DNA of 64,000 nt, from assembly GCA_964016885.1 (NCBI GenBank), contig OZ024743.1, positions 295,058,001 through 295,122,000 of the forward strand, written 5' to 3'. Positions 1 to 64,000 of the stretch are shown here, piece by piece. The DNA is from Eledone cirrhosa. Its lineage: Eukaryota. Position 1 is the stretch's first letter; each line of letters opens with the position of its first letter. Made by a program: the position numbers and the translations under genes. The notes beneath the pieces were generated by a model. It was not told the DNA's origin and searched no databases. It saw only the letters and a list, made by a program, of their open reading frames with translations.

Positions 1-826
<826 letters not shown>

Positions 827-1253
827 TAGTTAATATAAATTAATATATTGGATAAACACAAATACCAACATATCCGTGTTTGTATTGTAAATGACTAAGT
901 TAGCTAGATTGAAAAATACTAATTATAATAATACAGTTTGCTTGTCTCGATTTAAATAATAAATCAATAAAAACAAAGCATATTGGCAAATGGCCGTGGT
1001 GCTTGGACAAATTTAAATTTCAAAATCAAACCTATTCCGTAGACAGGTTTAAACCTTAAAATCCAAATAAGTTTCGAAAAATGAAAAAGTGAAAGAATAC
1101 CGCATTTAGATCTCCTCAGCAAGCAGTAGAAAAATTGGTATGCTTCACTTCAAAATATTTAAAAAGACTGGTTAACGCACATGGTTTTTCACACATGGTT
1201 ATCCAGTGTCTAGCTGCCGCATACTCGTGCGTATATATATATATGCATATATA

Positions 1254-1336
<83 letters not shown>

Positions 1337-1719
1337 CTGTATATAAATCTTAGAGAAAGCAAGATAGTTTCGTAGACAAAAAAAGAGAAACAAATTTGTA
1401 ATATGGCAATGAGAAACAACGTTTGAGCGAATAAAGAGTGGGTGACTACGTTATTGGGGTAGAATAGTTGAATATGAGATTTCCTTAAATGATAATCTCG
1501 AATCAGTCTGTCTAGTCACGAAATAACTGATCAATAAACAGCTTTTTCTCACTTCACCTTTCAACCAGTTTTATTTCGTTTGTTGTTTTCAAGTTGTGTT
1601 TATAATTACAATTATCAATTTTGCTTCCACTGTTGTTTTTGTGCCATTATACTAAACTATAATTCCTAGCACATTGTTTTTTTCCTAGGACTTGTAATTG
1701 GTTTTGTACGTGTATATAC

Positions 1720-1784
<65 letters not shown>

Positions 1785-1795
1785 TAGATATACAC

Positions 1796-1877
<82 letters not shown>

Positions 1878-1878
1878 G

Positions 1879-1931
<53 letters not shown>

Positions 1932-1938
1932 GTATATA

Positions 1939-1983
<45 letters not shown>

Positions 1984-2339
1984 TTTATATATGTATATGT
2001 CTGCGTGTGTGTTTACATATACATATATATATATACATATGTATATGTAAACACACATATGTAAACGTATATATATATATGCGTGTGCGCATATATATAT
2101 GTGTGAGTATTTATATTTGTGTATGAGGACAGGATTTTCTTTAAGATATGGCGTGTTCAAAATATCAACGTAACATTGGAAACAATTTTCCGCGAGGTTT
2201 TACGGTTTAACGATCTTTATGTACTTACATTATTATAAGTACCCATAAAGTGCCAAACGTATCTTCACTTATAGTTTTCCCCTTGGTCATTACCTATTCC
2301 TGATGTTATCATTAATTTGTTTCCTATAATTTTCTTGCT

Positions 2340-4606
2340 GGAAATATAAATATCTCGTATGTGGATGATTATAACAGTAAAATCCCTACAAGAATAGGTG
2401 CTCTAGGAATGATAAAAAATATCACTGAGAGATACATAAACACAATTTCGGGCTTACAAATATATACAGCATACAGAAAATAACACCTTTAATAATTGCA
2501 TACCTATTGCACATAGTATTCTGAAAGCAATAGAAATAACATCACGCAGAACTCTGTCGTATGATGTACCGAGGAAGGCAATGTCATATCCATTTATGCA
2601 TCTCACACTTAACATTCCCATGTTGGTGATAAGGTTTACGAGAGAAAAAAAAGTTGGGGGATACTTACCCTCACGTTGTTGAAGAAAGCTGAATGGATGA
2701 AGGATTTGAAGGAGAATAATACAATGTGAAGAAAAGTGATATTGAATTAATAACAGAAATAAGTAAAGAAAATTCCCAATTGAAGGTTCTTGGACGTAAT
2801 GGGGTACAGGGCTTTTGGTTGACGAAGTTGACATCTTTACATGAGTGAATCGCATCTCAAATGAATGACATATTAAACAACCATGAAGAGTAACCTATAT
2901 CGGTGAAACAGTCGGACTGAGTTCTGTCAGAAAGACGCTGCTAAAGGCAATGTTGTAGATAATTCTAGACCCATGTCTCGTTTGTCACTAATGCGGAATC
3001 ATATGACGGGAATCATCGCTGAAACCGTGTATAATTTCCGTGAAGATAATGAAGCTCTAACGGAAGAGCAGAAAGAGTGAAAATAGAAAAGCATGGAGAG
3101 AAAGGGTCAATTGCTAATTAATGAAACAATCCTTCCAGATTGTAAAAAAGTGGTACAAAGACTTAGCCATGCCGTGGTGAACAATAGGAAAGCTTAAAAC
3201 GAGGTACCTCATAGTTTAAAGCCCTTCTTATTTGTCATCAACATTATCCTCTTGATACAAGTCCTTAGAAGAGTGAACAGGGGATACGTGCTAGATGGTA
3301 TTAAATCATCCATTATTTATTAAATCATCCATTATTTATGGATAATTTTAAATTATTTAAGAAAGAATAAGACGAAATTGACAGCTTAACATCAACTGCA
3401 AACCTGGCTAGTCAGGGTATTGGGATGGATTTTGAAATAAAAATATGTGCTGTTGTATACTTGAAATCGGAAAACTAACGCGATGTTGAGGGATTCGGCT
3501 TGCAATTGAACAACTTATTAAAGCAGTGGGAGAAGAAGTATACAATTATTTAGGAGTCTTTGAGTTGGAAAAGATCCAAGAGAAAGAAAAGATGTTAAAA
3601 AAGAATACCTCAGGCGAGTAAGATTTGTAGTAACGTATAGGTTGAATGTAAGAAATAAAACAAAAGCAATTAATACATGGGCTGCGTCTCACAAATGCTA
3701 TGGGGCAAAAGTTATTAAACGGAGGAAAGATGAAGTGGAAATTATTGATAGGAAAACTAGTAAATTGATGGCAGTGGATAAAGAACTCCACTTAAAGAGT
3801 AATGGCGCAAGACTTTATGTTGGAAAAAAGAAAAGAGGTAGAAGACTACAACGAAGACAAAAATTTAGCAGGGTACCTGAAGAATGTAAGGGGTAACATC
3901 ATATCAAAAGTAAGAGACCTCAACGCACCTACAACTGCTGATGTAATAGTACCTAATAAGTACATGTAGAGAGTGTAAAAAGAACTTTTAAAGGAATGGG
4001 GTAATAAACGTATGTATGGACAGTACATTAGAGAAAAAGTAGGCATTGTTTGGGAAAAGATGCACTGAAGCTCAAGTGTGCAGCGCTAAGGAACAGACTC
4101 GTGAACTAACCACATTAATCATGTTAACAAAATGATAAAATCACCCACGTAGAGAATGTGTGGAACAAACAGAGAAACTGTCAGCGAGCGTAAAGAAGAT
4201 GGGATAATAATATGGCCAATTTTTCCATTTGATGATATCTGAGAAATGTGTGTTTGTCAGAGAAACTAAATGGTATGTGATGAGGCCAGAAGTGGTATTA
4301 GCAAATGATGAATTTAAGCTTTTGTGGGATTTGACGTTTCAATGCCATAGAATTATTGAGGCAGGGCGGTAAGACATGTTAGTTGTGAACAAGAAGAAAC
4401 AGTAAACCCAATTTATCGATATATTTATCTCAGGAGATAGTAGAGTGAGGGGTAAATTTGTTTTAAATGATGGAAAATAATGAGCCCCTGAAAGAGGAGT
4501 TGAATGGTTTTGGTGAGGGATGAAGACGAAGAGGGTTTAACTGATTTCAATGGTGATCGGATAATTGGGATACTCATGGGTCAGTTTTGAAGACTGTGTA
4601 AATAGA
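2340..4606 (+). mobile_element. Degenerate R4/Dong-like (RLE-type) non-LTR retrotransposon, RT to endonuclease
   Basis: Broken-frame motifs: GVQGFWL (~2800), KGNVVDN.RP (~2945), FMDN(D)FKL (~3335), YNYLGV (3541), KAINTWA (ORF 3642), RMCG..RETV (~4150), LWD..FQC (~4320). Many stops and frameshifts. Confidence 0.75.
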
Positions 4607-4636
4607 ATGTATGTATGTATGTATATATGTATGTAT

Positions 4637-6060
4637 ATATGTATGTATATATGTATGTTCTTCTGGTTTTATAATTTCACAAAGTTTTACCAATAGAGAG
4701 AGAGTCGGTTTCTAACATAGACACAAGACTCTCTCATTGGAATTTACACAACATCAACTAGGTAGATATGTATGTATGTATGCATGTGTAGATATGGATG
4801 TTATTGTATGTGTGGATGTGTATGTTTTGAGTTGTATGTGTGCATGTGTATATGCTTTGCATCTGTACATGTGTATATGCAGTTATTAGATGCAAAATGT
4901 TTGGAATGTTTTACATATTTTTACTGTTCCATTAATGGATTGTACTTGTAATTTCCTAACTAGTTGTGCTCTTTCTGTTCCTCTGAAGCCTAGCATCTCA
5001 AGATTTGTATTGAGGCAGTTACTAACATACCACAGTGCCCTAATAATCACAGGCATAAATCTGAAGGTGTAAGCAGAGTGGAGTGTCTGCAAATTTCTCA
5101 TCAGTTCTGCATAAATATTCTCCTTTTCACTAATCTTTGGGCATCTGCTGGGCAGGTAATTTCCACTACTGTGCATGCTTTCTTCTCCCTGTACCATATC
5201 ATAATATCTGGTCTGTTATGCCTGCATTTTATTGGGGTTTTTACTGGAACATTCCACCAGTACTCTTTCATATTATGTACATGGATGTCTTCCACATTGC
5301 TATAGCTTTTAATGTGTTTATTATCGGGGCTACCCTTTTTACGAACTGCATTGTACAGTGTTTTGGCCACTACATCATGCCTCATAGGTAGATAGTACCG
5401 TGATGACATCTTTGGGCAGCTGCTGATGACTTGGGTGATATCCTCGACGTTAGTTCTGCAGAGTCTGCACTTGTTATCACATCTAGGTGTTTTGCCTGCA
5501 TCCCTATCTCTTTTGAGAATCAGGTATTTCGTGTTAATCTCCTGTTCTTGGATTGCAAAAGCGTATCCTTCAAAGTGGGAGCCAATATATCTATCTATAT
5601 TACTCTCACTCTGGAGTTTCCTGGCAACATATCCATGCATGATTTTTTGCTAAGTATGTAGTTTTTCATCCATGGATTCACTGCGATACTGCTGAGCGAC
5701 TTCCCTGGGTGTGAGTTTTCGATTATCACACAGGGAATATCTCTCGAGGAGTTCCTTCCCAACTCTCATGATCTTATCTACTTCATACAGATAGACTTGC
5801 TCGAGAAACGGGCTCCTACGCTTCGAGGTTCGTAGATGTCGGAGAGATATGATGCGACATTCAAATGTTGTCTGGACTGATGTTAGGCCTCTGCCTCAAG
5901 TAAAGGGGGTCCATGTCACTGTTGATGTGGAAGTTTCCGGTGTTGTTTAGTATTTCTCGAATTCCAACATCAACTGCTCGGATTTCGTCTATCGTCCATT
6001 TGAGTATTCCAAACATTGGTGTTAGGACAGGCACAGCAAACACATTGTGAGCCACTGTTT
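4637..6060 (-). mobile_element. 5'-truncated R4/Dong-like retrotransposon (C-terminal CCHC + RLE) with (CATA)n tail
   Basis: ORF 5101-5640 contains AIQEQEINTKY, CRLCRTNVEDITQVISSC, RHDVVA, WWN and NRPDIMI; ORF 5861-6055 contains HNVFAVPVLT. 3' UTR runs into the (TATG)n tract at 4607-4637. Confidence 0.85.
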
Positions 6061-6235
6061 TGTTTTGCGCAGAGAGTTCCGATGACCAGATCTTTCTTAA
6101 TCGGGTGTAGTATTCCCTGGTTATTCAACATGACTGTAGTTGTGGCATTACTGTCGGAGATGGTATTCATCTTAAATTTAATAAATAGTCTCCCACGCCA
6201 AAATATGCGACTGATCGCGTTGGCTGTATGTATGA

Positions 6236-6440
6236 ATGTATGTTCTTCTGGTTTTATAATTTCACAAATTTTTTCCCAAAAAGGAGAGAGTCAGTTTCTA
6301 ATTTCCACTACTGTGCATGCTTTCTTCTCCCTGTCCCATATCATAATATCTGGTCTGTTATCCCTGCATTTTATTGGGGGGTCTTACTGGAACATTCCTC
6401 TTTCATATTCTGTACATGGAACTCTTTCATATTATGTACA
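6236..6440 (-). mobile_element. Internally deleted second copy of the 3' end of the 4637-6060 element
   Basis: 6236-6300 matches ~4632-4713 and is joined directly to 6301-6420, which matches ~5158-5283. Confidence 0.85.
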
Positions 6441-6441
6441 G

Positions 6442-6472
<31 letters not shown>

Positions 6473-7544
6473 GTGTATGTGTATGTTTTTATTTATGTAT
6501 GTTTGTTTATATGTATGTAATCGTCGGCGACTAAACTGGCAACCACGCTAAGCCTGCTTGACGAGGAGGTTGATATTTTGGGCACTCTGTGGGATGAAGA
6601 ATAAAAGCTGTCAAAGGGCTGTGGAACTCAGGAGAGTCAACGGCCATCCAAACTCTAGCCGCAGAGTACAATATAATAGATAGGTGACCAGCGCAGGATA
6701 GCTCACTACAGTTTTAAGGTTTGAGGGCCCCAGAAAGTCGTTTACGTAACCCGCTTCAGATGGTGTCTCAAAAAAAAATCGATGCTGCATTTCATATGTC
6801 TCTTGCAGGCTGGAATGATATGGGTCACCAGATATAAAATTTTAACATTTATTCAGGTAAAGAAGACTCTATTTGAAATCAGACTGCACAGAGCTAGAGA
6901 AATATTCAGAGCATTGCTTCTCACATTCGGACAATTCCAATATACTGGTACTATATTCGTAGACCCCGAATTGATGAAAGGCAAAGTTTACCTTGAACGG
7001 ACTTTTGAATTCAGTGTACTGAGACATGGGCAAATACCTCAGGGTATTTAATCCAACGTCTTAACTACTAAGAGATGGATGGAATTTCAGGGAGAATTTC
7101 TTGATATTTCTAGTCGGTCAAGCAACGACGTAGAAACTCTATCATTTGGTCAGTTATCTATAAGTCCATTGGCTAGTTGTCAATCTTTTAATATTTAACA
7201 TTGTACGATTCAATTGTATATGTATAGATACACAAACAAATAAATACATGAATAAATAATCACAGATTTTCCTTACATTTCTTACATCAAAGACGATTAC
7301 ATTTTACATCGAATTAGAAATATCTAAGTGTTCAACATGCACATACAAAGCTATCCTTTAATGATGTTAGAAAGATGAACACGTTAGAACATGAGAAGTA
7401 TGAATAAACATCGATAATTCTAATTCTATGCAGTTTCAGCATAAATTATCATTGTTCGATGAGGTAACAGAAAGATATAAGCGAATCTATGTCTAATATT
7501 TGGTCTCATATGAGATATTCAGTTTTATTATTATTTCATACATT

Positions 7545-8168
7545 GGGCGGTGGATTGGCAGTTTCAGTAGAGTGTCGGACGCCATGCTTTGCACCATAGA
7601 GTTACAGCCCTTTAAGGTCTGAGTTCAAATCCCGCCGAGGTTAACTTTGCCTTTCATCCTTACGAAGTCGATAAAATAAAGTACCAGTAATGTACTGGGT
7701 CGATTTATTCGACTCTCCCTTCACCCCAAATTACTGGCCTTGTGCCTATACTAGAAATCATTATTATTTTATAATTTGGGCGCTGGTTAGGCAGTATCAG
7801 TAGAGGATCGGACGCCATGCTTTGCAGCTTATAATTACTCCCTTTACGGTCTGAGTTCAAATCCTGCCGTGGTTAACTTTACCTTTCATCCTTACGGGGG
7901 TCGATAAAATAAAGTACCAGTAATGCAAAAGAATAATTACTGGCCTTGTGCCAAATATAGAAACTATTATTTTACACTTTGGGCAAAGTCGTTAGAGCAC
8001 CAGATATGTGTTTTGTGGCATAGATTTACCTCAATTTACGTTATGATTTCAAATCCCACATAAGTTAGTTCTGCCTTTCATCATTACGTAGTCGGTAAAA
8101 TAAAGTAACATTAACACAATTTTATCGATTTTCACCTCCCCCCAAATAATGTCAGCCTTTATTATTTT
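7545..8168 (+). mobile_element. Three head-to-tail copies of a tRNA-derived SINE (7545-7768, 7778-7971, 7981-8168)
   Basis: Each has an A-box-like tggcagt..gtagag, a B-box gagttcaaatcc, a central ctttgcctttcatccttacggggtcgataaaataaagtacc (Meta-domain-like) and an (att)n tail. Confidence 0.9.
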
Positions 8169-8677
8169 ATCGATTTACAGTTTTTTTTTCGTGGATCTAA
8201 TCGATCCCAGTCTGGTACTTGATGTATCGTCCTGTAATAACACAGCATACGCAGAACCAATTATTATGAACTACAATTCTCACCAATTGAGAAAATTGAA
8301 ATTAAGCGTCTATGGTGTCCTACCATGACAGTGATGCTTCCCACCCAAAGCTAAGCACGTGGTCAACAAGGAAGTACAATCAACATTCTGATACTGATGA
8401 TTGTGAAAGCTTCGTACCTATATACAATGGCTGACTGGCCAGATTGCCAGGTTGCCCAATGGCAAGTGGACCCGAGGAGGCCCACTGTATCATTGCATGA
8501 GCCCACAGTAGCATTGCAAGGCCCACTGTAGTATTATAGGGGCCAATGCTTTGCTTCCAAAAAAGACCTGAAATCTAAGACAAAGAATTATTTGAAAAAG
8601 AAAAAAATTAAGCAAAGCATTTGGTCAACCAATACTCCAAAATTTAGAAGTTCCTTCCGTCTCAGCATCACAGTCTC

Positions 8678-9344
<667 letters not shown>

Positions 9345-9348
<4 letters not shown>

Positions 9349-9644
9349 GGAAAAAAGGAAATTTCATTTATCACTCTTAGTACGACTGATGACGGTGCTG
9401 ATGACAGCTAATAAGCTAGAAACTAGTTCATCGTTCCTTTGTCAGTGTTGAACAAATAGGGCAGCGATGACTGCCGAACACTGTACGGCTAATAATTCGG
9501 GCTGTTTGTTTACAAACAGACCGAGCATTATAATAAATGTTCGGTAAACCCATACGTACATATATATATATGTGTGCATGTATGAACACACATACTACTG
9601 TACGGCTGTACACATGTATGTAAGCACGTATACATACTTACATT

Positions 9645-9650
<6 letters not shown>
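9345..9650 (+). mobile_element. HHR-bearing non-autonomous element (family B), homologous to 53098-53870
   Basis: 9392-9645 aligns with 53548-53818; 9345-9384 is an inverted copy of the family tail (53829-53870). Confidence 0.85.
9392..9434 (+). ncRNA. Type I minimal hammerhead ribozyme
   Basis: acggtg-CTGATGA-c agct aata agct a-GAAA-ctag-TT-catcgt; stems I and II pair, stem III is the palindrome ACTAGT. Confidence 0.85.
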
Positions 9651-9721
<71 letters not shown>

Positions 9722-10228
9722 TTGGAGAGGGTCATATTTGTGTAATAATATTGCCAGAATTAATAATAGAACACACTCACTGTTTGGTTGGTTTTCGCTT
9801 CTGTGTCTTTTATATCGGTTAATTTAATTTATTCGGTCCTCAATGTTGCCATTGACTCACCAACGGTCAAAAATACAGATACAATATAGATACAAACACA
9901 TATATATATTCTATCAAAGTTCTTTCGTTGCACATCTGCAACATCGTCAGTGGTGCATTATGTTTCCTCCCGTTGCATTGTATGCTTACGCCATCTTTAT
10001 TTAGTCTGTTTATTTATTTATTTATTTATTTATATATAGAGAGTATGTCGCTATGGGACGTAAGTATCGATGTCAGAATTATAAACTCCGTAGTACAGAA
10101 TGCAATGTATATTTAAAAGTTGGCACCTCTTTTGAAATGATTTTTCTATCTATACGTATCTATGTCTCACTTTTTCTCTTTCTCTATCTCTCTCTCTATC
10201 TCTCCCTCTCTCTCTCTCTGTTTCTCTC

Positions 10229-10358
<130 letters not shown>

Positions 10359-10434
10359 AATATTGTATTCATATAATAATGATTTCTTTATTTATTTATT
10401 CATATATGATAATGAAAAGAGGAGAGTGAGATCG

Positions 10435-10568
<134 letters not shown>

Positions 10569-11177
10569 TATAAAGAGATAGCAAGGCAGATATACAGATA
10601 GTTAAACAAAATAATAGAAAAAAAAAAAATACCGTAATACGGAAATGAAAACGCGAAACCCACTATGAATAATTTTTTAAATCGAAAGATACTGGGAGAT
10701 ACGATTGAGATTACAATTTGAAAACATAAAAAACGTTAGACGTAACAAGGAAAAAATACTAAAAATACAAATAAATAAAGAAAGAAAAGAAGAAATAATG
10801 AAAGAAATATAGGAAGAATAATGAATGAATGCAAAATATAAAGTTAGTTGAAACCAGACTATAAAATGACCATGAATCGAACTGAAGTATTGAAGCAGAA
10901 TGCTACAATTATATATTTAAACTTTTGGAATATTTAAAAAAACTTCGCCTTCATGATGAATAGTACTTCGTTCTGCAATTTTACAACGAAAGGTTAAATA
11001 CAATTTCATTTTATGAATTATAAAACATTGAAGTAGAAATAAAAATTTAAATCTTTCCTTTCATATTATATTTATTTTATTTATTTATGTATATGTACAT
11101 TATTTATGCATCTCTCTGTCTCAACCTCTTTTTCTCTCTCCTTCTATTTCTCGTTCCCTCTCTCTGTCTCTCTGATA

Positions 11178-11260
<83 letters not shown>

Positions 11261-11564
11261 GCTCTCCACATTCTCTTTTTTCTTTGTTGTGAATATCCAA
11301 CAAAAGTTCCTCCTGCAAACAATTTAATACTCTTGGGTTTTAGAAAAATAGTTTCTGTCTCGTAAGATTTTTATCTAAATCGATCATCAGATACCTTAAC
11401 AGACCCATATTGCTTTCTTTCTTTTCAGTGACCAAACTTTCTTATCCTCCTTCATCACCTATTCACCTGTTTCCATTATTATTTAATCGACTTTCCCTCC
11501 CCCAAAATTGTTGGCCTTGTGCCTAAATCAGAAACCATTATTATATATATATAAATCGTCAGCT

Positions 11565-11780
11565 GGTTGAAACAGTATGGAAATGAAAACTTCAATATTT
11601 TGGTCATGTCATCAGGAAAATTTGACTACCACATCCTTGAGGGACGAACACATTGGAAAAGGGACAGATTATATTAAGGAATGGACAGGAAGGAGTTTGG
11701 CGGAATGTACGGAAATGGTGAGATTGGTGGTTCATACGTCTATGATCCCCGACCGTCATATATCAGGATGGGATGAGTGA

Positions 11781-11784
<4 letters not shown>
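11565..11784 (+). mobile_element. RTE-clade LINE 3' fragment
   Basis: KLQYFGHVIR-like and DYIKEWTGRSLAEC motifs; ends in (GAGT)n. Confidence 0.6.
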
Positions 11785-11817
<33 letters not shown>

Positions 11818-11859
11818 AGACTGGAATATCTTCAAGCCCTCACAGCACTCAGCCAATTG

Positions 11860-12752
11860 GGCAGTACGATGGACTTTATCGTTCCATAGAGGGTTAGTGG
11901 AGGGTAAGAGCGACGGCGTCGTTGGCGAGATTCTGGGCGTTGACGAAAATCAACAAGCCACTCTTTTAAAGAGGACCTTCAGTCCAGGGCCCATAGTTAA
12001 ACTTACAGATATCCCTGGCCTGGCAGTGCTACCGCGGAGCTTTGCCAATTCGAGATAAATTCTACAGGTATGAAAATGCCGCTATGTGCGCAGGGCAATG
12101 AAACCTTCCTGCATGCACTCATCTTGTGTCCGAATATTGCTGACTTTTGGGTTTATGTCGAGCACCAGCTGACAGGTGTACGATGGACTCGACTGTCAAG
12201 TGAGTCCATTGTGAAGATCGTCCCCACTATCTTCCTTAAAGAGAAATAACGGGTAGTTTTATCTACCTGGGGGCCATGGCAAAAGGGGTTGTGTGCTGGA
12301 CGAGTTTGAATGGGTTGAAGACAGTTTCCTCTTCGGTGAAGCCCCGACTAACATTTTCAGGATTTTACTTGAAGAGGAATATCAGGGTGGAGAGATAAGT
12401 GCTGCCTTCCAAGCAGTTTGTTAAAAGTTGGGTGAGAATGGTGAGTATAATCCGTGTGAATGGGCCTGCCTTGAGCATACATATGTAGCATGGAGAACAA
12501 CCAGGAGAGGGCACACGGTCCTAGTGGACAGTGTGACCGTGGCTTTTGTTGGATTTCTCCACGAGTGACTCTTGGTGGTTCCTCGCGTTATTGAATTGGT
12601 TATGTTTGTTTTTTTAATGTTTATTTTCTTAGACTCTATTATAAATTATATCTTACAGAAAAAACCCCACACTATATCGTCCTGTCCCATCTTTAATGTT
12701 TCCTTAATGTGAGCCCTGTGTGGCTTATAAAGAAATTATTATCGTTATTATT
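11860..12752 (+). mobile_element. Old 5'-truncated L1/Tx1-like LINE 3' fragment
   Basis: RGLVEGKSDGVVGEILGVDENQ matches ORF2 C-termini at 33538-34569 and 42530-43150; (att)n tail. Confidence 0.85.
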
Positions 12753-12754
12753 AG

Positions 12755-12932
12755 CGTATATTCAAGACCCTTCACGTTCTGAGTTCAAATCCCACTGAGG
12801 TTAACTTTGCTTTTCATCATTTCGGGGTCGACAAATGAAGCACCAGTAATGAACCGGGGGTCGATTTAATCATCTTTTTCCTCCCCAAATTGCTGGCCTA
12901 GTGCTTATAGTAGAAATTTATATTATTATTGT
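12755..12932 (+). mobile_element. 5'-truncated SINE copy
   Basis: gagttcaaatcccactgaggttaactttgcttttcatcatttcggggtcga. Confidence 0.85.
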
Positions 12933-13869
12933 TATCTCTTACTTTAGACAATGTAAATTCTTGCCTAGTTTTTGTCGGAACGTTTGTCTTGTTTTGTGGC
13001 TAAACCAACTATTGTTAGCTTTAAACGCAAGATATGTGGCAATAATATTAATACGATCCTCAATTTGATTTGAAAAAGGAAACACGGAAGAGAAAGAAAG
13101 TTTATCCTTCTATCCGTTCAGTAGAACAGCCAATGTTCACCTCAAAGATCAATAAACACAAAAGTCAACAACTCCTAATACTACTACAAATCACAAGAAG
13201 CAGCAGACTCATACAAAATTGGTTTTCAAACATTGCAATCATATGAATATATCTAGGCGTTATATTAGTATTGTTAACTAGTTTATCGCTCTTTGTTGAC
13301 GGGCTTTTCTAATCCACTGTTTCCAGCTGTCTATTGTCTGCAGCGTGCAGCTTGCAATCGCCTTTATACATTTTATTGTTCGTTTTTCTTGTCATAGCCT
13401 CAGTATCCAAGTAAATTGCAGTTTAGCAACATAGTAATGCAGTAATAATGCGATAGAAAGTCCCTTGAAGTATTCCTCTTTTAATTGGAATGTGCTCTAC
13501 CTTTATAACTCCATCTTCCGTCTGCATCTGCAGAATCGATTGTCATTTACTCAAGCTATGATTAATGAACATTTTACTGTTGCTGCTAATTTTTTCATGG
13601 CTAGCCTCTCCAATATACTCGAGTAGGGAACATTCTGCAGTAGAGTTTTTAATGAAGCTTTGGCCAATATGTGATTAGAATTGTTTTAGAAAATCATTCA
13701 AGTTATAAATAAAGGAGAAAAAAAAATAACAACAATAGTATATGGATTTATATCATGACATTTCGTGATGGTCTTGTTGTGGGGGTGACTCCTGACAATC
13801 ACGGTGTGTGATAGGGATGACAAGCACTAACCTCTTGTGATACATATTTTAACAATTAGATGAACATAT

Positions 13870-15300
13870 CACGATACACATTTCCAAATAGCTAGATGAA
13901 TTAATTCTGAATATTGCATCATATCCCTCCGACAGAATCTACAAACCACCAACTGTAGAGGTCCATGTATAGAACAAGTCTGTTTGCATGAGTCAGATAA
14001 CATCAGCTGAGTTGGGAAGGAGTTACTTGAGAAATACTCCCTATATTATAACGAAATCTCACACATCTATATGTGACAAAAGATGCAGACTGCGGGATAT
14101 TCGTCAACGACATCACCTCATCATAAGCAACTGTCCAACAATGTTATCATGATACCATCTAATACTAAGGCCAACACACGATAAACGTATTCCAAGAATG
14201 GATAGTACTCAGAACAAACATATAAAGAGTTACAACGATGTGGATAACATGCATACATATTATAAAAGATTACTGGTGGAATGTTCCAGTCAAAACCCCA
14301 TTAAAATTAAAACTTAACATATCAGACAGTGATATGGGGCCGAAAAAAAGAGGCCATGCAGAATAATGCAAATCAGCTGACAAGCATATGTTCCTATAAT
14401 GCTAAATATTACTGAAAGGGAGAATATTTACGTTGAACTAATGAGGAAACTGCGGATACTTCTCTTTGACTATACTTTTAGATCTGTACGTGTGATAATT
14501 CGTTACTAACTGCCTCAGTACAAATCCTGAGAAAATAGGCTCCCCAGAAAGAGCACTGCTAGTTAGGAAGTTACAATTAATGTAACTTTGTAATGTTTTA
14601 TAATATATGCATAAGGGTTAGAGACAGATGGAGATTGGTGAACCAGATTATGTCGTCATTTTTAGTATTTTTTATTGGCTAGAAGCCGCCGGGAAAACGT
14701 CTGAGGGAACAATCACGAACGACATGCAGCACTGTCTGGTCAGAGTCCCCAGAGTCACATTCTGGGCTATCTTTCATTTTCCATCGAAGGAGATGATAGG
14801 ATGTCCTAGCATGGGTTGTGCGAATTCGATTAAGAGACACCCAATACTTTCTAGGAAGTTCAAAGCCGGCTGGTTTAGATGTTGATGTCCAGGACAAATT
14901 TGGACTCATTCCATGATCTTTGCCATTCTTCCTCCAGATCAAATTTATTGTCTTGAAGCCGTCTTCAGAATGGAACTGTAAAAATATGTAAAACATTTCA
15001 GAAATCCAGCATGAAATAACTGCAAATATATCTATATATCTATATATATATAGAGAGAAATAGAAAGATATGCACGTGTACATATATCTCAAAACATACA
15101 TATACACACATTCAATTACACCTATACAGACACACCCAAACACATACAGACATAAGTCCACTTTTATCTCGTTGATGTTGTCTCAATTCCAATGAAAGAG
15201 TCTTGTTTCTATGTTAAAAACCTACTCTTTCTCTATTGGTGAAAATGTATAAAAAACATAAAACCAGAACATACATACATGCACATACATACCTACGTAC
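13870..15300 (+). mobile_element. Degenerate copy of the 4637-6060 R4-like family, interrupted at ~14600-15000
   Basis: tactggtggaatgttccagtcaaaacccca (14271) and the 3' UTR at 15165-15290 are reverse complements of 5236-5263 and ~4637-4757; (CATA)n tail. Confidence 0.75.
14640..14900 (-). mobile_element. Vingi/Ingi (I-group)-like LINE C-terminal fragment
   Basis: WVSLNRIRT...W...DSPECDSGDSDQTVLHVVRDCSLRRFPGG in ORF 14679-15161, a degenerate CCHC end typical of this group. Confidence 0.55.
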
Positions 15301-16310
15301 ATACATGGCATAGTCACATATGTACATATATAAATAAATGCATACATATATACAGCCAGTTGTATAGAAATATATATATATATATATTACTTGATTATAC
15401 AGATATGAATGGGCAATGCTTCGGCCAGCAGCTCAACATTATATAGACTTAACTTTTTTAACTGTCAGATAAGAATGCAGACAAAACCGACATTGAATCT
15501 GTAGACAGTATAATTTACCAGGTAAATTACATTCGATATGGTTCAGAAAATACTTTGGATGAGTATGATAACATTGTCGAAAAATCTCTGGCGAAAAACA
15601 AAATAAGCATAAGAAATATATTTCATCCGTTGATATCAGAATTTTGTTGACCTTTTTGATAGTATATTCTGAATGTATTTAGTCGGTTCCATCTAGATAT
15701 TGAAAAGAATCTGTATTTTGCCTTGAGAAGCTAAAATTTCTGTATGAAGAGAGAATGCGATTTTCTGCTCGTGTGAGATATGTCTGTAACAGTTTCAGCA
15801 TGTAAGTATGAATGTAAGTAATTGAATTCCTGCGTATGTGTGAGGGTATGCGTGTGTGCGTATGTGTGTCAAAGTATATGGGGAAAACGTTACGAGATAG
15901 GGAGATGATTTCCCATTCATTATGCTGAAAAGAGCACATTTTCTCAGGCTTTTAAGTTTCCCATTTATCGATCGAATCCGGAAAGATTTTCGTTAAGAAA
16001 TATTGTCTGATTTTGACCTCTTATATCTTGACCTGTATAGGCATTGAAATCAGGTTATATAACATGTTGAACTCTGTGATGAATTGTGCTCCACTGAGAG
16101 CAAGCAAAGAATTATAAGACTAATATTATTACAATACCATTTAATGTAACTACATTTTGCGCTTTGCTTTTAATAGTTGTGTTTTCTCGGGAGAAATACG
16201 TTGCTGATGTTGCGAATTGACACATTAGACTAACCAGTTTAGCTAAGCCCTACTTTGTATGCATTATAAGAAGATATAAGGTACGAGTCACATGATATAG
16301 TTCAGAGAAA

Positions 16311-16377
16311 TACAAGGGTCGGTTGAAAAGTTCATAGGCTGAGCAAGATACTCTCATAGAATGACAAAAAGTAATTT
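16311..16377 (+). mobile_element. Solo mariner-like terminal inverted repeat fragment
   Basis: TA-caagggtcggttgaaaagttcataggctga resembles mariner termini (TA-CGAGGGT..TTGAAAAGT); no partner end seen. Confidence 0.5.
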
Positions 16378-17243
16378 CCAATATATATTTCAGAGATATA
16401 TACAGAGGAATAACGAAAAGTGTTTATTCTTTATTCTTTTCTCCAGGATGTTTCTTTTAAAAATAAATATAGGTATAACTGCATTACATATAACTGGTAA
16501 TATAGAGAAGAAAACACAGAAGAGAGAGTGTGTGTTTATCAGGTTACAGGGGATACCACTAGGGTATGGAACTTATAAACTATGAAAGTTGCGGTAGATA
16601 TATTATAATTAAAATGAAACAACCCACCTTTATAACTATATATCACACACGTAGAAACTCAGAGAGAATGTTTCGCCAGAAATCAGTGTTGGAATTGTAT
16701 TCATCCAGGTTCATCAGCGTGTTAAGTGTATACATTCCACACATACAAGAGAACTTAAAATAACTGACTTGTAACACGTGGGAGAAGGGAAATCGTGTTC
16801 GAGACAGTAGGCTAGTGGTTTGAGTGGGATGAGGCGCTAAAATGGCACCCTAAAACCATTCAAATTAATGTTCTTGTCAGAGAGAGAGAGAAACCGTTGT
16901 TAGGAGCCATATATTATTCTCTCTGAGTTTGTACGTGTGTGTTATATAGTTATAAAGGGGTGTTGAGAGCGTGTGTTAAGAGGGAAAAACGTACGTGGTA
17001 TCCCGTGCCTAGCGGGTCGAGTAGAACGTAAGTTACTAAAAAATAGCAGGTAAAAGCTCGACAAAGGTTTCGGAGCCGAATTTATGAAAAGTATATATTA
17101 AGTTAAAAACTCACAATAATAATGAACTCACATTATAATAAAATGTCCCAGCCATATAATATAATACGTGCGTTTTTCTCTCTTAACACACGCGCATTAT
17201 CTAGTCTTCTAAGACATTTAGTAGTGAGGAGATTACTGATCTG

Positions 17244-17323
17244 AACATCCACTGAAGAGCATTGGAATTTTAACTCTCTCCAAATAATTACGAAACAGTT
17301 CTATTAAAAGCTGTCTGGATGTT
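17244..17323 (+). ncRNA. Complete type I hammerhead ribozyme with hairpin stem III
   Basis: aacatcca-CTGAAGA(17252)-stem II (ttgga/tccaa)-GAAA(17292)-cagtt...agctg-TC-tggatgtt; perfect 8-bp stem I, GUC triplet. Confidence 0.85.
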
Positions 17324-17699
17324 GATAGTTATCATAATTCGGTTTGTAATTCTTAATTTATCCTTTTAATTGAATCTTGCGAACCGTATTATCCTTAGTT
17401 AGTATTTTCTTCACCCTGGTGTTTTACGTCCCTTGTGATTTGAACGCATATATGTATATATCTGTGTTTGTCTCTCTTTATTATATATATATTTATACAT
17501 ATGAGAAAATCGGATCCACGACGGCTGAGCGTTGGCCGTTTCAACAGCTAGATCCGAACTCTTCAAAGTTCCGATGTAGCAGTTGAAACGGCCGGAGCTC
17601 AGTCGTCACGGTCCCGAATCTTTCATATTACCCACTCTACTATACCAAGTATCGAGTGATCTGGTGAGTAATGGTCTAACTGGTTGTTATCGCCTCCAT

Positions 17700-17762
<63 letters not shown>

Positions 17763-17898
17763 AAGGTTAAACAAGGTACACTGAATAAATCAAAGAATGA
17801 GTTTTACAATAGATTGGAAGAACTCTACAGTTTGGTTTTCCGGAGTTATTAATATTAATTCAAAATATTAACAAAATAGATATTCTTGTGATCAAGTA

Positions 17899-17965
17899 TA
17901 TTTTATTATACATGTTTCAGAGGTACTGAGTTAACTTCAACAGTACGTCCTCATCAGATAAAATA
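17899..17965 (-). ncRNA. Hammerhead ribozyme in the inverted arm
   Basis: Reverse complement reads tattttat-CTGATGA-ggac gtactg...cagtac ctct-GAAA-catgta-TA-ataaaata. Confidence 0.75.
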
Positions 17966-18914
17966 AGATGATGCATGACATACCCTGACATAGTAGATTG
18001 GTTAAGATTCAGTCATGGTATTGAGTAATACATGACAAAACTCAATATTTATATACCTTAATATTGAAAACATGAAAAAACTACATGTAATACATATATT
18101 AGAGAGGGTGCGTCTGATAAAGCTTAAAAAATACATGGAAGCAATATAACTGTTAAATATTCAAATAATTTAAATTACTGAAGTAAGAGGAAAGAAAAGA
18201 AAGGCATAGAGAAAGAAACAGATGAGGGGATAATATAGCTAGTAGGAGCCTAGAAAACAAAGGAGAGTTAATTACAGAGAGTGAGATAAAGAGGAATAAC
18301 TTATATATTGTAATAATATAGCGAGATATTAAATTAGAACAACATTTGGGCTTAGCTTTAGGAAAAAGGAAAAAAATTCAATTCATTGAATTATTGAAAT
18401 GTCTAAAAATATTCATCAATCGGAATTTTAATTTTAAATGTAATTGGGTGTATTCATATGAAGGTTAATACCAAGTCTTTAGACAATTATCTATATATAC
18501 AATATATATCCAAACATATCTGGTTGACCGTTAACATTCAATTCATTTAATTTAAGTTAGTTCACTGTAATGAATAATATTTTAGGTTATAAAAGTTAAT
18601 AAATATCTGTACTAATATTAAAGTATACTATCATATTTAATTTCTAAAAACGAATTTTATGAAATCAAATTTGAAGGATTTACAAACACGAGAAAAAAAC
18701 ATAATGTTTTTACAACCTCACGAAGGTAAATTTTGCTAAATTTATTATATATTATTAAATTATTTATATTATATAGAAAACAGTTTATATAATTATATAA
18801 TTTAGAAAATAATTACAGTTATAATTTTAAATTTTTAAATCTTTAAAGAATTTTAAGGTTAACAAATTGAATGCCTAAAGGATCAACAGGCCTTATAATT
18901 AAATTTAAAAAAAC

Positions 18915-19299
18915 AATAACATCACATACAATTAAAACAAATAACATCACATACAATTACATAGGGGCAACTTCTTCGACATTTAAATCGAGATTTGGGA
19001 ATCACAAATGCTCTTTTTCTAATCCTAATAGGAAGTCTTCGACTTCTTCATCACAACTTATATGGTCATTAAAAGGCAAACATTTTAAATACTCGATATT
19101 TTGGACGAAGTTATGTAATAGTAGAATCTACTCGAATTCGTCAATATCACCTAACTACAACCTCTGTACTATGGAGACCCTATTAATAATTACTAATTCT
19201 GAAAACTTAATTAACAAAAAAAGTGAATTATTCTCAAACTGCCTTCATAAAGCTTTATCTACATTCCAAGCCTCGCAAAAAGTCAGGAAAAAACACTAA
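18915..19299 (+). pseudogene. C-terminal GIY-YIG endonuclease fragment of a Naiad-type PLE
   Basis: YIGATSSTFKSRFGNHKCSF...LIWSLK...NLCTME...LINKKSELFSNCLHK; collinear with 25300-25647. The first ~15 codons of the called ORF (from 18871) come from the inverted arm. Confidence 0.85.
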
Positions 19300-21408
19300 A
19301 TAAACAGGTTTTAATTTGTGACGTCTCTTATCAACTGTTGTACCTAAAACGTTATAACAGATTATAAAACTTTAATAATGTTTTATTTTCTACTCATTTA
19401 TGATAGAATTAATGTTAGACTGAAGGGTCCTGTTTAGGTATATAAACATATTCTTTATTAACGTGTTCTCTTGATCAATATGCACACCTTTGGATTATTT
19501 TAGATATATATAATGTAGATTGGGATCCTTATATATTTGTTTTTGTTTTAAATATATAATTTGGATATATAACTTGTAAGATAAGCGGTTATAATTGAAC
19601 CGTAAATCATTCATGCATTTATATAATTTACTCATTTTGGGTATGTTTTAAGATTCAGAAAGTTAGATTTGTACATATATATATTTTATATATATTTAGG
19701 TGTAAATGTCACAAATCATACTAATCGACAAATATTGGTCTTTCTTTCCACTGAACTGGAGGTAAAACTACAATTATAACATTACTAATAATGATTGTAA
19801 TTATTTATTTATTATATGAATATCGTTTCACTAATACCTATAATACTCTCTCTATATATTTGAGCAAATTTGCTTATCTAGTGTAATAACATGCTCCTAG
19901 TTACATTTATAAGTAATTTGTATACTCACTTGACTCTCTATTGATATAATTGTTATATATATATAATTATTATTCTAAATTATATAATGATTATTACTTA
20001 ATTTAATTTAATTTATTTTAATTAAGTTCGGGTTACCTTCGGGTCATTCAAATCCATAGCTCCTCTTTCTATCATCTTCGTGGACACTTTATAAATGTTG
20101 TTTGTCTACTATATAAATTAAAAAAAAAACCTCTTGCATTTTAAACTATATTTTTTAATATTGGGCAATTTTATGATCGCAAACAATTCATTATTTTTAC
20201 TTTTTTCACTTTTTTTTAATTTTTTATTTTGCATCTAATCCTTATCCTTAGGACTCATGAAGTTTTGACTTGTATATTTATAATATATATCTATTAAATG
20301 ATCCTGTTACAATAATTGATCTAAAACATTAATTTTAACAATATCTTCAGTAACTTATTTATTGGATTGTATTATGTTATGTCTATTTGAGAGGTATCAT
20401 CTTAAGTCTTTAGACAATATAATCTTTGTCTATTTTTTTGATAAACGCATATATATAATTTAATAATCAAACTTTTTTAAGTTTAATTATAAGGCCTGTT
20501 GATACTTTAGGCATTCAATTTGTTAATCTTAAAATTCTTTAAAAATTTAAAATTATAACTGAAATTATTTTCTAAATTATATAATATAAACTGTTTTCAA
20601 TATAATATAAATAATTTAATATTATATAATAAATTTAGTAAAATTTACCTTCGTGAGGTTGTAAAAACATTATGTTTTTTTTTCTCGTGTTTGTAAATCC
20701 TTTAAATTTGATTTCATAAAATTCGATTTTAGGAATTAAATATGATAGTATACTTTAATATTAATACAGATATTTATTAACTTTTATAACCTAACATATT
20801 ATTCATTACTCTGAACTAACATAAATTAAATGATTTGAATGTTTACGGTCAACCAGATATGTTTGGATATATATTGTATATATAGATAATTGTCTAAAGA
20901 TTGGTATTAACCTTCATATGAATACACCCAATTATATTTAAAATTAAAATTCCGATTGATGAATATTTTTAGATATTTCAATAATTCAATGAATTGAATT
21001 TTTTGCTTTTTCCTAAAGCTAAGCCCAAATGTTGTTCTAATTTAATATCTCGCTATATTATTACAATATATAAGTTTTTCCTCTTTATCTCTCTCTCTGT
21101 AATTAACTCTCCTTTGTTTTCTAGGCTCCTACTAGCTATATTATCCCCTCATCTGTTTCTTTCTCTATGCCTTTCTTTTCTTTCCTCTTACTTCAGTAAT
21201 TTAAATTATTTGAATATTTAACAGTTATATTGCTGCCATGTATTTTTTAAGCTTTCTCAGACGCACCCTCTCTATTATATGTATTATATGTAGTTGTTTT
21301 CATGTCTTCAATATTAAGGTATATAAATATTGAGTTTTGTCATCTATTACTCACTACCATGACTGAATCTTAACCATCTACTATGTCAGGGTATGTCATG
21401 CATCATCT

Positions 21409-21475
21409 TATTGTATCTGATGAGGACGTACTGTTGAAGTTAACTCAATACCTCTGAAATATGTATAATAAAATA
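21409..21475 (+). ncRNA. Hammerhead ribozyme at the PLE 3' end
   Basis: tattgtat-CTGATGA(21417)...GAAA(21456)-tatgta-TA-ataaaata. Confidence 0.75.
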
Positions 21476-21537
21476 TACTTGATCCCAAGAATATCTATTT
21501 TGTTAATATTTTGCATTAATATATATATATATATATA

Positions 21538-21952
21538 CAATATATTAATAAATGGAAACTATATTTATAAAACCATAATTATTTTATTATATATATTTCA
21601 AGGGCAACCAAGGCAGTTTTGGTGCGCTTTCATCAGATAAAATACAAAATTTGTTTTATAAATGTTGACATACCCTTAGAAAACAACCTTGACGGCTGAA
21701 GGTTCAACCGTCAAGGTTGTTTTTCTAAGGGTATGTCAACATTTATAAAACAAATTTTGTATTTTATCTGATGAAAGCGCACCAAAACTGCCTTGGTTGC
21801 CCTTGAAATATATATAATAAAATAATTATGGTTTTATAAATATAGTTTCCATTTATTAATATATAGAATATTTACTCCAGAAACTGTTGAGTGCTTTATA
21901 TGAGTTATAAAACGTTTAAGCTTGTTGAATCCCAAGAAATTAAATATAACTT
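21538..21952 (+). mobile_element. Near-perfect palindromic HHR element (family A)
   Basis: ~160-bp arms centred at 21701-21702. HHR on the + strand (21760-21824) and on the - strand (21579-21644). The right arm has a unique tail. Confidence 0.9.
21760..21824 (+). ncRNA. Type I hammerhead ribozyme (mirror copy on - strand at 21579-21644)
   Basis: tattttat-CTGATGA(21768)-aagcgcaccaa...ttggttgccctt-GAAA(21805)-tatata-TA-ataaaata. Confidence 0.85.
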
Positions 21953-21954
21953 AT

Positions 21955-22385
21955 GCATCTATTTTTTTTTCTCGTCCACTAACATTATTTTGCTTTCCAT
22001 GCCCTTGATAAGTCCGCTCAGGGCGAAACGTACGTAGGTGCACAATTATATAAACATGTTTTAACGGTTTTAAACTCTTTGTATTCATTTCCTTTATAAT
22101 CGCTCTACTTATTTTTTCTCGCCCACTAACATTGTTTTGCTTTCCATGCCCTTGATACCCCTCAGAGCGAAATGTACGTAGGTGCACAATTATATAAACA
22201 TATTTTAAAGGTTTTAAATTCTTTATATTCATTTCCTTTATAATCGCTCTGGTTATTTTTTCTCGCCCACTAACATTGTTTTGCTTACCATGCCCTTCAT
22301 ACGCGCTCAGAGCGAAACGTACGTAGGTGCACAATTATATAAACATGTTTTAACGGTTTTAAACTCTTTGTATTTATTTCCTTTA
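21955..22385 (+). repeat. Three tandem ~145-nt units, each with an HHR-like motif (non-LTR retrozyme-like array)
   Basis: GAAA-(c/t)gtacg-TA-ggtgca recurs at 22025, 22169 and 22314; unit 1 core is TTGATAA. Confidence 0.8.
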
Positions 22386-22782
22386 TATATATATATATAT
22401 ATATTAAGTTGAGACAGTAAACAGAAAACAAAAAATCAACGTGGAAGCGAAGAGGCAGTACAAATGTTAATATTAGTTTCGCGCTTGAGAGTTGGCAGTG
22501 GGGTCGACTTTTCGGGCATAAGCTCTTCATCGGGAGAAAAGTGGGCAGGAAGAGAGTTCCGTTGGTGTGTGGCGAAGTGGTGGAAATACATAAAAAAATT
22601 GGGGGGGGGGGGGAGGGAGGGAAAACATTTTTTAGAGAGTAAAAAAATTAAAAAGAAAAAGAAACAAGTGGTGAAAGGGTATGAGGCGTGTAGGGGTGGT
22701 GCTGACTGGAGGGGTGGAGAGATGAGAGGGAGACGGGGGTCCAAGCGGGAGGGCTGAAGGTGGTGTGTGTGTGTGTAGGTGT

Positions 22783-22854
<72 letters not shown>

Positions 22855-23682
22855 ATGTGAATGTGAGAGTTGGGGGAAGAACGAGATTCCATGTTCAGGT
22901 AATAAGGAAACCGGTGTGTACATGGGGTTGGGTGTTATTCGGTGTGTGTGTGTGTGCGTGTGAATGGAGAGGGGTCAGAAGGGGTGGGGGAGAGGGGCGT
23001 GTGGAGTCCGGAGGCTGAGTGTGTATATGTGATGATACGCACGTGTGTGTGTTTATATGTGGTGTGGATGTATGGTTGCGTGGTGCGAAAATAGTGTAAG
23101 TATTTGTGTGTGTGTGTATGTGTGTGTGTTCCTAGAGTGTTTCCTCGGACTATGAGACCGGATGTTGGAGATTCTGAGAGTGACTGGGTGGGTAGCTGGA
23201 GCGATAGATCGGTGGTGTAAAATACTGGTATGGCAGTGAAATCGTGGTATGGCAGTGAAATCCTGGTATGGTAGTGAGGAAGTGGAGAGTTGTGGGGTGC
23301 GCACGCAACAGGAAGTGGTCAGAGGGTCAAGGCAGGGCGAAGGAGATGAGAGGAAGGAGATAACAGTAGGGAGGTGACAGCAGGCAAATAGTGAGGAGGC
23401 TGACAGGTATAGAGATGGTCTGTATGTGGTGTGGAATGTGTGTATGTGTATATGTATATATATATATAGACAGAGAGAGAGAGGCACACACAATATATAT
23501 ATTTGTGAATACGTGTGTGTGTATATATGGGAAATTAGCTCGACACAATGGGAGATACGTATATTTCCTTGGGTTTAACAGCAACTCATTCAGTTTGCCA
23601 CATTGTAATAGCAAACAGAATAAATTGGATTTCAACCCAATGAAACATACGTTTCAACATATGCCACTATTGTGATTTATTT

Positions 23683-23744
<62 letters not shown>

Positions 23745-23854
23745 TAACAGATTAAAGTGTAAGCAAAGAATCGCTGCTTTCACCCATAACGGGATCTTCT
23801 GAAACAAACAAAAAGTCAATCTGTGAACGCAGAAGTGAATATTTCAAAAAACGT

Positions 23855-25647
23855 AAGGATTCTAATGCCGTGCATGTCCATTCCGACAAAACTGGCAACC
23901 TATATCAAGTGGAGCGCAGTACTTACCATCAACTACTTCATGATGCTGTAACTAAGGATTACCGTAAAACTAATCGGTGCGTCATCAATGAATTCAACGA
24001 TGCTGGGTTTAAAATCACCTCTGATCTCAACATCGTGGACCGGACCGAACCTATGGACCCTATTTCTCCCCACTTTACCCTGAATGATCACAAATCCAAT
24101 TTTCCGAACAACGCCTCTATTCGGCTTATTAACCCTACGAAGACGATTTAGGTAGACTTAGTAAAAGGATTCTCGATAGAATTATACCTGAAATTAGAAG
24201 TTTGGCCCCTCTTGCACTGTGGAACAATTCTTTCGCGGTGATTGATTGGTTCAACGGTATATGCAACAAGGAACATTGCCGTTTTATCCAATTCGACATC
24301 AATAATTACTACACCTCCATCACTTTACCACTTATCCTTAGGGCTATCAATTTCGATAAAACACTCACAGTGGTTAAGGATTTCGAATTTGATGTCATCC
24401 TCAATGCTCGCAAGTCGGTGATTAATTTCGACGACTCTATTTGGATAAAAAAAAACAATAGTACCCCATTCGACGTGAGTATGGGCGCCAGCGATTCTGC
24501 GGAGGTTACTGATCTTATCGGCCTTTTCCTTCTTTTCTCTATCAAGGATGAATTCCACAACGCGGGCGGTGATTTGTACCGTGATGACGGTCTTTTGACC
24601 ATGACTAAGTGCGGCCCTCGTGCTTGCGACAGGTTCAGAAAAGAACTCACACCCTCCTTTAAAGGCTTAGACCTCTCTATACAGGTTGAGGCCAACCTCT
24701 CGGTCGATAATTACCTCGACGTTACCCTCAATTTATCGAATGGCTTGTATTACCCGTATAGAAAGCCGAATGATACGCTTAATTACATAAGTAAGCATTC
24801 CAACCATCCTGCCAGCATAACCAAGAGCCTGGTATGAAACGTTTCGTTGAGGCTTTCCCGTCTATCTAGTAACGAGCATATTTTTAACGACCATTCCACA
24901 TATTACAATGAAGCTCTTGCTCGGAGTGGATTTGTCGATAAGGTAGCATATACAGAGTACGAGAATAGACCTAGAAGAAATAAATCCCGACGCATTATAT
25001 GGTATAACCCACCATATAATATGGATGTGGCCTCACCTTTAGCTAAGATCTTTCTATCCCTTATTACGAAGCATTTTCTCCCTACACATAAACATAGTAA
25101 CATTTTTAATAGAAATACTGTTAAAATTTCTTACTCTACGACTCCTAACCATGCACATAACATCACAGCTTTAAATTTAGCTAAACTACCTAGCCGTAGG
25201 AACACGTGCAACCCTGTAGTTAGTACTAACTGTAATTGTAGGAATCGGGTTGATTGCCCCATATCCGGGAAATGCCTCTCTAGTAACATTGTCTACAAAT
25301 GTAAGGTTGAAACACCCACGTCCCGTAGTGCCTGCATAGGGTTAACGGCCAATATATTCAAGCAGCGTCTTTACATGCATACCCATTCTTTTCGTTAATC
25401 TCTAAGAACGAATATGACGTCACTTTCAGCTTATATCTGGAGTCTAAAAGAAAACCACACCCAATTTAAGTTACACTGGGAGATCCTAGCTAAGGCTAGA
25501 TCGTATAACGGAAATAAAAGACCATGTGACCTCTGCGCCGCTGAAATACTCTACGCTACAGACCACATCTTAAACAAAAAATCCGAGGCAATTTCGGCTT
25601 GTAAACATAAATTGCACAAAATTTTCCTGTATTACATTATACCCTAA
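23855..25647 (+). pseudogene. PLE reverse transcriptase + GIY-YIG endonuclease (one frameshift, two stops)
   Basis: DKTGNLY, RLINPTK, FIQFDINNYYTSI, FDVSMGASDSAEV, LYRDDGL, NYLDVTLNL, SNHP, IIWYNPPY, CNCR...CP..GKCL, IVYK, IGLT..FKQR, CDLC..E. Frameshift at ~24145; stops at 24835 and 25396. Confidence 0.92.
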
Positions 25648-26583
25648 CGGATAGTACGATCTATACGTGGATATTTTATGTCTTGATGTTGTAGCTAAGT
25701 ATATGTTATGTTTATACCATTACTTATTTGCATAGGTAAGTATATATTACCTGTATGTTTTGTGAATGTACGTATACTTTCTCGTATATTTGATTGTATA
25801 TGTTATGGCGTATATTTTTTATATATTCTGGTACATATGCTTTTGGTTATGTGTATACGGGAGATTTGCGTCTGTGTGAGTATGCGGGTTCGTACATATG
25901 TAGGGTGTGTGTATATATATAATTAGTATTTTGGTTGAAGTACGTCTCCGATCATTTGCGCATTTACATGTTGTTATGTGTGTGCGCTTGTTATATACGT
26001 ATTTATTTATTTATTTATATACGTTTATTTAATTATTTGTATACACGCACACACACACACACATATTTATATGTGCGTGTATTTGTATACCTATGGTCAG
26101 TGTTTTCGCGTATGCTTGTCTATGTACGTATTTGGATGCGTGTATGTATTTATTTAATTTCTATTACCTCTGTATATTATTTACTTTATTCTTAACTCTG
26201 ACGCGGAGAATCATTCGGTTTCCTAGTTAGAATTTTAGTCTACGACTTCAGTTATACCATTTACGTGGTTTTGTCTTTGCGTGCAATTGTTCTCTACGCT
26301 CCACATATGACGTATTATCTCCGTTTTTTCCGTTCATTGCAAGAGAACGTCTCTATGAACCCCCAAAGAGAATATTAGTCTACGACTTCTGTTATACCAT
26401 AAACGTGGTTCTGTCTTTGCGTGTAATTATTTTTCACCGCTCCAATTAATGACGTATTATATTCGTTTTTTCCCGTTCTTTGCCAGGGAACGTTTCCACG
26501 AACCAAAGTATCGTCTTCCTGTCTTCCTCCGGTTGCAACGTTTTTTGAAATATTCGCTTCTGCGTTTACAGATTGACTTTGTT

Positions 26584-26633
26584 AGTTTCAGAAAATCCTG
26601 TTAAGGGTGAAATCAGCGATTCTTTGCTTAAAC
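26584..26633 (+). ncRNA. HHR-like motif with variant core (CAGAAAA here; CAGAAGA in the inverted copy at 23756-23805)
   Basis: agttt-CAGAAAA-tcctgttaagggt-GAAA-tcagcgattctttgc-TT-aaact. Confidence 0.55.
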
Positions 26634-26741
26634 TTTAATCTGTTATTTTAATAAATATTTGCTCTACGGTTCTTATATATTTGATATATATTTATCCTTA
26701 TCGAGCCCTCTTTGGATTTTAGTCTTCAAATTTATTATTAT

Positions 26742-26806
<65 letters not shown>

Positions 26807-27469
26807 AGGTTATTTCGGATTAAATCGGAGGTAACCACAGTAAGTAAGGTACTCAATACATAGCAGAGTATAAAAGTGTTAATATAGATATATCAGAAAT
26901 GTTATCGGTATGTATATATATATTTCAGATACTATTTCTATGTCTTTACTTTCATATAATCATGCTTAGTTCTATCTGCCTCAAGAATTCCATCTGCCTA
27001 AAGGTTATTATATCCTTCTTCATTCAGTAGATAAATACCTTCTGCTCTGACAAATTCACCACCGAAGCACATTTTAAAATTTCATGTTATTGTAAGCTTT
27101 ACGATAATTGGTCCATGTCATACTCAAATTTGTGTGCCTCCTCTTGCAGTCTCTGATGATTGGCTTATCAATGAACAGCTGATCTTTTGTTACACTCCCT
27201 CTTTCGACACTCTTTTTGATCAATTGGTAGCAGCCTACCGTTTTCTAGATATTCATACAAAACACATGTCAGTAGTTTCTATATTAGCAGGTACGGTATT
27301 CGGCGAATGCTGGTTAGATCATTGCCCTTTTCAATTCCCTTGACACTTAATGTTTTTCCTTTTGTCATTCGAGAGGTGCTAAGCTTTCCTGCAAGAAACT
27401 ATCTAGCTGTTGAGTTACACTTTTATACACCAAACACTAGTTAACTAGTCACACGTAGTAATAGTCACA

Positions 27470-28030
27470 TAGACATGTCTTAGCGCCAGACACCATGCTT
27501 TGCAGCATAGAGATATAGCCTTTTACGTTTTGAGTTAAATCCCGCCGTGGATAGTTTACCCCTCATCCTTAAGGGGTCGATAATTAAAGCAACTGTTGAT
27601 TTAATCGATTTTACCCCTCCCCCAAAAGTGCTGTCCTCGTGCCTAAATAAGAAATCGTTACTATCATTATTATCAACGACGTTAAGGGCGGTGGATTGGC
27701 AGTATCGGTAGAGGGTCGGACGCCATGCTTTGACGCATAGAGTTACGGCCCTTGCCATTCTGAGTTCAAGTCCCGCCAAGGTTAACTTTGCCTTTCATCC
27801 TTACGGGGTCGATAAAATAAAGTTCCAGTAATTCACTGGTATTATTATTAATAATTGTTTCTACTTTAGGCACAAGGCCATCAAATACCCAGTACATTAC
27901 TGATACATTATTTTATCGACCTCGTAAGGATGAAAGGCAAAGTTAACCTCGGCGGGATTTGAACTCAGACCGTAAAGGGACGTAACTATGCTAGAAAGCA
28001 TGGCGTCCAACCCTCTACCGATACTGCCAA
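27470..28030. mobile_element. SINE cluster: two + copies (27470-27672, 27686-27850) and one - copy (27853-28030)
   Basis: Same B-box and central domain as the 7545 copy. Confidence 0.9.
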
Positions 28031-31000
28031 ATAATAATAATAATGATTTCATTTATTGGCCACAAGGGCCGACATATAGGGGACAATACAAAAGACTGGG
28101 ACAGTGCGGTCTTACAGAAAAATCGAGTAAACAATATGAATAACAATGACAAAGGAACAATAAAATTACGAAAGAAAAAAATTCCCCAATAGTGGGGAAG
28201 ACCACTTCAGGGTTCGCTCAGATACCCCACTAATCCTGAACGACCCGACGCTTCGAAATCACCCTGGAAGGGTACCCCTCTCCTCCTCAAATGTATCTAC
28301 CTACAGCCGCATGACCAGAGTAGGCCCACTCACACGGGCCATTCTCGCCACATTCACCCACCTTTCAGCAAATATACTGGGGGGCAGCACTTCTCTCTCC
28401 ACCCTCACCTTCCTTTCCAAGTGAAGCTTAAAAAAGTTGATTAGGGATTGGCCGAAGAGAAAAGTGTCTGTTTTCAGTGCTTTCAACCTCGTCCACCATA
28501 CAACCTCTTTCGCTACTGCCACAAGACAGAGGAAAATTGCTTGCCCTTCCTGGCCAAAAGAAGGCGGCGGGTTCATATTCACTATGGACTCGGCCGATAG
28601 CCGGATCCGTTCTACACGCGACAACAGCTGTTCAACATAACTCTACAAGTCAGTAATGCACGGAAACTGGATGAGTGCAGAACGGTTTCGTCGCCCTGCG
28701 CGCATCTCGGGCAGGTCCGTCTGACAGCACTTCCGTGCCTGTAGAGTTTATCTCGAACCGGCCGTGCCCCCCCCCCCGGTAGCACTGCCAAGCGAGGGAC
28801 TTTTGGAAATTATCCATCGTCCCCGGCTCGAAAGTCCTCCGGTACAGACTGGTTAGTTCGACTTCGTTGACTCCCAGAGACTCTCCGAGTGCGTCGTCGC
28901 ACTTGCCCACCACAAATCCTCTAAAGAACTCGAGAGTGGAAGTTCCACTGACCGCATTTCCCGCCTGGTAGAGGGCAGTGAGTGCCTGGCAAGATTCCAG
29001 ATGCCAGTCACCCAGTCTCGGTCTCTTCTTAACCCACCCAGGACTGCAGCTCAGTCAAAGAAACAAGCTGTGGAAAGACCCGTCTGACAAGCGGCGACCA
29101 CACCTGTTCACCGTTTAGGCAGAATATCTGGAAATGCCGCAGCCTAAGAGCGTGCTTGCGCATCATTAGCCACGGCATGTCCAGCCCTCCACGTAGAGGG
29201 TGCTGGCAGTAGATAGACTGCCTCACCAGCGGAACCTGACCCCTCGACAAGAATTTGATGAGGAGCCGCTCCAAGATGGCGAGGCGCGAACGGGGACAAG
29301 GGACGACGGTCAGACGGTAGTAGATGACGGACGCGATGTACGCGTTCGCCACCTCCGCCCGACCTTTCAGTGATAGCTTCATCCCAGTCCATTTCTGGGT
29401 GAGATTGGCTACCCTGCCCATGACCTCGTCCCAATTCTTATCCACCTGGAGCTCTGGCCCGAACCAAACCCCGAGCAACTTTACCGGTCCGTCCGTCCAG
29501 CGCCTAACGACGCTGTTGGACGGCATGGACTTGCCTCTCCAGGTGCCGAGTTGCAAGCCCACCGACGTTTCCGGGTTAAGTTTTGCTCCCGTCAGCCTTT
29601 CATATTCCTTCGATAAGTTGCCGAACACCTCGATTTCTGAGGTATCCGACACCATCACGGTGATGTCGTCCGCATAAGCCGACACAACCTTTCCGCGTCC
29701 CGGTTCGAGCGGGATGCCCTGCAAGAGCTCCAGCTTCTGAAGACGGGGCCGAAGCCAGACGCTTTGAGGACATCCTCGGGGTACCGATGGTCAACTCTAT
29801 CAAATGCTTTCGATTAATCTAAATTGATCAGAGCCCCACCGAAGCCAGGTTTACACCCTACCCTCTCTATGATGTATCGCATTAGGTGGTGGTTGTCGTG
29901 TATGGACCTGGTTGGGATTGCGCAAGTTTGCGTCTCCCCAACCAAATCCCCTACGAAAAGCGACAACCTCTTCGCTAACACACTGGCCAAAATCTTAAAC
30001 TCTGTGTTGAGCAGAGTTATTGGCCAGAAATTGTCTAATGTGTCCCTCTTGTTCTCGTCTTTCCTTATCAGCGTCACTACGCCCCGGCTCACAGAACTGG
30101 GAATACTCCCGTGTTGCTGCCAGTTGCAGTAGAGGGCTTCGAGGAGAATGGAGAACAAGTCTGGCATATTTACGTAAAGCTCGTAGGGCAGACCATCCAA
30201 ACCGGGTGACTTGCGCCTCATGCAGCCGACAAGGGCATCCTGAATCTCGGCTGAAGTAATTGGCCTTTCGCAGCGCCCAGCGTCAGCCGTCGAGAGTTGC
30301 GGCAAGCCATCGAGGTAGGGACTGAAGTCCGCCACCATCTCTGACCCGCCACTTCCCCCGAACAACCGAGCAAAATGTTGGCGAAAGGCCTCACACTTGG
30401 TTCTAGACGATTTTGCACCCCCCACTCCTATCGGATACTCCCACACAGTCCCAGCGTGCGTCTAAGATGCCGTTCCATGCCCCGCTAACAGTAAAGGGCG
30501 CGACGTGCCCAGAAAGGCTTCCAGGCGTCTAAAGAAGTCCGACCGTCCTGCCCCAGTATGAGCATAGACGGCCACCAGTCTAAAGGCTCCACCTTCGTTA
30601 TTATTCACGTCCAGGACCACCAACTTCCCGTCCGGTCCCGGAAGATCGACCTTACCTCGAGATCCATGCCTTTCCTAAACAGCACTGCCACCCGCCTCCC
30701 ATTCCCGGCCGGCTAACAGATGCAAAGATCTGATAGTCGTCGAAAATGGGGGCTAGTGCGCGCGTGTCGGAAACCCTGGTCTCGCTGACGGCAATTACAT
30801 CCATTTCTAGAGACCTGAGGTCGTTGAGCAAGTTACCCTGTTTCCAGGACGATCCCAGGCCTCGAACATTTAAGCATCCTACTCTTAATACGGCCCTGTT
30901 GGCAGCTTAAAAAAGAGAGAGGAAATGTTTACTTACCTTCCGGGCTCGTGTGAAGGTCGGGTTGTTCGACCTCCATAGTTGGTGGGGTTTCTTTTGGGAA

Positions 31001-32988
31001 CCCCTTTAAAAGTCTTGAAGTGGACTTTACGTTCGGGGTTCCCACGTTCCGAGGAAAGCTGTCTCGTATTTCTTTGTATAAATCGATCGACATTCGCACC
31101 AGAAATCAAATCTTCCGGCACGCGAAATGTGCTCGATTTAAAAATTTCCCCCTCTTTTTGTATATTTTCACTTCGTGCTACGAGGGCCATCCGTTCCTTG
31201 TTCGCCCTCCTGACGAGCACGAAATTGTGTATGTTTTGTTGTGATTTTATTTGTTTGCGTGGCTGTGGTGGTGATGTTGTTTCGGTTGTGTCTGTGTTTG
31301 TTGTGAGTGCGGTGTCTGTGGTTTCAGATGTTTGTGTGTATATTTGTTCTTGCATCTGTTTAGGTTGTTTGCGTTTGGGGGATTCTCGTGATGGTGATGG
31401 CGGTGTTGGTGTTGGTGTTATTGGAGAGATGTTTGCGTGGGTGGTGTCTGCGTTTTATATTGTGGCTGATTTTGTGCTTTGTTGAGTTTTTTTTTTTCTT
31501 TTTGTTTCCTATTTTGTATTTTGGGGGATTTTGGTTTTCCCTCATCTTCACTACTGGTAGATGAGGGGGTCTGTGTCTGTAAGTGTGTCTGTATGTATGT
31601 TTATGTTTTTATTGGTGTGTGTATTTTGGGAGGGAGGGGGAATTTGACAGCTTTCCTCGTTTCCCCCCTGGGTGGTCAATGTTGGTGGTGGTCTTTCTAT
31701 TGGTGTTGTTGTTGGTGGTTTTGCCGGTGATGGTGTTGGTTGTGGTCCTCGCCCTGGCGTTGGCAGCAGTGGAGCCTTTCGACCCCTTTCCTCTTTCAGC
31801 AGTTGAGGGCAGAAGGCTCGCAAATGGGTTTTTTCCCCACAAACAAAACACTGCGGCCTTTTGCCTTCGGTCATAATGTGCATGACCGTCCCATTGTGAA
31901 AGCGGATGTGGTCCTTGATTGTCTTCACATTCTCGGGCCTGATCTGGCGAAGGATCTCCAGGTCAACCCCGAACCAGTCCTCTCTGGCCGTTCTGGTCAC
32001 TTATATAGGGACAGTATCCGTCCCCTCCACAATCACACATCCCAGAAGCCACCACATGTCAAGTCCTGGTGGGATTCTGGGAATGAGGACACGGGCCGTT
32101 TTTTCCCATGTGGGAGGGGTACATTATGACCTTGCTGGTTTTGCAAGGAGTCATAGCGTGTTTCATAGCGAGGGCTTCTGACTTGAACAACACCGAAATG
32201 GTGCCGTACTGTCTGCCCCTCTCTATGTATTCGGTGTCTTCTCTGATGCACCTCAGCGCGACTTCGACATCTTCTTGTGGGATTAAAGCTGCCCTTTTGG
32301 TTTGTGCTGAGATGCATCTATAATGCACCGTTCTGCGCTCCACTGCCTCAATAGCTTCTACCGGGACAGTTAAATTGGCCCAGGTTTGCTCCTGCTTGAT
32401 GAGCTTCCATGCCTGGGCCAACTTTTCATCTTTGTTTGAGAGGTCCATGTTGAATCATGGCCTCTTTTTGCTGCTATCATTGTTGTCTTTGTTGCTACCG
32501 TTGTTTTTGGTGCAGTTGGTATTATTGCTGTCGGTGTTGTCGCTATTTGTTTTCATGTTAGCGGTGTTGATATTGTTGTTGCATTTGTTATTTTTTTTTT
32601 TTTTGTTATCTGTATTTTCGTTGTCGATGTTACTGTCATTTTTTTCAAAATTAGAGTTCTCATTGGTATCATTGCTGTCATTGTTTACATTGTTTGTGGT
32701 GGTGTTTGTGTTATCAATTTGTGTTAATTTCGCTGTAGCGCTCCTCTCAACTAGTACGTCGCATGGGGGAGTCAGCCATTTTTGTTTTTTTTCTCCGTAA
32801 ATTTTTTAACATGCAAAAAAAAGTTCAAATATTTCGGCCAAAAGGCCCAAATATTATACATTCCCCTTCACAGGGCAAAGTCTACGGGCCTATATCCCTT
32901 ACACAACAAGAAATATTTAACAACAAATAATTTTAACAGGCAAATAAAGCGACTTACTGGGAGTGAGCAAAATACGTCCGATTAGACC
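28031..32988 (-). mobile_element. Near full-length L1/Tx1-clade LINE (ORF1 + ORF2 with internal deletion)
   Basis: ORF1 ~32779-30933 with an RRM-like region and CFVCGEKTHLRAFC knuckle. ORF2 has APE (LNVRGL, AVYA), KSPGLDGLPYE, PITLLNTEFKILA and AYADDIT. The APE C-terminus and linker are deleted at ~30420. Bounded by (TAA)n. Confidence 0.9.
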
Positions 32989-33028
<40 letters not shown>

Positions 33029-33029
33029 G

Positions 33030-33217
33030 TTTCTTATATAGGCACAATGCCAGTATTTGGGGGGAGGGGAAAGTCGATTAAATCGACCCCAGTGCGTGAC
33101 TGGTACTTTATTTTATCGACCCCGTAAGGATGAAAGGCAAAGCTAACCTCAGCGGGATTTGAACTCAGAACGGAAAGAGTCGTAACTCTATGCTATGATA
33201 CTGCCAATACTTCGCCC

Positions 33218-33219
<2 letters not shown>
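33030..33219 (-). mobile_element. SINE copy between two (TAA)n tracts
   Basis: Reverse-complement B-box gagttcaaatcccgctgagg and central domain. Confidence 0.9.
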
Positions 33220-33288
<69 letters not shown>

Positions 33289-36200
33289 TCTTTTTTTATT
33301 AACCACAAGGGTCTACATAAAGTAAACATTAAAGACAGTACAGGACAATATAAGGCGGTACAAATGGGCATTTCTGCGTGTAAAAAAAAGAAACAGAGAA
33401 TGTAATAATAGAACAATGAAAAAATTCCCCAATAGGGGGGAGACTTCCGAGGGACATTCGTGGAGAAAGCCCATTAAAAGACCACAGTGACCCTGACCAC
33501 CAGGGCAAGAGCCCTCTTCCAGTTTTCCACCTTTAATTTACAGACATATACTCAGAGTAGGCCCATTGACTCGGGCCATTCTTGCCTCTCTCACCCATTT
33601 TTCAACAAAATGCTGGGAAGAGAGCACTTCCCTCTCTACCCAGATTTTCCTTTTTAAATGAAATTTGAAAAAGTTAATCAGGACATCACCGAAGAGGTAA
33701 GTGCTCGTCTTCAGCCCTTTCAAAGGTGTCCACCATAATATCTCTTTCGCCATGCCCACCAGACAGATAAAAACTGCGCTAAAGGAAGAGGGCGGGGCAA
33801 TCTTCACGATGGACTCAGCTGATAGCTGGATTCGTCCTACACGCGACAGCAGGTGTTCTACATAAACCCACAAGTCAGCAATGCTCGGACACTGGACAAG
33901 TGCGTGCAGGACGGTTTCGTCGCCCTGCGCGCATCTCGGACATGCCCGACTGACGGCACCTCCATGCCTGTAGAGTTTATCTCGAACTGGCAAAGCTCCT
34001 CGGTAGCACTGCCAGGCCAGGGATTTCTGGAAGTTGTCCATAGGCCCCGGCCTGAAAGTTCTTCCGAAGAGACTGGCTAGTTGATTTTCGTCGACGCCTA
34101 GAGTTTCCCCAAGTACGTCGTCGCTCATCCCCTCCACTAATCCTTTATAGAACGCCAAGCTGGAGTTTCCACCGATCAGATTGCCCGATTGCTCGAGGGT
34201 TGTGAGCGCCTGAAGACATTCCAGTCTCCAAGCGCTACCCCTCGGTCTTGGCTTGACCCAGGACTGCAGCTCTGTCAAGGAGACAAGCTGGGGAAAGACG
34301 CGTCTAGCAAACGGAGACCACACCAGATCACCGTCGAGGAAGAGGTGGAGATGTCGTAGCCTGAGCGCGGGTCTGCGCATCATCAGCCACGGCATTCCCA
34401 GCCCTCCACGTAGCGGCTGTTGACAGCAGATGGACCGCCTGACCATCGGAGCGCGTCCCTTCCACAAAAAGCGAAAGAGCAAACGCTCCAGTGCAGTCAG
34501 GCGGGGCTTAGGACAAGGTACGACGGTCAGGAGGTAGTAGATGACGGACGCGATATACGCGTAGGCCACCGCGCTCGACCTTTCAGGGATAGCTTCCTCT
34601 CCGCCAATTTCTGGGTGAGAGAAGCCACCCTGCTCGTCACCTCGTCCCAGTTTTTGTCCGTCTGGAAATCCGGACCGAACCAGACCCCGAGCAATTTAAC
34701 TGGTCCGTCCGTCCAGCGCCCGACGACGCTGTTGGACGGCATGGACCTGCATCTCCAGGTGCCGAGCTGCATGCCCACTGACTTTTCCTGGTTGATCATT
34801 GCTCCTGTCACCGCTTCGTATTCTCTTAGTGTAGTGCCGATCGCCTTGATGTGTTTGGCGTTCGACACCACTACGGTGACATCGTCCGAATATGCTGACA
34901 CGGATCTTCCGCATCCTAGTTCGCGCGGGATCCCCCTCAACGTCTCCCGTTTGTGCAGTAATGGCTCGAGTGTCAATACGTACAAGAGGGACGAGAGGGG
35001 ACATCATTGGCGGACCGAGCGCATGATGTTGAACGGTTACGAAAGGTGACCGTTCACTCTCACCACAGAGCAGATGTCGCTGTGCATGGCAGCGATCCAG
35101 CATCTGAAGACGGGCCCAAAGCCAGCCGCCCTCAGGACTGCCGCTAGGTAACGATGGTCGACCTTATCGAAAGCTTTCGACTAATCTAAATTGATCAAGG
35201 ACCCACCCGTGCCAGATTCCCTAGCTACCCTCTCTACGATGTATCGCATGAGGTGGAGGTTGTCGTGGATGGATCTGTCGGGAATGGCGCATGTCTGCGC
35301 CTCTCCCACTAGACCCCAACGACAAGCACCAACCTCTTTGTTAGCACCTTGGCCAAAATCTTGAACTCTGTGTTTAGCAGGGATATGGGACTGAAATTAT
35401 CTATGTTATCCCCCTTATTCGGATCCTTTCTCAGCAGCGCCACAGCTCCTCGGCTCACAGAGCTAGGAATTCACCCGTTCTGTTGCCAGTTGCAGTAGAC
35501 GTCCGCCAAGAGGCCTCTGAACAAGTCTGGCATCTGTACGTAAAGTTCATAGGGCAGACCATCCAAACCAGGCGATTTACTCCTTGTGCAGCTAGTCATT
35601 GCCTCCCGTACTTCAGCGGCTGTTATCGGCTATTCGCAACACTCCGCCTCAGTGGCCGAGAGACGCGGCAGTCCGTCGAGTTAGAGACTAAAGTCCATCC
35701 CTCGATCCGGCCCGCCGCAGCCCCCGAACAACTTAGCGAAGTGTCGCTGAAAAGCTTCACACATTTGCCCGGGATCGAGTAGCATGCGCACGTCGTGGTC
35801 CACCAAAGACCGGATCATGGCTTTGTTGCCACGACGCCCCTCCGCCACTAGGGCCCATTGAACGGCTTTCGTCCCCTCGTGTCTGAGAGCACGCACCCTA
35901 GCTCTGACAATGCAGCCTTCGTGCTTTGCGTTGAAGAATTGGTCAAGAGCCAATTTCGCCGCAAGTACGTCGGTCGCGATGCTTTTGCTAAGCGCCTCTT
36001 ATAATGTTCTAACTAATTCTCCCTCTGCTCTATTTTTCTCTATTGCTAAAGCCTTACTAAACCTAATGGACTCTATTCTAATTGCTCTTTTCAGAGCAAA
36101 CCACCACTTGTTGACGATGGCCCCCGTCAACGCCCGCTTAACTAGTTCGCTAATCCGGTCTGGTCTCTGTAGGCCTTGCGCGCTGGTAAGGACGCGTTTA

Positions 36201-36624
36201 ACTTCCAGTAGCCGGGTCCTCGTCTATGAAGCCTATCTAAGTCAAGCATACAGATCACGAATGTGTGGTCCGTGTAGCTGAATTGTGGACAGCCTATGCT
36301 AGACCTATCTATTTCTCTACAAAATACTCTATCTAGATATGATCTGGATGACCCTATGCGATTTGTCCAAGTCCACAATGGCACATTCGGGAAATCCAAT
36401 CGGTACCTGTTAGACAGTTCAAAACTCCTGAGCAGGTTGGTGAGACTCTTGCACCCTCGTCCCCTATCCGCTAATCCCACACAGTCCCAACGTGCATCTA
36501 AGATCCCGTTCCAGGCGCCCACTAACACTAAAGAGCGGGACGTTCCAAGAAAGGTCTCCAGACGCCGGAAGAAATCATGCCGCCCTGCTCCTGTCGGGGC
36601 ATAAACGGCCACTAGCCTGAAGGC
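33220..36624 (-). mobile_element. 5'-truncated L1/Tx1-clade LINE (mid-APE to 3' end, long (TTA)n tail)
   Basis: AFRLVAVYAP, SYLDRVF, GYWKLN, AYSDDVT and CPRC...ETVLHALVQC in ORFs 36142-36633, 34527-34985 and 33538-34569. Confidence 0.92.
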
Positions 36625-37655
36625 TGACAACACCCGCTACGCGGAGGGCTGGGAATGCCGTGGCTGATGATGCGCAGACCCGCGCTCAGGCTACGACATC
36701 TCCACCTCTTCCTCGACGGTGATCTGGTGTGGTCTCCGTTTGCTAGACGCGTCTTTCCCCAGCTCGTCTCCTTGACAGAGCTGCAGTCCTGGGTCAAGCC
36801 AAGACCGAGGGGGAGCGCTTGGCGACTGGAATGTCTTCAGGCGCTGACAACCCTCGACCAATCGGGCAATGTGATCGGTGAAAACTCCAGCTTGGCGTTC
36901 TATAAAGCATTAGTGGAGGGGAAGAGCGACGACGTACTTGGGGAAACTCTAGGCGTCGACGAAAATCAACTAGCCAGTCTCTTCGGAAGAACTTTCAGGC
37001 CGGGACCTATGGACAACTTCCAGAAATCCCTGCAACTCTCGTCCAATGTCCGAGCATTACTGACTTGTGGGTTTATGTCGAACACCTGCTGTCACGTCTA
37101 GGACGGATCCAGCTATCAGCTGAGTCCATCGTGAAGATTGCCCCGCCCTCTTGCTTTAGCCGGGAAGGGCAGGCAGTTTTTATCTGCCTGGTGGCCATGG
37201 CGAAAGAGATAGTATGGTGGACACGTTTGAAAGGGCTGAAGACGAGCACTTACCTCTTCAGTGATGCCCTGATTAACTTTTTCAAATTTCATTTGAACTG
37301 GAAAATCAGGGTAGAGAGGGAAGTGCTCTCTTCCCAGCATTTTGTTGAAAAATGGGTGAGAGAAGCAAGTATGACCCGAGTGAATGGGCCTACTCTGTGT
37401 ATGTGTCTGTAAATTAAAGGTGGAAAACTGGGAGAGGGCACTTGCCCTGGTGGTCAGGGTCACTGTGGCCTTTTATTGGGCTTTCACCACAAATGTCCCT
37501 CGGAAGTCTCCCCCCTATTAGGGAATTTTTCCTTGTTATTTTTATTACATCCTCTGTTTTTTAACACGCAGAAATGCCCATTTGTACCGTCCTGTATTGT
37601 CCTGTACTGTCCTTAATGTTTACTTTATGTAAACCTTTGTGGTTAATAAAGAAAG

Positions 37656-37702
<47 letters not shown>
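36625..37702 (+). mobile_element. Second 5'-truncated copy of the same Tx1 subfamily, head-to-head with 33220-36624
   Basis: High-identity reverse complement of ~33290-34425 with an internal deletion near 37030; has its own (TTA)n tail at 37657-37702. Confidence 0.92.
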
Positions 37703-37703
<1 letters not shown>

Positions 37704-40700
37704 GGCCGCACATGTGTGAAGACAGTACAAATCTGAGGGGGAAAAGGTTCGTAACTTTAAGCTGTTTTAAAGTGTCATTTTTTGTATTTTCTCGTCGTTA
37801 ACGAAACTTAAGTTACACATCTTGATTTAAAGAGAGGGATACCTCTCAATATTCGCGCTTTAAGCCCGAATATTCAGATTTATTTTTAAAATCTTCGAAA
37901 AAAATCACTTCACCACCAAAAGAAAATTATGGAAATTTTCGATCTTGAAATGGTAAACAACGTTCAGGTCAAAAGTTTAACGGCAGCCACTGTAGATTTC
38001 ACCACGACTACGACGGCTACAGTCATGCCTGTCATCCACTCTACTGAATGTGAAGGCAAAACTCAAAAGCTAACATCACAACCTTCTGCGATAGCAGCAG
38101 TATCATCTGAAAACGACATCACCACCACCACAACAATAACTCAGAGCAATAACGACAATAACACCGACAGCTTCAATGTAAACAAGGATGGCGGTGGCAA
38201 CACCAATAACAACAGCAAGAATGACAACAATGGCAACAACAACAACAACAACAATAAGAGCATCACAAACACCACATTTGCTGCAGCAGCAGCAAAAACA
38301 AAGCGCTTATTGAATATTGATATTGATATTAGCGATAAAGAGGAACAGTTGGCCAAAGCGTGGAGGCTAATTAAACGGAAGAAGTCCTGGGCAAACCTGA
38401 CCATCCCGGACGAGGCAATAGCGGCCATGCAAAGGAGGACGCTTTTCTTTCGATGTATTTCGGTGCTGACACGAAAAGTGGAACTTGCGAGCCAAGCAGA
38501 GGTAAACAGTTCGGTACCATCTCTGTACTGTTCAAAACCGAGGCCCTCGCTATTAAGCACTCGGTGATCCCCTGCAGAACGGAACGCATTATCATGCATC
38601 CGTCCTATATGGGTAAAAGGACAGTGAAGGTACGCATTCCCAGCATCCCACCAGGAATGAACATATGGTGGCTGCTGGGATGCGTAATCGAGGAGGGGAC
38701 AGACACTACCCTCATGGACATCAAAAGGACAGAGAGAGAGGACTGGTCCGGAATGGATTTGGAGATTCTTCTCCAAATAAAACCGGAGGATATGAATAAC
38801 ATCCCGGATTTTGCTCGCCTGCAGGACGGGACAACAATCGAACTAATGATTATTGGAAGAAGGACACGCTGCTTCGTCTGCGGGGAAGCAACACATCTTC
38901 AAGCCTTCTGCCCTCAGCGCAAAAATGCAGGGGGTCGCAAACCTCCTTTGTTGCCAACGCCAGTGTCAGCACGGAAAGCTGCACCACCACCACCACCAAA
39001 AACAACATCAACAAAAACACGGACACCAACACCAAAACCAATCCAAGGAGAAAACGAGGAAAGCTCTCCCACTCCCCCTACCCCCCCCAATTATACACAT
39101 AGACAAAACAATAAACGCACACACAGACACAGAGACACTCACAGACACAGACCCTTTGTCTTCCAGCAGCGAAGATGAAGGAAAACCCAAAAGTGCAAAA
39201 AAAAAACAGAGAAAACTCACTAAAAAAAAGCCCCAACAAAACACAGAAATACACACAACAAAAAATACAGACACCACTAACGCAAACACTTCCCCAATAA
39301 CATCATCACCAACAGCAACATCGACACCACCTCCACAATCCCCGAAACGCAAACAACTTAAACAAACACAAGTACAAATAAACACACAAATACCTGAAAT
39401 TGCAGACAACACACCTACAACAAACATAGACATACCCGAAACAACACCACCAAAACCATCGCCACCACCTTCACCAAAACAAAAACAAATAAAACCACAC
39501 CAACAAAATGTTAAAAACTTCGTGCTTGTCAGAAGGGCCAACGATAAACTGATGGCCCTCTTAGCGCGAAGCGAGGACATTCAAACAGAGGGGGGATTTT
39601 TGAAATGAGCACATTTTGCGTGCCAGAAGATTTGCTTCTGGTCCGAATGTCACTCAATTCCTTCAAAGAAATTCGAGAGAGCTTTCCTCGAGACGTGGGA
39701 ACCCCGAATGTGAACCCACATCAAGACTTTTAAAGGGGTTCCCAAAAGAAACCCCACCAAACATGGAGGTCGAACCACCCGACCTTCACAAGACCCGGGA
39801 GGTAAGTAAACCTTCCATCTCTCTCTCTCTCTCTTAGCTTACCAATATGGCCATATTAAGAGTAGGAAGTTTAAATGTTCGCGGCCTGGGGTCACCCTGG
39901 AAGCAGGGTCGCCTGCTCAACGACCTCCGGTCGCTGGAAATGGATGTGATTGCCATAAGCGAGACCAGAATTTCCGACAAGCGCGCACTAGCCCCCATTT
40001 TCGACGACTATCAGATTTTCGCATCTGTTAGCAGGCCGGGAATGGGGGATGGGGTGGCAGTGCTGTTTACGAAAGGACTGGATCTCGAGGTAAGGTCGAT
40101 CTTCCGGGACCCGGACGGTCGGTTGGTGGACTTGGATGTGAGCAGTAGCGAAGGTGGGGCCTTTAGACTGCTGGCTGTCTACGCACCTACAGGGGCCGGA
40201 CGACCTGACTTTTTTAGGCGCCTGGAGACCTTTCTGGGTACGTCTCGCCCTTTACTGTGGCTTGAGCTCGGTTTGGAAACAGGGTCACTTGTTTAACGAC
40301 CTCAGGTCACTAAACATAAATCTGGTGGCCATCAGCGAGACGAGAATCTCTGAAACGCAAGCTTTCGCACCGATCTTCGACGGTTACGAGGTGTACTCAT
40401 CTCATAGCGGGCAGTGGAGTGGCTGTATTGTTTCGGAAAGGCTTGGATCTCGCCATACGGACCATCTTCCTGGACCCAGAAGGTAGGTTGGTGGTGCTGG
40501 ACGTAAGCGGCACCGAATGCAACGCTTTCAGGCTAGTAGCCGTCTATGCCTTAACAGGGACAGGAGGGCCAGATTTCTTCAGACGTCTAGAGATCTTCTT
40601 GGAACGTCCCGCTCTTTAGTGTTAGTGGGCGTCTGGAACGGTATCTTGGATGCATGCTGGGATTGTGTGGGGCTAGTGGATAGGGGAGGAGGGTGCAAGA

Positions 40701-43700
40701 TCCTCACCAATCTGCTCAGACTTTTTGAACTGTCTGACAGGTATCGACTGGATCACCCGAATGTGCCAATGTGGACATGGACAAACCGCATCGGGTCATC
40801 CAGATCGTATCTCGATAGGGTATTCTGCAGAGAACTAGATAAGGCTAGTATAAGTTGTCCACAATTTAAAATAGTCGACTACAAAAGCCACACATTTGTG
40901 ATCTGTGAGATCGACATAAATAGACTTCAGAGACAAGGACCCGGTTACTGGAAGCTGAACGCATCTTTCCCGGCGCGCAAGGCCTACAGAAACCGGATTA
41001 GTGTATTACTTAAGCGGGCGTTGACGGGAGCGGACGTCAACAACAGGTGGTGGTTCGCCCTAAAAAGGGCAATTAAAGTAGAGTCGATTAGCTTTAGCAA
41101 ACGGCTAGTGATAGAGGAAATTAGAGTAGAGGGAGAGCTAGTAAGAAAGCTAGAAGAGGCGTTTAGGACAAGCATCGCAACAGACGTGCTTGCGGCGAGA
41201 TTGGCACTTGACCAATTCTTCAACGCAAAACACGAAGGCTGCGTTGTCAGAGCTAGAGCGCGTGCTCTGAAACACGAGGGGACAAAAGCCGTCCAATGGG
41301 CCCGGGTGGCAGAGGCAGGGCCTGGCAACAAAGCCACAATTCGATCTTTATATGATCAAAATGGGCGCGTGTTGCTCGAACCCGAGCAGATGTGTGAAGC
41401 TTTTCAGCAGCACTTTGCTGAACTGTTCGGGAGCAGCGGCGGGCCGGATCGTGGTATGGATTTCAGTGCATACTCGACGGACTGCCTCGGCTATCGACGA
41501 CCGCAGCACAGTGTTGCGATAAGCCAATAACAGCCGGTGTAATACGGAAGCGATGGCTAACTGCACGAGGGGTAAATCGCCAGGTTTGGATGGTCTGCCC
41601 TACGAGCTTTATACATTTATGCCAGACTAGTTCGCTGACCTCTTGGCAGACGCCTACTGCAACTGGAAGCAGAACGGGAGCATTCCCAGTTTTGTGAGCC
41701 GGGGAGTGGTGGCGCTGCTGAGAAAAGCCCCGAAAAAGGGGAATGTTATCGATAATTTCAGGCCCATAACCCTGCTAAACGCAGAGTTCAAGAATTTGGC
41801 CAAGGTGTTAGCAACGAGGTAGGCGCTTGTCGTCAAGGGTCTGGTGGGAGACGCGCAGACATGCGCCATTCCGGACAGATCCATACACCTCATGCGATAC
41901 ATCATAGAGAGGGTGGTTAAGGAACCTGGCGCGGGTGGGGCCCTGATCATTTTGGATAAATCGAAAGTATTCGAGAGGGTCGACCAACGGTACCTTGCGG
42001 CGGTCCTCGAGGCAGCCGGTTTCGCGCCCGTTTTCAAGGGTTGGATCGCTGCGATGTACAGCGACATCTGCTCAGTTGTGAGGGTGGACGGTCACCTGTC
42101 GCAGACATTCAGCTTCATGCGCTCGGTCCGCCATGATGTCCCCTCTAATTCTTCTTGTACGTATTGGCTTTCGAGCCGTTACTGCACAAACTGGGGGCGA
42201 TGAGGGGCGTCCCACGCGAACTAGCGTGCGGAAAATCCGAGTCGGCTTACCGACGACTTCACCGTTTTGGTGTCGAGCACCAGACGCGTCCAAATGCTCG
42301 GCAGCGCTCTCAAGGAATACGAAGCGGTGACAGGAGCAAAGATAAACCAGGAAAAGTCAGTGGGCTTGCATCTCGGCACCTGGAGAGGCAAGTCCATGCC
42401 GTCCGACAGCGTCGTGGGGCGTTGGACAGACAGACCGGTTAAATTGCTCGGGGTCCGGTTCGGACCGGACCTCCAGATGGTGAAAAACTGGAACGAGGTG
42501 ACGAGCAGGGTGGCCTCATTCACCCAGAAATGGGCCGAGAGGAAGCTGTCCTTGAAAGGCCGGGCGGAGGTGGCGAATGCGTACATCGCATCGTCATCTG
42601 CTACCGCTTCACAGTCGTCCCTTGCTCCAGCCCAACTCTCACCAAAATGGAGCGCCTCCTCTTCCGCTTTTTGTGGAAGGGACGCGCTCCCATGCTCAGA
42701 CGATCCATCTGCTGTCAACACCCGTTGCGTGGAGGACAGGGCATGTCATGGCTGATGATGTGCAAACATGCGGTGAGACGGCGACATATCTGGTGCTTCC
42801 TTGACGGTGAACAGGTGTGGTCGCCGTTCGCCAGGCACGTTTTCCCACAGCTCGTCTCCTTGACGGAGCTGCAGTCCTGGGTCAGAAAAAGACCGAGGAA
42901 TAGCGCTTGGAAACTGGAATGTCTCCAGGCGCTCACTGCCGTCCGCCAGCTAGGCACGAGTATCGGTGGAACTTCCACCTCGGCGTTCTATAGAGGACTA
43001 GTGGAGGGGAAGAGCGACGACATTCTCGGAGAGATCCTGGGCGTCGAAGAAGATTTTGCTCTCTTCCGGAGCACGTTCAGCCCGGGGCCTATAGATAACT
43101 TCCCAAAATCCCTGGCCTGGCAGTGCTACCGGGGAGCGCTGCCGCTTTGAGATAAGCTCTACAGGCACGGAAGTGCCGTCAGCCGAGCCTGTCCGAGATG
43201 CGCGCAGATCGACGAAACCGTCGTGCACGCACTCGTTTAGTGCCCGAGCATTGCTGACTTGTGGAGCTATGTCGAACAGCTGCTGTCGCGTGTAGGACTG
43301 ATCCGGTTATCGACTGAGTCCATTGTGCAGATGGTCTCGCCATCTTCCTTCGAGGAGGAAAGGCAGGCGGTTTTCATCTGCCTGGTGGCCATGGCGAAAG
43401 CGATTGTATGGTGGACAAGGTTAAAAGGGTTAAAGACAGACACTTTCCTCTTCGGCGAATCTCTGATTAACTTTTTCAAATTTCACTTGAAGAAGAAAAT
43501 CAGGGTGGAGAGGCAAGTCCTGCCTTCTAGCAAGTTTGTTGAAAGGTGGGTGAATGTAGCGAGAATGGTCCGAGTGAACAGGACCGTTCTGAATATACGT
43601 CTGTAGTTTGAGAAATGGAAAAATTGAGAGAGCGCGCTTGCCCTGGTGGTCAGGGTGGTCGTGATACTTTGAGTGGTTTTCGCCACAAGTAACCCTCGGA

Positions 43701-43918
43701 GGTTTCCCCCTATTGGCGAATTTTTCATTGTTTCAATTTTCATTTTTATTGTTTATATAAATATATGTTTCTATGTCCTTTTTTTTCTTTTCTTATATAA
43801 ACAATAAAAATATTTACACGCACAAAACCCACATCGTACCGTCCTGTGCCGCATGTACTGTTTTTCTTGATGTCAACCCTTGTGGCCAATAAAGAGATCA
43901 TTGTTATTATTATTATTG
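37703..43918 (+). mobile_element. Full-span but chimeric and decayed L1/Tx1-clade LINE (ORF1 37929-~39805; ORF2 39847-43606)
   Basis: ORF1 has CFVCGEATHLQAFC; ORF2 starts MAILRVGSLNVRGL. The APE N-terminus is present twice (39847-40257 and 40262 onward). RT and C-terminal CCHC carry frameshifts; (att)n tail. Confidence 0.92.
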
Positions 43919-46670
43919 TTCTTTGAGTCTCAGTCATTGATGTTAGTTAACTGGAAAGTTTGTTGAAATGAATATCAAACCACTACCTACAGCCTCAGAT
44001 ATTCAGGACGTATCGGAGGGTTCTTGCTGTTCCCAGCAAGCATGCCTTTCGAAGCGTTCCAAAAAGCGTGAAGGGGCCAATTTTCTTTACCATCCCTGGA
44101 AACTTTTTGAGATAGTACCTAGTGCGCCTATGACAATCGGGACCACTTTGACTTATTATTATTATTTATATTATTATTATTATTATTATTATTATTGTTG
44201 TTCTTTGAGTCTCAGTCATTGATGTTAGATAACTGGAAAGTTTGTTGAAATGAATATCAAGCCACTACCTGCAGCCTCAGATATTCAGGACGTATCGGAT
44301 GGTTCTTGCTGTTCCCAGCAAGCATGCCTTTTGAAGTGTTCCAAAAAGCGTGAAGGGGCCAATTTTCTTTAACCATCCCTGGAAACTTTATCAGATAGTA
44401 CCTAGTGCGCCTATGACAATCGGGACCATTTGACTTCATGGCAGTTCCAAATCCATTTTACCTCCCACTTTAAGTCCTGGTATCGGTTAATTTTCTCCCT
44501 CTCCTTCTCTTGCACTCTCGTGTCGAATGGGCAGGCCACATCCACAATCAGGTACGATCTTTTTTCTTTGTCCAAAACCACCAGGTCAGGTCTGTTGTGT
44601 TCCAATTTCTTGTCCGTCTGTATCCTAAAATCCCACAGCACCTTCACCTGATCGTTTTCTATCACCGACTCAGGCTTATGCTCATACCACTTCTCAGAAT
44701 GTCGTAAATTGTTTACTTTGCATAGGTGCCAGTGGATCTCCCTGCCCATCACATCATGTCTCCAGCCCTTATAGTGAGTCTGGGCTAGATGTTTACACTC
44801 GGATACAATGTGATCTACAGTCTCCTCTCTCTCTCTCCACAGATCCTGCACAGTGGGCTAGCCTCCTCCTTGCAAATATGGTGTTTCAACCACTTCATTT
44901 TGAGGGCCTGCTCTTGCGCAGCCATTAACATTCCTTCTGTAGCCTTTTTAAGGTCTCCTCTTTTCAACCAGTCCTCCTTGTCAATATGGTGTTTCACCCA
45001 CTTCGTTCTGAGGGATTGCTCTTGCGCAGCCATTAGCATTCCTTCTGTAGCTTTTTTAAGGTCTCCTCTTTTTAACCAGTTCCATGTCTGTGGATCTCTA
45101 AATTCCGTTTTCTTAAAGAAGGTACTATGAAGGGATTTTTTATGAAGGTTGCTCTTCCTCCCTGGACATCTCCTGGTCTATTGTTTTCTCCTTCAGTACA
45201 GTTTTGAGCATTGGCTCCCTACTCTCAGTCACATATTTGTACAGGTTGTTTTTCTCCATCTGAACACAGTCCTCTATGCTGATAAGACCTCTTCCACATT
45301 CAAATCTCTTTAAGTTGAGTCTATCGACATCACTCCTCTTGTGGAACATGTAGAGCCTTCCTAGTCCTCCTATCCATTTCTTTTTGTTCAGCAACATTCC
45401 ATTTCAGAATTCCCGCACTGTACCTAATAATAGACACAGTTCGGGAATTTACTGCACTTATGACATTCCTACTATTTAGATGTGATTTTAATACGCTCGT
45501 TACTCTCCTTACGTACTCAGATCTTATCAATTCCTTCATTTGTTTGTTCATCTGCCTCCAGAACACCTAAATATTTTTACCGCTCTTCAGTGTCCATTTC
45601 CTTTATCATCTCACCTGTTGGTATCTGGATTCACTAGGACTTCACACTCATTAATACCAAATTCCATACATATATATCATTGCTAAAAATACGGACAGTG
45701 TCAATAAGTACATCCAACTCCTTCACACTCTTCTCAAAAAGTTTAAGATCGTCCATGAATAGGAGGTGGTTGATGGTAAGCTCTCCTCTTCCCAACTTGT
45801 ATCCTGCTCTCACTTTTCGCAATATAACAGATAGGGTATCAGGGCAAGGACAAACAGCAGAGGGGACAAACTATCTCCATGGAAGATACCTCTCTTGATC
45901 TTCACGGCTACCAAGGATTCTCCAGCTGATGTTAACTCTGTTTCCCAGGACTTCATACTTTTGCTCAACAACTGTCTGATGCTATCTGCCTCCTTGAAGA
46001 TCTCTAGGCTTTTGGTGATCCAAGAATGAGGTACCATGTCGAATGCCTTTTTGTAATCTATCCATCCCATGGCAAGACCAGTGTGCCTCTTCTTGCAATT
46101 CCTCATTACCATCTTATCAATAAATAACTGGTTTTTTGTACCACGGGACTTCTTTCGGCATCCTTTCTGTTGGTCCGGTAACAAGTTGTTTGTGTGGAGG
46201 TGATGGTAGATTTCCTCAGACACAATGCTTGTTAACAGTTTCCACATTACGGATAGACATGTGATAAGTCTATAGTATGTAACATCCTTACCATTGATTC
46301 GGTCTTTCATTATCAGAACTGTGGTACCTTTTGTCAACCACTCTGGTATTTCACCCGACATCAAGCAGTCATTGAACATGGTTGTCAGTTTCGGGTGGAG
46401 GGATGTTATATTTTTAATCCAATACACCTGCACACCATCTGGGCCTGGTGATTTCCAGTTGGTTAGATTTTTGGCCTGCCCTTTAAGAGTTTCAACTGCG
46501 ATACTCAAATCAGGTTGTTGGTGTGCTTGTTCACTAATCTCCTTTTGAACTGTCTCAATCCACACTGCCTGACTATTATGTTCAACATCCTGCTCCCATA
46601 TTCCTCTGCAGAATGTCTTAGTTTTTTCCGCCTCAGGGATCACGTCGTTGCCTCTTTCTTCTTCTCCATC
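43900..46670 (-). mobile_element. 5'-truncated R4/Dong-like retrotransposon (RT, CCHC, RLE) with duplicated 3' end
   Basis: KSPGPDGV, QKGC, WIDYKKAFDMVPH, GIFHGDSLSPLLF, HLLFMDDLKL, CRICG..EETVDHIVSEC, RHD and NRPDL. 3' ~240 bp present twice (43912-44152, 44197-44434); ~108-bp internal duplication at 44875-45082. Confidence 0.92.
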
Positions 46671-47031
46671 TTCTTCTTGTGTATCATCATCTCTGACATA
46701 AAACTAAAAGTTCAGTGCATGAGAAGAAATACCTAATGGATTCGTTTGAAAACATTTTTGTCCAAGTATTGATGAATTGTATTAAAAAATAAAAGTTAAG
46801 AATTCGATGACATTACGACAGGCTTTCTAAATCGATTCATCAAAAACAATATGGCACGGTAATTAATGAAGTATGATAGAGTACGTTGTCCACTCAAATA
46901 TTTCGTCGTAATTTACCCCGGTATATACATTATTTTAGACAGATGAGTGTTTCATCACACTAAAAATCAATCTTCCTTTGCTCTTAACAATGACTAGTAG
47001 TAAGATAATGTGTCTCACGGATCTAGATATA

Positions 47032-47225
<194 letters not shown>

Positions 47226-47227
<2 letters not shown>

Positions 47228-47780
47228 GAAATAGTCTATCGCTCTACATCGCTGAATACAATAAATGTAATCTGATTTTTTTCGAATATTAATAATAATA
47301 TTTGATTCGTTTGCAATTATGCAAAGGGCTTCTTTTTACATTTATTGTATTGAGCAATGTAGAGCGATAGACTATTTGTTAGTTATTTGAATATGGCAAA
47401 CCGGTCATTAATCGCTCGTATACGTGAGACTGACTGGCCTATCTGCTGATATGCAAATCTGGCTGATCAGTGGGTCTGCTAATAAGCAGATATGACTGAT
47501 AGGCCAATCTGATAATATGCAAATCAGTCTGATCAGTCACTACTATATTTTAGAAAATATCATATATGTTCACTAGCTTTGAGAGTCGGCAGGTGAGCAG
47601 TATACTGCACTGATGAATGGTAATTACCCAGAAACATTAATATCTGCAGTTCTGTTTACATGCCAATACAGGAGCAAGAATGACGAGGGGAGGTCATTCT
47701 ACTGACATGGCTTTAAAACATGGGTGTTTGCATAATTGCAAACGAAAGAAATGTTTTTATTAATTTTCGAAAAACTCAGA

Positions 47781-47787
<7 letters not shown>
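47226..47787 (+). mobile_element. Non-coding HHR element: ~450-nt unit plus an inverted fragment spanning the unit end-start junction
   Basis: 47229-47270 is the reverse complement of 47336-47377, and 47265-47325 is the reverse complement of 47727-47786. HHR at 47604-47650; flanked by (TA)n. Confidence 0.8.
47604..47650 (+). ncRNA. Type I hammerhead ribozyme
   Basis: actgca-CTGATGA-a tgg taattac cca-GAAA-cattaata-TC-tgcagt. Confidence 0.82.
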
Positions 47788-47868
<81 letters not shown>

Positions 47869-48058
47869 GTAATCTGAGTTTTCTAAGTCAAATAATTATA
47901 TTATGTATATTTATGGATGATAATTTGTTTAAGTTTCAACTCTTTCTTGACAGACATGTTATGAGCAGAGGCGAAACAAAAGTCTTTTCGTCAGTGACAT
48001 AAAACGTAACTATACACACGCGCGCGTACACAAACATATACGCATGCAGGCAGACACA

Positions 48059-48104
<46 letters not shown>

Positions 48105-49254
48105 CAAAACATATGGTTACGGGTTATGTATGTATATATATGTACATTATTATTATAATTATTATATGTTAGATATGCCTTACACTCAAGATTAAACCGT
48201 TTTGATAAATACATACACACAAACACACACATATATATACATTATATTATATCATTATATTATATTCATATATACCTACGCATATGCCTCTATATGCATG
48301 TACCATACGTATGTGTGCGTATGTTTGTGTATGTGTTCGTATATGCATGTATATATGTGCATGTATGTTTGATAGCTTGTGGGAATTATTGCAATCAATT
48401 TAGTTATTCATGTTTGGTGCGTATTAATTCGTATCATCTCGGCAACGAACAATTCTGCATGGATTTAATCTCAATTGCGTCTTCATTTCCAACAGATATC
48501 TTTCTTCATCACTGAACACACACGTGAAAGAACATCGCCACATGTAAATCGTTTGACTCGGAGATATATCGAATTAAGACGGCCAGAAGTTTAACAGGAG
48601 ATAAAACGAGAGGAATGGTCGCATGCCAGAGTGTCAGATCTGTAAAGAGAAGCAAGGCGTTGAAGTAAGTATACTGATGTTTCATTTGAACGTGATAAAA
48701 GTAATTCCCAGTCTTATGAGTGAGATCAATAGTTTCATGAATTCACTGTAACAAAATAATCCTCTTCGGAGATGAAATTCCGGAAGCAAATAACGCAATC
48801 TAACGAAATCAACTCCTTAAGCAATATGAATGAATTATACGACCGAGTTATTCAATTGTAAACTCAACATTGAAAGTTAATTTCGACTAGAATATCCTCA
48901 AGCTATATACATAAGACACCGATTGAAGAAAACACAGACACTCACTAAAGTTGATTTCACAGCTTTATAACAATTCATTAATAAATCATGTTATTTTGGT
49001 AAAGTATAACCTTCAAATTATACCCCAGTGAGAATTTCGACTAAGCATTGCGAGGAAAACGTAGTGACACTGGAAACTATTCGCTAGGCTTAACAGTATG
49101 AGGTTTGCTAAACACGATTCTTATACATAATTAAGCAAAGTGAGCCAGTGAGAAGTAAATCTCTGGAATACAAAGCGGTGATTTTGATGGGCTTGAGAAT
49201 ATTAATCGAGCGGATTAGTTGTCTCATATATATACATACATAAATACATACATA

Positions 49255-49310
<56 letters not shown>

Positions 49311-49450
49311 AATATAAAATCTATATGCTGCTGATATGTATTGAATGGTCACTCTTATAATGACAGAGGTTCGTTTATGCACAAAGCACAGACATTAAAT
49401 TTATATATCGATGTACTGATATGCGTGGGCCTGAGTGTATTATGTATGTA

Positions 49451-49554
<104 letters not shown>

Positions 49555-49614
49555 AAGAAAGAGAGAGAGATAGGTAGATAGATGTATGTACGTATATATA
49601 TGTATCTATATATT

Positions 49615-49650
<36 letters not shown>

Positions 49651-50407
49651 CATATATATTTAGAGGGAAGGAGAGAGAGAGAGATTTACTCATTATACTT
49701 GCTATGTATATAGCTTCTAATTTGAATGGAAAGGGATGAGTGATGTATTGGTGTGGATAACCAAAGATGTGTGTTCTACATCCATATACGTCAATCTCAT
49801 CCTTTTCCATTTTTAGAGTGTTTTAAAACCCACTATCAGGCTAAAATGTATTTAGTCAAAATGACGGCGAAATCTATTTCAAGCTCCGCTCACTATATTC
49901 AAGAGAAACGCTTGCTTTGATATATATATGTGCATATATATAAAGGTAGGCTCTAAAATATGACTAGTCATAGTACTAGATTGGTGACTGAGGCAAATAA
50001 GAAAACTGAAACTGAAACTGCAATATGAGGAAACCAAACACGAACACCACCGCATCATCCTTCGAGCTGATTAACAAGGGACGCGTTTAGGCCTTAAGTA
50101 GAGGTGCCTGTTCGAATTTTATATTGTAGTTTAGATTTCATGCTACAAAAACTGGCGATGGGTCTGTGACCTGTCCTTGGAGGCCACAAAGATTGCGTTA
50201 TATTTTCTAATTAGTTAAATATTATTCTACATTTTGACAAATAACTTGTGCGTTTTTTCCCAAGGAAGAGTTCACAAAGCTAAGAATCATTTTCACTCGT
50301 CGGCAGACATAGTGTATTGGTGTAAACAATATTTACTTTTCTTTATGTTTAATTAATTTAATTGTGTTCACTAAATATCTATATTATCTCTCCCCCTCTC
50401 TCTCTCT

Positions 50408-50468
<61 letters not shown>

Positions 50469-50503
50469 GATTGCCTCGGAAACATAACCTTATTATGTAA
50501 CAA

Positions 50504-50577
50504 GCTGTCTGACGATGTCACGACACTCGCACACAGGACAGTGTGGCCAGTGTCGTCATTGAAATATATATCACAGT
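50504..50577 (+). ncRNA. Hammerhead ribozyme in the 5' direct repeat
   Basis: gctgt-CTGACGA-...cgacact...agtgtcg...-GAAA-tatata-TC-acagt. Confidence 0.82.
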
Positions 50578-50589
50578 ATTATTATTAAA

Positions 50590-50776
50590 TTGGCAGTATC
50601 GGTAGAGGATTGGATTATGCTTTCCAGCATAGTTACGTCCCTTTACGATCTGAGTTCAATACCCGCCGAGGTTAACTTTGCCTTTCATCCTTACGGGATC
50701 GATAAAATAAAGTACCAGTAATGTACTGGGATAATTGCTAGCCTTGTGCCAAAAAGTAGAAACAATTATTATTAAA
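50590..50776 (+). mobile_element. SINE inserted in the 5' repeat, with 12-bp TSD attattattaaa
   Basis: TSD at 50578-50589 and 50765-50776; the empty site is visible in the 3' repeat at 52158-52169. Confidence 0.92.
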
Positions 50777-51469
50777 AGACTTGAACATCTGAAACTACTT
50801 CGCTTTTCCTTATTCGATATTTACTCCGTCACTCCTATGTGGAAAAAGTACGTTGAGTGCTTGAATTGAATTGCATCAATTTAGCTCCAATTAGTTGAGC
50901 GCTCTAAGATGTAACCGATATGGTGGAGAAGAGAGGAACCAACCATGAGCTGCCCCGGAAATTCCCTCTACCATGGGGATGGAAACCCTTGACACTGGAC
51001 GGACATAATAATAACTTTCGGCAGGATAAATACGCGGAAACAAAAACTAAGATAAACCCCTATTTTCCTGCACCAAATCGCATTTGAACAGAAGCCCCCT
51101 CAATTCAATCTATACATGGACAAATTGACAATCATATGGATCATTTTGCATATATCTACTCTGTGTTTTTGCATTTATTCATTATTGGTTCTTTTCTTTT
51201 GTGTAATTTATATGTTTTTTTTTGTTTTGTTCATGTGATGGAAATTATGACTATGTTTCAGATTGACTACTGCCTTTAATACGGTAGTTTACCTCCGTTC
51301 TACCGTACGGCACTGTCGTTCAATATGTGGATAGAGTAACTGTGATACTAGAACCCCTCTCAGAACTTCTTACTTAAACATCTCTCTGCATATTATTTAC
51401 TCACTTCAATCTATGTTTTTTTACTCACCTCAATCCGGATTCTCACTTGAAAATTTTTTTAATTTCTAC

Positions 51470-51600
51470 TTGTTAATTTTTTAATTTTTTAATTTTTTAA
51501 TTTTTTAATTTTTTAATTTTTTAATATTTTTATTTTTTTATTTTTTTATTTTTTAATTTTTTTATTTTTTAATTTTTTAATTTTTTAATTTTGTAATTTA
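51470..51600. repeat. (TTTTTTAA)n 8-mer tandem repeat
   Basis: Directly visible. Confidence 0.9.
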
Positions 51601-52083
51601 TAATTTCTGATATTTGATTTAGGATTTTCGATTTTAAATTTTTATTTTTATTTCCAACTCTCACTCATAACTTCCAATGTAAAACATGATACCTAGAATT
51701 AAGTATATTTTCTCTTAGGGGTTGATGGTCAGTTGTACTGTCCATTCTTGGTGAGAGGTATTATTGTGACCTGTAAAAACTAACACTCTCCCATCCCCTC
51801 TGGCTTTCGGCTGACTGCTACAGACGGGATGGGTAGCAGTAAACTATGGTACAGGCCTGAATGGGTCATTGTTTGGCTGAGCGGGGGAACCGGCTAAGCG
51901 AATTTCGTTGAAATCTGCGGTAGCTAATGGTCAACTTCCTTCGGACATGCGCCTGCGCAGACCGGTGGGGATGAATTGGTACTCACAGGAGAACGGATGA
52001 ATAACCCAAAAGCACACACTTTGTCCGTTCCCATGTCGATTCAATTTGGATTGTCTCGGAAACATAACCTTATTATGTAACAA

Positions 52084-52157
52084 GCTGTCTGACGATGTCG
52101 CGACACTCGCACAGAGAACAGTGTCGTCAGTGTCGTCATTGAAATATATATCACAGC
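52084..52157 (+). ncRNA. Hammerhead ribozyme in the 3' direct repeat
   Basis: gctgt-CTGACGA(52089)-...gcgacact...agtgtcgt...-GAAA(52141)-tatata-TC-acagc. Confidence 0.85.
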
Positions 52158-52203
52158 ATTATTATTAAAAGACTTGAACATCTGAAACTACTTCGCTTTT
52201 CCT

Positions 52204-52241
<38 letters not shown>

Positions 52242-52847
52242 AAGGTATATATTGAGTTAGAAACTCAAAATAGTCTCTTACAATAAAATAGCTCTAAGAG
52301 ATTTTTCCGAGCCGTATATTATAATTGAATATAAAAGAAAAACGATCGCATATATATACATATATGTGTTAAAATCGCAAGGGACCAGATTCGCTTAGGT
52401 GAAAAGAATACTAACAATAGGGTTTGCCTGTCTCAGTCACTCTCTCAGTTAGCCTCTTCCTCACACTTTCACTCACTCACTCTCTGCTACTCCCTCTCCA
52501 TCACTTCCTCCCGTTTGACCTGTGTGAAATCCTTTTCTCGCTCATATTTCACCCTGGATGGTCTTTATCTTTCGTCTACGATTTCACAGAACTTATGTTC
52601 ATCGATTTAAGGGACTTGACTCCTTCTTCCTCACTTTTCGTTGCATTACCATCTTGTTTGTTTACATGTCTCGCTCGTTTCACCCTATTTTACGTGTCCC
52701 AACGTCTTTCTTTAGCCGTTGCTCGCACCAACCAGAGGTATATGATCTTCAAAGCGATGAAATACCAATGAAGGCTGGAAGATCACTGATGAAGCACTAA
52801 TTTTATTCATAAGTAACCCATTTGCAACCACGCAGCACGCCATTTAT

Positions 52848-52959
<112 letters not shown>

Positions 52960-53097
52960 CGAAGGAATTGTGGTAAGCAACCAGATGGACCATAACGCAC
53001 TAGAGTACTCAATACTTAGGGTTGTAGAGTGGGTAATAGGAAAAGGTATGACCCGGACGGCAAAGCACAAGCCGTTTCGACGGCTATTTCTGGACTT

Positions 53098-53865
53098 ATA
53101 TATGTAAGTACGTATGTATGTATATGTACATACATATATGCATACAGACGTACAGTAGCATGTATATATATACATACATGCACACATATATATATGCACG
53201 TATCGGTTTACCGAACATTTATTATAATGCTCCGTTTGTTTGTTTGTAAACAAACAAACAGCCTGAATTACTCCGTACAGTGTTTAGGCAACCACGTCAC
53301 GTTTTTGTTCAACACTGACACAGGAACGATGTACTAGTTTCAAGCTTATTAGCTATCGTCAGCATCGTATACCTTCCTGCCAGATGGTTGAAAGTCTGAA
53401 AGTATATACTTTCCTTATGCATATTTATCGTTTTCGGTGTGCCCGGCCGACTGAACTCACTAGATATGCAAATTAGGCTGATCAGCCGTTAATATGCATA
53501 AGGAAAGTATATACTTTCAGACGTTCAACCATCAGGCAGGAAGGTATACAATGCTGACGATAGCTAATAAGCTTGAAACTAGTATATCGTTCCTGTGTCA
53601 GTGTTGAACAAAAAGGTGACGTGGTTGCCTAAACACTGTACGGCGTAATTCGGGCTGTTTGTTTGTTTACAAACAAACAAACCGAGCATTATAATAAATG
53701 TTCGGTAAACCGATACGTGCATATATATATATATGTGTGTGCATGTATGTATATATATACATACAACTGTACGTCTGTATACATATATATATGTACGTAT
53801 ACATACATACTTACATTTAAGTAAGTGCCGTACTAAGAGTGAGAAATGAAATTTCGTTTCATTCT

Positions 53866-53870
<5 letters not shown>
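53098..53870 (+). mobile_element. Palindromic HHR element (family B), ~325-bp arms with a 65-nt spacer
   Basis: 53102-53425 is the reverse complement of 53491-53816. HHRs at 53326-53368 (-) and 53548-53590 (+); tail at 53817-53870. Confidence 0.9.
53326..53368 (-). ncRNA. Minimal hammerhead ribozyme (mirror copy at 53548-53590 +)
   Basis: Reverse complement reads acgatg-CTGACGA-t agct aata agct t-GAAA-ctag-TA-catcgt. Confidence 0.87.
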
Positions 53871-53892
<22 letters not shown>

Positions 53893-53896
<4 letters not shown>

Positions 53897-54735
53897 CATA
53901 AAACATGTCTATAGAATCACAAGATAAAATATATACTATTTCCTCTCCCAATTAGCAGAATTAACTATATAAAAAATCGAATAGACCAGGCTATACGAAT
54001 GAGGCTTCTATGAAGGAATCTCCAACAAATAACCAAAACTAGCGCTTCGCGTCGGCCTTAGTGGAATATTTATCGAATATTTCGACAGCGTAATCGCCTA
54101 CATACAGTCAACTAAGCAGAATTAGGTTTAAAATAAACTAGGAGAAAATAGAATACACTTAAAAACCTCTACCATGGTTTCGTCCGTGTTTTGAGTTATC
54201 CAATAATTATGTAATAATTATATAAACTCGAGCGCCGGATTCTTCAGGAAGCTCGCTCATATCTAGACATTAAATTTCCAAAACGACCGCGAATTTAATG
54301 TCTAGATATGAAGAATCTGGCGCTCGAGTTTATATAATTATTACATAATTATTGGATAACTCAAAACACGGACGAAACCATGGTAGAGGTATTTAAGTGT
54401 ATTCTATTTTCTCCTAGTTTATTTTAAACCTAATTCTGCTTAGTTGACTGTATCTAGGCGATTACGCTGTCGAAATATTCGATAAATATTCCACTACGGC
54501 CGACGCGAAGCGCTAGTTTTGGTTATTTGTTGGAGATTCCTTCATAGAAGCCTCATTCGTATAGCCTGGTCTATTCGATTTTTTATATAGTTAATTCTGC
54601 TAATTGGGAGAGGAAATAGTATATATTTTATCTTGTGATTCTATAGACATGTTTTATGATATATAGTTCTGATTGTTTAATTTATTAATTTTTCATTGAG
54701 CCAAAAAGTGACCAGTTGCAAAACACGTACATGTA
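53893..54735 (+). mobile_element. Palindromic HHR element (family C), ~380-bp near-identical arms with a 15-nt loop
   Basis: 53893-54276 is the reverse complement of 54292-54663; unique tail to ~54735; flanked by (TA)n. Confidence 0.9.
54165..54252 (-). ncRNA. Hammerhead ribozyme with long stem II
   Basis: Reverse complement reads gcttc-CTGAAGA-atccg...gagtt...aactc...cggac-GAAA-ccatgg-TA-gaggt. Confidence 0.8.
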
Positions 54736-54760
54736 TGTGTATGTATATATATATGTAAAC

Positions 54761-54799
<39 letters not shown>

Positions 54800-55064
54800 T
54801 AATTAATTTATCTATCCAACGCTTGCAAAATTATGGATGCTAAATAGAAAGGTTTAGTTCAGAGAAATTTTGAGTTTAATAAAAATACCTAGAAGCAACT
54901 ATTCTCTCTGTAGTAAGAAAGTGAAACCAATCAAGTCAATCTCTTTCTTCTCACAACTATGTAACATGATGCACGTTTCCCAATGTGTTTCAAAAGTGTG
55001 TGAGACACACAGTGCAGTCTTACATGCAAATATAATGTGCACGCCGTATATCATATTACGCATG

Positions 55065-55185
<121 letters not shown>

Positions 55186-55309
55186 TCATTTTATTATAGA
55201 AATAATTTCTACTGGAATAGAAGTGTTTTATTCATACTAAACCATCAGTAAAATTAATACCCCATTTGACATCGGCTTTCTACATATTATATACATGCAA
55301 ATCATACAT

Positions 55310-55399
<90 letters not shown>

Positions 55400-55670
55400 T
55401 TATTTATATACTACTACTACTACAGCTACTACTACTACTACTACTACTACTGCTACTACAGCTACTGCTGCTGCTACCGCTGCTACTACTACTACTAATC
55501 CTCTGTGATTGTGTTCTTGTCTGTAATTAATATAGCCAGAGCGGTGTATAATGTGAAAATACTTTGAAAGGAAGCGTCCATGACATGCGAATACAAATTG
55601 AATAAAACAAGTTTCCCGTAAATCCGAGTACAGGTCCCGAGATACGGGTTTTTTCCGCGTACCTCCATAA

Positions 55671-55754
<84 letters not shown>

Positions 55755-55859
55755 TAGTTGTGAGAAAGTGGATTGAAAGAGGGGCAGAGAGAGAGAGCGT
55801 GCTGTAAAAATTGTTTTTAAGTGAACATGAAATATGTCTGGAAAAAATATGTATTCCAC

Positions 55860-56960
55860 GGTAGCTGATGAACAGTGTGGCTTCCGTGGGAATACGGCCA
55901 AGAGGTGTATTTTTGATTTGGAGACCTCGAAAACGCACATAACCATGTTTCTCGGGACCTGCTTTGGAAGGAGTATGGGATCGATTGTCAGCTTACTGCT
56001 GCATTGATGTATCTATACGATTGCTTGCGTATCTATGTTCGGATAAATGGTGCTAAATGGTACCTATTCAAAGTGGGAGTTGGATTCTGCAAACGGTGCC
56101 TATTCTAACCCCTACTTTTCATTATTCTCATGAACGATTGACATGCGTAGCCGGGTTTGAAGTGGTTTCAAGACTAGCAGGTGCAAAACCACTCGGCTGG
56201 AATCTGCAGACAACATGGTGCTACTTAACTCGACAGGTGATTTCCGCCTTGATAATTTTTTTGCAGAGTTCTGCAGGGCTGGAAAGAAAATCAGTGCTGC
56301 GAAAATTGGGAGACTCTTCCTCTCAATGAAACTTGCGCAGTGCAAACTACATGTGAATAGAGTTACACAGAAGCAGCTGGATAGTTGAAGTATCACAGGG
56401 TCGTGTTCACAAGTGATGGGAAACAGTAGGCTGAATTAAGTGCAAAAATTGCATGAATTAGTGTTGTTTTGCGTCAATTCAGCATTCGGTAATCAAAAGA
56501 AGGGAGGTAGATGTCAAACCTAAACTCGCTATCCATAATTCGGTATTTGTGCCAACCCTTGATTATGTTCTTGAATCTTGTGTAATAACCTAAAGAATAC
56601 GATCACGAATACAAGTGGCCGAAATGAGGTTCCTCCGAAGGGTCTTTGGAGTAACGTTACTCGATAGTGCGGAGATCAGAGAGTCGCTCTAGTTTGAGCC
56701 GCTCCATACCCTAATTGAGAGCACACAGCTCCAATACCACGGGCAGATGGATAGAATGTCTCAGGAACGTATCACTGGAAGATTTTACAGGAAAAAACCA
56801 ACAGGCAGGAGACCAAGGGATAGTACCCGAGAAAGATGGTTGAATAACATTCATGAGCTGGGCAGGTCTCGCTTGGGGATACAGCTTGGGGATATAACTT
56901 GGATACTGTTGCTTCTCACAGGACCCTTTGGAACAATTGTTTGAGGACTCAGCCTCCAAG
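55860..56960 (+). mobile_element. Degenerate, internally deleted RTE-clade LINE fragment
   Basis: EQCGFR (55870), FVPTLDY..ES, RIQVAEMRFLRRVFGVT (56605-56655) and GRRPR....RW. Confidence 0.75.
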
Positions 56961-56962
56961 AA

Positions 56963-56965
56963 CTC

Positions 56966-57025
<60 letters not shown>

Positions 57026-57114
57026 AAGAAGAAAAAGAAGAAGAAGAAGAAGAAGAAGAAGAAGAAGAAGAAGAAGAAGAAGAAGAAGAAGAAGAAGAAG
57101 AAGAAGAAGAAGAA
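56963..57114. repeat. (TC)n-(GAA)n microsatellite
   Basis: Directly visible; source of the poly-E and poly-R ORFs. Confidence 0.95.
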
Positions 57115-57661
57115 TTTTACTTACTGACTAGAATAGAGGATTGTGAAATCACCCTTATGTGTATAATGGTTTTGTGAACCAAACAAACATATATTGAGCA
57201 TTAATACGTAATCAATTTTAGCAAAGAGCATATCAATATAAAATCTTAACAATATGTTGAAACTGGGAGGATAGTGATGGAAAATTGAAAAAACAAATCA
57301 TATTAAGAAACAGTACACCTTGTAAAAATAATGTTTTTATCAACTATCAACAAGTGATTTATCTAGATAAACAAAGTATGCAGTCAAGTAAAGAATAGTT
57401 CTATAAAAAACGAAAATGCAAGATATGGGAAATAGCAAACTAATATTTCTTTTAAAAGAAAAAAATGGGCCAAAAAAAATAAATAAATAAAACGAAACCA
57501 AGCATTATATATAACTAAACTTAAGTAATATGAGAGATTCCTATACGTCTGGGGAATATATTACAAGTTGATTATGTGGAAAAGTTTTTTTTACTGATAT
57601 CTTTTGTTAATCTGTGCAAATTATGCATATAGCCAATTTGTTGTTATTATTTATGTTATTG

Positions 57662-57843
57662 AGGGCGGTGGATTGGCAGTATCGGTAGAGAGTCGGACAC
57701 CATGCTTTGAAGTATAGAGTTACGTCCCTTTATGATCTGAGTTCAAATCCCGCCAAGGGTAACTTTGCCTTTCATCCTTACGGGGTCGATAAAATAATAC
57801 TGGGTAATTGCTGGCCTTGTGCCTAAAATAGAAACAATTATTT
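57662..57843 (+). mobile_element. SINE copy
   Basis: gggcggtggattggcagtatcggtagag...gagttcaaatcccgcc. Confidence 0.9.
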
Positions 57844-58099
57844 ATGTTATAGTTATTATTACATTTGCGGTTTCCTGTATGCATCGTTAGGATTACGTCT
57901 TTTTTTGCTATTGCTTCTTCAAGGAATTAATATTTTGGTAATTATAAGTATGCATTCTATTGGACATCAACATAGTTTGGGATGGAAAATATTCGTGCCC
58001 TTTTCCTTCAAATCCATCCATACTCCTCATAATTTTCCTTATCTTGTGTCATTTATCGATGAAATGCAGCACCAATCACGTACAGGGGAGATGCAATCG

Positions 58100-60100
58100 G
58101 TATTCACTTCCCCACATATTCTTGGTCTTGCGAGTAAATTAGACATCATGATTGGCAGCTAGTGAGCTTCCTATCGCTCGCGGCAAATTCCAGTCGCACA
58201 ACGTAATAGGCGGCCAGAAAACCACACTTCTGTTCTATACAGTATTGTTGGAAGGTTTGAAAACGACAGACAGCGGCTCTGGGAGGGGAAAAGGACAGTA
58301 GGGGCACTACTAGTTTGAGACAAGCTCCACAGTAACAAGTTGCCAACGGCTCCACTTCTACGAGATGCACGCAGAGCGATGACATCCTCTTGCGTGCTAT
58401 TATCCTATGCCCGTCCATTACATGTTTGTGAGCTTGTGTCAAACTACTGCTATCACATTAAATACAGATGCGGCTGTCAGCTGGGTCTATAATAATGATT
58501 GAACTGCTAGCTTTCTTTAGTAAGCACGCCCGGTAATTTATCCTGTGTCTGGTAAATATGGCTAAATGAGTTGTTTGTTGAACTCGTGTAAAAACGTTGA
58601 TGTAAGAATTTTCCTCTCCGGCCAAATCCTCATCAAGTTCTTCAATTTTCTTTTCAAGAGAATTGTGAGGATATAGAGGGATGTGTTGCATTCTGGTGTG
58701 TTTTATAAGAAAAATGTGAGAGCGGCGAGATTGACATGGATGAATCGGCCGACTCAGAGTATCCTTTTCTAAGCAGGCGAAAATAAACCGTGAGTCAACA
58801 GAGTAATCTGGAGTTTTGCGAGTGTTCTCCCAAGAATTACTGTAAAAGGCACTCTACCGCCATAGGTGTACTACCCCTAGATTACATTCCTTATTTTATT
58901 CGATTGATACCATGAATATATATGTTTTTAAATTTCTGTTATTGCTCTTTAGTCCGGACATCGGAGGCTGTATCGTTGCAATGTACAATTGGTATCTGCT
59001 CTGTGTTCAGAGTAAATGGTCACCTATCGGAACCGTTTCAGATCACGCCCTCGGTAGTTCAACGATACCGTCTCTCCTCTCTTTGTATGTGCTGACTCTC
59101 AAGCTATTACTATGGAAGTTGAAGTTGTTGTAGGACATGGGCCGGTGTAGTTGTTCGCTTTTGGGTTCGGTTCGGACCTCCAGGTGGACAAGAGGTCGGC
59201 CGTCGTATTGAGGCTGGTAGTCATGCATACATCGCATCCACCATATTTATCAGCTTACATTCATGGTTTGTCCCCGTCTGCGTCTCGCTCAATAGGAGCG
59301 TTAGTACATTTATTCCTCTCGAAAGGGACAGGTTCCACTAGTCAAGCGGTCTTTATTCTGCGATCACCCACTACGTGGAGGGCTGGGCATACCGTGACGG
59401 ATGATGGATAAACATGTGCAGAGTATAAGTCATTTGCAGATATTCCTTGAAGATGTGCGGTCGCCGTTATCTTTTTCCAGTTGCAGCTCGTCTCTTTGAC
59501 TGAACTTTAGTTCTGGCTTAAGCGAAATCCAAAACAGGTCGACTGGCATTTCAAATATTGCCAGGCGTTCACAAACATCTACCAATTTGGTCATGTGGTC
59601 AGTGGAAATTCCACGTTAACGTCCTATTGAAGACTGATGGCGAACAAGGACGACAACGGGGTTGTTGAAACTCAAAGCTTTGACTGAATGGACTAAACAG
59701 TCTGGTCTGTTGTGGAGGACTTTCAGTACGGAGCCTATGGATAGGTTCTAGAAATTCCTGGTAGTACACTTCGTTAGTATTGCCAGACCAGAAGTTGTGT
59801 AATTGGCGCGAGTGAAAGGACTGAAGACAGACGTTTTCCTCTTCGGTCAAGCTCTCATCTACTTTTTCAAGTTCCACTTGGAAGGGAAAGTCAGATTGGA
59901 AATAGTGCTCCCCACCCAGCTTATTTATGTAACGTGGGTTGAATATAGCGAGGATGGCCTGAGTGAATGTGCTTACTCTGAATTGGATTACTGAAGAAAG
60001 TGGGAACACCATTCTACGGTACACTTGGTGTTTAGTGTGGTTTCGGATCGGTGTGGTTCTTAAATTAAGCTAGTGTGATTTTTCCCCTATTGTGAAATAC
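58100..60100 (+). mobile_element. Highly degenerate L1/Tx1 ORF2 remnant
   Basis: ttcggttcggacctccaggtggacaaga (59165) and RVKGLKTDVFLFGQALIYFFKFHLEGK (ORF 59803) match the Tx1 copies upstream. The 5' boundary is uncertain. Confidence 0.7.
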
Positions 60101-60104
60101 ATTT

Positions 60105-60489
60105 TCAGTTCAAACTCCGTAGAGGTTAGCTTTGCCTTTCCTCCTTACGGGGTCGATAAAATAAAGTACCAGTAATGCACTGGGGTCGATTTAATCGACT
60201 TTCCTCTCCCCCCAAAATTGCTGACCTTGTACTTATAGTAGAAATCATCATTATAATAATTATTATCATAAATATTTTAAGGGCGGTTGTTTGGCAGTAA
60301 TGATAGAGCATCGGACACCCTGCTTCGCAGCATAGAGTTACGTCCCTTTACGCTTTGAGTTAAAATCCCGCTGAGGTTGACTTTACCTTTGATTCACCGG
60401 GGTCGTTAACATAAAGTACCAGTAAGCACTAGGGTCGATTTAATCGTCATTTCCCCTCCCCTCAAACTGCTGGTCTTGTGCCTATTATT
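60105..60489 (+). mobile_element. Two tandem SINE copies
   Basis: B-box and central domain at ~60108 and ~60357. Confidence 0.88.
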
Positions 60490-62281
60490 TTTCTTGATTT
60501 CTAGTGCATGAGATTTTTACACTGTTTCGAGCTTAGATTTCTGTGCTGATTTCAAATTTGAAATTAGTTTTGCTCTATATGCTTTTCATGAGTTAACGTC
60601 ATCTGAAAATGAAAGATGCGAACAATATCACGAAAATGATGTCGAGGTTGAAGAAATAAGTTCAGAATTGAAATAGCACTCTTAAACCGAGGAGTCAAAT
60701 TCTCAACAGTTTAACCAACCAGAACTGAATGAATTAGTACGTAATCTGGGGCTCTCCAAGAATGTAGCTGAAGAGTTATCCTCCAGGCTATAAGAAAAGC
60801 ATCTACTTGATTAAACTGCGAAAGTTTCCTATTTCCGAAAGCGGGACCAGATTTGTGTGTCTTATTTTTCAGAAGTGAAATATTTGCTTTTCTGCCACGA
60901 TATTCCCGGTCTTCCCCAGGTATTAGACATTCCATCTTACAATTTAACTAAGAGGTAATTATATCTATATAGCTCTTAGCGCAGCCGAACGTGTGTTCTC
61001 CTGCCAAATAGCAATGTTTATGGGGCTGTTCCAGTTGGTTACTCAGTGCATTTATGAGAAGAATATAATGACATAAAAATTGTTATTGACACACTCAAAC
61101 ACTTGTGTTGACTTGAAAATGGTAACTTCCTCCTCGGTCAAACAAAAAGGTTTAATACAGTATGCTTACTCTCTCTGCATGTGGGGCAGCCGATCTCAAG
61201 AGAAACACTGGATCCAGAAGGACTGGCCCATCCTTGGCATGCCAAATATTGTTAATGCTCCAATCGTCAGTCGGGATAAGATTCCCACCACTCCATATCA
61301 AGCTGGGCCTGATGAAGCAGTTTACGAAAGCAGTTTACGAATAATGATGGTGAATGTTTTCAACATATAGTCTCTGTATTCCCTGCTTTGGCTTTCAAGC
61401 AGTTTAAAACAGGTGTGTTTGATTGACCTTAGATTCGTGCCTCTGTGTGTGATGAGGAATTTATCGGAAATATGAATGACAAGGAAAGGGCAGCATGGCT
61501 GTGATTCGTAGCAGTTACACACAATTTCTTTGGGAACAGAAAAGCAGAAGGTATGAAATTCTTGTAACTAACATGTTGTCAGCTTTTCATGATCTTGGGA
61601 GTAAAATGTGTGTCAAACTCATTTGCTGCATAGTCACCTTGATCAATTTCCTGAGAATATCGGGGATGTTAGTGGTGAGCATGGAACGTGCTTCCATCAG
61701 AACCATGGAAGAACGGTACCAAGGCAGATGTGACAAAAATATGATGGCACACTACTGTTAGAGTACTATGCGTGATTGCCCTGGGAAATCCACAAACGCA
61801 ACAGCTACAAGCGCAAATTCTTGCCTGAGTAAAATCTATTTTTGTTTTGCCTTCAATGTTATTCCGTTTCTGACCTAGCTACCTATTAATTCTATATAAT
61901 GTATATTTTGCACTGAAAAACAGTACACGCACTTATAACGGAATTACGTTTCTGTATTGGAAAATGGTAACATTTATTGGAATATTAAATATTACTTTCT
62001 TAGCCTAATTCTTATTTTGGTGTACTAACTCGTATTTATGGTTAGATCTAGAACTTCAATGCAAAGATATTTGTTTTTCACCTATGATGAAGATGGTATA
62101 ACCATAAAATGTTCAGATGGATTGCTTCTTCATACGAGAAACTGAAAATATAAAAAAAACACTTAATTGCAAAAACATTGGAGCTATCAGAGGAAAACTA
62201 AATTCATATTTGAATTCAGCACACTCAAATTAGGTAACAGCAAGTGTCAGTATCAATGACCAAAATTGTTGTTGACCAGTG
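60490..62281 (+). mobile_element. Decayed Chapaev3 (CMC)-like DNA transposon
   Basis: Transposase remnants: FNQPELNELVRNLGLSK, FCHDIPGL, CVDLKMV, PPLHIKLGLMKQF, HSHLDQFPEN.GDVSGEHG, MEERYQGR. The right end reads CACTGGTCAACAA inward. Subterminal inverted repeat tgtgctga(t/a)ttcaaat.tgaa.ttagtttt at 60543 and 62194-62223. The left tip is missing. Confidence 0.7.
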
Positions 62282-62307
62282 TTATTATCATCGTCATAAA
62301 TATTTTA

Positions 62308-62533
62308 AGGTAGGCTGTTTGGCAGTAACAGTAGCGCGTCGAACAACATACTTTACAGCGGATAGGTAAAGCCATTTACAATCTGAGTTTACATCACACT
62401 AATGTTAGCTTTGCCTGTCAACTTTACGGAGTCGATAAAATGAAGTACCAGTAATGCACTGTGTCGACTTAATTGATCCTCCATTTCCATTGAAATATCT
62501 GGTCTTGTGTCTGAATCAGAAAACATTAATACT
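62308..62533 (+). mobile_element. Diverged SINE copy
   Basis: ttggcagtaacagtagcgcgtc...gtcgataaaatgaagtaccagtaatgcactg. Confidence 0.8.
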
Positions 62534-63092
62534 ATTTTGATATCTAGTTCCAAGTTATTATTCTCTGTTCACATAGGCTCGGTAAAGTATTTTACATGGA
62601 TATAGTAGCCATCTGCCATTGACTCAATACTGTATAGGCTCCCATTTAAAAGTTTTGGCTGTGAGCATAGTCGAGAGAAAATTGATATTTTAATACTTTT
62701 ACTACGATGATTACTTTTCTATTAAAAAACAACTGAAAGAAAATAATGACATTTTTTCTTGTTTTTCGTCTTAAGAAATAAATTCAATGGTTTGTAAGGA
62801 AATGGTTGGGGAACAACAGTAAAAGATATAGCGAAAATTATGTGTAATATTAAAAATAGCAAACAAATCTAAAAAATAATACATTTCAAAATATGTTTCC
62901 AAGCTAATGACCCACAAGAGGTTTATATATATATATATACACACACATACACATAAACATATATATATATATATATATGTATTTATAAGAGTGTGTGCCT
63001 TTGTGTTGAGTGTGTGAGTTTGCTCGTGTATGTATGTGTATATATATATATATACGTATATACGTATATATATAAGGAAGGCGATACATATA

Positions 63093-63466
<374 letters not shown>

Positions 63467-64000
63467 GAAATCTATAATTTTAAGCTAGGGTAGTATAATA
63501 TTTTATCTTTACATATTGTAAAGATACCAACAGGCGATATTTATGATGAGATTGTTAAATGCTGAATCTATTTAGGTTGACTATACGTAATACTTTGTGA
63601 AGTGTGGGTAAAAATATACATTTATCTGTGTGCGTACCTTAAATATATGCCATAGTATTTCTGACTATATATATATATACAAGTGTAAAAAAGGGAAAAG
63701 GAGACACTCTATTTCATACTGTGCTGGCAATTATAGAAATTATTCAGGAAACAATGAATCCGTTAATCGCTTACTTATGTCAGATTTATAAAATCTCGTA
63801 TATCCTGCATGATGTGTGTGTGTATATATATATATATGGAGAATAGGGTGATTGTGTATTTGCTAGATAAGTTAGGCTTAAAAATAAAAATAAGAATAAG
63901 AAGAAATGAAGAACGAGGGAGGGGGGCGTTCCTCATCAGTAGTCTACTGGGGTTCTCGGATAATTCTACGCTTTAAAGACAATATATCTATCCCCAGAAC

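What the first reader, a model, noticed from the sequence alone, without database searches (positions are those of the whole stretch)
47226..47787. Circularly permuted junction: possible fossil of a ~450-nt circular or tandem HHR RNA template
Seen: the + unit starts ttacatttattgtattgagc (47336) and ends tcagaatacat (47786). The inverted fragment 47325->47229 reads continuously from the unit END (tttgcataattgcaaacgaa...ttcgaaaaaaatcagattacat) into the unit START (ttattgtatt...gcgatagactattt). There is one HHR per unit and no ORF. Inference: the template was a circle or multimer of a ~450-nt monomer, as for retrozyme circRNAs, inserted with PLE-style inversion.
Basis: partly seen in the sequence, partly recalled or inferred. 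Interest (0 to 1): 0.75.

Follow-up and report, generated by a model that had tools for sequence, protein, structure and literature searches.

The report
Hammerhead retrozyme with ribozyme-cut insertion footprints
This is one decayed copy of a short non-coding repeat, present in thousands of copies, that carries a predicted self-cutting RNA motif; its insertions have the two-armed shape of Penelope retrotransposons and often stop right at the predicted cut site, so it was likely copied by a borrowed Penelope enzyme from a small RNA that was sometimes cut open and sometimes closed or uncut.

Summary
The locus is a head-to-head, two-armed insertion (47335->47229 minus, 47336-47786 plus) of a 438-439-nt non-coding monomer with one type I hammerhead (HHR), in (TA)n; the genome holds thousands of copies. 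The end-to-start junction alone does not show a circle: it is the ordinary Penelope-like (PLE) 'tail'. Family-wide data say more. 3' ends sit at two fixed sites; 73 of 76 fully typed two-arm insertions pair one tail-less with one tailed arm. 5' ends pile up 1-20 nt after the predicted HHR cut (rate 4.2-fold, p=5e-8), so cut RNA was likely a template. Most arms cross that site precisely, and repeated units of one insertion share rare alleles (25 vs 3.7 expected), so one monomer was likely recopied. Best model: a PLE-mobilised non-LTR retrozyme whose template alternates between nicked and closed circle, plus partly cut precursors. Partner PLE and RNA not found. Known kind; this scan found other such families in this genome before, but not this one.

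The parts
47025..47228 (.). (CA)n/(TA)n microsatellite, left part of the target
   Evidence: sequence
47229..47335 (-). left arm: monomer positions 369-438 followed by a 36-nt tail (positions 1-36), ending in (TA)n
47229..47264 (-). PLE-type tail = first 36 nt of the next unit
   Evidence: tail ends at positions 26-48 in the family
47336..47786 (+). right arm: one full monomer plus 6 nt (433-438, 1-438), tail-less 3' end running into (AT)n
   Evidence: 89.6% to subfamily consensus
47428..47537 (+). internal 44-nt direct repeat (47428-47471, 47494-47537, 84%) with two ATGCAAAT octamers (47451, 47517); predicted long hairpin; candidate promoter (inference)
47593..47659 (+). type I hammerhead: core 47610-47616 and 47631-47634, predicted cut after 47644, extended stem I; two pair-breaking changes in this copy
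47787..47865 (.). (AT)n microsatellite, right part of the target
   Evidence: sequence
47863..47902 (-). separate, more diverged fragment with the same 3' end motif pointing into the same TA tract
   Evidence: 81-83% over about 40 nt

Best explanation
This is a two-armed insertion, in a TA microsatellite, of a 438-nt non-coding repeat with a predicted hammerhead ribozyme, likely copied by a borrowed Penelope-type reverse transcriptase-endonuclease from an RNA monomer that was likely sometimes cut at the ribozyme site and sometimes closed (or held as a nicked ring). Steps: (1) a copy with two ribozymes is transcribed and likely releases a monomer cut at position 300-303; (2) the monomer's two ends stay paired in stem I and are likely ligated in part; (3) the PLE enzyme likely cuts both strands of (TA)n and primes two cDNAs at two fixed internal sites 30-45 nt apart, about 140-180 nt 3' of the cut; (4) each cDNA runs until it truncates, meets a cut 5' end (about a quarter to a third of those arriving) or passes the site and copies the monomer again; (5) the two cDNAs are joined head to head. 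Shown: anatomy, fixed 3' ends, tail pairing, 5' pile-up, precise read-through, shared alleles. Inferred: cleavage, ligation, the enzyme, twin priming.
For: Fixed 3' ends in TA: 277 of 328 arms with a typed 3' end. 73 of 76 fully typed head-to-head pairs are END+TAIL, 3 END+END, 0 TAIL+TAIL, about 48% mixed expected. 5' ends: 28 in 1,506 nt at risk at +1..+20 after the cut vs 46 in 10,284 nt further upstream, in single-arm (3.2x, p=0.01) and two-arm loci (4.8x, p=7e-7); no pile-up in the stronger hairpin at 90-200. Read-through is precise: 11 of 203 junctions change length, like background. Two units of one insertion: 7.2% apart vs 10.2-10.6% between loci, subfamily alleles concordant, no position-specific allele in 51 loci; rare alleles shared 25 of 306 vs 3.7+-1.9. 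Two arms share rare alleles 18 of 226 vs 2.8+-1.6. No array of 3 or more units among 273 unique loci, including hits to a 2-unit query. Circular fold of consensus contains the HHR arm. PLE ORFs abound in the genome. Tail = two RT start sites, both strands primed in vitro (PMC11167929).
Against: No RNA evidence and no cleavage assay. Partner PLE not identified: none of 80 PLE loci carries this unit or its end motif as terminal repeat. No pile-up at exactly one turn. No double-sided covariation in the HHR helices in 20 copies; only G-U wobbles, 96% paired, same as shuffles. An invariant A.A opposition lies at the base of stem II. 6 of the 25 shared alleles come from one locus (L041) that may be a DNA-level duplication. 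Second-HHR excess is marginal (11 of 27 arriving, 1.9x, p=0.04). In 10 two-arm loci one arm stops at the HHR and the other crosses it, so one cut linear monomer cannot have templated both. In vitro an Anolis PLE does not need HHR cleavage and its RNA-seq showed no ends at the site. Samples are the best-scoring 40 per query, not random.
Confidence: 0.6

Rival explanations
1. No ring at all: templates are linear, partly self-cleaved transcripts of 1-2+-unit genomic copies or of an unassembled tandem master; units are homogenised by DNA-level duplication or conversion.
For: Explains stops at first and second HHR, precise read-through and the tail directly; uncut RNA is the main substrate in vitro; arrays stay short; no one-turn signal.
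Against: Linear inheritance with 5' truncation only shortens copies and keeps alleles position-specific; none seen across at least four subfamilies; rare alleles shared within insertions; no 3-unit array among hits of a 2-unit query.
Confidence: 0.22
3. The unit is the pseudo-LTR of an autonomous PLE, and the copies are its 5'-truncated ends.
For: Retrozymes are related to pLTRs in Xenopus (10.64898/2026.07.22.740005); same anatomy as PLE ends.
Against: Arms longer than one unit continue into another unit, not into an ORF, in the loci mapped; two PLE loci with a nearby copy (L250, L253) hold it 1.2-1.6 kb away and unattached.
Confidence: 0.04
4. The 5' pile-up marks a transcription start driven by the internal octamers (as recalled for newt satellite 2), not ribozyme cleavage.
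For: Two ATGCAAAT octamers 125-195 nt upstream; a second HHR repeat family has an octamer at a similar place.
Against: Wall coincides with the predicted cut to within a few nt; ends are spread over 20 nt with no constant extra G in the single-arm junctions printed; the newt promoter paper was not found, so the parallel is recalled only.
Confidence: 0.04

Closest known systems
Metazoan non-LTR retrozymes (Cervera and de la Pena 2020, PMC7229834, results and discussion read; Li, Clavereau and Pollet, bioRxiv 10.64898/2026.07.22.740005, abstract to discussion read)
   Same: Non-coding repeat of 150-450 bp, one type I HHR per unit, head-to-tail copies, self-paired predicted circle, co-occurrence with PLEs; PLE mobilisation from circles is proposed there.
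   Different: Mostly 0.3-1.5-unit dispersed insertions rather than long arrays; full PLE insertion footprint; 5' ends marking the HHR cut; circular RNA not shown here.
Penelope-like elements with pLTR, tail and inverted 5'-truncated copy (Craig et al. 2021, PMC8557442, passages read; Frangieh et al. 2024, PMC11167929, abstract and main text read)
   Same: Partial tandems, adjacent inverted copy, 30-45-nt tail at one end only, (TA)n targets as in Hydra, Neptune and Naiad clades, two internal RT start sites.
   Different: No RT or GIY-YIG ORF; HHR site leaves a mark in genomic 5' ends, whereas the Anolis element did not need cleavage in vitro.
Circle model for PLE tandems (Cervera and de la Pena 2014, PMC4209133, passages read)
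   Same: Proposes HHR cleavage, ligation and more-than-unit reverse transcription.
   Different: Proposal only; the data here favour a mix of cut and read-through templates.

Membership tests
metazoan non-LTR retrozyme | type I HHR with conserved core in every unit | tested here: met
   core CUGAUGA/GAAA/GUC in consensus; core sites 2.6% diverged vs 4.1% elsewhere; helices 96% paired, no double-sided covariation
metazoan non-LTR retrozyme | short monomer (150-450 bp) in head-to-tail copies | tested here: met
   438-439 nt; up to about 2.2 units; two complete HHRs only in a minority of copies
metazoan non-LTR retrozyme | no coding capacity, no LTR structure | tested here: met
   variable 5' ends, no fixed terminal repeats
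metazoan non-LTR retrozyme | self-cleavage of the RNA | tested here: inconclusive
   indirect only: 5' ends pile up at the predicted cut
metazoan non-LTR retrozyme | expression as circular and linear monomers | not testable with these tools
   needs raw RNA reads or northern blot
PLE-type insertion | 30-40-nt tail at one end only | tested here: met
   73 of 76 typed pairs
PLE-type insertion | inverted 5'-truncated copy, partial tandems, microsatellite target | tested here: met
   156 head-to-head junctions in 273 loci; 277 of 328 typed ends in TA
autonomous PLE | RT plus GIY-YIG ORF between pLTRs | tested here: not met
   no ORF in the unit; no attached ORF in 80 PLE loci checked

The most novel reading that the evidence does not exclude
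The genomic copies record, in vivo, a hammerhead acting as a gate on a ring-shaped template: the PLE reverse transcriptase starts at two fixed internal sites on RNA from one source, one per DNA end, and at each arrival at the ribozyme site either falls off a nick or crosses it precisely (ligated bond or jump across the paired nick), so ribozyme state sets insertion length and the share of copies (those with two HHRs) that can found the next generation.
Probability: 0.35. Interest if true: 0.7.

Novelty: new member of a known kind. Interest (0 to 1): 0.45.

Why it matters
The role of hammerheads in PLEs and animal retrozymes is described as unclear (PMC8557442), and the only in vitro PLE system did not need cleavage. 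A 4-fold wall of 5' ends at the cut site is indirect genomic evidence that cleaved RNA is used as template in the germ line, and allele sharing is evidence that a monomer is recopied. Both tests can be run on any retrozyme or PLE family from an assembly alone. I found no such analysis in the paper searches made, which cover open papers only; supplements of PMC7229834, PMC11167929 and the bioRxiv preprint were not seen and may bear on this.

Tried and rejected
SINE inside some units as a marker of heterogeneous templates: rejected, the SINE inserted independently many times at the ATTATT stretch, with different 5' junctions, and also lies elsewhere in the flanks. One-turn pile-up as circle signature: none in 50 END and 39 TAIL arms. 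Haplotype switches at the HHR site: only L088 fits clearly, others are explained by CpG decay or are ambiguous. Association of HHR stops between the two arms: not significant, p=0.10. Covariation: none on both sides. Rfam: no match. Partner search: Pfam GIY-YIG scan (30 loci plus 20 long-ORF loci) and the abundant PLE at window 24133-25650 (30 loci): different 3' ends. RNA: no RNA holder listed; DNA contigs show very high depth on conserved words but do not span the locus. One mid-unit query found no candidates although its own copy exists, so the DNA search can miss. Rows dropped: duplicate loci, query copies, 5' ends at SINE breaks (404-417), 80 of 156 head-to-head pairs with an untyped 3' end, indel-prone columns in allele tests.

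Full report
Observation. The minus-strand fragment reads from the end of the unit (53/61 identical) into its first 42 nt (40/42) across a shared TTACAT. Against the family consensus the arm begins at 47335 and abuts the plus arm, which covers one monomer plus 6 nt and ends in (AT)n. One type I hammerhead lies at 47593-47659 with predicted cut after 47644; Rfam does not detect it. There is no ORF.

Family. The window lies in a 3.0-Gb animal genome. The unit gave 3,733 first-look candidates and a 1.45-unit query 4,392 (only 40 are scored per search, so all samples are the best matches to a query, not random). The monomer is 438-439 nt and falls into a graded series of at least four subfamilies, 4-6% from their consensus; the window copy is an older, more decayed one (about 90%). 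In 273 unique loci of 330 fetched, the longest continuous match is 2.08 units, about 2.2 with a SINE-interrupted extension; a 2-unit query found no longer array.

Ends. 3' ends are fixed: either at the unit END or 26-48 nt further, in the first bases of the next unit; 277 of 328 typed ends run into TA repeats. This is the PLE tail, shown in vitro to be the stretch between two internal RT start sites, with both target strands primed (PMC11167929, abstract and main text), and known to occur often at one end only (PMC8557442, passages). Here the rule is nearly strict: of 156 head-to-head junctions 76 had both 3' ends typed, and 73 were END+TAIL, 3 END+END, none TAIL+TAIL (about 48% mixed expected from single-arm loci). 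The window is a typical case.

The ribozyme site leaves a mark. With short queries anchored 3' of the HHR (101 anchored arms after removing duplicates and two query copies), 5' ends pile up just after the predicted cut: 28 ends in 1,506 nt at risk at +1..+20 versus 46 in 10,284 nt from 0 to -299 (rate ratio 4.2, p=5e-8). With the queries starting near +53, 11 ends lie at +1..+25 and 5 at +26..+50 (p=0.046). The excess holds in single-arm loci (8 of 35 arms, 3.2-fold, p=0.01) and two-arm loci (20 of 55, 4.8-fold), and the stronger hairpin at 90-200 shows none. At the second HHR 11 of 27 arriving arms stop (1.9-fold, p=0.04, marginal). The simplest reading is that a quarter to a third of templates had a 5' end made by self-cleavage (inference).

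Read-through and recopying. Most arms cross the site, and precisely: 11 of 203 junction 14-mers change length, as at stable control positions. In 51 loci with 100 nt or more duplicated, the two units differ by 7.2% versus 10.2-10.6% to other loci, agree at subfamily-diagnostic sites and show no upstream- or downstream-specific allele. Rare alleles are shared by both units 25 times among 306 versus 3.7+-1.9 for nearest other loci (56 arms; 6 of the 25 from L041). The two arms of inverted insertions also share rare alleles (18 of 226 versus 2.8+-1.6, 66 pairs), so they come from one source copy. Purely linear inheritance with 5' truncation cannot put a new allele into both units or regrow arrays; some step recopies one monomer. 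A ligated ring, or a nicked ring whose ends stay paired in stem I (as in the predicted fold), would do so. Against a simple intact circle: no pile-up at one full turn, short arrays, and stops at the HHR. In 10 two-arm loci one arm stops at the HHR and the other crosses it, so the pool must include more than cut linear monomers.

Ribozyme structure. The consensus folds stems I-III with an extended stem I; core positions are 2.6% diverged versus 4.1% elsewhere. In 20 copies 96% of cells pair, but changes are one-sided wobbles and do not exceed shuffles. An invariant A.A lies at the base of stem II. The circular folding z-scores (-10, -16) are inflated by the internal repeat. Activity is not shown.

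Partner. The genome has many RT plus C-terminal GIY-YIG elements, but none of 80 loci checked has this unit or its end motif as terminus. The enzyme is inferred from the footprint.

Comparison. It works like, and by sequence tests belongs to, the metazoan non-LTR retrozymes (PMC7229834, results and discussion), which a 2026 preprint ties to PLEs (10.64898/2026.07.22.740005, abstract to discussion); the circle route was proposed in 2014 (PMC4209133, passages). Circular RNA and cleavage could not be tested. Earlier notes of this scan describe other retrozyme families with the same two-armed footprint in this genome; none matched this sequence, this place or the words for the 5' pile-up. My reading was set before I saw them.

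Verdict. Real; a new member of a known kind. Confidence about 0.9 that it is a PLE-mobilised HHR retrozyme, 0.6 for the full model with cut and ring-like templates. Interest 0.45, mainly for the 5'-end signal at the ribozyme site.

Noticed in passing
window 53150-53800 (both strands), 9386-9600; L251:7400-9001; L252: A second HHR repeat family (period about 490-510 nt with an internal TA tract) with an ATGCAAAT octamer about 85 nt before the core and a similar lead-in to stem I; head-to-head at window 53362/53554, tandem of at least 3 units in L251.
   Followed up: partly
window 24133-25650: Broken copy of a very abundant PLE (RT plus C-terminal GIY-YIG-like domain; 61,090 first-look candidates, about 90% aa identity among the best 150) with a long 3' non-coding region.
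   Followed up: partly
window 9141, 17957, 21417, 21636, 21768: Further hammerhead-like motifs with palindromic stem III, several in inverted pairs, likely ends of other PLE families.
   Followed up: no
monomer positions 404-426 in many loci (L002, L011, L020, L021, L051, L063 and others): One SINE family has inserted independently and repeatedly at the ATTATTATT stretch of the unit, a target hotspot; tandem SINE runs in L046. Its likeness to cephalopod tRNA-derived SINEs is recalled, not tested.
   Followed up: partly
window 47863-47902: Older minus-strand fragment sharing only the last 20-40 nt of the unit end, in the same TA tract; may mark a related family using the same enzyme.
   Followed up: partly
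window 45810-46703 (-): RT fragment (Pfam RVT_1, E 1e-12) of a non-PLE non-LTR element next to the locus; not part of the insertion.
   Followed up: partly
L041:1292-2169: Almost exactly two units (34 to 29) sharing six rare alleles including a change in the HHR core, flanked by another HHR-like motif; may be a DNA-level duplication.
   Followed up: partly
window 29000-43200: GC-rich block of several decayed LINE-like copies with APE and RT fragments.
   Followed up: no
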